NCBI GenBank assembly: GCA_964247055.1 | Contig: OZ176050.1 | Coordinates: 14,260,001-14,324,000, forward strand | Reading direction: 5' to 3' | DNA: 64,000 nt | Source: Paragordius varius | Lineage: Eukaryota; Animalia; Nematomorpha | In this document: positions 1 to 64,000 of the stretch, one piece after another | Layout of the letters: each line of letters starts with the position of its first letter | Position numbering within the stretch: position 1 is the stretch's first letter | Program-made: the position numbers and the translations under genes | The notes under the pieces: model-generated | Seen by the model: the letters and a program-made list of their open reading frames with translations, nothing else | Database searches by the model: none | What the model was told of the DNA's origin: nothing

Positions 1-591
1 TTTGTAAAAATAAATAAATATTCACTTAAACTTTTTTATAACTGATATATATACAGTAAAAATGGACAAAACTTAATAATATACAGACAAATTTTTTTTC
101 AAAAGACAATCTAACCCTTTCAAGCTTTAATTTTTTCATTGTTTTATACAAAGATGTATAAAATAGATTATATTGGTAACATAATCAATTACATATTTTA
201 CGATTGTTATTAAATTATTTTAATGGGATAAATTAAGATTTGAAAAACTATAGTTGTCTTTTGAAAAAAATTATGGTCTTTATATTTTTGCATTTTGTCC
301 GTAAAATTTTAATTTATATTATTATATATAAATATATATAACTAGGGGTGTTTGGAATAAAAATATTTTACTTACTTTAATGGAATACGTGTACAAAAAT
401 CGTGTAAGAAAATCAAAATAGTAAAATAAAATAACTATATTTTTGCAAACTCGAGCATTTTTTATCTTATATTTGGCTGAGTGCCAAGTAAAACTAACAT
501 ACAACTACCTATGGGGGTATTTTTGCAAAACCCCTGTGTAAGTATCAAATATTTCCAATGCTTTTATATTACTCAATTTTAAAAGCTTAAA

Positions 592-1105
592 CACTTCGAT
601 TCAAATTAGGGTATCTAAATATCCCAGACTTAATTAAAGTTAGTATTATATCAATAAATACTGATTATGCTTCTAATCAAAAATAAATTATATGCCAAAT
701 TCGTTTTGAAAAAAATGTTCCATGACCATATCGACCCCAATTTTATTTTGCAAAATTTTTGCAAACTATCGTCTTCATGTAATTTTAAAGGTAATAAAGC
801 TAATTTTTTATTTAACTTACATCTAACATTGATAAAAATAGATAAAATGGTTTATCTTGTATTATTTTGCAATTTTATTATTGCACACATGTGACGCTGA
901 CCAAATATTTACCCTTGGATTTTTAGCTTCAAATAGGTAAAATCAAGTATTTTCTAATAAAATCTTTTATGTATTTCCGTTTTAATGTCTAATAAATAAA
1001 TTTTGTCATGGTTTCGAATCCAGAATTTAATTTTAAATAGGCCTGGGATATCCAACTACCCCAATTTGAATCAAAGGACAAAAATGAATGGGTTGTATCC
1101 ATGTG
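592..1105. mobile_element. piggyBac-like non-autonomous element (MITE-B), array copy; others at 2111-~2345 (truncated), 6654-7180, 8170-8730, 9775-10289
   Basis: Left end CACTTCGATTCAAATT(A/G)GGGTA; right end TACCCCAATTTGAATC(G/A)AAGG...ATCCA(A/T)GTG followed by TTAA. Most copies are flanked by TTAA. Confidence 0.8.
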
Positions 1106-1713
1106 TTAACCTTGATATTGAACATGTGAGAATAAGAAATTTTTTTATTCAAAAAATATTTTGCGAATTTTATATCGTGATTAACATTGATTGCCCAACA
1201 AATTTTATTTATTGACTTTTTTAGTGTGGCACACTCTTGTTTAAATGAATAAATTTGCCATTTACACATTTTAACATGATACATCATACAAGTACCTTAG
1301 AACATAATATTCCAAAGATTACAAGGTTTTTAGGCTGTGTAACTGTTTTAGTTATGTATGGAAGGGTAAAATTATGATTTAATTAACCCAAATTCCATGT
1401 AAGTCCAATTTTAAGGTATTTGTGTTATGTATAAATAGTATATAAAAACTTTTAAATAATATAATAATTTTGATATAATGCTAAAAATATATACCCTAAA
1501 ATAGCTTAAAAGCTATTATGGTTAAAAATTTGTGAAAATTGATTTACTTAATATATATTTTACATATATTAATAAATTAAACAGCAAATACTGGAAACTG
1601 TTAATGTTAAATTTTATTCTGTTAAATACTTTTCAAAGCTTTTAAATTCAAATAGGTTTGGGATAAAAAACAACCCCAATCAAGTGTTTATATATTTTAT
1701 AATTTAGTAAATA

Positions 1714-1992
1714 CAGTAAAAACTGAGATTATACGGACCAAACGAATTAAAAAGTCAAATATTTTTTTTTTCAAAAGACAACCATATTTTTTGAAGCTCA
1801 TACCCATTGTTTTAAACTGTGAAGTATAAAATTGATATGCATATTGGTAATAAAATAAATTCCATATTTTACAATTATAATTATATAATTTATTATAAGA
1901 AAAATTAAGATTTAAAAAGGTAGGGTTGTCTTTTGAAAAAAATATTTGTCTTTATGTTTTTACGTTTTGTCCGTATATTTTAATTTTTACTG
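1714..1992. mobile_element. Tc1/mariner-like MITE family A (~280-290 bp); other array copies about 54-320, 7779-8072, 9220-9502, 10771-11054, plus one split by the Penelope insert
   Basis: Long TIRs, consensus CAGTAAAAATTGAAATTATACGGACAAAACGTAAAAATATAAAGACAAAT. TA dinucleotide on both sides (TA-CAGT...ACTG-TA). No coding capacity. Confidence 0.85.
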
Positions 1993-2566
1993 TATATATG
2001 TATTATAGTAGTTATGATGTCTAGAGACTATTTTATAATAATTAAAAATACCACAAAATTTGCCAAATTTAAAATTAATAATTTTATAACATTATTTAGT
2101 GTTTAATTAACACTTGGATTCAATTTGGGGTAAAATAGCCCAGACTTAATTCGTATTAGGATTCTTAAAAAAGTACTTAGGAAACGGTCCGAATTCAAAT
2201 TTATGCTTATCCTATTAAATATTATATAAATATGCCAAAATATCTGATTTTGTTTTGAAAAAAAGTCCATGTCAAACTACTTCGACGCCATTTTTATTTT
2301 ACAAAATTTTTACAAAATATCGTCTTCATTTTTAGGGTAAAATTATGTCTAACACGCTTTTTCAAAAACAAAAGTTCTCTGAAAATGTTTTAACAAAAAA
2401 TAAAAAATTGGATTTCAATCAAAAATTTAGGATAATTTAGAAGATATCTCATTCAATATTGAGCTTAAAATAATCCCATTTATTAAAACAGTCGCGAAGA
2501 TATTTGTGTTAGACAACTCTGTTCTTGTAAAAATAAAATATAGTCACTTAAATTTTTTTTTATAAA

Positions 2567-2604
<38 letters not shown>

Positions 2605-2720
2605 TTAAATAGAAATTATAGGGATAAAACGTAATAATATAAGAATATAAATTATTTTCGACACGTGAATAGTATAAAAATATGGAAATTTATTTAAAAC
2701 GTATCATAGAATAAATAAAA

Positions 2721-2764
2721 TTCGAACGGTTTCGGACATTTTAACGTGTGTCCGTCCTCAGCAT
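2721..2764 (-). ncRNA. Minimal hammerhead-ribozyme-like motif of the Penelope pseudo-LTR
   Basis: The minus strand reads AUG-CUGAGGA-C-GGACA(CACGUUAAAA)UGUCC-GAAAC-C-GUU-CGAA: conserved core, 5-bp stem II, near-palindromic stem III, weak stem I. Confidence 0.55.
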
Positions 2765-3009
2765 AAAAAAAAAAAAAATAAAAATTATATAAAAATTAGG
2801 ATGGATAAAATGGTGCTTTATATACAATTTTTAAAAACGTTTATTGTTGTTTCTTTTCTCGTAACAAATGATAAGTTAAAACCATTTGTCATTGAGAGTG
2901 GTTTAAACCATGTCAACAAACAATTAAATTTATAAACATATACTAAAAAAAAAAAAAAAAAACACACAAAGAACAACTTTGAGTGGAAAACAAAAGAGTC
3001 CATATGGAT

Positions 3010-5189
3010 TCAATCATCAAGAATGACTTTCCATATATCACTCATCTTTTGTCCCTCCTCTCGGTTAAAGTTGTTTCCTTTGAGAATCTCTAATGATTCC
3101 CGCGTAAGCCTTTGATTATTATTGAAAATTGTAATGCAACTGACATTGTCAAAGGAAACATTATGATTTTCCTTCCAACAATGTTCCGCAATACAACTCT
3201 TAAAATCTCCATTCTTTATGTTATACTTGTGTTCATTCAGGCGTGTTTTAACTTTCCTTGCGGTTTGGCCGATATATACCCTGCCACACTCGCATGGAAC
3301 TTTATACACCCCTGGATAATTTAATTTGGATTTATTATTATTTGATAAAAAAGTTTTTAATTTAAGACCTGGTTTAAACCCCACACCAATGTCAAATTGC
3401 TTTAAAGTGTGAGCTATGCGATCGGTGATGTTCTGTATATATGGTAATGAAATAAAAAACTTATAATTTTTTGTGTTTTCTTTGGTATTATTTAGTGATA
3501 AAATTGCTCGATGGATATCGTTTGCAGAATATCCATTTTTTAAAAAGGTTTCCACAAAACGCTCTGTTATAATATTCTTATTTGCATTATCTGTCAGTTT
3601 AAGCCGGCGAAAGATTTGATTTTTTAAAACATTCTTTTTTTGTAACGAGTTGTGGTAAGAACTTTTATGTAAATAGGTATTGGAATGAGTGGGTTTTTGA
3701 TAAAAACTGTATGACAATGTTGTGTCATTTCGAGTAATTAAAACATCTAAAAATGGTAGTGATCGGTTAGCCTCAAATTCGACGGTTAAACGTATGTTAA
3801 AAGGATTCGAATTTATATAATCTAAAAATAAGGAGAGATCAGTTCTTGTATGTGGCCAAATGATAAACATATCGTCCACATACCGGGTATAAAATTTTGG
3901 TTTTAAAAAATAATTTAATATAAATTGATTTTCAAATGTTTCCATAAAAAGATCAGCTAGAATGGGGGAAATTGGGGAACCCATCGGTAACCCGTCTTTC
4001 TGCAAGTAAAAATTATCATTGAATTCAAAAAAATATTATTTATACAAAATTCAATCAGGGAAATATATTTCGCATCCACCTTTAAATCTTTAAGAAGATG
4101 GGTTAACTCCTTGAGGGGTACACTGGTAAAGAGGCTTTCCACATCTAAACTTATTAATAAATCGGTTTCAGCTACTTGTATATCCCTTATTCTATCTATA
4201 AATTCAAACGAATTTTTTAATTTGTTTTTTAAGAAGGGTTGCAAATATTCTGATAAATGCTGTGCCAAACCATATAAAGATGAATTTTTGGTGGATACAA
4301 TTGGACGCAGTGGAACATCCGTTTTATGCGTTTTTGGGACACCATACATACTGGGATTAATAGGGCACTGAGGAATTAACGAATTGTGTAAATGTGAGGG
4401 AATGGGAGATGATTTTATCATTTTTTTAACATTTATGTGTAATGTGTTAAAAGGGCATCGTGTGATCTTTTTATATTTGGATGTATCTTCTAAAATATGT
4501 TGCATTTTTTGATTATAGTCTAACAAGTTCATTATAACTACTTGGTTTCCTTTGTCAGAGTTTGAAATAAAAATATCATTATTATTTTTCAACTCTTTTA
4601 ATGCTATATATTGTTCACGTGATATGTTTGATCGCCTTCTTTCATCTTTGTTGTTCTTAAGGATAGATACGACTTGCATTCTGATGATGTCAGCTATTTT
4701 TGGATCTATACGAGAGAGACCTGCTTCAACGTTTGAAATAATTTGTTCTACTGGCACAACTGAGGGAGAAATAGCAAATTTTAGGCCTTTATTTAAAATT
4801 GAGCTCATATGGTCATTAAGCACCATGTTTGACATGTTTACGATCAGGTTTTCGTTGTTATTATTAACTTTGTTTGTCACTTGATTTGTTTTTATTGATT
4901 CATGTAAATTATTTTTATTGATGGGGTTTTTTTCTTTATTGTTATTTCCTTCAATGTAGTATTTTGAGCAGGTAGGTTGGTCATCTATAGAAAGGTGTTT
5001 AAACTGTTCGTGAAGTGTTTTAGACATCAATACGTCTGTTTCTTTTTTATCTAAATGAGTAGGTTCCAATTTTATGTCATTATTATACGACTTTTGGTTG
5101 TTTTTAATTTTGTTAACATTTAGGGTATCTAACCGTTTTTTAACATTAGCTATTAATCTCTCTTCATTTCTAACTTTATTGTTTCTTTC
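3010..5189 (-). CDS. Penelope RT-GIY-YIG polyprotein, interrupted by a single 1-nt frameshift at about 4027-4033
   Basis: PLE RT motifs YGVPKTHK..PLRPIVS, LDVESLFTSVP, QKDGLPMGSPISP, YVDD; endonuclease GVYKVPCECGRVYIGQT...RLNEH. The frame is open up to the inversion junction at 5189. Adding one T to the T7 run restores NNIFFEFNDNFYLQKDG. Confidence 0.9.
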
Positions 5190-5769
5190 TTATGCAAATA
5201 AGAATATTATAACAGAGCGTTTTGTGGAAACCTTTTTAAAAAATGGATATTCTGCAAACGATATCCATCGAGCAATTTTATCACTAAATAATACCAAAGA
5301 AAACACAAAAAATTATAAGTTTTTTATTTCATTACCATATATACAGAACATCACCGATCGCATAGCTCACACTTTAAAGCAATTTGACATTGGTGTGGGG
5401 TTTAAACCAGGTCTTAAATTAAAAACTTTTTTATCAAATAATAATAAATCCAAATTAAATTATCCAGGGGTGTATAAAGTTCCATGCGAGTGTGGCAGGG
5501 TATATATCGGCCAAACCGCAAGGAAAGTTAAAACACGCCTGAATGAACACAAGTATAACATAAAGAATGGAGATTTTAAGAGTTGTATTGCGGAACATTG
5601 TTGGAAGGAAAATCATAATGTTTCCTTTGACAATGTCAGTTGCATTACAATTTTCAATAATAATCAAAGGCTTACGCGGGAATCATTAGAGATTCTCAAA
5701 GGAAACAACTTTAACCGAGAGGAGGGACAAAAGATGAGTGATATATGGAAAGTCATTCTTGATGATTGA
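5074..5769 (+). CDS. Chimeric ORF: antisense-derived N-terminus fused in frame to the duplicated Penelope C-terminal/GIY-YIG domain
   Basis: From ANKNIITERF to VILDD the translation is identical to the C-terminus of ORF 3010..4005. The N-terminal ~40 aa come from the opposite strand of the 5' ORF region. Expression is unknown. Confidence 0.5.
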   Translation: MSLLYDFWLFLILLTFRVSNRFLTLAINLSSFLTLLFLSYANKNIITERFVETFLKNGYSANDIHRAILSLNNTKENTKNYKFFISLPYIQNITDRIAHTLKQFDIGVGFKPGLKLKTFLSNNNKSKLNYPGVYKVPCECGRVYIGQTARKVKTRLNEHKYNIKNGDFKSCIAEHCWKENHNVSFDNVSCITIFNNNQRLTRESLEILKGNNFNREEGQKMSDIWKVILDD

Positions 5770-6020
5770 ATCCATATGGACTCTTTTGTTTTCCACTCAA
5801 AGTTGTTCTTTGTGTTTTTTTTTTTTTTTTTTTTTTTTAGTATATGTTTATAAATTTAATTGTTTGTTGACATGGTTTAAACCACTCTCAATGACAAATG
5901 GTTTTAACTTATCATTTGTTACGAGAAAAGAAACAACAATAAACGTTTTTAAAAATTGTATATAAAGCACCATTTTATCCATCCTAATTTTTATATAATT
6001 TTTATTTTTTTTTTTTTTTT

Positions 6021-6064
6021 ATGCTGAGTACGGACACACGTTAAAATGTCCGAAACCGTTCGAA
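6021..6064 (+). ncRNA. Second hammerhead-like motif in the inverted arm, with core mutated (CUGAGUA)
   Basis: Same as the 2721-2764 copy except G to T at 6029 in the CUGANGA box. Confidence 0.45.
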
Positions 6065-6357
6065 TTTTATTTATTCTATGATACGTTTTAAATAAATTTC
6101 CATATTTTTATCGTAATAATATAGACAATTTTTTTTTCAAAAGACTTCCATGCCTTTTCAAACTCAACTTTTTTTAAAGCAACTCATTTTTTAAAACAAC
6201 AATGTAAAAAATAGAGTAAATTGGTAGAATCAATTACATATATGATTGTTTTTAAATGATTTTAATAGGATAAATTAAGGTTTGAAAAAGTATGGATGTC
6301 TTTTTAAAAAAATTATGGTCTTTATAATTTTGCGTTTTGTCCGTATATTTTCAATTC

Positions 6358-6397
<40 letters not shown>

Positions 6398-9300
6398 TAT
6401 TACTTGTTTGGATCAAAAAAAATTTACTTACTTTAATGGAATACATATACAAAAATCGTTTAAGAAAATCAAAATAATTGTAAAACAAAATAAATATATT
6501 TTTGCAAACTCAAGCATTTATTATCTTGTATTTGACTGAGTGCCAAGTAATATAAACATACAACTACCTATAGGGGTATTTTTGCAAAACTCCTGTATAA
6601 ATATCAAATATTTCCAATTATACTTTTATATTATTCAATTTTGAAAGCTTTAACACTTCCATTCAAATTGGGGTAACTAAATACCCCAGACTTAATTATA
6701 GTTAGTATTATCTAAAAACACTGAAAGCACCGGTCCCAATTTAAATTTATGCTTCTATTCAAATATAAATTATATGCTAAAATAGCTAAATAAAAAATCG
6801 TTTTGATATGACTATATCGACCCCAAATTTGCAAAATTTTTGCAAAATATCAGCTTCATGTAATTTTAAAGGTAAAATTAAAGCTAATATTTTTTAAATT
6901 ACATGATAGAATTAGAAAAAATGGGTTATTTTGTATTATTTTGCAATTTTATTATTGCAGACATGTCACGCTGACCAAATTTTTACCCTTGGGTTTTAGC
7001 TTAAAATAAGTGAAATCAAGTATTCTTTAATAAAATCTTTTAAATATTTTTGTTTATTAATGTCTAATAAATAAATTTTGCCATGGTTTCGAATTTAATA
7101 TTTAATTTTAAACAAGCCTGAAATATCCAACTACCACAATTTGAATCAAATGACTAAAATGAATGTCTTGTCTCCAGGTGTTAACCTTGATATTTGATTA
7201 CATGTGAGAATAAGAATTTTTTTTATTCAAAAAATATTTTATAAGGCGGATTTATCGTGCTTGACATTGATTGCCCAACAAATTTTATTTGCTGATGCAC
7301 ACTCCTGTTCAAATGAATTAATTTGCCATTGACGCATTTTAATATAATTCATACAAGTACCTTAAAATATAAATATTTTTCCAAAGATTACAAGGTTTTT
7401 AGGCTGTGTAACTCTTTTAGTTATGTATGGAAGGTTAAAATTATGATATAATTAACCCAAATTCTGTAAGTTTAATTCATTGGTATTTGTGTTATGTATA
7501 GTATATAAAAACTTTTACATAAAAAAATAATTTTAATAAATGCTAAACTAAATATATACCCTAACTTAAAAGCTTTCAATATGGTTGGAAAATTGTAAAA
7601 AATGATAAACCTAATATATTTTACATATATTAATATATAAACAGCAGAAAAAACTGAAAAATTTTAAAAAGTTAAATTTCCTTCTCTTAAATACTTTTCA
7701 AAGATTATAAATTCAAAGAGCTTTGGGATATGAAACAACCCCAGTCAAGTGTTTTTATATTTTATGATTTGGTTTATACAGTTAAAACTATAATTATACG
7801 GACAAAACGTATAATTATCAACACAAATATTTTTTTTTCAAAGGACAACCATATTTTTTGAAGCTTTATTTTTTGGAATATAACCCATTGTTTCAAACTG
7901 TGAAGTATGAGATTGATATACATATTGGTAATACAATCAATTCCATATTTTACAATTATAATTATATAATTTATGATAAAAAAATTAAGGTTTAAAAATA
8001 CAGGGTTGTCTTTTGAAAAAATATATTTGTCTTTATATTTTTACGTTTTGCCCGTATAATTTCAATTTTTAATATTTATTATGACGTCTAGAAGCTATTT
8101 AATAAAAATACCATTAAAATTGGCTAAATAAAATTAACTATTTCTTAACATTTTTCAGTGTTTAATTAACAGTTCGATTCAATTTGGGGCATCTAAATAC
8201 CTTAGGCTAAGTTTGTATTAGGTTTCATAATAAACTACTGAAGGAATCGGTCCCAATTTAAATTTATGCTTATCCTATTAAAAATTATATTATACCAAAA
8301 TATCTAAATAGAATTTTGTTAAAAAAAAGTCTATATCAAACAACTTCGACGTTATTTTTATTTTCCAAAATTTTTGCAAAATATCGTCTTCATTTAATTT
8401 TAAGGGTAGAATTAATAATTTTATTTTAACATCTAAAATTGATAGAAATAGAAAAAGCGGTGTTTTTTGTATTATTTTTCAATTTTACTATTGCACACAT
8501 GCCATGTTGACTAAATTTTTACCTTTCGGTTTTAGATTAAAATAAGTAATATCAAATATTTATTAATATCTTTTATATATTTCGGTTTATTAATGTTATA
8601 TAAGTGCAAAATTTTGCCATGGTTTCGATTCCTTCCATATTTTTAAAGAATTTAATTTTCAACAGCACCGGGGTATCTAACTACCCCAATTTGAATCGAA
8701 GGACTAAAATGAATGTGTTGTATTCAAGTGTTAAAAACATTCAAAAAATGGAAACTATTATAACATCATTAGGCACCGTGAAATAAAAAAAATTTACCTA
8801 AATTGTTCTTTTTATTTTGCTTTATAATAAGAAAATATTTTAGCTGTCGTTAACAAAAAATTAAAAATAATTTAACTACTTAAAATATTTTCGAAAATCA
8901 TCATGCTTTTTTCTTATAAAAAATAGATGCCCTGAGTGATCAGAAATATTAGGGAATTGGTTGTAGAGATAGGATGTCCAACACGCTTTTTAAAACAAAA
9001 GTTCTATGAAAATGTTTTAACAAAAAATAAAATTGGATTTCAATCAAAAATTTAGGATTATTTAGAAGATATATCATTCAGAATTGGGCTCAAAATAAAT
9101 AAAAAACCATTTATCAAAACAGTCGCGAAGATATTTGCGTTAGACAACTCTGTTCTTGTAAAAATAAATAAATATATTCACTTAAATTTTTTTATAACTG
9201 ATATATATATATATATATACAGTAAAAATTGAAATTATAGGGACAAAACATAATAATATGAAGACAATTTTTTTTTAAAAGACTACCATACCTTTTCAAA

Positions 9301-11309
9301 ATTTTTTTTTAAATATAGCTCATTGTTTTAAACAACAATGTATAAAATAGAGTATATTGGTAACATAATCAATTACATATTTTACGATTGTTATTAAATG
9401 ATTTTAATAGGATAAATTAAGATTTGAAAAAGTATGGCTGTCTTTTGAAAAAAATTGTGGTTTTTATATTTTTGCATTTTGTCCGTATAATTTCAATTTT
9501 TATTATTATATATAAATATATATAAATAGGGGTGTTTTGATTAAAAATATTTTACTTACTTTAATGGAATACGTGTACAAAAATCGTGTAAGAAAAGCAA
9601 ATAATTGTAAAATAAAATAAATATATTTTTGCAAACTCGAGCATTTATTATCTTGTATCGACTGAGTGCCTAGTAAAATAAACATACAACTACCTATGGG
9701 GGGTATTTTTGCAAAACACCTGTGTTATCATATTTCCAATTATACTTTATATTATTCAATTTTGAAAGCTTTAACACTTCTTCAAATTGGGGTATCTAAA
9801 TACCCCAGACTTAATTAAAGTTAGTATTTTCAAAATATACTGAAGGCACCACCAGTCCCAATTGAAATCTATGCTTCTATTCAAATAAAAATTATATGCC
9901 AAAATACCTAATTAAATTCGTTTTTAAAAAAAATCGACCCCAATTTTATTTTGCAAAATAGCCTCTTCATTATTTTAAGGGTAGAATTAAAACTAATTTT
10001 TTATTTAAATTACATTTAACATTGATAGAAATAGAAAAAGCCGTGTTTTTTGTTTTAAATATTGTTATTTCACACATGTCAGGTTGATAGCTTAAAATAA
10101 GTAATATCAAGTATTTTTTATTGAAATTTTTTATATATTTAGGATTATTAATGTTATATAAGAGCAAAATTTTGCCATGGTTTCGATTCCTTTCATAATT
10201 TTTAAAGAATTTAATTTTAAACTGCCCTGTGGTATTTAATTATCCCAATTTAAATCGAAGGACTAAAATGAATATGTTGTATCCATGTGTTAAAAAATGG
10301 AAACTATTATATCTTACATCATTTGCCGCCGTAAATATATAAAAAATACATTAATCTAAAGTGTTCTTTTTATTTTGCTTTATAATAAGAAAATATTTTC
10401 CCTGTCGTTTACAAAAAATTAATTATTTAACTAATTAGACTATTTTCAAAAATCATCATGCTTTTATAAAAAATAGATACCTTGAGTGATCAGAAATATA
10501 ACTGGATTGATTGTAGAGAAGGGATGTTTAACACGGTTTTTCAAAAACAAAAGTTCCCTGAAATGTCTTAACAAAAAATAAAAAATTTGATTTCAATCAA
10601 AAATTTAGGATTATTTAGAAGATATATCATCAAGATTGAGCTTAAAATAAATAAAAACCCATTGATCAAAACAGTCGCGAAAATATTTGTGTTAGACAAC
10701 TCTGTTCTTGTAAAAATAATAAATAATATTCATTTAAATCTTTTTTATAACTGATATATATATATATACACAGTAAAAATTGAAATTATAGGGACAAAAC
10801 GTAATAATATAAAGACAATTTTTTTTCAAAAGACTACCATACCTTTTCAAACTTAATTTTTCTAAATATAACTCATTTTTTTAAACAACAATGTATAAAA
10901 TAGAGTATATTGGTAACATAATCAATTACATATTTTACGATTGTTATTAAATGATTTTAATAGAATAAATTGAGGTTTGAAAAAGTATGGTTGTCTTTTG
11001 AAAAAAATTATGGTCTTTATATTTTTGCGTTTTGGTATAATTTATCAATTTTTATATAACTAGGGGTGTTTGAATCAAAAAAATTTTACTTACTTTAATG
11101 GTATACGTACACAAAAATCGTTTAAGAAAATCAAAATAATTGTGAAATAAAATAAATATATTTTTGCAAACTCATGCATTTATTATCTTATATTTGACTG
11201 CCTAGTATAATAAACATACAACTAACTCATTGGGGTATTTTTGCAAAACTCCTGTGTAAATTCAAATATTTCCAATTATACTCTTATATTCAATTTTGAA
11301 AGCTATAAC

Positions 11310-12001
11310 TAGGGTTGTGCTGACCAAGTCATTACCCGGTCAATTGACCAGGTCATGACCAGGGGACTATTTTTCTGACCCCGGTCATTTCAAAAACAGC
11401 TGTTTCAAAAATTGTTGGTGATTTTTTTGGAAGAGAAATAGTAAGATTTTATTGTTTTTATTATATTTTTTAAAACATATAAATTTAATATTTAAATATG
11501 CTTATTTAAAAATATAACATTGTAACATGCATCGTTATAAGATAAGCATTTAACCATATCCAGTTATTTGGGAAAACAAAATCAAGCAGCAGAAATTAAT
11601 TCATATATGTCAACCAATAAAATGAAAAAACATTTTATAATTAGATATTACAATGATGAAAGAATATAAAACAAACTTAGTAAAATTTGAAATATATTCA
11701 CTATGTATTTAAAGATTTAGAAGGCCACAAACATGTGGAAAAATTTATTTGAAAACAAAATTCTTGATTAAATTTTAAAAATAATAGAAAATAATTAATA
11801 TCAAAGAAATGTATAATATAAACTTTTAAGAAAAAAAAGGACATTATTAGTGATACCCAAGTGTCGTTCGAACATTATTTTCGCAATCCAATATCGCATG
11901 ATACTTATTTAAATGAAAAGTGGTCATGACCGTGGTCATGACCATGGTGTGACTAGGTCTGAGCGGACTTTTTTGAAAAACCAGTCAAATGCACAACCCT
12001 A
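11310..12001. mobile_element. hAT-like non-autonomous element (692 bp)
   Basis: Perfect 11-bp TIR TAGGGTTGTGC/GCACAACCCTA. Clustered subterminal TGACC/GGTCA motifs and GGTCATGACC palindromes at both ends. No TSD (GCTATAAC vs GGTCCAAC). Confidence 0.75.
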
Positions 12002-12710
12002 GGTCCAACACGTTCTCCGCAAAATTGTCTTAACCTGTTTTTTAGACAGGGTAGGCCCGAACTGGGGGCCTATTTCAAAAAAGGGCAAAGCTATTGTCGG
12101 GGCATTCATTAATGATATTTTTTCGATGATTGGATTTGAGTGGGTCTACCGGTTTACCGGTACCAGATCACTGCATTTGCCTTTTTTATAAATATATATA
12201 GATTACCATAATGTGTTATTATCCATATTTTTTTTAACATCCTATACATATGATGGATACTCCTTACTCAGCGGCTATCATCAAAGAAACGCTTATACCT
12301 TAAGCGAAAAATACAATCAAAAAATTATTTTTGTGGATTTTGTTTTTTTGGAAAAAAATGGCATTTTATGGGGGGAGCGGGTAAAAAGAGGGCCTAAATT
12401 AAAAAAGCGAGACGACTATGTTCGGCGCAATCGATAAGTAAAAAAAATCATATTTGAAATTGAATGGTCCAACACGTTCTCCAGAAAATTGTCTCAAAGA
12501 CACGATTTTTGTAGACTTCTTTTTTTAAATACCCCGTTTTTCACACTGGGTGGGCCCGAACTGGGCGCTATTTAAATAAAGGACGAAGCTAATGTCGGGG
12601 CATTCATTAATGATTTTATTTTTTCGATATTTGGATTTAATTGGGTCTACCGGTTTTCCGGTAACAGATCACAAAGCCAGCATTTTCCATTTATATAAAT
12701 ATATATAGAT
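12002..12710. repeat. Two fragments of the terminal region of unclassified repeat family D (12002-~12200, ~12255-12710)
   Basis: Motif string gtccaacacgttctcc...gggcccgaactggg...ggcattcattaatgat...gggtctaccggttt...acagatcac also occurs at ~46830-47070 and inverted at ~17290-17480 and ~37480-37650. Confidence 0.8.
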
Positions 12711-12801
12711 TTCATATTTTTAATTTATATATCTTTTATATTTGTTGATCCGAAGAGGTTAGAAGAATTAACGAAAATTTATCAATAAATTCTTTATATT
12801 A

Positions 12802-13026
12802 CAGTCATGATACTTTATATTACCAATAATTTTTTTTCGTTAAATGGGTTTAAATATTTGGTAAAAAATGGAAAAAGGAAGAGCTCTGTGATAATCCTTA
12901 TACTTTTTTGGTGTATATGATATTGTTAATACTAGAGTGCTCTTGTATTTTCCATTCATTAACAAATATTTATACCCATTTAACCGAAGATAATAAATTT
13001 TTGATAAAATAAAGGATACATGACTG
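12802..13026. mobile_element. TA/CAGT-type MITE (family I)
   Basis: TA-CAGTCATG...CATGACTG-TA, with extended imperfect inverted arms. Confidence 0.65.
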
Positions 13027-13031
13027 TAATA

Positions 13032-13224
13032 CAGTATATGAGTAAGTATACATGGTTAGAAAATTATTGCCAAACAGTATCATACGCAACAAAGAGCAGT
13101 ATTATTGCTTTATAGTATATTTTTTTCCTACTCTTATTAGCCAATAATAATCTCTTTGCTGCATATGCTATTTGGGGCAATAATTAACAACTTTCTAGCA
13201 ATATATATTTACTTACTTATACTG
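13032..13224. mobile_element. TA/CAGT-type MITE (family H, ~195 bp); copies at 58738-58933 and ~61204-61397
   Basis: TA-CAGTAT(A)TGAGTAAG...CTTA(C)TTATACTG-TA. Inverted arms cover most of the element. Three similar copies in the window. Confidence 0.75.
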
Positions 13225-13959
13225 TAAAGTATTATCATCATTTTATAAATGTAAATTGTTATATGTATATATTTATTCAATAATAAAAATTGCACTGATA
13301 TTAATTTTTATAAACTTTTCTTCAATACACATGCTAAAAAAAATATTATAAAAATATGTTTAATATTAATTGCCAATAAAAAGTTGCACAAATCTTAACA
13401 TATTTCTAGTTTTTAGATGGATGAAATTATTTAAATTGCTTTTATATATAAAATAATTATTTGAAATTAACGAGGTATAATAATTTCACAAATTTTCTAT
13501 TTTTTTAAATTCTTATATCAATCCGCCAATTTATGCTTATTTTTATGGATTAAATTATTTAAACGGAAAATATATCTGGCCATTTTTATAAAAAGACTTT
13601 TTTGAACGAAAAAATGGTATACTTGAGTTTAACAATGATGTAGCTAAGATTTACACCAAATTATACAACATATTATTTGAAGAGGTGATGACCTTTTTAA
13701 ATGGGATGGGTTATTATTTTAGAATTGGCTAAATGTGATTAATTGATACTTTGTATTGAATCCGCCAAGGTTTTTTTTAATATATTTTTATTATATTGTT
13801 CTAGGATTCTTTTTACGTGATACTATAAATTTTGAACTTACTATCAAAAATTGTTATAATGGCCACTCAAGCTCAAAATCAAAAAAAGTTATTGATATGC
13901 AGACAAAACTTTAAAACACAACAACAATATTTTTTCAAAGAAAACCATACTTTTTGAAC

Positions 13960-16590
13960 CTTGAGTTTTCCCATATAACTAATTTAATTGATAGCAGAAT
14001 CCCACATCCCATTAAACGGTCACATAGAATATGAAAATCACATCCTATTATATTCAGGTCATGATACCCTTAAACGAAGCAGAGTGGCTTTGATAGTGAT
14101 CAAATAACTTGCCAACTCATTTGAAAATATCCATCCACAGGGCGATAGCATAATATCACTTCGATTGAACTCGTCTCCACAACCAAGAACGCTATTCCAA
14201 ATATATGCCCCTACTAACTCTAACAACGAAGAAGACTTTGAACAATTTTACGAGGCCCTCAGATCAGCTATTAAGAAGGTTCCACAAAAAAGACATGATA
14301 TTTGTACTGGACGACTTTAACGCGATAGTAGGTAATGATAATACACACCAAATCACTGGTGGGAAAGGACAGAATCAAAAACGATAGAAGCGACCGCCTC
14401 ATAGAATTTTGCAGCGAACATAAATTCTTCATATCAAACTTCTTTTTCCAACAACCTAAGAGAAAGCTATACACATGGACCTCACCTTGCAAGAGGCATA
14501 GAAACCAAATCGACTTTATTCTCGGTATGCAAAAACATAAATCTTCATTTATGAACGTAAAAACCTACCCTGGTTCCGACTGTTACTCTTATCGTAATCT
14601 CCTTGTAGCTAAACTTAAAATCAAACTAGTACTCTCACGCAAACCAATATCTCAGCATAAACCTAAATTAGTTTTTCTGCGACCTCCTCCGAGTTTCCTT
14701 TGTTACTTGAAAACAGATTGAAAATACTCGAAATAGACAATGACACTAAAAATCCTTGGAAAACAATACAAAATATCACTAGAACTACAGCCAGAGAATG
14801 CATCCCTATCCAAAATGCCATCATAACAAAATTTAGCTATCACAAAAAAGTTTAGATTTAGCGGACAAACGGCGCCAAGTAAAACGCAATAATACGGAAG
14901 AGTACAAATCATTTAACGCACAGTTCCAAACTCGGACGACAAAAAAGATCACACAATCAGCTGTGCTCAAAATTAAAAAAGGCTGCTAAATATAATAACA
15001 ACTATTTCGCTGAAGTAGATCACATTGCACCACGTAGGTTTAAAAGCCACAAGGCTCCAATGAGAAATGAAGATGGAGATATCATTACAAAAAACACTGG
15101 TGAAACAATGGGAACAATACGTATTAAAACTATACGGCACCAGCCTATAAAACGCCGATGAAAACAGTAATATCTATCAACATGACCGGCAGATCATCAA
15201 AAAAGAAGTTGAATTAGCGCTCATCGGAGGGGTAAAACGATATCACAACCGTCATTCGTTTTATCCCAATTCATATCATAACTGACTTATTCCAAATAAT
15301 ATTTGCTTACGCCTCATTTCCCCAAGATTGGTGCAAATCAATACTCATCCCCATCTTAAAAAAGCGATCCTACATTTAACAACTATAGAATAGCGCTAAT
15401 CAACCAAGCTTCAAAAGTTTTTCTCAAAATAATTTACAGTATCCATAAAAGCCGAACTTTCTAACACCCAAGCGGGATTTAAACCATACGCGGATGTAGG
15501 GACATGATTAGCAATATACGCTAGATATTTAAACACAAATTTCAGAATGAAACCCATATATACTTCATTGATTTATTAAAAACCTTCGACAGCGTGAAGC
15601 ACGACACGCTGTGGAGGCTTTATCTCAGATTGGAGTATCAGATTATATTATTAACATCATCAAATCCCTTTACTCCAATTCATCATTAACCATAAAAACC
15701 CCACACGGCACAAATAATTGGATACGATAAAACAATGGTTAACGACAAGGATGCGTCCCTACACCAACTCTTTTTAACGTTTGCATAGAAAATGTATTAA
15801 TAAATATAGTAAAGCTAATGGCATGACCTATGCTGACGACACTATACTGTTGTCAAATTGTGTGGACAGCCTAAAAAAATCTTTACAGAATTTTCAACTG
15901 AATGTCAAAAATTTGGTTTGACGATTAACCACAAAAAACTAATATTATGAATATAAACGCTAAGAATCATTACAACAATTTATCCTTTGACAACCAAAAA
16001 ATCAAAGTAGTTCCAAATACACTTATTTAAATCTTATCAATACGACTAACAACAGCACCCCCGACATCAGAAGAAGAATAGGAATCGCGAAATCAAAAAT
16101 AAAAAATATAATAAACTATGGTCGTCACATGACATCAATCACAAAACAAATATCCGGTTAGTTAAATCCCTAATATTCCCTGGTATGCTATACGCGTCAG
16201 AATGTTGGACAATAAAAAATGATGACGAAAGATACATTAACGCCTTCGAAATGTTACACTGGCGGATGATACTATAAAACACCTGAAAAGACAAAATAAA
16301 GAACACCGTAATCCTTGGCAAAATAAATCCCGAGATACACCTGATCGGCATGTGTCTGAAAATGAAATTATCATACTTTGGTCACATTACCAGAGATAAT
16401 GACTTGGATTTCCAACTAATGACAGGCAAGGTCGAAGGATCCAGCAAACGTGGTCGCTGCAAGATGCGCTGGATCGAAAACCTAACCAAAGAAACCAATC
16501 TTTCTTGACAACAGCTAACAGCACTCGCTTACAATAGAATAAACTGGAGAAAATATAACTTCGAAAGAGCAATAAATCGACCAATACTTT
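13960..16590 (+). mobile_element. Decayed RTE-clade non-LTR retrotransposon (APE + RT), many frameshifts and stops
   Basis: APE fragments YSGHD, QIYAPT, (G)DFNAIVG, RLIEFC..YTWTSP..RNQIDFIL..YPGSD. RT fragments NYRIALI..ASKVFLKII, RQGC..PTLFN, YADD. C-terminal FGHITRD..GKVEG..RGR..RW. Confidence 0.9.
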
Positions 16591-16679
16591 ATATTTCATA
16601 CTCAATAAAATAAAAAACAATGATTAAAAAGTACAGCAGCTTTTTGATAAAATATGCTTTCTTTCTGTTTTTACGTTTT

Positions 16680-17002
16680 GTATGCAAGTTTGTGAGAAAG
16701 GCTTGTTTAAATACAGAAAGAGGAATGCAAAAAATTTCAATATAGAAAAGAAAATAGAATACAGAAATAGAAACAATGTGTGCCAAAATTTTGAATCATT
16801 TTAATGTAGCGAATTTTTTTATTATAAATTGGGTAAAAAATAAAAATTACCAAAATTAAATCTAAAGAAAATAATTTTATATTAAAATAAGCGAAAATTC
16901 GTTTATGTGTATTTTTAAAAAATTATCAAAAAAAATAATTTAAGTATCAATATGGTCATGGGGTGATTTTAAAGCATTAGGGTCGCGGTTTGAGTACCAT
17001 TG
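16680..17002 (-). mobile_element. Fragment of the 5' end of the hAT element at 18122-21088; holds an empty TTAA site (16707-16710) for MITE-B
   Basis: Aligns with 20226-20255 plus 20796-21088 and ends in gcggtttgagtaccattg. Confidence 0.75.
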
Positions 17003-18349
17003 TTCCAGAGTCTAAAATTGGGGCAGTTCTATAATCACCATTAAACGAACAGCCGATATAAAAATCAAATATAACAAGTTTTTGCTGGTACAGCCTGAAA
17101 AAGTTAAATATTTACATTTTCTAAGCAAATACAATTATTTGCTTGTTGCATTGGCGTTATAGAAAAAATGTTTGAGGAGGATTTTTTTATAATTTCCTAT
17201 TTTTTAATTTTTGTCGTAAATGTGCCTAAAAGGTGAAACAAAGCATATTTTTAAATGCAGAATACATCAAATTTTTAATTTAATCATATTTTAAACCGGT
17301 AGACCCATTCAAATCCAAATGTTAAAAAATATAATCAGTAATGAATGGCCGACAATAACTTCGCCTTTTTTTTGAATTAGGTCCCCAGTAAGGGCCACCC
17401 CGTGTAAAAAAGGGTTTTTTTTCGAAACACCAAGTCCACAAAAATCGTGTCTTTGAGACAATTTTCCTGAAAACGTGTTGGGCCATTTGAATTAAAATAT
17501 GATTTTTTACATATTTCGATGGCGCCTGCCCTCTTTTTACTCACACCCGCCGTAAAATGACACTTATTTATAAAAAAATTAAGTCCGCAAAAATAATTTT
17601 TTGAACCTATTTTCGCTTAACGTATGAGACCGTAAAAATTCGATGAGAATTCCAGGTAATCCCTGTTAAAGGGCAAAAATTTTAAGGCGTTTCATTAATA
17701 ATTGATGTGTAAGGAGATACCCGCTAAAAACTGACCCGTCATATCGAAATGGGGTGCCTTTGGGGCTAAATTTCAGAAAAACCATCAAACAATATGAGTT
17801 CAATGCTTAAAATATTAACCGCAACAAGGCAAACATTTAGGTCGGGTTTTTTAAATTAGCCGTCATTACGCCTAAAAAACTCGCTATCATTGAACAATTG
17901 TTAAAGCCATTCTTCCATAAACTATTAAAAACATATTGAATGAATAATGATTCCAGGTATTCCCATAAAAAGGCAAAAAATATTAGAGATATCTTTTTTA
18001 TATTGGCCTCTGAGTAGGGGGCTAGCTGCGCAAAAATGCGTCACTATATCGATACAGCATGCCTTTGGAGCCAAATTTCAGAAAACCTATGAGGCTATGT
18101 GAGTTTAATAAGGGCCTAAAACAGTGGGATTCATTAAAAAAAGACGGGCCAAATAAAGTATATTTTTTTCGAGGATGAACCTTATAATGGCAAATATTCC
18201 ATAGATATTTGAACATATGCACATATTTATACTCTAAATCAGCACAATTTATATTTTGCGGATAGAATGTAAACCCAGCTACAAACATGTTAAAAAATTA
18301 AATTATTTTGATAACAACATTTATTTTGATATTAACTAATAATTTTTGA

Positions 18350-19920
18350 ATTATTTCAACTCATGACAGGCCAATATTGCTACGTTGTCCATATAATCAT
18401 CGGTTAGGCGATTACTCTATGTATTCTTGGCATACTTCATTTTAAATATGCCGTTTCACACGTGTAATTTGAGGGAAAAACAGTTAGGATAACTTGAGCA
18501 CATTATTAATATTTACATATTTATTTGGCACAGCTTGCCAAAACTCTACATATCTTTCTTATCGATTTTCCTTGAATATAGCTCTTAAAATGGAATCATT
18601 TGTAAAACTACAAATTCAATGATATGCTCCTGATTAAAACCGAAATGCTTAAATTGCTTGATATTGGATATCTCATATATCATGGATTTTCAACGAGTTG
18701 GAAGCAATGTTTAATTTTTTCAATTATTAAAATCTGAATTTCATCTCATTAGATAAAAATGTTAAATGATTGTCTGTTATTAAACTAATCTCCGCGGTAA
18801 ATTCTATATTTTCTTCCTGAATCGTTTTAAGTTTTGAAAAATATGGGAGTGTTTTTGTAAATTCTTGTTTATATATTATTGATTTTTCTTCAAAAGCAAA
18901 TATTTGATTAGTATTGATTTATTATTTTGCTCCCTTGAAGACTTGTATTTAAAATACTAAGTTTATAAGTAAGTTGCAAAGGTAGGCTAATAAAACTCAC
19001 CATTCACTATTAATCCTGTCACACTTTCTGTTATCTTTTATAATTAGATTTCATGTCTTAAAACAAAAAAAATCTATTTTTGCTGAGGCTATCTCACAAC
19101 GGTGTACAAAAGAATATCATCAAATTCACTGTGGATTGTTTCAGAAGGTTTTTGAATTTACGGCGGTTGAATTTTCTGCCACGAATGTGGTTAACACAAC
19201 CGTTTTAATTACTAAATTGGGTGATTTCACACTTTTTACTCGAAACCAAGTTTTGCTGAATAAAGCAGTGGAAGAATTATTATTTTGCAGATGTTTGTTT
19301 TTCAAAAGAATAATAAATCCTTTGTTTATTCAATCATAGAGGGACAGCCATCTGTGCAGATCGAAACCAATTTTTTTGTAGATATACCATTATTATCGAA
19401 AAAGTGCTAATTATTTCGAGAAAATCACTTCCTTTCATGTTTTATTCATTGGTAAAAATTTTGAATATTCCTCGTTGGTTATGTTGTAGTTGAAAATCTC
19501 ACGAAGAGCACACACTGAGGTGTCGAACAAATATCAGTGCTAGAATCAATAACTAAAATATTTGCAGTTTCACACCAATAATATTGTTGAAAAATATATT
19601 TACACATATTTTCAATGCCTAAAACAGATGTTGAGTCAGATAATTAAAGTTATTTAATTCGCCCCATGATTTGATCTTTATTATGGAATTCATCATAAAA
19701 AGCGCAACCATTTTTTTAGTTGGGAATCAGTAAACGATATTTTTTCCTAAAATATACCAAATTTCATCCGCAGCTAATGTTACAGCTTTTTCCTGGGAGA
19801 TAGCACTGGACATAATAGATTTTTTTTTTCTGTAATTCCTACTTTTCATATTTTTCGTTTCTTTCCTCATGATTTTCTGGTAATTTATGAGAAGGATGTT
19901 TTGTAAAATGTCTTCCAATA
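18350..19920 (-). pseudogene. hAT transposase remnant
   Basis: Manual translation gives IDSSTDICSTPQCVLFVRF, LVSICTDGCPSM, HIRGRKFNRRKFKNLL, EFDDILLYTVVR and FPSNYTCET..MKYAKN..RLTDD, matching the DE(S)TD, TDG, W-containing and hATC motifs of Buster-type enzymes. Many stops and frameshifts. Confidence 0.85.
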
Positions 19921-20255
19921 TTCTGTTTTTTGATTATGTTGTCCTACATATAAGGCAGTTAACAACATTTTTATTTAAAACGACAAAGAATTGTTCTTCC
20001 CATTCTTTTAAGGGAACGACTTTTTCAACGGATAATTTACGTTTTCATTAGATGTCACATCCTTTGAATTTATGTCCAAATATTATATTTTTTAAAAAAA
20101 ATAGGAATAAAATTTATATTATGCTATAAAAAAACAGGTCGAAATTCAATCATGTTGATTTGAAAAATATTTTATGGGAAAAAGTTATAAAAAATGATGC
20201 AGGGTAGCAATGAAAAGAATATGTATATGCAAGTTTGGGTGAAAGGCTTGCTTAA

Positions 20256-20795
20256 CACTACGATTCAAATTGGGGTATTTAAATACCCCAGACTATATAT
20301 AAATTGAAATTTTTAAAAAACTACCTAAAGAAACGGTCCCAATATGCTACAAACCTAATAAAATTTTTAAATAAGCCGAAATATCTAAATAAAACTTAGA
20401 TTTGAAAAAAAGTTCCATATCAAACTACTCGCCGCTTTTGCAAAATATCATGTTTATTTGATTTTAAAGATAAAATGAAAGCTAATTAATCATTTAAATC
20501 ACATTTAACAGTGATAAAAACAGATAGAGCGATTATTTATACTATTTTTAAATTTATCTATATGTCATTTGGACTAAATATTTACCTTTCGGTTATACAT
20601 TAAAATAAGTAATATCAAGTATTTTTGAATTAAATTTTTTATATATTTCGGTTTATTAATGTTATATAGGTGCAAAATTCAGCCATGTTTTAGATTTCTT
20701 TCCTATTTTTGAATTATTTAATTTAAACAGGCCTGGGGTATCCAACTACCCCAAATTGAATCGAAGGATGGAAATGAATGTGTTGTATCCAAGTG
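20256..20795. mobile_element. MITE-B (piggyBac-like) inserted in the hAT 5' region
   Basis: TTAA-CACTACGATTCAAATTGGGG...GTATCCAAGTG-T-TTAA. The uninterrupted homologous site is at 16707. Confidence 0.85.
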
Positions 20796-23783
20796 TTTAA
20801 TGCAAAAGAGGAATGCAATAAAAATTTCAAAATAGAAAAGAAAATAGAATACGGAAACAAAAACAACGCGTGTACCAAAAATTTTAAAATTTTTTTAGAT
20901 TTAAATTGGGAATAAATAATAATTATCAAAATTAAATCTAAAGAAAATAAATATTTTTAAAATAAGCCAAAATTCGTTTAAAAATTCATCAATAAAAAAA
21001 TAATTTAAGTATCAATATGGTCATAGGGCAATTTTAAAGCACTGTTAGACCCGCCTGCGGCCCGCGGGCCGCGGTTTGAGTACCATTGGCCCATATTTAT
21101 TACCCCTTACAAATATTTTAGTATAGGGGGTTAAATGAGTCGCTAAGAAAAGTTTTCTGAAAAATTCGCCGCCTTAAAACAATTATTTAGTTTTGAAGCA
21201 ATATTTCCAAGAACTTATAGGAACATATGGACGTTATTAAATATTCCCCATATAAAAACAAAAATTTTGCCCGACGCTTTTTTATACCTGCCTCTGGGTA
21301 AGAAGATAGCCGTCAAAAACTGTGCCACTATATAGAAATTGCGTTGTTTTGGAACTAATTTAAACTCAAGCCATATGAGCTCATTTAAAGTTCGAATACA
21401 CGTAACTAGGTAAAAATTAATTCAGTCGTTAATTTGGGGCTATTATGCCCTAATACGCCATCATATAAGGGTTATTTAATGTTAATTTTTCAATTAACCC
21501 ATGAGACGATGGTCTCAAAGATGATTCCAAATATTTTCCTTATATAGGCAAAGAATTTAACGTAGCGCTTATAGGCCTAAGGGTAGGGGTGTATCCGTTT
21601 AAAACTGAGACACCATACAAAAATGGCGTGTCTTTGAAGCTAATAAAAAAAGAAGCCATGCAAATTCGATGAATATTACCCATAAAAGTTTAAAATTATA
21701 GTATAGTGGTTTTTTACGTTAGCCGTCAATTTTTGGCCCTATACACCAGTAAACAATATAATAGTATGAATGCACCGTTTTGAAAATCTTATGAGATCAT
21801 AGTTACTAAATAATGTTTCGGAATAATCCACATATGTGGATTATTTTATTGATCCCTTTTTTCAAATAGCCCCCCTCCCAGAAGTCCGAAGGACTTCCTC
21901 GGGTTGCGTATTTACAATAACTATTATTCATTTTCATTTATTGATAAAATAGCTAAAACATTAAATTAAACAAACAGAGTTTGAGGGAAAAAAGGAGCAA
22001 AAAAGGTATAATGTATTTGAAATTGAACTCGCTTCCATTAGGCCACCCTAAAAATGAAAATAAAAGTATATTTGATTATATAAATATTATCAAAAATTCA
22101 TACAGAAAAATATAACATAATACAGACTCTATAGTTAAGCAATTGGTCTTCAAAATTGCTGTTATTGCATATTATGAAAAATACACTGTGAATATAATTT
22201 GTCTGGGATGTGTTTGTACTGAAGGCTTATATTTTAAAATAAAATTAAGCTTAATTATAAAACGCGGTAAAATTCAATAAATGTTATGTTTAATATTAAC
22301 GCTGCATATTTGAATATAATGCAAAAATCTAAACATTTAACTCTCTACGGTATATAAAAAGGTATAAATTTAAATATATTATAAATTAAAGCCTAATTTT
22401 TAAAATAATATGAAAAAAAATTTAATTTGTAAGATGTATTTAACATAAAATAGGAATATATATAGTTTTAGCATAATAATTTTATACAAAGCTTTACCAT
22501 AAATTAACTAGTTATTTAATATCCCAAAAAGTTTAACAAAAAATGATATTTGCAGCCACATTAGTTGTTATGTAACATCATTCACACGTCCTAGTGTATG
22601 GATGATTAAAAAAAACTTAAAGCTTTTAAATGGTTTATATATTATATTAGCTGTTTAGCAAATTTTGGTTTTTGCTTTAATTCTTAGTAAATTGAATGCC
22701 TCTAATTATTTAATTTAAGTCTACGAAGCCGCCAACGTAACCTATTAAATATGGAGCTAAAATAATTATTCATCCACATCGTATTATACTTTTGGTGATA
22801 GAAATAATTGTGTCAGATTTTGCAATTTAATAAATATATTATCAATATACCAATTAGCTTATACCAATTATCATGAATATTGCTTTAAATTTCTTGGAAT
22901 ACAACGTTAACTAAAAAAGTATTAGGTATATATAAGCTAATAAAAATAATCCCAACTTAATCATTCCGTAACACAGGAAATAATTATTTTTATGAAGAAC
23001 ACAAATTTATAGAATGTCTATTAATTTTAAAATAGGATAAAATTCTTTTTGCCTTAAAATCGTGTCTTTAACTGTGAAAACCTAAAAAAGACAATTATAA
23101 GTCCGATTGTTTATCGTCATGCTTCCAGCATGAATCAAGTCGAAATTAATATTTTAGGGTATTTTTCATCTCTGATAAAAAGGTTAATATTATATAGATC
23201 GAAAATATTTTAAAATCTTACGAATTTATAACGTATTGAGTTACAATGCCGTCACATCCGGTAACCTAAATATAGTATATATCTAAAAAATCCATAGCAA
23301 ATCAAATTTATCAATAAGTTTCTCATTATTATCAAATCTATTTATATAGAATAGGATGATCTAATTTTATTAACTTTACATGCGACATATTAAATTGGAA
23401 ATATATTTGATAATTATAGGCCAATTATTTTTGTACAAAAATTTATAAATCTTTAAAAAATTAAAAATTTAATATTTGAAATTTTAACGCCCTATATTTG
23501 TTGTTCAATTTATATCTTGTTATCTTTTTATCAAGAAAGTTTCGGTTGCTTGCTCAGGGCTGACAGCGATTATAAATAAGTTTTTTATAAACATATCTTT
23601 ACCTTATACTACTATTAACAACATTTCTCCTCTTCATTTCACATTCATGCATATAAATTATATATCCATAATCTTTTTAAGTTTAATAATAATCAATAAG
23701 TTTTTATGCTTTATAAACACCAATGTAATAAATTGCTATATGAATGATGATGATAGTTATTATAAATATTTCATGTATTTTAC

Positions 23784-23940
23784 CCTAAATTCAACAGGGG
23801 TATTAATCGCAGCAAAAGTAATTGTGTGATTGACCAGGCTCCCAAGTTTTCCGAAATAAGTTGCAGTAATTCCTACGGGCGGAGTTGCACTCAGCGTATC
23901 ATTTACACCTTTGATGGTGATGGTGTTTCCACCCCTGTCT
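23784..23940 (-). CDS. Putative internal exon, probably of the same or a neighbouring unknown gene
   Basis: AG/GT-bounded open frame RGGNTITIKGVNDTLSATPPVGITATYFGKLGSLVNHTITFAAINTPVEFR, higher GC than its flanks, with N-x-T sequons. Confidence 0.45.
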
Positions 23941-25675
23941 ATAACTAAAGCAATGGTTTAACAAAATTTATCTATGGGTAGAGTATTAAGCAATGGATTG
24001 GGTTTTTTAACAATATTTTATCCATACATACGTAAACAACTACAATAATTTGTTATAATATCTATTAGTTATGGTAGTTTGTGCCCTCACATTTATTGAT
24101 TCTAATAAATCCATGGAATATATGGTATGTGTTAAACTTTTTATGAAGATTAGTTTGGCACAAAATTTTAAAAATAAATTAGAAACTTGATTGTACATAT
24201 TTTGCGGTAAAAACTATTTTAAACTGTAACGATATCCTGACTCGGTTAGATAACAAAAAGATTAGTCAAATTTGCACCGTCCCTCGCGGGCTAAGCGTTT
24301 TAATTCTACTCAGATGTAAGTGGCTATCAATAAAACTAATTTGCTACGGGTGAAAACTTTAGCTGAATAATAGGAAACCAACGATTTTTAAACTTAATTA
24401 GGCCAATTTTAAAAGTCAATCAAGAAAAAAGAGATATATATATAAGATATTCGTTGTGCGGGGGACCGCCATTGAATTAAAAACGGTGGTCGTCGAATTG
24501 TCATTAGCTTAATAATGAAATGGTCAGTGGTGGGCGGTCAATTGGTACAATACCAAATTGATGCATCAGATTATAAATACTTCATCAAGATATTTTTTGT
24601 GGGTAAACACACAATAAATTATGTCATGGCGTTATATAATAAGGTATGATATGGAATATCTTTAAAGAGAGATTTAATCGATAATAAAAAAAAATCAACC
24701 AGAAAGTCATCAAAATGATTGAATTCATATGTCTCGAATCGTGCACATACATCAGTGATCGGTATATAAACTAATTTAATAAGCAATACAAATGGCCTAA
24801 ATAAAATATACAACATTGTTGCGTATAAATACAAAGAAAGGGTACAGGAAAATGGTGAAATGATATATAATGTAGTGTTTAAAGATGCTATGTTTAAGGA
24901 GAGTTATATTTGATTTTCAATTAAATTTATCCTTTTCACTTTTTTTATTGGTATTGAGAAGGTGCGGTGCTTAAGTGGGCCTCAATCAAACTATAATAAT
25001 ACAAAAACAATAACCGAATCCCCCTCCAGCCACTGATGTAATCAGCTGTTATAAGCAGAGAGCTTCCTCCAAAAAAACTGTTCAAACAAGTTTGATAAAT
25101 TTTGTAAGAAGAAATTTATCCAGCATTACTGACCATTTAATCTTATCTTTTAATTAATATGCCCCTTGCGCGGCATACTTAACAACACGAAATCAACAGG
25201 TTTTCATCAAATAATAGAACCTAATTTGCCTTTAAACCATTTTAGAAACACCAGAATTTCTTGAATCAGAGCTGCACCTATGATAACAAACAAAAGGTAA
25301 AATACAAACATATAGTTGTATACTTATAAACCAAACAATCCTGACAAACTTTTTTACCTTAATTGATAAAAAGATCGATGAATTATTTTTCATTTTTGGT
25401 TGTTTGTACATAAAAACATACTTGTTACTTTTTACGTTTCATCTTTACATGTCATTTTTTTGTTTTTGTTGTATATGGCAATGAATCCAAAAAAAATTAT
25501 TAAGCCGCAAATCTTTTTTATCTTGTCTGCCGCGATATAACACCGATAAAAATTTCATAATTGTTTGACACATTTGCAGTTATTTATTTTCAAATAAGGT
25601 ATACTTAAATTAAAAAGAACTTTTAAGAGACGCGGCTTGAGTACCACTGCTGTATTTAAATAATAAAAGATATAC

Positions 25676-26867
25676 CCAATTGACATTTTTCCATAAGGAG
25701 AGTATACATATTTAGGGTGCAAGCAGCGCCAGCAGCTTGATTGAAAGTTGAAACTGTATTTGAGTATGCGAATGTTGTTCTTGGTGCCTCCAGAAGAGTA
25801 GTCGTGGATCCAGTTGTTATTTGGCAAGCTCCTATATTTTAAGGTAAAAATGATGGCTTTATATGTAGGATATCATAGTAAGACAAAATATAAATATATA
25901 AAGACGATCTTTCCCCAATAAAAAGCATAACTTAAGCATTAATTTTACATTGTTTCTATATAATTGCAAATGTGAAATATATAACTCATTTTGATACCAA
26001 TTTACACTACTATTATTAAAGACTAATTTATATCTAAAAATCAATTATATGGTTGTCGTTTAGAATATTTATATTTTCACGTTTTGTCCGTATAATTTCA
26101 TTTTTTTGCGAAAAAAATTTTTATATTAAGTGAGTTATTTCAAAATTTATTTTCAAAAAAAGGATTGATGCGCGTTGGAAGAGTTTTTTAAGCAAAACTT
26201 AGAGTATTTTGAGGCAAATATGACTTTAAATAATTTGATGTATTTAACACAACGGTTTGGTTTTAGAGTGCACTAATTTAAAATTTTTAATTGTATAAGT
26301 TATTGTAAATTAAAATATATAAATAACCGGGTGATTACAGTATTTTATGCATATTGACCTTGGAAGAATTTAAATATTTTTTTAAAATATGAAATATTTT
26401 GGGTGGAATTTAACATATAAATTATTGTCTTTGATATTAATTTTGCCATCCTAACATGATTTACAGTATAAATTAAAGGGCAAAACGTAAATAAAGGAAA
26501 AAAAAATTTTCAAAAGAAAACCATAGTTTTTGAATCTTAATTTTATGAAAGCCTGAAAAAGAGATGTTTATAAATATATTTACAACAGTAATTAAACATT
26601 TTACAAGGGAGGTTTAAAAAAGCAGGGTTGTATCTTTTGAAAAAAAATTGTCTTTATATTTTTACATTCCACATAATTTCCAGAGACTGTAAAAACCAAA
26701 AATTATTTTTTCTAATTATAATTGTATGTATATATATATATATAATATTAGACAAATTAGAATATAATATTTTTGAATTAATTTATACCTCTGATCGAAC
26801 TATCTTTCAAAACTACGAAAAAGAATATGGCGCATAAAAACGTTACGTTAAGCTTGTTTGATGCCAT
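25676..26867 (-). CDS. Putative first two coding exons (26867-26789, 25831-25676) of an unknown secreted or membrane protein
   Basis: Exon 1 MASNKLNVTFLCAIFFFVVLKDSSIR(G) is signal-peptide-like and ends in a phase-1 GT. Exon 2 follows an AG in phase 1: GACQITTGSTTTLLEAPRTTFAYSNTVSTFNQAAGAACTLNMYTLLMEKCQL, with mostly A/T-ending codons. No family recognised. Confidence 0.5.
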
Positions 26868-28014
26868 TTTTTAAGGACTTGTGGCTAAAACATAGAAAAA
26901 TATTTTGAATTATTAGAGTTAAGTTATTACGTTGAAATATTACCTGAGAAATATTACTAAATTTAAATATTGGTATTGTTATTTAGAGTGTCATTAACAC
27001 TCCATAACCTTTTGGGGTAGTTTTATATCCCACATCATTCAAATTTTTTTGGCTATCTAGCTGAAATTAAAAATTTGTCTTCTTTAGCCTTTTTGGCGCA
27101 TTTAAATGAAATTATAAAAAAATCCTCATCTTAAATTTTTTCGCTGCCATTTTTTTATATATTTTTTAACATGCAAATAAATGTATATTATGGTTAGGAA
27201 ATGTAAATAAATAACTAAAAAGCTTTCATGCATTTTACCAACAAAACTTGATTTATTTTTATGCTGTCCCAATTTTAAACTCTAGAAGTCACAAAACTGT
27301 AAAAAATATAAGTATTTTATCTAACACATGAGAACAATGTTTTATTACTAAAATAATTTTCAAAACTGTAGTTTACATAAACCACAAAAGGTGAACTAGG
27401 ACAAGTAAAAAGGTAATGGTATGGAAATAAATTTTAAAAAAAGTAAAATTTTATGATATCTTAAACTTTTAAACGTCTTTTTTTTCAGTTTTTTTTGCCA
27501 CTTACTGAAATATTGTGGTGAAATTTAAGGATTTTCACACTATCGAATTTGCTAGTTAATTTAAAAATAGACCTTTCTTGCAAAAAAATATTTATTACTA
27601 AAATATATGTCCCCAGAGTGAGTGATCACAATTATTAAGGTTATAGGTTTATGTTTTAGCTAATAGAGTTTCAGTTTGAAAATATACGGACAAAATGTAA
27701 AAATATAAAGACAAAAATATTTTTTTAGAAGACAACCCTAACTTTTATAAACCCTAATTTATATAATTAAAACCATTTAATAACCATCGTAAAATATGCC
27801 ATTAATTGTGTTACCAATAAACGTCATTTTGTAATTTGCAATGACAATGAGTTATAAATGAAAAAATCAAGATATAGTTGTTATATGAAAATATATATCT
27901 TTATATTATTACGTTTCGTCCATAGTATAATTTCAATTTTAACTGTATAAATTATTTATTTGAAAACCACCTATTCAAAGACTTTTATAGTCAATGATAT
28001 TTCTAACTAGGGGT

Positions 28015-28530
28015 GTTTGGATTAAAAAAAATTTTTACTTACTTTAATGGAATACGTTTACAAAATAGATTATGAAAATCAAAAAATGGTGAAATAAATT
28101 GAATATAATTTTTATATCTACAAATTTGACTGAGAGCCAAGTAAAATAAACATACAACTGCCTATTGGTGTGGCAAAGTGTGTTTTTGCAAACGCCTGTG
28201 TAAATATCAAATATTGCCAATTACATTTGTATTACCCAATTTTGAAAGCCTTAACCTTGATATTTGAATACATGTGGGAATAAGATTTTTGTGTTCAAAA
28301 ATTTTTTATAATGCTATTTTTACATCGTGTTTAACATTGCCTAACAGATTTTATTGATTGATTTTTTGGTGTGGCACACTCTTGTTCAAATAAAAATTGA
28401 TATGCCATTGACGCATTTTAATATTATTAATCATACAAGAAGTACCTTAAAATAAATATTTTTTTAATGTTTCAAGGTTTTTAGGCTCTATAATTTTTTT
28501 AGTTATGTATTGAAGGTTAAATATAATATA
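28015..28530. repeat. Dispersed copy of the array spacer element (family C) lacking MITE-B; empty TTAA site at 28251-28254
   Basis: Matches 341-590 joined directly to 1106-1380 (tttgaaagcc-TTAA-ccttgatatttga). Confidence 0.8.
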
Positions 28531-29563
28531 ACACTAAGCAACAAATTTTTATGCCACTCGTGTGTTTTGCATTTTCTGATATTTACCATTATTTTAACAG
28601 TAAATCTTAAATAAAAATTATGATTCCACCTAAGATTTTTATATAATTTGATTTTTCTATAATTATGCGCCCTCTTTATTTAAAATTTTACTATGTTTTT
28701 CTTTGAAATACAACAAATACCCATTTGTAAAACATTATTCGAAAGAGTAATAAAAACTATATAAAATACATACTAATATATTTTACATCGATAGTTAATA
28801 TTGGACATAGGAACCGACAAACCCGCAAAGCGAGAGCTTTTTTCTTAATTAATTATTTTGAAAACTAATGGATAGAAGCTCAAACTTTGTGAATGGCAAT
28901 GAATCCTTCAAAAAAATTTGATTATTATTGCTTTTATGTCATTCCAAACAGCAATTTTCAATTTGATAACATTTTAAAAAAATACCATCATATTAATATT
29001 AATTCTTTTCTTTAGAAAGCTTATAATTCATTAAAGACTAGAAACATTTAGGGTATTTATAGCCATTATGCAATAAATTACAGTTATAACTAAGCATTTT
29101 AGTATTCACTAGGAAAATAATTTTGATAATTATTTTTAAATAAAAAAGCAAAGCAAAAGGTTTTTTAACGATTTTGTTCTGCTAATGTAACCCCAATAAT
29201 TATGTTAAATAATTTATATGATTTTTGGTTAGTTTTTCTGTGAAAATTTTTGTTAAGGGTAAATTTTGACCATAAAAACTCAAACATTTTTAACATCAGA
29301 TTAATATAAATGATTAATTACCATAAGAAAGTGTTATGAATAACTTAATTGTTTTTGTTAACTTATCTCATTTTACTTTATATTAGTTAACTTATGAAAA
29401 TATAATATTATTATCCTTCTCTCTTACCTTAGTGCATAATACACCTTTGTCCTTGTTACGCTAAAAATGTATATAATCTTGGTTGTGAATGCTTACACCT
29501 AAAAACTGTAATATTGAACGTTATGCGAATATATAACTTGGTTGTGAATGCTTTCATCTAAAT

Positions 29564-31479
29564 CAGGGGCGTCCAACACAAATGGCTTGAAGAGCCACCT
29601 TTTCGACCTCAAAATTCCAAGGAGCCACTTTTTATTTATTTATCAATACATTAGTAACAAATAAAATTTATTATATTAGCATATAGATGTGCTAATTTTT
29701 ATTTCAAAAAGGAAATAAACAGTATAAATATAATAATGCTTAGCTAATTAAATTATATCAATGTGTAAAAAAAGATAATGGTTAACTTCAATTCGATAGT
29801 ATGACTAGAGTAGACTGTGGCATTTAATCACCAAAATGTAACCTTTTTTATCTAATAAAAATAAAATAAATAAATATTTTTCATTGCATAATTAAATTTT
29901 TAATGGGATATTTGTTTTGTAATTTTTTTGCTTAATTTATTCAGATCTATATCAATATTTGATACAGCACATCTCAATTCATTCTCCAAGTTTTCAACAG
30001 TTAATAAAGAACGTGAAAGAGATTTTGTGTATTTCATTTTAGAAAAAAAACTTTCACAAAGATAAGTGGACCCATAAGCACAAATTAATCTTTGTGCAAA
30101 AATTCTTAAATTAAGAAATTTATCAAACGTCATATATTTTTTATAAAATTCAATTTTATTTGTTTGCCCAAATAATAATTTTAATTAATTATTGGATTGC
30201 AATCTAGTAATTCCATTTGTAAATTAATAGGAGCCTTGATAGCTTCAACGAATGGACAACAAAATTAATCAAATATTTTTTCATATTTTGTCATATCCCC
30301 GTATCGATTATTAAAAGCTTTTGATAAAATGTTAATTTGATCTGCATATTTTGAAAAATCGTTAGTTTTACCAGCTTTAAATCTATTATATCTTCTGTTA
30401 TATTAAAAAATTTATCTATCCCTAGAATAAAGACTACCAATTGTGATATGTTGCTTATATCTGTGCTTTCATCAAATGACAAGGAAAACGCCACAAAATT
30501 TTGAATTCTTTCTTTTAGGGAAAGTTGAATTTCTTCTGCGATGTCTGTGATTCGTTGACACATAGTATTGCGCGAAAGACTTATAATGTATATTAATTCA
30601 ACTTTATTAGGCAAAACACATTTTATAATTCCAGTACGCATTCCTTTACAAACTCACCATCAGAATAAGTCTTCATTTTTTGGCGAGTAAATTGGCAATA
30701 TAACTTGCCTTTACTATCGGATAAGGTTGCGTGAATGAAATTGTTGGTTGGAGATTATTAATATTTTTTAAAGATTCTAATTTTATTATTTTCATTTCTG
30801 TAGTCATATTAATAAAATCCAAATGCATGGTATTGGCATGTCTTTTTAAATTATATTCGCGAAACCCGTTTGTCGTAAATATGCAAATAAGGCACTCCGC
30901 TTTGTTGAAAATTTGATTATCATATTTTAATTCCCAGTCGGGATTGTATTTTCCACTTACTTTTTTAGATTTATGCATATTGAAAGCTAAATAAATTATT
31001 TTAAATACCTATTTTTTTGCAAGTAATTTAATGTTTCAATGGACCCAAATTATAATTCCCAGTATTGGTATGAAAGCTAAATAAATTATTTTAAATACCT
31101 ATTTTTTACAAGTATTTCAATGTTTCAATGGACCTAAATTATAATTTTCAGTATTGGTATGAAAGCTAAATAAGTTATTTTTATATACCTATTTTTTGCA
31201 AGTAATTTAATGTTTTAAATGTGAAAGTTATCATCTTGTTGGAAATAACATGCAGGAAAAAATGTGTTTTATAAATGATTTAATGAATGCGATGATAGAT
31301 ATTTATAATAATTAAAAGTTTCTAAAAATAATTTAAATGTCAAAATAAAAATGCATAATTTACACATAAAAATTTTTTTAAAAAAAATTAAAAATTATTT
31401 TTTTTTTCAAATTCTAAGAGCCACTCAAAATTTTCAATGAGCCCTTAGTGGCTCGCGAGTATTCTGTTGGACACCCCTG
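29564..31479 (-). mobile_element. Internally deleted Buster-type hAT transposon nested in the Gypsy 5' LTR
   Basis: TIR CAGGGG(C/T)GTCCAAC at both ends. Perfect 8-bp TSD ATCTAAAT (NNNTANNN); empty site in the 3' LTR at 35560-35567. Transposase fragments: BED-like CLIC..NLKRH, AKKMKTYSDGEFVKEC, FDESTDISNISQL, YGSTYLCESFFSKMK. Confidence 0.95.
30981..31220. repeat. ~90-bp tandem repeat (about 2.7 copies) upstream of the hAT transposase start
   Basis: tgaaagctaaataa(a/g)ttattttt?a(a/t)atacctattttt recurs at 30981, 31071 and 31160. Confidence 0.85.
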
Positions 31480-31612
31480 ATCTAAATATTGTAATATTTA
31501 ACCTTATGCAAAAATGCAACCTTGTCTTAAAACTATATATAATGCAATATATTTTATACACAAAGATATATAATTTTTTATGCTATAATAAATTCCTTTT
31601 CGCTTTTTACAT

Positions 31613-31625
31613 TGGCGCGGTCGAT
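31613..31625 (+). promoter_or_regulatory. Primer-binding site, tRNA-Ser-like
   Basis: TGGCGCGGTCGAT, 1 nt after the LTR end, resembles the TGGCGCAGTCGGT tRNA-Ser PBS of insect Gypsy elements. Confidence 0.65.
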
Positions 31626-31872
31626 TTTTTTATTGGGCGGTATTCATTATTATGGAAAAAATAAGTATTGAAAGTTATAAAATCAATAATAACTTTACGG
31701 AATATATTAAATATTTACGAAGAAATTTAGTAAAGGAATACAGGATAATAATGAAAATATTAAAGCCATCTTTCTTGCCCAATCCGGTATTGATAACATT
31801 TCTAGAATTTAACAATTCTTTTACCCCCTTAACATTGAAAACATAGCTTGGGAAGAGATTCATGAAGCTGGG

Positions 31873-34800
31873 GTGAAAATATTTCAACCAACCAAAAATA
31901 CCTTTTTAGCCCGATTCGATTTTTTCAGAGCGGAACGATTAGCGGGTGAAGGATTCTTGGGATTTTTTATAAGACTCAAAAATATAGCCGGCTCATGCGA
32001 GTTCAAAGGGAACGTTGACGAACTAATACGGGACGTATTTATATGTGGATTGAAAAAAAACTAGAGACCGAACTACTTAACAGGTACCCAAGGGCATTAG
32101 ACAACGACACGCCAGTGGGATTAAATAAGGTTCCAAATTTGGCATTAGCGTATGAAAATTCTCGCCTGGAAGTGAACTCAGTGAAAGCGATTAATAATAA
32201 TGATAATATAGAAAGTAATAATAATGATAATAATAATGAAAGTTATAATGATGGTAATATTAAAATGAGAGACAAAATGAAATATATCTGGTTAGACGCA
32301 AATCTAGCGTAAAATAGTGTTTCAAATGCGGTCACACCCACAAATACGGATGCTGCCCAGCTTTTGGGAAGGAATGCTTCAAATGTCACGGTAGAAATTG
32401 GCAGCCAATGCCAAAACAAATATGCCAGCAATAACAGGTATGTGAATAATATATTAAACAAACCTAAAATAAATGTAAAAATAAACTCAACCCACGTCGA
32501 AATGTTATTCGAAACGGGGGCCGACATATCGTTAATAAATTTTAGCATGTGGTTTAAGATAGGGAAGCCCAAAATAAAACCCAATGAAAAATTTTAATTA
32601 ATAACCCAGAAAACTTATATATTTTTTCATTTCCTGTCAAAATCTTATTAATATCCATAATTATTTTAAGAATAATAAAGATATACGGTTTCTCAAAAAT
32701 TAAAAGTTGATATCGATTTAAAATTATGTTAAAAAACAATAAAATAGATGAATTATACGATTTGATTGATAAAAGTTAAAAACGAATCAAAAAAATTAAG
32801 GGACCAACTTGAAGTGTTCGACCAACTTGAAATGTTCAAGGACCAACTTAAACTGTTTAAGGACCAACTTGAAGTGTTCAAGGAGACTCTTGAAGTGCCA
32901 ATGGTATACCCAAATTTGATGATTTGATTTCCAAAATTTCACATGGTAAGACGTTTTTAACATTAGATTTAGAAGATGCGCTTATCTTCAGATTCCAGTG
33001 CAACCGGAATCTCAAAATCTTCTCACAAAATCCACACCTCTTGCGTTTTTTAAATATACTAGGCTCCCTTTTGGTTTGTCGTGTGCACCTAGTATTTTCC
33101 GACAGATCATGGATGAGCTATTAGGAGATTGTAAGGGAACAGCGGTCTATTTAGATGATGTAATTGTTACGGGGGAAACGGATGAGGAGCATTATAGAAA
33201 CCTATTTGAAAGATTAGAACGAATGGGTCTTATATTAAAAAAATAAATTAAAGCTTTTTCAACAGGAAGTAGAATATTTGGGGTTTATCAGAAAAAAATA
33301 TAAAACCAGCGAGCAGTAAGATTAAGACCATTCGCGAGTGTCCAGCCCCTAAAGATAAAACAAGTCTCCGATCGTTTTGGCCTTTTAAACTTTCATTCAC
33401 GATTTATACCTTCACTAAATATAATTGTCAACGAACTTCATCAGCTAGCTGGTTCCAAAAAGAAATGGTGTTGGACAGATGTACATTAAAATATTTTGAA
33501 AGGGCCATGTTGTTAATAGGGAATAACAGCCGTCTCTTTCCTTTTAACCCAAGACTTCCCCTTATATTAGAACAGATGCATCTTGGAAGGGGTTCGGGGC
33601 CATCCTCTCGCACAAGACGTCGGAATTTAAACGACCCATTGCATATTTTTTAAAAAAATGTTTTCCATATTCGGTTATAGAAAAAGAGGCAAAAGCCATT
33701 GTATTAACCCTAGTAAAATTTAAAACGCTTTTATATGGTAGAAAATACGATATTAGAACAGACCATAAACCTCTTATCAAATTATACGGGCAGCAACGTG
33801 TATTAAGCGAGCACAATAGTAAATTGCTAAGATGGATTTCAAAAACATCCATTTTCGACTTCAACATAATGTACTACCCGGGAACCGAAAATTTAGCATC
33901 ACTATCAAGACTACCAACTGAGATAACTGAAGAGTGTACAATGACGAGGATATAGCGCAGGAGGTCCGGTTGCTATGGTGTCAGGAGTTAAACTTAAACA
34001 AGGAGTGGGTGCTTAAGGAAACTATGAGCGATGAGGTGTGTAAACAGATTAAAGCAGCACGAAAGACTAATGATTGGTCTCATCCGGGGGTGCAGTCCCA
34101 TAAACCACTGAGAAATGATATCGAAGAATCATACGGCCTTCTATATCTAGGCGACCGTCTTATTGTTCCACAAAGCATGAGGGTCGATGTTCTTAACTAT
34201 CTTCATAAAGGTCACCCTGTGATACAGTCCATGAAAGCGTTAGGTAAGACTGGTGTGTTTTGGCCCAAATTAAACCAGGATATCCAAAAATGGGTGCAGG
34301 GATGTTTAAGTTGTCAAAAGTCACGGTTCAACATTGCAGTGAGCCCGACTTATAAATGGAACCCGAACACCACCGTTTGGGAGCGATTGGATATAGCGGG
34401 GCCCGTAGATAACATCTACTGGGTCATACTTATAGATCACTGCACCCGTTGGGTAGAAGTGGCACAGCTTAAAACAGTAAACTCGATCAGTATTTTGAAA
34501 GTTTTAGAAATTAGGTTTGCACGAAATGGAACCCTAGAGATGACTGTAACAGAGAATGCGTCGTACTTTAAGTCCGGTGATTTTGAAATAATATTAAGTT
34601 CCTCTAATATCAAGCATGTAACCTTTGCGCCATACCACCCTCGGACAAATGGTTTAGTGGAAAGGGTCATTCAAACATTGAAAACGCACTATTATATGTG
34701 TAATTCTGAAGTAGCAGATCCAGAACGCCGGTTAAACCAGGTACTGTGGGCTTACAGGTCAACACATCACAATGGTATAAATGAGACACCTGCAGGACTA

Positions 34801-35034
34801 TTTTTAAAACGCAATTTACCGACACCGCTGTCCTGGATGAAAGTAAAACCAAAGAATTATATTGATGATGGCACCTCAGATAGTACACGTGAGTTCGTTC
34901 CAGGTGAGAAAGTATTTATAAAGAAAGAGTTAGAAGCCGGTTGGAGAGAGGGAAAAGTAGTAGAGCGGACTGGATTATTGTCCTACAATATCGAAGGTAA
35001 GGGAGGGTTTTATGAAAGCATACTGATCAATTAA
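31873..35034 (+). pseudogene. Gypsy gag-pol remnants: gag ~31873-32300, protease ~32480-32590, RT ~32924-33300, RNase H ~33540-33870, integrase 33934-35034
   Basis: LIRDVFICGL; MLFETGADISLI; YTRLPFGL..AP..F...YLDD; TDAS..GFGAILS; LHKGHP..CLSC, LDIAGP, LIDHCTRWVEV, PYHPRTNGLVER. Confidence 0.9.
32590..32910. mobile_element. Fragment of the foldback-like family F between Gypsy PR and RT
   Basis: Reverse complement of ~36640-36915; includes 21-bp repeats AGGACCAACTTGAAGTGTTCA. Confidence 0.7.
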
Positions 35035-36554
35035 GAGGGCGAAAAGAAGGTCCAGATGAACTTAAGCTGGCCGACCAGAAAGAAATGGAATCGGAACAAC
35101 AGAATAAAAATAATGATAATATCATAGCCCCCCTTTCATGGTCTTATTGATGACAATATCAATAATGATGATACCAATCCTTCCCCGGATATTTGTCAAG
35201 AATTCCACAATAATCAGCAAAGTCCCAACGGCGATAAGATTGCAGAACCCCCAAGCCTGGAAGTACCAGTCGAGAGACGCTATCCAACCAGAAGCCGAAA
35301 AGCCCACAGATACACAAATCACTTTTAAATTTAGATAGGATATATGTTATATAACTTAATTGGTTTTGTTAACTTAACTCAATTGACCTTATATTAGTTA
35401 ACTTATGAAAATATAATATTATCCTTCTCTCTTACCTTAGTGCATAATACACCTTTGTCCTTGTTACGCTAAAAATGTATATTATCTTGGTTTTGAATTC
35501 ACCTAAATACTGTAATATTGAACCTTATGCAAATATATAACTTGGTTGTGAATGCTTTCATCTAAATATTGTAATATTTAACCTTATGCAAAAATGCAAC
35601 TTTGTCTTAAAACTATATATAATGCAATATATTTTTTACACATATATAATTTTTTAAGCTATAATAAATTCCTTTTCGCTTTTTACAGAGAGATAGTTTT
35701 TTGCGCTCTTTTAGATGAAATAAAATACATGGCTCTATATCTACAACTTTTAATTTTGAAAATTACGAGTTTAATGTTAAATCGGATTATCGATAAACCC
35801 TAATGAATTTTTTAGGTATTGGACCATTTTCAGATATACTATTTATGTATTAATGAAATAAATTTTTAATTAACAAGAATGGCAATTAAAATAGCCAAAA
35901 TTTGTTGTCTATTATAAGCATTTTTTTTACCCTAAGAAAAGATGTTGTTAACACTGAATGATTAAAATTTAAAAATTAGGACCTTATTTAGAAATCTCCA
36001 CAGTACATGGTTTATCTAAAATAGTTTTTTTTGAATGAAAGAAAAATGGGTTATGGTTTACCTCGTGGAGTATATTTTAGGTTTTATTTCAAAGTTGCGG
36101 GATTAATGATTCCTTTCCCATTCAAAGAGAGTTCTGACAATAATTTCGGTTAAAATTCTTTTCGAAAAAGTTTCACAATATCATTTTATATTACAAATAA
36201 GTTCTTAAAGTTAAAACGGTCAATGATACTAATTATTAATCATATCGATATCGATATAAGGATTTTAATAAAGTTCAAAATTTACCACTTTATTATGAAT
36301 TAATAAGATAGAGTTTGATCATAACAATTTAAACGATTATTTTTTGCTGGCATTCATGAATAGCTAATTTATACTATGTTGCATGCACAGGTGAAATATT
36401 TAACTGTAAAAATTTAAATTTGAGGACTTAACTCTCAAATTAGTTTGAAAGTGAGATAAAAAATTGGAAAGGGCGAGCCACATATGTTGAAACGGATGGT
36501 TTTTTTCGCAGCAGTGCGCAAACGGTACAATAACACTTTGAAGTATTTATATAT

Positions 36555-37210
36555 ATTTGACATATAACTTAATGACTTTTTACTCATATTTTTGAAAAAA
36601 ATGGTTTGTTTTCAAGTATATATTATTATTTGAATGGAGTTGCTTGAACATCTAAAGTTGGTCCTTGAACACTTTAAATTGATCCTTAAACACTTCAAGT
36701 TAATCTTTTGATTTTTTTGTTTTTGACTTTTATCAAGAAAATCGTGTATCATTCATCTACTCTATCAATTTTGACCTATTTTCTTTATTTAGCATAAACT
36801 TTAAATCAATATCAATTTTTAATCATTCAGAAACCGTATATCTTTAATAATTTCCGAATTATTTTAAATAATTATAAGATTTTGACGCGAAAAATATATA
36901 AATTTTCTAAGTTTTTATTTAAAATTTATAATTAAAAGCATTTATAATTAATAATTTTTAAATTGGGAAAAATTAATAAAAAAAGTGGTTGTTGAAAATT
37001 TTATATTCTTAGTGAATAAAAAATTAAAAAATAAATGCAAAAATTATGGTTGAGAAAACTTTAATTTTAGGGACCAACTTGAAGTGTTCAAGGAATTTGA
37101 AGTTTTAAACGACCAACATGAAGTGTTCAAGGACCAATTTGAAAAGTTCAAGGACACTCTTGCAAATGGTATATACAAGGAAAAAAGTCAACTAATGAAT
37201 ATCAATATTG
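36555..37210. mobile_element. Foldback-like element (family F) with inverted arrays of 21-bp subterminal repeats
   Basis: The 21-mer array is on - at ~36640-36710 and on + at ~37070-37160. Outer inverted ends are degenerate. Confidence 0.6.
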
Positions 37211-39123
37211 GCCTAACGCAAATGGCTAACATATGTATTAATACTTGGAAAAATAGAACATTTTAAAACCAATGATATATCTAAAATTTAAATTCATTAT
37301 TCAACAATTCAATTCCCCCCTTAAGCAATTTAAATTCACCCTCGAACAATTCGAAATTCTCTAACATTTTAAATTCCCCCTAAAATAGTTTTGTGTTATA
37401 TTAAATATTATTGGTAATAATATATGCCATAAAGATATAAATAATGATGAGTTATAATAACCTGATAACATGTATATATTTATAAAAATAGAAAATGCTG
37501 GCTTTGTGATCTGTTTCCGGAAAACCGTTAGAACCATTCAAATTCAAATGCCGAAAAGATATATTCATTAATGAATGCCCGACAATAGCTTCGCCCTTTT
37601 TGGATTAGGTCCCCAGTTCGGGCCCACCCAGTGTAAAAAACTGTTTTTTTTTGAATAATTTATATTTATTGAATTGTTCAAGGGTGCGTGCGATTAAATA
37701 TTAAATGGCTTATATTGTTACACGTCAGAAGCGTTGTAAATATTTATATTTTATCTCCTATTTATCAAAAAACAAAAATTTATTAAAGTTATCATTAACC
37801 ATTTTTATGTCTTATCGAAACTTGATTTACCAATAAAAACATCATTTTGAGGCCATGTATGACGTAATATTTTATGGAGAGCGTGAATTTGAAGATTTAA
37901 AATTTTATTTATAATTCACCAATAAATTTATTAAGCATGAATTTTTGATTTATAAAGTATTCTTATTAAACTTAATAAAATTAAACGACTGATTTTTAAT
38001 TTAAAATGTTTGATTTCCGGGATATACTCTAGCATTTTTGACGAACTTCAAAATTTATTAATCAAGATACAATAATTATTTTTGTACCCTTTTTTATGAT
38101 TTATTAACATGCTAAATTTGGTTAAATTATACTTTTATTTTTCCATGATGTTATATTTAAACTATTTTTATTAAAAATGTATGATAAATAGCGATTTTAC
38201 TGCCAAAGTTATATGCATTTTTAGTTTTTGCATGGCATATGACCTCCAAATAAAAGACAATCTCTGCAAAAATTCTGATCTTCCAAATATTTTCTAAACC
38301 TTAAAATACAATATCATATTTTTAATAATGGAAGAGTTTTTGTATATGAAGCAATAAGTTGTTAACACTCCATTAACTTTTGGGGTAGTTTTATATCCCA
38401 AAACGATAAGAATTTTGATTTTATAATGGAGCCGAATTTTAAAATACGTTTTATTTAGCCTTTTAATCGTATTACACAAAAAAAATTTTTTAAGAAATGT
38501 AAAATTGTAAAAAGATCCTCATCTCAAATTTTTTCCGCAATTTTTTTTTCTCTGATTTTTTTTAAATCGCTAATGAAACAGGCAAATAATTGTATATTAT
38601 GATTAAAAAATGAAAATTTTACCAGAAAAAAACTTGATTTATTTTTATTTGAATATTAGCATTCGTTTCAATCGGGTATTGTAGTGACCCCATTTTAGAC
38701 TCTAGAAGTATCAGAACTGTAAAAAATATAAGTTCTTTTATTTAATACATGAGAACAATGTATAATAATTTTTTAACTAGAATAACTTTCTAAACTGTAG
38801 ATTATTAACAAAATCGAGTGAGATATAAAATTTACAAAGTAAACTAGGGCAGAAAAGTGAAAGGTATAAAGTATAAGTGTTATGATTATTACATAATTTT
38901 TATCGCGCTCTTGGGGCTTTTTGGCATTATTTTAAATTATTATTAAATTTTAGTATGTTATATGTTTTTATTATTTTGATTTAAATTAGTTTTCCTTATA
39001 AGCATTTTGTTATGAAAAAGGTAGTTAAATGACATAATCAAAATAAAATTTATTTATTAATTAGAAAAAAATATAAAAAATGATGAATGAATATTGTTAT
39101 AATTAAATTAAATAATTAGTATG

Positions 39124-42100
39124 TTATAATTCATTGCCATGTTTTTCAATATTCACGATTTCAATCTCAAAATGTAAGGTTGCGTTCGGAGGTATGATAG
39201 GGGGTCGTCCCTCTTCCCCGTAGGCCAACTCAGGCGGTCCCGAAAATTTTTTCTTTTCTCCAATACACATGCTAAATTAAAAATAAAGGGTTCGCATGTA
39301 ATTGCCACAAAAAATGGTTGTAATCCAGTACACCAACCATAATTTTTAATTCCATAGATGGAAGATTAAACTTTTAATTTTTATTCAGACAAAAGTTTTA
39401 CAATAATGAGGTTTTGGAATTCAAAATCTCCGAACTGACATTGTTTGCCCGTGTTCATTATGTGTGATTGATGAGTCCACAACAAGGACGGGCACACTAT
39501 GACTCGTGGTAAACACCATCATCTCAAAACTTACATGAAGCCACCTATTGCTTAATAGGAAATACTATGACTTCTAATCCGCTAAAAACTGACTCGTCAT
39601 ATCAAAATAGCGTGCCTTTGGGGCTAAATTTCATAAAACCTAACAGGCCATATGAGTCCAATAGCTGCTTAACCCCGTAACAAGGCAAAAATTGTAGGTC
39701 GTGCAGTTTTTTAAAATTAAATGTTAATTAGGCCCTTCACGCCCTGAAAAATGCGCCATCATAGAAAAAATTTTAGTTTTGGGGCATCTTTTCCAAAACC
39801 TAGTAAGAGCATATGGAATCAATCATGATTCCAGGTACTCATCGTAAAAAGGCAAAAAATTTAATCAAGCGCTTTTTTGTATCAGCCTCTGGTTAGGAAT
39901 AGCCTAAAACTGCGCCACCATATCAAAATTGCGTTGTTTAGGAGTTAATTATCAGGAAATTTATAAAGCCATATAAGCTCATTAGAAACTTAAAATACTA
40001 TCCGTAACTAGGTAAAAAAGGTCGGGCCTTTTTTTATTAGCCGTTAGTTTGGGACTCTTATCCCCTAAAAACACGCTATCATATAACGATTATTTAGTGT
40101 TGAGGTTATTTTCGAATGACCCATAGACGTATAAAGATGATTCCAAATATTTGCCCTATAAAGGCAAATAATTTAATTCACACCTTTCCATATAGGTTTA
40201 TGGGTAGGGGTCTGGTTTAAAAATGAGACGCCATACAAAAGTGGCCTGGTTTTGGAGCTAATTTTCAAAAAACTTAAGAAGCAATATAAGTTCAGTCAAA
40301 CAATTTTGGGGAGATTGTATAATATCATTATCTTTGAAAAGGGACCTGGATTTCGCAAAACGAAAATTTAATAAGGGACAGTTTAAATATGGTCAATTTC
40401 GAGAAAACTATATTAGAGCATATGCAAAAACCCATAAAAGAATAATTAAAGATATTCTTTTTATTTAATATGTTTTTTGTTATTTTTTATCACCATGACC
40501 TCTATTTATTGCAAATTATTAAGAATAATTATCGGCGATTTTACTGCGTACGTTTTTTTATATACATAAATTCAACTCAGTTTTTATACCATATAACATA
40601 TTTGTCTACACCAGGGGTGATGCGGCCCTCCAAAAAAATGTATGGCGCGCGAAAAGTTTGGGAACCCATTGTAAATATATGCTCACAATATTTTGATAAA
40701 ATAAATATTTCTTAAACAATTTTATGTATCAATCTATGCAATTGGCACAATCATCAACAAACAATTGCTATATTTTGTGTGCATTTTACAAAGCCTTATG
40801 TTTGATATCAAATATAAGGCTTATTATGAATGCCCATATATATTTTAAATGCGGTCCGCGAAGCCATTTATGTTGGACAGCTCTGGTCTAAACTAAAATA
40901 TTACCCATTGATTTCTCGTTCCCAAATCTCTATGACTCGACCAGCGCCCAACGGAAATTTAAAGGGAGTATCATTGAAGCTTGAACTAAATATACTTCCG
41001 TCATCGAGTGTGCCCTGTAAGAATTTTTATCATATTTTAAAGTAGATATAATTAATAAAAAATTATAAATAAAACTTAATAAAAAATTTGAACAAAAGTT
41101 TATTTCTAAATATCAATTATATGGATGTTGCGCAAAAGATTTTATCTTAGACGAATGGTGCATTGACATAATCATATTAAAAATATGAGATACAGTTAAT
41201 ACCTGTTTTATGACAATTAAATAAAATGGAGTATACATTTAACATTAAAAAATAATTTGGTCATAATCAATTTTTGACACATTTTTAAAGGATTCTTAGT
41301 TTGGGCAATGCGAAATATATTTTTGCCACATTAGGTGCCATTGAGTGTTAAATTTACTGTAATGTTATAACATAATTTATTTTTCAATAAAAGGCAATAT
41401 ATTGCATAGGGTTTTATACATAGAATCTGCATCCTTGAAGGCAACCCCGTACATGACATTCATTTTAGTTGAATATTTTAAAACTTAAGCACCACTGTTT
41501 GACTATTAAAGCCCAGAAAATCGACAACTCAGCTCAGTAAACCACTGCATAATCAGGATTATTTTTAAATTGAAAATAAAGGCCATAGAAAATCAATATA
41601 GTAAATATTTTTTAGATTTATTAGTTGGTATATTATAATTCAGCATTAATTTAATTTATATAAAATAAGAATATTCGTTACTACTAGTAATATCTAAAGT
41701 AAATTCAATTATTTTGGAGTAACCATATTTTAAATAAATAAATAAATAAAATTTAGTGGGTGTCAAATAATGTTATTATCATCATTCGTTTTCATTTCAT
41801 AAAAATATATATATATAAAGGAAAAATATATCCAAAAATTATTTTAAATAAACTGTTCATAAAATTTTCGTTATTAATTCAAACTTTGCCAATCAATAGA
41901 TAACAATTACATATTTTATAGGCTTGCGTTCCCATATATTTGATCAAAGTAGAGTCTAAAATTTCGTATATAATAATATTTTATGGGGCTTTTAATAATT
42001 AAAAATATAAAATTTTATTTCATTTTCAATTCAAGTATCGAACGGGTTAATCACATGTTTTAAATACAAAATGTATGGTACCATAATAGCGTTTTTAGAT

Positions 42101-42876
42101 AATTCTGATTTCAAAACCTGCATAAAGAAATTATGCAATTTTTAAAATAATTTTGATATATAATATCGCCATTTCAGACACTTTACTTTTTAAATGAATG
42201 TCAATGCTAATAGAAGCATAAGCTTATATATTTATTAACAGTCATATTTCGGTTTATAAATAAAAATTAAAAACAATCAGCTTAAAATGAGTTTGGTGTG
42301 TAATTTGTTTTAATATGCGATGGGAACATCAAATTCTTTTCTAATTTTAAAAGAGGGGTGCCCAACATGCGGCCTTCAAAATATTTTGCGCAACCCAAAA
42401 ATTCAGAATATTACTAAATTAATGCGGAGATTCATACACAAAATATCTTATTTTCACATATAAGTCGTCTATCCAAATTTTGGCAAACTGGCTAAAATTT
42501 ATAAACAAATAGTAGTAATAATATTGTGTTTATATATTTTACATAATCTTAGATTTGAAATCTATAAAATATTTCCCATATATTTTTCGAAGTGTGGATC
42601 GCCATTTTTTGAGTCGAAAACGCGACCCACAAAGTTTAAAAGGTAGCTATTTTTCATAATTATAAAAAGTCAAAATCTACATTTTTAACCTTAAATTTCA
42701 CAGATATATTCATGTTATAAAAATATATTAATACTTACATTATAATCGACATAAACCATATCCCCGCGTTGGGCACATCTCGATTCCGTTAATTGGAAAA
42801 GAATATTGGTCAATACAAACAAATAAATGAATATTGAATCAAATTTTATAAGAAAATAAAACGTGGATTTTGCCAT
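39124..42876 (-). CDS. FKBP2: ER-luminal FK506-binding protein / PPIase, FKBP2(FKBP13)-like; exons 42876-42739, 41014-40905, 39271-39124; 131 aa
   Basis: Spliced: MAKSTFYFLIKFDSIFIYLFVLTNILFQLTESRCAQRGDMVYVDYN|GTLDDGSIFSSSFNDTPFKFPLGAGRVIEIWEREIN|GMCIGEKKKFSGPPELAYGEEGRPPIIPPNATLHFEIEIVNIEKHGNEL*. GT-AG introns in compatible phase, signal peptide, two Cys, KDEL-like end. Orthology is inferred from motifs only. Confidence 0.88.
39570..40290. repeat. Family D internal-subrepeat fragment within FKBP intron 2
   Basis: Homologous to 17630-18120/21120-21660 and to the reverse complement of 45420-46600. Confidence 0.75.
40612..40885. mobile_element. Buster-type hAT MITE (274 bp) in FKBP intron 2, 19 nt from the splice donor
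   Basis: Ends CAGGGGTG... and ...GTTGGACAGCTCTG. 8-bp TSD GTCTACAC/GTCTAAAC (7/8 match, NNNTANNN). Confidence 0.7.
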
Positions 42877-44099
42877 ATGTAACAAAAAAGTATTTTTATC
42901 TATTTTTTATATTACATTACATAAAGATGTTATCAAATATATACATAAATTCTATGGTATACAAAGAAAAAGAAAAACGCATTTTTTCTATCATATGGAA
43001 TCGTATATTTAACCAGAATTTTGCGAAAGAAAGAATGAAGATAATTATATATTATTAACAACACTTAAAATTTAGGTCAGCACATATATTTTTTAATGTT
43101 AATATTTAACACACGACGAATCGATTTTAAAATATAAATAATTATTAGCGAAAAGAAAATATATACTTAATGGAACATCTTTTTCTAGTTGGCGGCGAAA
43201 ATATGTCACGAATTGATAAGTAAATTATAATTTAGGAGTTTTTGTTTGATGGTAGATACAGTATATATATATATATATGTATATATAAATTATACGGACA
43301 AAAAACAAATATTGTTTTAAAACGCCGCTTTCTTGATTTTGTTAAATATAATTCCATTATTATAGAAAGTATGCATTGGCAACACAATCATTTTATGCAT
43401 TTTACAATTATAGACATATATAGGAGAAATTAGGGTCCAAAAAAGTATGGTTCTCTTATTTAAAAAATTATTTTTTTTAGATTTTAAGTTTTGTCTCTAT
43501 AATTTCAATTTTTACTGTAAATTTATGAAAACATTATAAGCCCTTAAGTATGGAAGTAGGGCATCCATGATATTTAATATATGGTGTAATTAGGTTTAAT
43601 TTGTAACGTTATTTAGTTTAGTTGTAACTATAAAAATCTTATATGTGTTTATCATACGTTTTTGCTGAAAACTTTTTTTAATTCTGCAATTTACTTGGTT
43701 AATATTTGTAATTAATGCTATCCGATGATGGATTTTTAAATAAATGCGAAGCACTTTTTTTATATTGATGGATATTCACTCTTATGGTAGCATTGGCTTT
43801 CCTTACCTACGCTTCGTCCAAATCGGGGGGTATAAAAACCTAATAATATATATGAATTCAGAAAGGAAAATGAATCAAGATTTTTATGGTGCTTTTAGTT
43901 TTGGTTGGCCCTTATGTGTGATTTAAGAATGTTATTTTAACTTTTCTAATAAGTGCTTCATATCTGATGGAAAAACTTGCGCAGTTTTTTTAAATTAAAG
44001 GTTTTTTGGGGGAAAGTTAGAGGCTTCATTCCAAAAATATTACTAAAATACATAAATTACTTATTTTAAAACAAAATTAATTATTTGATGTTAACACCG

Positions 44100-44700
44100 A
44101 AAGTTCTATTTTTTTGGTCGTGCTAAATGGGCTATTCATCCTAAGATTAACGCAAAAATGCCGGGACGCGATAAAAATTATATGACTAAATTTTGATATT
44201 TAAAAATATTAATTAAAACAATGCATACTTTTTCAAAAATTTTAATTTTTAGCAAAAATTTTGTTGAATCATAAGTCAAACTATTTTGAGTTGGAAACAG
44301 TAATAAATTATAAGATATTATAAAAACACATTTTCTTCGATAATGCTGAACATTTCTATCACCATAGGATTTCAATTGAAACATTCATTTTCTCAAAAAA
44401 CACAATAATTATATATAAATTTGAAGGCGAACGAATACTTAAATCAAAATTTTGAAGTGATAGAAATGTTCAGATTGAATTATATCAGTGTTTTTATGGT
44501 ATGTTAACTAGTTTTATGACTTATAATTTCAAAATTTTGCTAAAATTAAATTTTTGAAAATGTTTTTTTAAAGATATTTTAAGTTCACATTAAAATTCAG
44601 CGTATATTTAGGATTTTTATGGCAGAATTCCTGCATTTTTGCTTTTATAAGACTATTTCATAACCTTTTAAGATAGTTTTGCGCCCCATAGCAATTTTGA
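44100..44700. mobile_element. MITE-like element with long degenerate TIRs (family G); related arm at ~55740-55990
   Basis: 44140-44300 is an imperfect inverted repeat of 44510-44650, and its reverse complement resembles 55740-55940. Confidence 0.5.
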
Positions 44701-45134
44701 TTCAACTAAAATGTTAGAGTGGCAAATAAAAAGCTATTTAAAGCGTTTTAGGCACATAATTCGCTATACAATACATCTTTGTTAACACCTGATAACAAAT
44801 CGCTTCTACTTGTCCTTTTATTAAATTGTTTACCAATCCTGGCCTGTTTTTATTTATGATAAATATTGAATCATTTCAATAGTTGGTAGTGTTTTAAAAT
44901 ATTAATGACCGAAATGCAAAAAGATTTATCGATAATAAATTTTTTTTATCGTATGAAGAATTAATCAAACAACTCGATATGAGTGCATATAAATGCATAA
45001 AAAATTCGGCCATTATGTCGATAAAACTTTTCATGACCTTTTTAAATTTCAGTCCGCGAGACATATTGGGGTAAAATCTTTGTGAATCAACTACTGTTTT
45101 AAAAATTATTTTAGTAGCGTAAATCTTGTGCTGC

Positions 45135-47070
45135 TACGCAGCCCGAGGAAATCGTTCGGTCTTCTGGGGAGAGGGGGAGGGGGGCGCTATCTGGAAAAAA
45201 GGGGGTGATCCATATATGTGGATTATTTCGAAACATTAATTAATACTTATGATTATAGGACTTTCAAAACGGTGCATCATAGGACTTTCAAAACTGTGCA
45301 ATACTAATATATTGTTTACTGATGTGAAGGCCCCAAATTGACGAAAAAACCGCTATACTATAATTATAACCTTTTTATGGGTATTATTTAACGCCTTTAT
45401 TACTCTTATTAATTCTTAAGTTTTTAAAAAATTAGTCCAAAACCACGCCATTTATGTATGGCGTTTCCCTTTTAAATCGGTAGACCCCTACCCAAAAGGC
45501 CCCAAAGTAACGCCTAATAAAAAAACCTTGACCTTAATTTTTACCTAGTTACGGGTATTATTTAGAACTTTATATCATATGGCTTTATAAGTGTTCTGTA
45601 AATTAGTTTTAAAACAACTCAATTTCTATATAGTGGCGTTTTGGGCGGGTAGCTCCTTATTTAGGTGTATAAAAAAGCGTTGGGCAAAATTTTTGCCTTT
45701 ATGTCGGTAATATCTGGATTTATCATTGATTCCATATGTTCCCATAAGTCTTTGGAAATGTTGTTTCCAAACTACAAGATTGTTCTAGGCGGCGCATTTT
45801 TCAGGGTGTAAAACTTTACTTAGCGACTCATTGAAATAACCCCCTATGTAACTATTTGTTTTTGAAGGGGTAAAAATATTGTAAGCCCTTAACTCACATT
45901 GTCTCATAGGTTTCTGAAATCACCATATGGATAGAGCATGCTCTATCCATATGGTGACGCAGTTTTACACGGGTAGCCCCCTAACCAGGGGCGAAACAAA
46001 AAATCGCTTGATTAAAATTTTTTGCCTTAATTCGGGCAATACCTGGAATCATGATTGATTCCATAGCTCTCATGAGATTTTCCAAAAATCTCAAAACCAG
46101 AAGTCATTCTATGATGGCGCATTTTTCAGAGCAAGGGCCTAATTAAGCGGTAATTTAAAAAGAACCGCTCGACTTATATTTTTCCTTTTTTACGGGTAAT
46201 ATTTCAGGCCCTTAAAACTTATATGGCCTGATAGGTTTTCTGAAATTATCCTAAACAACGCAATTTCGATATGGTAGCGCAGTTTGAGGCGGGTAGCTCC
46301 CTACCCAGAGGCTGATACAAAAAAGCGCTTGAATAAAATCTTTGACTTTTTACGAAAAATACCGGAATTATAATTGATTCCATATGCTCTCATTAGTTTT
46401 TGGAAGAAATGCCTTACCACTAAAATATCAATGGTGGCGCATTTTTTAGGGCGTGAAGGGCCTAATCAACGGCTTTTTGAAAAGCACGGCCTTAATTTTT
46501 GTTTTGTTACAGGTAATATTTTAAGCAGCTATTGAACTCATACATGATAAGTTTTCTGAAATTTAGCCACAAAGGCAGGCTATTTCGATATGACGGCGCA
46601 GTTTTTAGTGGGTATCTCCTTATCCAGCTGCCAATATTAAAAAAACGCTGGAGAGGCTCATTAAATATTTACTGTCTCATACCTTGGGAGAAAAATAGAT
46701 TCAAAAAAATATTTTTGTGGACTTAATTTTTTTGAAAAAAGGCATTTTACAAGGGGAGTGGGTAAAAGTGCCTAAATCAAAAAAAGGAACCGACTATGTT
46801 TTGCGCAATAAAAAAATTAAATAATATTTGAAATTGAATGGTCTAACACGTTTTCCGGAAAATTGTCAGAAAGACACGATTTTTGTGGACAAGTGTTTTC
46901 AAAATTACCCATTTTTTACACGGGTGGGTCTGAAAGCCCAATTTATGAAAGGACGAGGTTATTGTGAAGGCATTCATTATTGATTATATTTTTTTGGATT
47001 AGAATGAGTCTACCCGTTTTCCGGAACAGATCACATAGCCAGCATTTTTATTTTAAATATATAGATAAAA
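45135..47070. repeat. Most complete copy of unclassified family D, with ~320-bp internal tandem subunits
   Basis: Subunit markers g(g/a)(c/t)ggcgcatttt at ~45790, 46113, 46433 and atatg..gcgcagttt..gggta(g/t)c at ~45950, 46270, 46588. One end matches 21840-21911 and the other matches 12460-12710. Confidence 0.8.
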
Positions 47071-47642
47071 CATTATTATTCTGTATTACATTAAAAGCTT
47101 AAATATTTTATTTTGTGTGCTAGAGTCTAATGGAAGACTTTTAAAAAAATAAATAACTAGTTTAGTTGATAATTATTATGTTTGTTTTGGTGATGTTCAG
47201 CCTAAAAGCTTATACATTAACATTTTGCAACCATAACATACTATTTAATTGCATATTGTATCAGCGCTTTAAAAAATTTTAAAACCTGAGAGCTGCGGCT
47301 AAAAAGTTTGATATTGAGTCTTAATCGCTTTAAGATATAAAACTACCCTAAACATGAAGTGTCACAACCAAAAATTAATAAAAATGCTGTCAAATCAAAA
47401 AATATATTTTGTAAAAATAAAGATACCATTTAATATATTATATGAATGATTATGCCTGAGCATAGAGTGGATTATATTTTGGCCATCATAGATAATTTTA
47501 CAATAAAACTAAAAATTATACTTAATATAATATTTTTTTTACTAGTAATCAAAAATTATTATATTCAATGATATCAATAATATTATTTCAATAAGTAATC
47601 TGGTCGGCTGTTTTATGATATGGTGAAATTTACATGTGTATC

Positions 47643-49688
47643 ATGAAATCAAATTTAATTGAGGAAAAAGTAGTACATGTTTTTATATGTCATTTTAGGT
47701 CTTAGCACCATACTGTTATATATCTGAGCTTCCGGGTAAAAATTTAAGACAAAAACTCGCAAATGTATGAAAATCGTAATATATACTAGGCTTTTAATTT
47801 CTGGCTTCAAATACCCATTGAAAAAATGATGGAAATTTTAAACATTATTCAAATGTTACATAACGCTAGTTTGCTGTAATCTTTAATTAAATTTTAGCAT
47901 TGATGATATTGAAGACAATTCGTGTTTGCGAAGGGGCCAACCAGTTGCTCATCTTATTTACGGTCAGCCGTTAACCATAAACGCAGCTAATACAATTTAC
48001 TTTTTAGCGCTCGAAAAAGTTTTGGAGTTAAATCAACCAAAAGCAGTAGAAATATTTACATGTATATTAATAATTTGTATTAATGTAATTTAATATTTTG
48101 ATTTTGAGTCAGTTTTTTTAAATGAAAACCAAATTAATATAAAATGTAATAAATATCTATAATATCGGAGGATATAATTTCGATACAGTAAATTTTTGCT
48201 AATATTTACTAAATTATCCTAAAAATCCCTTAACTATAATTATATAATTGTAAAAATATAAAATTTAAGTTTTGATTAGCGAGCTGTTTTTTTCTTATTT
48301 TAGCCATCGAAAAGACAAATATTTTACATATATTTTACGGGATTATATTATCATTATGAAAAATTTTGTTATGAAATACCAATTAAATGCCAAATAATTT
48401 AATAAAAATTTCATATCGACTTTTTTTTCGCAACTACTTGTATATAGGTTTATGAAATATTTTTTTAGCAGAACTAATTGAATTACATAAAGGGCAAGGA
48501 TTAGACATATATTGGCGAGATTCACACAACTGTCCAACGGAAAATCAATATTTTGATATGGTCGCAAAAAGTACTACACTTTCATCTTTGCTTTGTTTTT
48601 ATAAGGAATTAAAAAATGACCTTGTTTTTTCTTCTCAAAAAGAAAATATTTTGTCTTTTTAGATTACATAATAATTATTAAAATAAAACAATTAACTTTT
48701 TTGAATTAAAATAAATATGGCTTCTTTTGGTTAAATGTAAACAAGTTACAGTAAATATTGAAATTATACGGACAAAACGTAAAAATATAAAGACAAATTT
48801 TTTAGTTTTAAAAGATTACCCCTTACTTTTACAAACCTTAATTTATCCTATTATAATCTTTTAATAGCAACCGTTATATAATTGACTGTGTTACCAATAT
48901 ACATCTCTGTTTTATACTTTAGTGTTTAAAACAGAGATCAAAAAAAATAAAATTTTGAAAGTATGATTGTTGTCTTTTGAGAAAAAAATATTTGTCTTTA
49001 TATTTATACGTTTAGTCCCGTATAATTTCAATTTACTGTAAAATTCTAATTTTGAATTATAAGGGATTAACTGGATCCATGAAGTGTAAAATATTTGCTG
49101 AATTAAATAAGTTTAGACAATTGCTTATGTAATTTTATGACAACAATTTTATAAATTTCTGAATAAATTTGTTTAAAACGAAAACGAAATGTTTTAAATA
49201 TCTCTTCTCACTAATTTCAGCATTTTAAGTGTAAAAATTTTTTAAATATTAAATTAAAATAGAAAAAAGCATGTTTTTTATTTCCATTAATTAAAGTTTA
49301 GTAGAATGTTATATAAATTTTTTCACTTTATAAACCATTTAATTAATTATATATTTTACAATTGTTATTAATTTTAATAGGATAAATTAAGGTTTAAAAA
49401 AGTAAGGTTGTCTTTGAAAAAAAATTGGTGTTATATTTTTGCGTTTTGTATGTATAATATCAATTTTTACTGTTATTTTAAAATATTTTTTTTGAGGGCA
49501 GAAATACGTAGGTTGTCCTAAGGCTTTCTATAAATGTATTATATAATACTAAGACAAAACAACTAATGACTAATATTTTTTACTGTAAAGATTATATATT
49601 TTTTTATTTTATTCTCTACATATAAATATATATAACTGATAATGTGTTATATATAATTTGTATATGGATTAGCATGTTAATCATAGAT

Positions 49689-49719
<31 letters not shown>

Positions 49720-52518
49720 AAAATCGGCATATATTACAGTAAAAATTAAAATAATACGGACAAAACGTAAAATTATAAAGACAAATATTTTTTCCAAACG
49801 ACAATTATAATTTTTAAATCTTGATTTGTAAAGTATAACTCATTGTTTGAAACGGTAAATTGTGTTATAGAAATGTATATTACTAACACAATCAAATACA
49901 ATAACAATAATAATTAAATAGCTTAGGGAAACATTAGGGTTTTAAAGTTTAATTGTATTTTTTAAAAAAATATTTGTCTTTAAACGTTTTGTCTGTATAA
50001 TTTCAATTTTTAATGTAATTTTTCTTGATATCTTTGTATATTTAAAAATATTTAATTTTTTACATTACGCTTTAACTCTCCTTATAATTTTAAAATTTAC
50101 TCTATAAATACAGTATAGTATACGGACAAAACGTGAAAATATACAGACAAATATTTTCATCTAATTTTTAAAATCGTTTCTCATATAAGCTACTTAGTTA
50201 CAATTGTATAATATAGAATTGATTGTGTTAGTATTATATCTCTCTATTTCACACTAATGCCATTTAAAACAATGTAGATTGAAATAAATCCAGAATTAAA
50301 AAGTATGGTTGGTTGTCTTTTTGAAAAAAATATTTGTCTTTATATTTTTACGTTTTGTCTCTCAGTATAATTTCAATTTTACTCTTTAAATTTAATTAAT
50401 CCCGTTTTTTTGGTAAATTTTTAGAAACTGGTGGTCTTTTCCGATTAGCCTTTAAACTTATGGCTTTGTACAGCAAACGCGAATTCAATCAATCCAAATA
50501 CATAGATTTGTTGAATGACTTGTCAATATATTTTCAAATTAACGATGACTATGCAAATCTAATATCCTCAAAAGTTTTTTTTTCAAAAATCCTTAAACTC
50601 TTAAGCTTTTTTTAAAGCGTATTGTTGATTGAACTTTTTTGACAGTAGCCTTAAACTTTATTTAAACCGTTGTCGGGACATATTGTATTTATTTGTTATA
50701 TTTTGGCAAACAAAATTATTGAATTAATTTTTTTTCTTTTATTTTACCTGATAGCTCGAGAAATTTTTTTAAATCATTACTAGAGAGCAACTATATACAA
50801 TAAAAATTGAAATTATACGGGACAAAATCTCTTTTTATCAAAAGACAATTTTTTTTTCAAAAGATAACCCATACATACTTTTTTAAACCTTAATTTATCC
50901 TCTAAAAATCATTAAATACATAATTGATGGTGTTACCAATTCACATTCCTCCTTTTTATACTTTGGAGTTAAATAAATGAGTTATAAGGTTTAAAAAAAG
51001 ATCAAGATTTAAAAAGTATCGTTGCACCCCTTTTAAATAAAATATTTGTCCGTATACAATTTCAATCATTTTTCACTGTATAAAATGCATTTAAGTAATG
51101 GCTAATTTTATTACACTACCATATACTACTAATAAACTTTAACAGTACCATGAAAATAAATCATTTTGCGAGGATTTGAGTGAAGGAAAATATTCGTATC
51201 CCATTATTCACATGTTGAGACAACAAACATCCTCAAACAGTAATAATGAAAAATCCCACCAAAAAGATTTGATTCAAAATGTCCTTAAACAGCGGACGAC
51301 AGATCAAACTGTTAAAGCTTATTGCTTACAAATACTCAAAGATAATAGCACATTTACCCACACTCTTGCCATCCTTAATGAATACGAGGATAGGTAGGAT
51401 ATTAAAATTTTTTTAAAAGTCGAAACTCATTATAAAACCATTAAAAATGTTAAGTATAAAATAGAAAAGATTTTCATTATTTAATACATTTGACTTATTT
51501 ATATTTACTGTTTTTTTTACATTTCTTTTCCAATGCAACACTCATAAATTATGTTATTTCACAATGTGCCGGTTATTTTTGATGAAAGGCTAACTAAATT
51601 ATTTTGGTTGTAGGATCATTTAACTGGAAATGGTGGGTAAATAATGCTGCTAAACAATCTTTTAAAACTAATATTTATATAATAAACTCTTTAATATTAA
51701 ATTTATTGATGCATAAGTTATAATTAGTATGTCATTAATTTTAAAGCGATTTGCATTGAAACAGCTCAATATGGGCTTTTCTCCAAGGCAGGGGCCGTTT
51801 AACAAAAATAAAAAAAACGGTGGTTTGCGTTTCAAAAATGCATAAGCTTTTATAAATATTTTATTTGATTTAGACAAAGGGTGCTGTATTTCACCAATAT
51901 TTTCTAATTTGTTGCCAAAATTTGTTAAAATATAAATAGAAAAATTGTTGTAATAATAATAATATAATTACCAAGATTTTATGAATCATTTTTGGTTTTA
52001 TAAGGTATGTTTTCAAATTTTTGCCAGCCGCACCGTATGTTATTGGACGGCCTCATTTTGAATACTCTTGATCGTAAGTTTTAATATTGGTTGGTTAGTA
52101 TAGTTGATTATTCCTAAGTCGTTAAAGACTTTTTGAATATAGATTTCACTATTGATTTTCACTTCATTCTATCTTTTACCGCTACATTGAGATCGTTTAA
52201 TGTCATCTTAGTCTCATCTTTTATCATATCACCACCTCATCTACCCTTGTTCTTCTACCTTCCCACGGTTTCTCTTAAGAATTCGATTACTTGACATGAC
52301 CAAAATATGTTAACGTTTCTAATTTTAATTAAAAAATATTTATTACGCCTCTCTTATCTATAGAATGTTGTCCTTTATATGAAAATCAATTTGTGAAATT
52401 TTATATTTCTTTCTATCCATTTTTCACACCTAGAATCAATGCGCAAATTGAAGAGTTGGGTGGCAATGATCAGTTATTAGATATCCTGCAAAGCCTTAAA
52501 CACTTACGATCATCCTAA
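47643..52518 (+). CDS. GGPS1: Geranylgeranyl diphosphate synthase (type III, GGPS1/quemao-like); exons 47643-47669, 47699-47764, 47790-47875, 47898-48061, 48469-48570, 50425-50573, 51146-51393, 52434-52518; 927 nt, 308 aa
   Basis: Spliced translation gives [104 protein letters not shown]. All seven introns are GT-AG with consistent phase. Exon 1 is the least certain. Confidence 0.95.
47670..47698 (+). other. 29-nt GT-AG intron (GGPS1 intron 1)
   Basis: GTAGTACATGTTTTTATATGTCATTTTAG. Removal joins MKSNLIEEK to VLAPY; retention frameshifts to TAG. Confidence 0.7.
47765..47789 (+). other. 25-nt GT-AG intron (GGPS1 intron 2)
   Basis: GTATGAAAATCGTAATATATACTAG. Has an in-frame TGA; removal gives the conserved KLAN-AFNFWL. 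Confidence 0.92.
47876..47897 (+). other. 22-nt GT-AG intron (GGPS1 intron 3)
   Basis: GTAATCTTTAATTAAATTTTAG. Has an in-frame TAA; removal rebuilds the CTC codon within HNASLLIDDIED. Confidence 0.95.
48749..49038. mobile_element. MITE-A copy in GGPS1 intron 5; further intronic copies 49737-50015, 50111-50384 (intron 5) and 50798-51078 (intron 6); intergenic copies ~25880-26105, 27672-27945, 43259-43517
   Basis: TA-CAGT...ACTG-TA with ~60-bp TIRs matching the family consensus. Confidence 0.88.
52150..52330 (-). pseudogene. RTE-like LINE 3' fragment in GGPS1 intron 7
   Basis: Broken YFGHVK..GKVE..G*MRW..DR motif, typical of RTE C-termini. Confidence 0.55.
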
Positions 52519-52803
52519 TAATCATTTTTGTTGCATTTTACATGTTAATACAATTGGCTTATTAACCATTTACCTGCTCTTATTTTGTGTTGTCGAATTT
52601 TGATTATAACTGAAAGTCAAAAACATCAAATTTTATTATATACTCACCTACAGTTTTGTTACAAAATTATTTTGTATAATATATTGTATCATTATTATTA
52701 TTTAAATAAATTAGGTTTGTATACTTATTTAATCTATATATCTCTTTAATTATATTTGGCACTAATTTTTTGGGTTGGTTATCTTATGTAGATAAATGTA
52801 ATA

Positions 52804-53074
52804 TATACCATTTACGATTCAAATTCACCCTTGACCAATTCAAATATACCCTCGAACAATACCCTTAAAATTATGTGTTTTGTAAGATTAAAAATTACTT
52901 GTATTTCTTTATATTTTTATAAAATAAAATTTTGTTTAAAATTATAATACTGAAAAAATTAAAACTATGCCATAAAGATATATTTCATAAAATAATTTTT
53001 TTTAAGGGTTAATTTAAATTGTTCAAGGGCGAATTTGAATTGTTTAAGGGTCAATTTGTCGTGTAAATGGTATA
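52804..53074. mobile_element. MITE with 21-bp-type subterminal repeats (family L); related copy ~37290-37690 interrupted by a family D fragment
   Basis: TIR TACCATTTAC/GTAAATGGTA, inverted ttcaaattcacccttgaacaa-type repeats, and internal atgccataaagatata shared with 37425. Confidence 0.65.
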
Positions 53075-53179
53075 TTACGAAACACGTACAATAATTAATC
53101 GCTGTTAATATTCCTACATTAAAAATAATGCGATATATTTTGTACATTAGATTTCATTATCATTGGTATGGGATGGATT

Positions 53180-53540
53180 CGCCATTAGATGAGGGTACAC
53201 CCGTTTTTCCATTCTTTTCTTGAACTGCTAATTCAAGGTTTAAATTTGAGGTCTTTTGTTATTGTGATGAGAGCCATGTGGTATGGGGTCAACCGAATTT
53301 TGCTGGTAGTTAACCGAGTAATTTTTCATAGTTTTAAGATGGATGGGTATCTTGCCGTCTTTTAACATGTATCCAGCCCATTTTAACCGGAGATTCCTAA
53401 TAACCTTGTTGATGGGGTTGAGATTGAGTATGTGGTACGGGTTTTCTTGATTTGGTATAATCGAATTTAGATGGATTGTGTGACAATAATATTGTTTTCA
53501 GTAATTTGGATTCAGCGTTTATGAGTTATTTGGCGTAAAA
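53180..53540 (-). pseudogene. LINE (RTE-like) 3' fragment
   Basis: Minus-strand INKVIRNLRLKWAGYM matches the RLxWAGHV motif at LINE C-termini. Confidence 0.6.
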
Positions 53541-56134
53541 AGTATTGTTAAATATGCAAATTACGAAGAATGTTTATTTTTGGGCTTTTCAATACGATGA
53601 TGACGATGTTGAAAATATAAATTATTTTACTGATCTCCGCAATTTTTATAGGTTTATTATGTGTTTTCTAAAATTTAAATTTCGTTAAAGATTCTATCAT
53701 AATTTTTATCAAAATTATATGCGCTGATAAATTTAAGACCACAAGTTTTTCCGCGGTGCACAAAAACACAATATACATATTTATTTCAACTAGCGAATGT
53801 TAGTCCCGTTTTATAAAATATGTAATACCATATCTAGGTTTCGTAAAATTTCCTTTGTAAATGTTTAAACTAAACCCATTGGTTAATTTATAATGATTTT
53901 TATATTTTTTAATATTTTATGTTTATCAGACCAATGTTTACCTTTATAAATGTGTAATATCAGAAAAATTAAATCACTTTATCAAGATATAAGCTACCTA
54001 AATCAACCTATTAAGAAACGAATTTCCGATATCTTGGAACGGAAATTGACAATCATGGATAGTGTTATAGAAAGCTGGTAATATAGATTGAGCAACGCCA
54101 AACTAATCTTAAAAATGACTCCGAGGCCTTTGGTAATCCAAAAAGGTTGGATTTATTGAAACTTTTAATACCTGATATTTTTCCGCATAATGTATGTTGA
54201 TTCTCGGTATGGCGCAATACGTTCGAACATACCAAAGATACAAGTTTTTTAGAAGACAATTGTCGACGATGTATACTACACAATTCAAAGAATTCCCAGC
54301 TACATTCTTGTTATATACACAAACAGAAGACATTTATGCTCTCATAAGGTTTTCAAAATTATAACACGCCAACTTCGGAACTACTTCAGGAGCCCAGTCT
54401 CGTGACGCACTACAATGAAATTTAGACAAAGAACATTGGAATATAAACACTCATGGAATGGGAGGATTGGTGGAACTGACCGATGATTTATTTGTTCAGC
54501 TATAAGTAAGAAGACCTGGAAATGCCTGAGTGGTAAATAAATAATAAATTTTTTGAAGAAGAAATGGCCATGTACAATAAAGAAAAATTCAATATATATG
54601 CCGTCTTAAGCAAGAAATAGTGTGGTCAGCAGGAAAATAGGGCCCTTTACATATTTGCGAACCAACCCAATGGACATTCCAACAACTGGTCCAAAATCAA
54701 CCGCTTGATACGACATATTGGCTCAATTGCCACTATTCGTTACAATGTCACCATTCACTACTATTTAGTAGATCGAATAATAGTGATAACAATAAAATAT
54801 TCGTTATTCTAAGATAATGTGACCAGTTATGTTTTTCACAGTATAGTTATTTCAGAAAAAAAACTGCGACTGTACTGCGCTCACTTTTGTACTGCCTTTT
54901 TAAAAAAAATTTTAATATATATTAATTACCTTTTATTTATCCAAAAAAAACATTTTAGAATTTGATATAAGCCTCTGTAAAAATATCCCCATAATTTGTA
55001 AAAAGTGGTTCATTTTGCGGTAAAAAAACTAAGATTGGTATTAATTAAATATTTTATATTCTGCTCGAATTATACATAAAATTGGATTTCGAATCGGTCA
55101 AACAGCTTATGATTCAGCCTTTCGCGCAGTGGCGAAACTATAAATTTCGAATTTTACCGTAAGATTCGGGCTAATCTTTCACTAAAGGCTTCCGCAAAAG
55201 GAGGTGTCTCAGAATTTTAAATTAACAAAATCAATTTATGATATTAAAATTTTGATCAAGTTAAGTTCCTTTTTCGTAATAATCATCAAACGGAAAATTA
55301 TATAGAAAATTGTTATTCCCGTATATTTAAAATTTTTTATATATGTCATATGATTTTAAAATCACCATTTTTTATTAAAAAAATAAGAGTTTTTTACGTT
55401 TTCTACACTCATTAGGTGGGATGTATGATATTTCTTAATCTTTTTTCTAAACTTTAATTTTTATATGTTTTTTTATTTTTTGCATAAAATTTGAAATTTT
55501 TATTGAAGCGTCCTCGCTTTAAGATAAACCCTTTTTGTAAATTCGATGATGTTGAATATCACTATAGGTTCAAAATTTTATTAAAGGTTTGTTTGCTTGC
55601 AAATTTTGGTGAATTTTGTAAAAAACACAATTTTTATTTAAGACATAAATTTAAAAGAGAACACAAAATTCTGAGTCAAAAAAATATATAGCATCATAGA
55701 ATTATAAATGTAAAATGTCATAACATCTTAACCGTTTATATCGTTTCCATCATGCTGAAAATCGTATGAAGTACGCTTCAACAAAATTTTGCTAAAAATT
55801 AAATTTTTGAAAGTATGCATTTTTTAAATATATTTAGTTGATATCAAAATTTGGCATATATAAGAAATAATTGCACAATGCGGAATTTTTGCGTTATCCT
55901 TAGGAGAACAGTCCACTTTAAAAGAGCCAAAAAAGTTGGGATTTCAAAACCGCATCTAACAATATAAAATTTTTAAAAATATTGTTTTGCTTTTTACATG
56001 TTTATGTTATATTTTGGTGATATTTTTCTAAACAAAGCATTTAGTTTGCACCACAAAATGTATTAAAAAATATGCGCACCTTTTGCAATTTTATACGGAG
56101 CATCTACCACAAAAGTGTAAATACCTTTCTTTAA

Positions 56135-56734
56135 CACTTCGATTTAAATTGGGGTATCTAAATACCCCAGACTATATTTAAATTGAAGTTTTAAAAACTA
56201 CTGAAAGAAACGGTCCCATATTAATTTATGCTTCTATATCCTAATCAAAATTATGTAAATAAGCCGAAATATCTATGAAATTTGGTTTGAAAAAAAAGTT
56301 TCATATCAAACTACTTCGACGCCATTTTTATTTTGTAACATTTTTGCAAAATAACGTGTTTATTTGAATTTTAACTTAAATGAAAGCTAATTTTCATTTA
56401 AATCACATATAATGAAAGCTAATTTTTCTTTTAAATCACATATAACATTGATAGAAACAGAAAATGTGGTTTATTTTGTATTATTTTAAAATTTAGCTAA
56501 TGCATACATGTCATTTTGACTAAATTTTCACCGTGAGGTTTTACTTAAAAAATATCGAATATTTTTGAATAAATTTTTTTATATATTTCGGTTTATTATT
56601 GTCATATATGTGCAAATTTTTGCAACGGTAATTCATTCCATATTTTTTGAAGTATTTAATTTTAAACAAGCCTGGGGTATCAAATTACCCCAATTTGAAT
56701 CGAAGGACTGAAATGATTGTGTTGTATCCAAGTG
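56135..56734. mobile_element. Solitary complete MITE-B (600 bp) with TTAA on both sides
   Basis: TTAA(56131-4)-CACTTCGATTTAAATTGGGGTA...TACCCCAATTTGAATCGAAG-24 nt-AAGTG-TTAA(56735-8). Confidence 0.9.
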
Positions 56735-57448
56735 TTAATAACTCGTTAAGGTTAAACCAAAAGCATCATGATAATACTGCTATTTTCCTATCAGAATATA
56801 TATATATATATATATATATAAATCATCATTTTTGTGGAAACTGTGTAATATACCACACCGATAATGAAAAAACAGGCAAAGTATGTTTTAATTTTATACT
56901 GCGCCAAGGTTTAAAATATCTGGTCACATTACTCTAAGATATTAACCGATAGGGACCTCATTTTATATAAAACCATATTTATATCCTTTAACATAAAATT
57001 GCATATAGCATTGATTGAACACTTATTATATATAACGTCACAAAATATATTAGAAATTTATCCGAATCCTCAACGGCTGTCACTGATACATCAATCTTTG
57101 GTACATGAAGGAAAGGATACCCACGTCGCTACTGTCAAGATAAGACGTCCCTTACTACCCTTCCAAAAACTAATGAATGATGGTCAATAAAAGCTTCAAG
57201 TTTGCGGATATGGTTGACTTTTAGGCTTTTAATTGCATAAGTATGAGACGTGTGTAAAGTCAAATGTAAGAAATATGTAAGCGAAATAAAGTTCTATTAG
57301 TTTATTTGATATTTTAGTTAATCAATTTTACAGTATTTGATTACATTCCTTAGAATATCTTTCCTAAATTTTGCCGAAGAGGCAGTAATGAACATTTTTT
57401 GCATGATGTTTATTGTTATATAATTAAACATAACCTCCTTTAAGCATA

Positions 57449-57534
57449 CCTTCGATAGCTCAGTTGGTAGAGCGGTGGACTGTAGATGTAAAGCTGTTAT
57501 CCATAGGTCGCTGGTTCAAATCCGGCTCGAAGGA
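57449..57534 (+). tRNA. tRNA-Tyr: tRNA-Tyr(GUA) with a 13-nt intron (57486-57498)
   Basis: CCTTCGATAGCTCAGTTGGTAGAGCGGTGGACTGTAG-[ATGTAAAGCTGTT]-ATCCATAGGTCGCTGGTTCAAATCCGGCTCGAAGGA. 73-nt mature cloverleaf, anticodon 57482-57484, intron after position 37. Confidence 0.97.
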
Positions 57535-57542
57535 TTTTTTTT
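57535..57542 (+). terminator. RNA polymerase III terminator (T8)
   Basis: Eight Ts directly after the tRNA. Confidence 0.9.
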
Positions 57543-58559
57543 ATTTTTTCAAAATATTGATTTATATATATGAGGAAAAATATTTTTTTAGAAACCCAAA
57601 TATCTTAACATGCATATATACAAAAATAAAATCTATTCATAAATTTTTCTAAAATCGGATACTTAATTAATTTTTTTTATTTTAGCTTTAAACATTGTCA
57701 AAGTCTTGATATCTTTATGCAGTAAGAACAGCTATTATTGGTCATATCTTTACTCAATTAGTCTCTACATGTCTATTAGAATGTGTGAGATTTTTCCTTT
57801 TTATCAATTCCATTTTAAGAAATTAGAAAAAAAAATTCAAGCTCTCTTTACTATTTTGTCCAATCACTTGGTTCTTTTATGAATTCTTCAATCCGACAAT
57901 TTCCAAAACTCCTCTAATAATTTAGAGCTTATGACTAACACGTAATTTTTTCCGATTATTATTTGCATGAATTTATGTTTATTTCAAATTGATGTATTAT
58001 TAAAATTACCAACATGTTCCAAAGTCCAATATTATAGCTCCTGATGTTTAATTAATTATGAGTAATTATTTCATTTAAACAGAAAAAAATGTTATGATTA
58101 TCCGTTAAATATAATGATCTGAGTCGAGCGCTAAAGTTATCTAGCAAAAACTAATTTTGGTTCATAACACTTTTAAATTATATGAATGTAACTTTAAAAA
58201 TAATTTTTTGTAAATTAATTACAAAATTTGTTGTTTACTATTTTATCAACTCTATATTCAGATCAACAAATCTTGCGAGATCTTACAACTGGTGCTCCAA
58301 TAAAAAATTAAATTCATATAATTAGTTACCTTATCTTTAAATAATTTTAATTTCTTGATATCACAATACTTAATTTTATATTTTGTATGTACCCGTTTTA
58401 TTCTGATGGCTTAGAAAATAAAACCAAATTAGGTTCATTTCGTTTAAAAAAGCGGTTTTTAAAATGTTGAATTATAAACCATATAAATTCTTTGTATTAA
58501 AAAGATTAACAAAACATCTTTAATACTTCCAAATTATTAACCGGCATTATCTTTTAATT

Positions 58560-61500
58560 TAAAGAGGACAATAAAAATTGAATTATACGGACAAAACGTA
58601 AAATATATAAGACAAATATTTCTTTCAAAAAACAACCATTAAATCCTTAATTTACCTATGATAAATTATTTAATTATATTTGGAAAATTTATGATTAATC
58701 GTGTTACGAAATAGCTTAATTTTATTACGCTCAAATACAGTATGAATAAGTATATATGGCTAGAAAGTTATTAATATTGCCAAATAGCAAATGCAAAAAA
58801 GAGAATTATAATTGACAAATAATAGTAAATAGTGAAAAAAATAACTATAAGCCAATAATATGGCCCTTTGTTGTATATGTGCTATTTGGTAATAATTAAT
58901 AACTTCTAGCAATGTATACTTTTACTCATACTGTAAGTTAATAAAGATTTTATAAAAGAACAGTCTTATGTAAAAAATGTTTGTCTTTATATTTTTACTT
59001 GTCTTTATTTTTTCACTGTATTTACACATCTGTTGCCATCATGTATGAGATTTTAGTTTTAATTAGTTACAATTTTAAAACATGCAATGTAATATACAAT
59101 TAATTATGTGATTAATAAAATGATATGCTCTCAACAGCAGACATGTTAATTTATAACCCTATTAGCCATTTAAAATATTGGCTAAAAAAAGCTTTAGTTA
59201 GGAAAATTATAATAAAAAATTATAATTGGTTAAATCTATTATGAATCTTTTAGATAATTTTAAATTTATTTTTTAACAATACAGGTTTAAAAATAAATAA
59301 AGGAGATAAAATTATTTTAATTAAAATGTGATGAGTTATGTAATTACGTTTCGACAAAGGTACTGGCATACTTTTTTCAGACATTGAAAAAAAGCCGTCT
59401 TAATTTCTAAATACATTATAGAGGGTGAGATGCCGACTCTTTTAGATGACAAAACAATCGCTGGAAGGTTTTATTATAAAAATAATTATTTATTTTATAT
59501 AATTACAACAAATTTACACCTTCAAAATTTTTGAAGACTACACTAATTATGTTGTCAAAAAAATTAATTCCATTTCTATAAAATTTAATATTTCGACCCT
59601 TTAAAAAAACGTTTTTATGTTAACTTATAGTTATCAGAGTTCATTTTTGGTTATTTAGTATTTTTTATAAAATATTTTTTAAATTGGTTAACATGAGCTC
59701 CAACTATTTTTTGATTTTAACGATTCATTTTATGAGAATTATTCCATGTTTTAAAGCAATTAATTTACAAGAAAAACCAGTGTTAAACAATTCCAAAACA
59801 GGTATGTTTTCTTAAGTAAGACCTTATACTTTAAAGTACGATTGAATTTAGCAATTTAACCAAATTACAATAAAAATTGAAATTATACGGAAAAAAAGTA
59901 AAAAATAAAAGACAAATATTTTCTTTAAAAGACAACCATACTTTAAAATTCTTGATTTTTTATCATATAATATATCGTATTTGTTTGGTAAATGGGAACC
60001 AAATTTTATAATTTGAATTTTTATTTTATAATAATTAAAGTTTAAATAAGCATGGTTGTCTTTTTATAAAAAATATTTGTCCTTTAATTTTTACATCTTT
60101 ATAGAATTGTTACTTTATATTTTTATAGCAAACTTAATTTTACAAAACCACCCAATCTTAAATCTAACGACCCAAATTTTATTGAAGAATATAGAAGAAT
60201 CAAAGATTAATTCCTATGACTTGAATGTCGAAATATTCCCAGATAAAGACAATTATAATTATCATTATGTCGGTAGAAAAAATATGATTGATTTTACTGA
60301 ATCAACCATTAAATGTTTAGCACAAATAACCATTTTAAATTTTACTTTTACAAGTTTAACGCTAAATTTTGGATACTTGATTATATGTTCAATGAATATG
60401 GTAATATATTTAATTATACGCTATAATATACACTTAAAATTGAATTAAACAGACAAAACGTTAAAATATATGGACAAATATATATTTTTAAAAAACAGAA
60501 TCATACTTTTATAACTTTAATTTTTCCTATATAAGCTATAGAGTTATAACTGTAAAATATAGAATTGATTGTGTTAGTAATATCCATATATATATAAATA
60601 TATACACTTCACACTTTGCCATTTAAAACAATGAGTTATATTTGAAAATCAAAATTTAAAAAGTATGGTTGTATTTTAGAAAAAAACATTTGTCTCCGTA
60701 TAATTTCAATTTTTACAGTAAAAATTGAAATTATACGGAGACAAACGTTAACATACGGACAATTATTATTTTTTTCAAAAGGCGTCCATGTTTTTTCAAA
60801 CATTCATATTTCCTGTATAAATTATTTGATAATTGTTAATTCTATGAGTGAGTGTGTTTCCAATTTACAGTATGCATTTTAATGGTTGCTTATTTCACAC
60901 TATAGTAGGGTCATTTGCAAGACAGGAATGTATGGAAAAAAGGAAGGAACTAATTGTTTATCAACATTTTGTTGTTTTTTCAACACATTACTGTGTTGCA
61001 AATCGCCCAATTATAGTGTGAATTAAGCAACCATTAAAAGGCATACTGTACATTCTGTATTTCATACTTTGCAATTTAAAACAATGCGTTATATTTAAAA
61101 AAATAAGAGTTTAAGTACAACGCCCTTTCAAAAAAAATATTTATCTTTATTTTTACGTTTTATAAGTATAATTTTAAATTTTACTGTGATATATTTTTTA
61201 TTAGACTATGAGTAATTATATGTTTTTAGAAATTTAATAATTATTGCCAAATAGTATATGCAGCAAAGAGAATTATTATTGGCTAATAATAGTAAAAAGT
61301 GAAAAAAATTAATATCAGCCAATAATACCGCCCTTTGTTGTATTTGCTATTTGGCAATAATTAATAATTTTCTAGCAATGTATACTTACTCATACTGTAT
61401 TCCAAAAATTAACCTATAATGAATATAGACTGGAATCTTGTTTTTCAATGCAAAATTATATTACGTTTTTGAATTTAATCACATCCGAACTCCCAAAATC

Positions 61501-62903
61501 CCTGAATATATTCGAAATAATCAAAGATTTAAAAAGTTTCTACTGAGCAAAACATCGTTTGTTGGAATAGAAATAAACCTTGAAGCATTAAACCAGCGTC
61601 TCAATCAAAAATCATATCTATCCTATGATAACAATTATAAAAACAATGATATACTTAATCGCCCGAAACACAAAAGTTTGCTGCTATATTAGTTATTTTT
61701 TATATAAGTATAATATTAACTATTAATGATACAGTAAAAATTAAATCATACGGACAAAACTTAAAAATATAAAATTAAATTTTATCTCAAAAACACAACC
61801 CATCTTTTTGATCTTGATTTCTTTACTTATAACTCATTGTTTAGAATTTAAATTATAAAATAGTAGAGACGTATATTGGTAACACAATCAATGACTTTTT
61901 TCTTATAAATGGTGTTAATAAGATAAATTATTAAAAAAGTTTGGGTTGTTTTTTGAAAAAAAAAATTGTCTTTATATTTTTAAATGTCTGTATAATTACC
62001 ATTTTCATTGTTTATTTATTATTAAAAATGCAGTAAAAATTGAATTATACGGACAAAACGTAAAAATATAAAACAAATGTTTTTATCAAAAAGACTGCTG
62101 TACTTTTTAGAATCGATCTTGTTAAATATAATGACATAGAGATGGAAATATATTTTATATTCGAATTTTTGTATAAAATACACTTTGCATTTTAATGGTT
62201 GATTATTTCACACTATATCAGGGCAATTCGCAACACAGCAGTATGGAGAAAATAAAGGAAATATGTTTATTCAGCATTCTGTTGTTTTTTCCATACACAA
62301 CTGTGTTGCAAATGCCTTACTATAGTGTGAAATAAGCCACCATTAAAATGTATAATTTAGTTTATGGGTTTCGAATTGCGGTGATCATTGAATCTGACGT
62401 GGGTATGGGCTTGAATGATCTACAAGATTTGATCCAAAATGTATAAAAAGCTTTATCAAATAAAATAAATTTAAAGAATTAAGGTCTAACAGATTGATAT
62501 TACTGTTTTTATATTCTTTTTTTAGTTAAACGAAATATTCAGTCAAAAATATCTACACCACTTTGGGATCAGAATCCATATGGTCCATTATGAATATACC
62601 AGGGTAATTTCCAAATTTTATTACAATAAATATTGAAATTATACGGACAGAATGTATAAATGTAAAGACAAATATTTTTTCTAAAATACAACCATACTTT
62701 TTCAATCTTGATTTATATCATTATAATTCATAGTTTTAAAAGGCAAAGTGTGAAATAAAGATATAAATTACTAACACAGTTAATTTTATATTTTACAATT
62801 ATAACTAAATAGCTTATATAGGAAAAATATGGTTGTGTCTTTTAGATGAAAATATTTGTCTTTATATTTTTACATTTTGTCCGTATAATTTCAATTTTTA
62901 CTA
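58560..62903. mobile_element. Dense cluster of about 7 MITE-A copies (~58565-59010, 59868-60090, 60430-60716, 60718-61187, 61733-62008, 62031-, 62624-62903), several with nested H or J MITEs
   Basis: Recurrent aaaattgaaattatacggacaaaacg and its reverse complement. Confidence 0.8.
60868..61048. mobile_element. TA/CAGT-type MITE (family J) nested in MITE-A; second copy ~62185-62352
   Basis: TA-CAGTATGCATTTTAATGGTTGCTTATTTCACACTATA...TATAGTGTGAATTAAGCAACCATTAAAAGGCATACTG-TA. Confidence 0.75.
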
Positions 62904-64000
62904 AAGGTTTTTTTTACCTGTTTAAAACTTATAGTAATTTAAACTAAATTCCCTATATTCATTAAAAAGTATAAATTGTGCTTCTTTAATAAGAAATAAA
63001 TTATAATTTCACAGAGGTTTAGCTTTTCGCCAGCGCTAATTAATCTTAGGATTTTTCTTGCAAAAATGTAATATAAAATGGATTTAATTATAAATGAATA
63101 AATTTCCAACAAGCACAAACGCAGCCCTTTTCAAAAATGGCAGCATAATAATGGTTAATATAGCCCAATTAGGCATAATCTTTTCTCAAAAAATATAATT
63201 CATATAGATATATTTTAAGGTCTTTACTTAATTAATACTTGGTAGTTTGTAAAATAATTATTTTTATTCAAAATTATATAAAAAGTTATTTGAAGTAATA
63301 AATTTATTTAATAACGGGATCATATACTTTTTAATGATATTTTATCACAGAGAAGTAGTAATTACCGAGTGTTTGATTATTACCAGCATTATGCCAAAAA
63401 ACTCAAAAGATATACAGCCAAAGATTGGGATACAACGCTTATAATACGAAGGTTTTTTTTCTAACATTTAAACTTTCTATCTAAAAATATACATGCTTAT
63501 AAATCTGATGTTTCTCTGAAGTATCTTAAGTATATAGCGCATTGTTTTTTGCATTTATTTCTTAGAATATGGTTTTAAATCCCAAAGAAATTTTTTTCGA
63601 TCCAAAAATACTCTATTAAAAATTTCGATCCCCCTGTATAAATAATCATAATATATGTATAATTTTTAGCAAAATCCCTTCTGGACGCTTTGACAAGCCA
63701 AGACTTGTAGGTACACATTATTATTATTATTTTATTGGCATTCTTACCCTGTTTTTTAATGCAACGTATTGATTTGATAGTATTTTATAAATTACTAGCT
63801 GGTGTCACGCTTCGCTGTGATGTAGTCCGATAATAATTCTTTAGAAGTAATGGAGATAAAAAATAATATAAAACATATTTAATAAAAAGATTGTCCTTAA
63901 CTATTCTTTTATGGGTTTTTGCATAGACTCAAATATTGTGTAATCGAAATTGACTATATTAAAACTGTCCCTTATTAAAGTTATATTCAACTATCATTGG

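What the first reader, a model, noticed from the sequence alone, without database searches (positions are those of the whole stretch)
47643..47897. Three consecutive ultra-short spliceosomal introns (29, 25, 22 nt) in an animal-type GGPPS gene
Seen in sequence: removing three GT-AG segments of 29, 25 and 22 nt gives an open GGPS1 reading frame; the 22-nt intron splits the codon just before the catalytic DDIED motif (HNASLL|IDDIEDNS). None is a multiple of 3, and each leads to a stop if retained. Established: minimal introns in insects, nematodes and vertebrates are typically about 40-70 nt or longer; 20-30 nt introns are known mainly from ciliates, microsporidia, nucleomorphs and dicyemids, mostly reduced genomes. 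Inference: this TE-rich metazoan-like genome has a spliceosome that excises ~22-nt introns, probably by intron definition with a reduced footprint. Standard gene finders would miss or fragment such genes.
Basis: partly seen in the sequence, partly recalled or inferred. Interest (0 to 1): 0.92.

Follow-up and report, generated by a model that had tools for sequence, protein, structure and literature searches.

The report
Three tiny introns in GGPS1
An intact animal gene for an isoprenoid-building enzyme (GGPS1) starts with three genuine-looking introns of only 29, 25 and 22 bases; this size is published for just two other animal groups, but no RNA data were available to show the cutting directly.

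Summary
Removing GT-AG segments 47670-47698 (29 nt), 47765-47789 (25 nt) and 47876-47897 (22 nt) opens the frame. With four longer GT-AG introns (407, 1854, 572 and 1040 nt) this gives an intact 308-aa GGPS1. It aligns end to end with named animal GGPS1 proteins at 50-55% identity and has no gap at any junction.

Three lines of evidence beyond the reading frame say these are real introns:
- Introns 2 and 3 sit at the same codon and phase as introns of 2256 and 866 nt in the nematode Soboliphyme baturini. Intron 3 also matches a 474-nt intron in another animal contig.
- A deep DNA run reproduces the assembly and shows a second allele. In it, 8 of 9 exonic differences are synonymous (P about 2e-5), and a 1-nt insertion lies inside intron 2.
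- Retaining any one segment gives an early stop.

Splicing itself is not shown, because no RNA run in the index holds this gene.

The organism could not be named from this window. Earlier notes of this scan call this genome a probable horsehair worm and report the same intron class on other pieces of it. The papers I could search report introns under 30 nt in animals only for dicyemids and myxobolid myxozoans. I class this as a new member of a known kind.

The parts
47643..47669 (+). GGPS1 exon 1 (ATG; MKSNLIEEK). An in-frame ATG also lies at 47634.
   Evidence: Residues 3-9 align with cnidarian and other GGPS1 proteins.
47670..47698 (+). Mini-intron 1: 29 nt, phase 0, GTAGTA...TTTTAG, GC 24%
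   Evidence: Soboliphyme has an acceptor one codon upstream of this position.
47699..47764 (+). Exon 2 (22 codons, [22 protein letters not shown])
47765..47789 (+). Mini-intron 2: 25 nt, phase 0, GTATGA...ACTAG. The second allele has 26 nt (+A after 47769) and T>A at 47782.
   Evidence: Same position and phase as a 2256-nt intron in Soboliphyme baturini.
47790..47875 (+). Exon 3 (AFNFWLQ...HNASL + CT of Leu60)
47876..47897 (+). Mini-intron 3: 22 nt, phase 2, GTAATC...TTTTAG, GC 14%
   Evidence: Same codon and phase as an 866-nt intron in Soboliphyme (L001) and a 474-nt intron in L002.
47898..48061 (+). Exon 4, with the first Asp-rich motif DDIED
   Evidence: Pfam PF00348, E=2.7e-15. Six allelic SNPs, all third-position and synonymous.
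48062..48468 (+). Intron 4: 407 nt, phase 1, GT-AG. Depth is at unique-sequence level, with no repeat.
   Evidence: Same position and phase as a roughly 60-nt intron in Soboliphyme.
48469..48570 (+). Exon 5
48571..50424 (+). Intron 5: 1854 nt, phase 1, GT-AG, filled with copies of a high-copy MITE-like element
   Evidence: Position shared with Soboliphyme.
50425..50573 (+). Exon 6, with the second Asp-rich motif DDYAN (residues 189-193)
   Evidence: Two synonymous allelic SNPs.
50574..51145 (+). Intron 6: 572 nt, phase 0, GT-AG, carries a repeat
51146..51393 (+). Exon 7
51394..52433 (+). Intron 7: 1040 nt, phase 2, GT-AG, carries a repeat
52434..52518 (+). Exon 8 ([27 protein letters not shown], then stop)
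   Evidence: tblastn of homologue C-termini, model

Best explanation
The three segments are genuine U2-type (GT-AG) spliceosomal introns that have shrunk to 22-29 nt at ancestral intron positions of a functional GGPS1 gene. The pre-mRNA must lose all three, plus four ordinary introns of 407-1854 nt, to encode the 308-aa enzyme. Shown here: the sequence anatomy, orthology of the intron positions, integrity of the gene, and purifying selection on the spliced frame. Inferred: that the ordinary spliceosome removes them by pairing the two ends across the intron. All seven introns share the same simple signals (GTA in 6 of 7 at the 5' end, YAG in 7 of 7 at the 3' end). Each mini-intron has an A about 10-13 nt upstream of its 3' end that could serve as a branch point.
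For: - Spliced model: an intact 308-aa ORF with 7 GT-AG introns.
- It aligns without gaps across all three junctions with 11 full-length homologues.
- It aligns end to end (residues 3-307) with GGPS1 of Stylophora, Nematostella and Ylistrum at 54-55% identity.
- Pfam polyprenyl_synt hits tile exons 4-7 in order. DDIED and DDYAN are present.
- Introns 2-6 lie at the same codon and phase as in Soboliphyme baturini GGPS1. There the counterparts of mini-introns 2 and 3 are 2256 and 866 nt.
- The position and phase of intron 3 recur in a second animal contig, L002 (474 nt).
- DNA run X1 shows two alleles at about half depth each. Of 9 exonic differences, 8 are synonymous (binomial P=1.7e-5). The only indel near the 5' end is +1 nt inside mini-intron 2.
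- Retaining any mini-intron truncates the protein at codon 21, 33 or 61.
- Mini-intron GC is 14-24%, against 33% for the exons.
Against: - No RNA evidence. The two RNA runs with the same species label that I laid on the locus (X6, X7) put nothing on it, and no RNA run in the index holds the gene.
- Intron 1 is matched in Soboliphyme only to within one codon, and it lies in the weakly conserved N-terminus.
- The SNP list from read laying is truncated (12 differences not shown), so the synonymous ratio rests on the listed subset.
- X1 may be the assembly's own sample.
Confidence: 0.88

Rival explanations
1. This copy is a decaying, untranscribed pseudogene, and the three segments are small frame-breaking insertions that happen to look like introns.
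For: No transcript was found. The gene lies in DNA dense with transposable elements, and three of its introns carry repeats.
Against: - The ORF is intact across 8 exons.
- All three segments are exactly GT..AG (chance about 1e-8).
- Two of the three lie exactly at introns of other animals.
- Eight of 9 allelic exonic differences are synonymous.
- Allele depths add up to single-copy depth, so nothing suggests a paralogue.
Confidence: 0.04
2. Assembly or polishing error: the true introns are longer, or the segments are indel artefacts in AT-rich DNA.
For: The DNA is very AT-rich (about 27% GC) and rich in homopolymers, which invites indel errors.
Against: Short-read-derived contigs of run X1, at depth of about 500-900, reproduce the region. 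They show only a +1 A allele in intron 2, and no listed joint or gap between 47643 and 47897. Errors would not produce GT..AG ends at conserved intron positions.
Confidence: 0.02
3. The segments are removed, but not by the canonical major spliceosome: for example by germline-to-soma DNA elimination, or by a specialised or altered splicing machinery devoted to a separate micro-intron class.
For: Intron sizes in this one gene are sharply bimodal: 22-29 nt against 407-1854 nt. The mini-introns cluster at the 5' end. Earlier notes of this scan report the same two-class pattern elsewhere in the genome (unchecked by me).
Against: Mini and long introns share the same GT(A)...YAG ends. Positions and phases are those of ordinary introns in other animals. 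Introns under 30 nt in myxobolids and Dicyema are read in the literature as compatible with U2-dependent splicing (PMC13644364). No evidence of DNA elimination was seen, since DNA contigs keep the segments.
Confidence: 0.06

Closest known systems
Ultra-short introns of the dicyemid Dicyema japonicum (as summarised in PMC13644364, citing Lu et al. 2019 and Zverkov et al. 2019)
   Same: Animal GT-AG introns under 30 nt, and a reduced 5' signal of roughly 'GTa'. Here 6 of 7 introns start with GTA.
   Different: In Dicyema nearly the whole intron population is short and the genome is small. Here 22-29-nt introns sit in the same gene as 407-1854-nt introns that carry transposable elements, in a 64-kb window with one evident host gene. 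Here the 3' ends keep a T-run before AG (TTTTAG twice), whereas Dicyema is reported to keep only AG.
Ultra-short introns of myxobolid myxozoans (Henneguya salminicola, Thelohanellus kitauei, Myxobolus spp.; PMC13644364)
   Same: Median intron of 22-27 bp, conserved intron positions between conserved exons, short introns clustered next to other short introns, and an AT-rich genome (Henneguya 29% GC).
   Different: Those are fast-evolving, reduced cnidarian parasites, and Iso-Seq reads support their junctions. Here the GGPS1 protein is ordinary (54-55% identical to coral, sea-anemone and scallop GGPS1), and no RNA support exists yet.
Short introns of ciliates (Paramecium, roughly 20-35 nt; Stentor, 15-16 nt) and nucleomorphs (from my own knowledge and the citations in PMC13644364)
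   Same: They show that a U2-type spliceosome can physically excise introns of 15-30 nt.
   Different: They are unicellular lineages with a uniform short-intron population, not a bimodal one in an animal.
GGPS1 / type III geranylgeranyl diphosphate synthase of animals and fungi (Pfam PF00348)
   Same: Full-length collinearity, DDIED and DDYAN motifs, and 308 aa against 297-305 aa in named animal orthologues.
   Different: A 13-residue Ser/Asn-rich insertion in exon 7 (about residues 225-237). Nothing else is unusual in the protein.

Membership tests
Ultra-short (<30 nt) spliceosomal introns of animals | Canonical GT...AG boundaries | tested here: met
   All three, and the four long introns, are GT-AG.
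Ultra-short (<30 nt) spliceosomal introns of animals | Length under 30 nt in the real DNA, not only in the assembly | tested here: met
   29, 25 (26 in the second allele) and 22 nt. Contigs of DNA run X1 agree. X1 may not be independent of the assembly.
Ultra-short (<30 nt) spliceosomal introns of animals | Removal is needed, and is sufficient, to restore a conserved reading frame | tested here: met
   Gap-free alignment across the junctions. Stops at codon 21, 33 or 61 if an intron is retained.
Ultra-short (<30 nt) spliceosomal introns of animals | Located at positions occupied by ordinary introns in orthologues | tested here: met
   Introns 2 and 3 match Soboliphyme baturini exactly (2256 and 866 nt). 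Intron 3 also matches L002 (474 nt). Intron 1 matches within one codon.
Ultra-short (<30 nt) spliceosomal introns of animals | Spliced junctions seen in RNA | not testable with these tools
   RNA runs X6 and X7 laid nothing on the locus. No RNA run in the index holds the gene. Read laying is capped at one call.
Ultra-short (<30 nt) spliceosomal introns of animals | The host gene is functional (under purifying selection) | tested here: met
   Eight of 9 listed allelic exonic differences are synonymous, P=1.7e-5. The list is truncated.
GGPS1 (type III GGPP synthase, PF00348) | Polyprenyl synthase domain across the protein | tested here: met
   Exons 4, 5, 6 and 7 hit PF00348 profile positions 58-111, 114-143, 146-194 and 196-250 in order.
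GGPS1 (type III GGPP synthase, PF00348) | Two Asp-rich motifs (DDxxD, then DDxxD/N) | tested here: met
   DDIED at 62-66 and DDYAN at 189-193.
GGPS1 (type III GGPP synthase, PF00348) | End-to-end similarity to named GGPS1 orthologues | tested here: met
   54-55% identity over residues 3-307 to Stylophora, Nematostella and Ylistrum GGPS1.
GGPS1 (type III GGPP synthase, PF00348) | GGPP synthase activity | not testable with these tools
   Needs an enzyme assay.
Nematomorpha (taxon proposed by earlier notes of this scan) | Sequence-level affinity to a named nematomorph | tested here: inconclusive
   No close GGPS1 relative was found; the best is 74% over one exon and 55% over the full length. Only the composition fits: the window has about 27% GC and is repeat-rich, against 26.93% GC and 63.8% repeats published for Gordionus montsenyensis. 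That paper reports no Penelope elements, while this window has a possible one by eye (one search found only RVT_1).

The most novel reading that the evidence does not exclude
This animal has a large, repeat-rich genome (a probable horsehair worm, according to earlier notes). It keeps a discrete class of 20-30-nt introns concentrated at the 5' ends of genes, beside ordinary and TE-inflated introns. If so, extreme intron shrinkage is not tied to genome compaction or a tiny body. The accepted lower limit of about 30-40 nt for bilaterian introns would then reflect which genomes have been sampled and how gene finders are set. Part of the low BUSCO scores and the 'gene loss' reported for this animal group would be an annotation artefact.
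Probability: 0.4. Interest if true: 0.8.

Novelty: new member of a known kind. Interest (0 to 1): 0.68.

Why it matters
A Sept 2026 survey of 51 animal genomes (PMC13644364) found introns under 30 nt only in myxobolid myxozoans and one dicyemid, and tentatively linked them to parasitism and reduced size.

Here the same intron size occurs in an ordinary, well-conserved bilaterian-type gene. That gene sits in DNA dense with transposable elements and also has kilobase introns. Short length therefore cannot simply be a by-product of genome compaction. It follows that the spliceosome of this animal handles 22-nt and 1.8-kb introns in one transcript.

There is also a practical side. From my own knowledge, common gene finders and some aligners set a minimum intron length near or above these sizes. 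Genes like this one may therefore be truncated or called missing, which bears on completeness scores and on claims of gene loss for this lineage. I did not test this.

Tried and rejected
- RNA evidence. X1 and X5 proved to be DNA, with even depth over exons and introns. The RNA runs X6 and X7 laid nothing. A second run search on exon 7 found no RNA holder.
- Close relatives. The search for homologous proteins with exon 7 found nothing. With the exon-4 ORF the best hit was 74%. With a profile of the exon pieces plus three homologues it returned 120 GGPS1 proteins, none above 55% full-length identity to the model. So no orthologue from a sister species could be compared.
- Naming the organism. 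A look-up of a window transposable-element ORF and of Nymphon GGPS1 gave no contig. Word searches of the earlier findings gave no independent test.
- Cunha et al. 2023 (the first nematomorph genomes) is not held in the library. The supplements of PMC13644364 are not held either, so I could not check whether a nematomorph was among its 51 genomes.
- A Pfam sweep of all open segments in the window, to find further host genes with mini-introns, was dropped because it needed a very long list of references in one call. By eye, only transposable-element ORFs exceed 75 aa outside GGPS1.
- Rfam found no snRNA in the window, only a tRNA.
- Rejected ideas. IES-like excision: the boundaries are GT-AG at conserved intron positions, not TA-bounded. 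Alternative genetic code: no in-frame stop needs reassigning.

Full report
**What is there**

On the + strand, an ATG at 47643 opens a short exon. Three GT-AG segments follow: 29 nt (47670-47698), 25 nt (47765-47789) and 22 nt (47876-47897). Removing them gives one frame that runs into the catalytic DDIED region.

I extended the model with homologue-guided tblastn and splice-site inspection. It has eight exons: 47643-47669, 47699-47764, 47790-47875, 47898-48061, 48469-48570, 50425-50573, 51146-51393 and 52434-52518. The seven introns are 29, 25, 22, 407, 1854, 572 and 1040 nt, all GT-AG. The product is an uninterrupted 308-aa protein.

Retaining mini-intron 1, 2 or 3 stops translation at codon 21, 33 or 61.

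**Gene identity**

- Exons 4-7 hit consecutive parts of Pfam PF00348 (polyprenyl synthase), in order.
- The spliced protein carries DDIED (62-66) and DDYAN (189-193).
- It aligns over residues 3-307 with named GGPS1 of Stylophora pistillata, Nematostella vectensis and the scallop Ylistrum balloti at 54-55% identity, and with many insect GGPS1 proteins at about 50%.
- The only sizeable gap is a 13-residue Ser/Asn-rich insertion in exon 7.
- An alignment with 11 full-length homologues has no gap at any of the three mini-intron junctions. The exon pieces tile the family alignment end to end.

**Are they introns?** Four independent arguments:

1. *Chance.* GT and AG each occur at about 4% of positions in the window. 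Three homology-fixed boundaries all being GT..AG has a probability of about 5e-9, or about 3e-8 if 1-2 nt of boundary ambiguity is allowed.
2. *Orthologous positions.* The gene model P0003 lies on NCBI assembly GCA_900618415.1, which PMC7668243 names as the Clade I nematode Soboliphyme baturini.
   - Aligning my protein to that locus shows exons ending and starting at the same residues as mine.
   - The splice sites show identical position and phase for my introns 2, 3, 4, 5 and 6.
   - The counterparts of mini-introns 2 and 3 are 2256 and 866 nt there.
   - The acceptor corresponding to my intron 1 lies one codon upstream.
   - A second animal contig (L002, a Logan assembly, 34% GC) lacks introns 1 and 2. 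It has a 474-nt intron at exactly the position and phase of mini-intron 3.
   - Many database ORF fragments also start their homology exactly at residue 61, as expected if this intron position is widespread.
3. *Population evidence.* DNA run X1 covers exons and introns evenly (word depth about 500-900, with spikes only on repeats). It carries a second allele at about half the depth.
   - Of the nine listed exonic differences, eight are synonymous: six third-position changes in exon 4 and two TTG>CTG changes in exon 6. One is Asn34>Asp.
   - Only 20% of possible changes in this CDS are synonymous, so P=1.7e-5.
   - The same alternative contig carries a 1-nt insertion and a substitution inside mini-intron 2 (25>26 nt), with GT and AG kept. 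A frame-shifting indel is thus tolerated exactly where the model says the sequence is not translated.
4. *Composition.* The mini-introns have 14-24% GC, like the long introns (19-27%) and unlike the exons (33%).

**What is not shown**

Splicing itself is unseen. The first run search returned five holders (X1-X5) and five RNA runs with the same species label that hold none of the words. A second search on exon 7 again found no RNA holder. The claim therefore rests on comparative and population evidence.

**Mechanism (inferred)**

Mini and long introns share the same simple ends: GTA in 6 of 7 and YAG in 7 of 7, and two of the three mini-introns end in TTTTAG. I therefore take them to be substrates of the same U2-type spliceosome, recognised across the intron. 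Each mini-intron has an A in a U-rich context 10-13 nt from its 3' end (by eye), which could be the branch point. That would leave only about 10-15 nt between the 5' splice site and the branch. This agrees with the description of myxobolid and Dicyema mini-introns in PMC13644364, but it is untested here.

**Context**

- The window has about 27% GC and is mostly transposable elements. These include an RT-bearing element at 3-5.8 kb and a Gypsy-type pol at 32.9-35 kb.
- Introns 5-7 are inflated by a very high-copy MITE-like element.
- Intron 4 (407 nt) has unique-level depth, so it is an ordinary intron next to a 22-nt one.
- Intron sizes in this gene are therefore sharply bimodal, with the mini-introns in the first 255 nt of the gene. 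I have no explanation for this 5' clustering.

**Organism**

I could not name it from this window. The closest GGPS1 sequences are only 50-55% identical over the full length. The best over a partial stretch is 63.5% over 159 aa, to the sea spider Nymphon striatum.

Earlier notes of this scan call this genome a probable horsehair worm (Nematomorpha). They report the same 20-32-nt intron class in many other genes on other pieces of it, none with RNA proof. The scan has therefore found this before on other DNA of the same genome.

Only indirect support comes from my own work: the published Gordionus montsenyensis assembly has 26.93% GC and 63.8% repeats, and its paper never mentions introns.

**Literature**

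PMC13644364 (Mol Biol Evol, Sept 2026) surveyed 51 animal genomes and found introns under 30 bp only in Myxobolidae and Dicyema japonicum. Searches combining Nematomorpha, hairworm or genus names with intron terms found no report. The first nematomorph genome paper is not in the library.

**Verdict**

- The phenomenon is a known kind (ultra-short animal introns) in what appears to be an unreported lineage and an unusual genomic setting.
- Confidence that these are bona fide excised introns: 0.88.
- Interest: 0.68.

Noticed in passing
window 48743-49034, 49365-49523, 49716-50408, 50796-50918: At least five copies or fragments of one MITE-like element with terminal inverted repeats of about 50 nt fill introns 5 and 6. 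Logan word depth there reaches 1e5 to 3e6, against about 500-900 on unique DNA. That points to thousands of copies in the genome.
   Followed up: partly
window 57449-57534 (+): A tRNA-Tyr (GTA) gene of 86 nt (Rfam 61.5 bits; ARAGORN). The length suggests it has a tRNA intron.
   Followed up: partly
window 3013-5189 (-) and 5059-5766 (+): An RT-bearing retroelement (Pfam RVT_1) whose C-terminal part of about 190 aa is repeated in inverted orientation next to it. By eye the tail has a GIY-YIG-like motif, so it may be Penelope-like, but Pfam did not confirm this. The Gordionus genome paper reports no Penelope elements.
   Followed up: partly
window 32950-35031 (+): The pol of a Gypsy-type LTR retrotransposon (RVT_1, RT_RNaseH, Integrase_H2C2/rve), with an open integrase ORF of 366 aa.
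   Followed up: partly
runs X5, X11, X12: DNA runs labelled as three other organisms, from other 2024 studies, hold 10-40% of the sampled words of this gene. X5 lays identical low-depth (2-4x) DNA contigs on it. This could be carry-over between libraries, infected hosts or mislabelling.
   Followed up: no
L001 3001-24363 (Soboliphyme baturini, UZAM01007464.1): The deposited 1038-aa gene model joins PRP39-like HAT repeats and an RRM domain to GGPS1. It looks like two neighbouring genes fused by the annotation.
   Followed up: no
window 47500-47552 and 52601-52661: The second allele in X1 differs from the assembly at about 4% of positions in flanking non-coding DNA as well. Heterozygosity is therefore very high, or the sample was pooled.
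   Followed up: no
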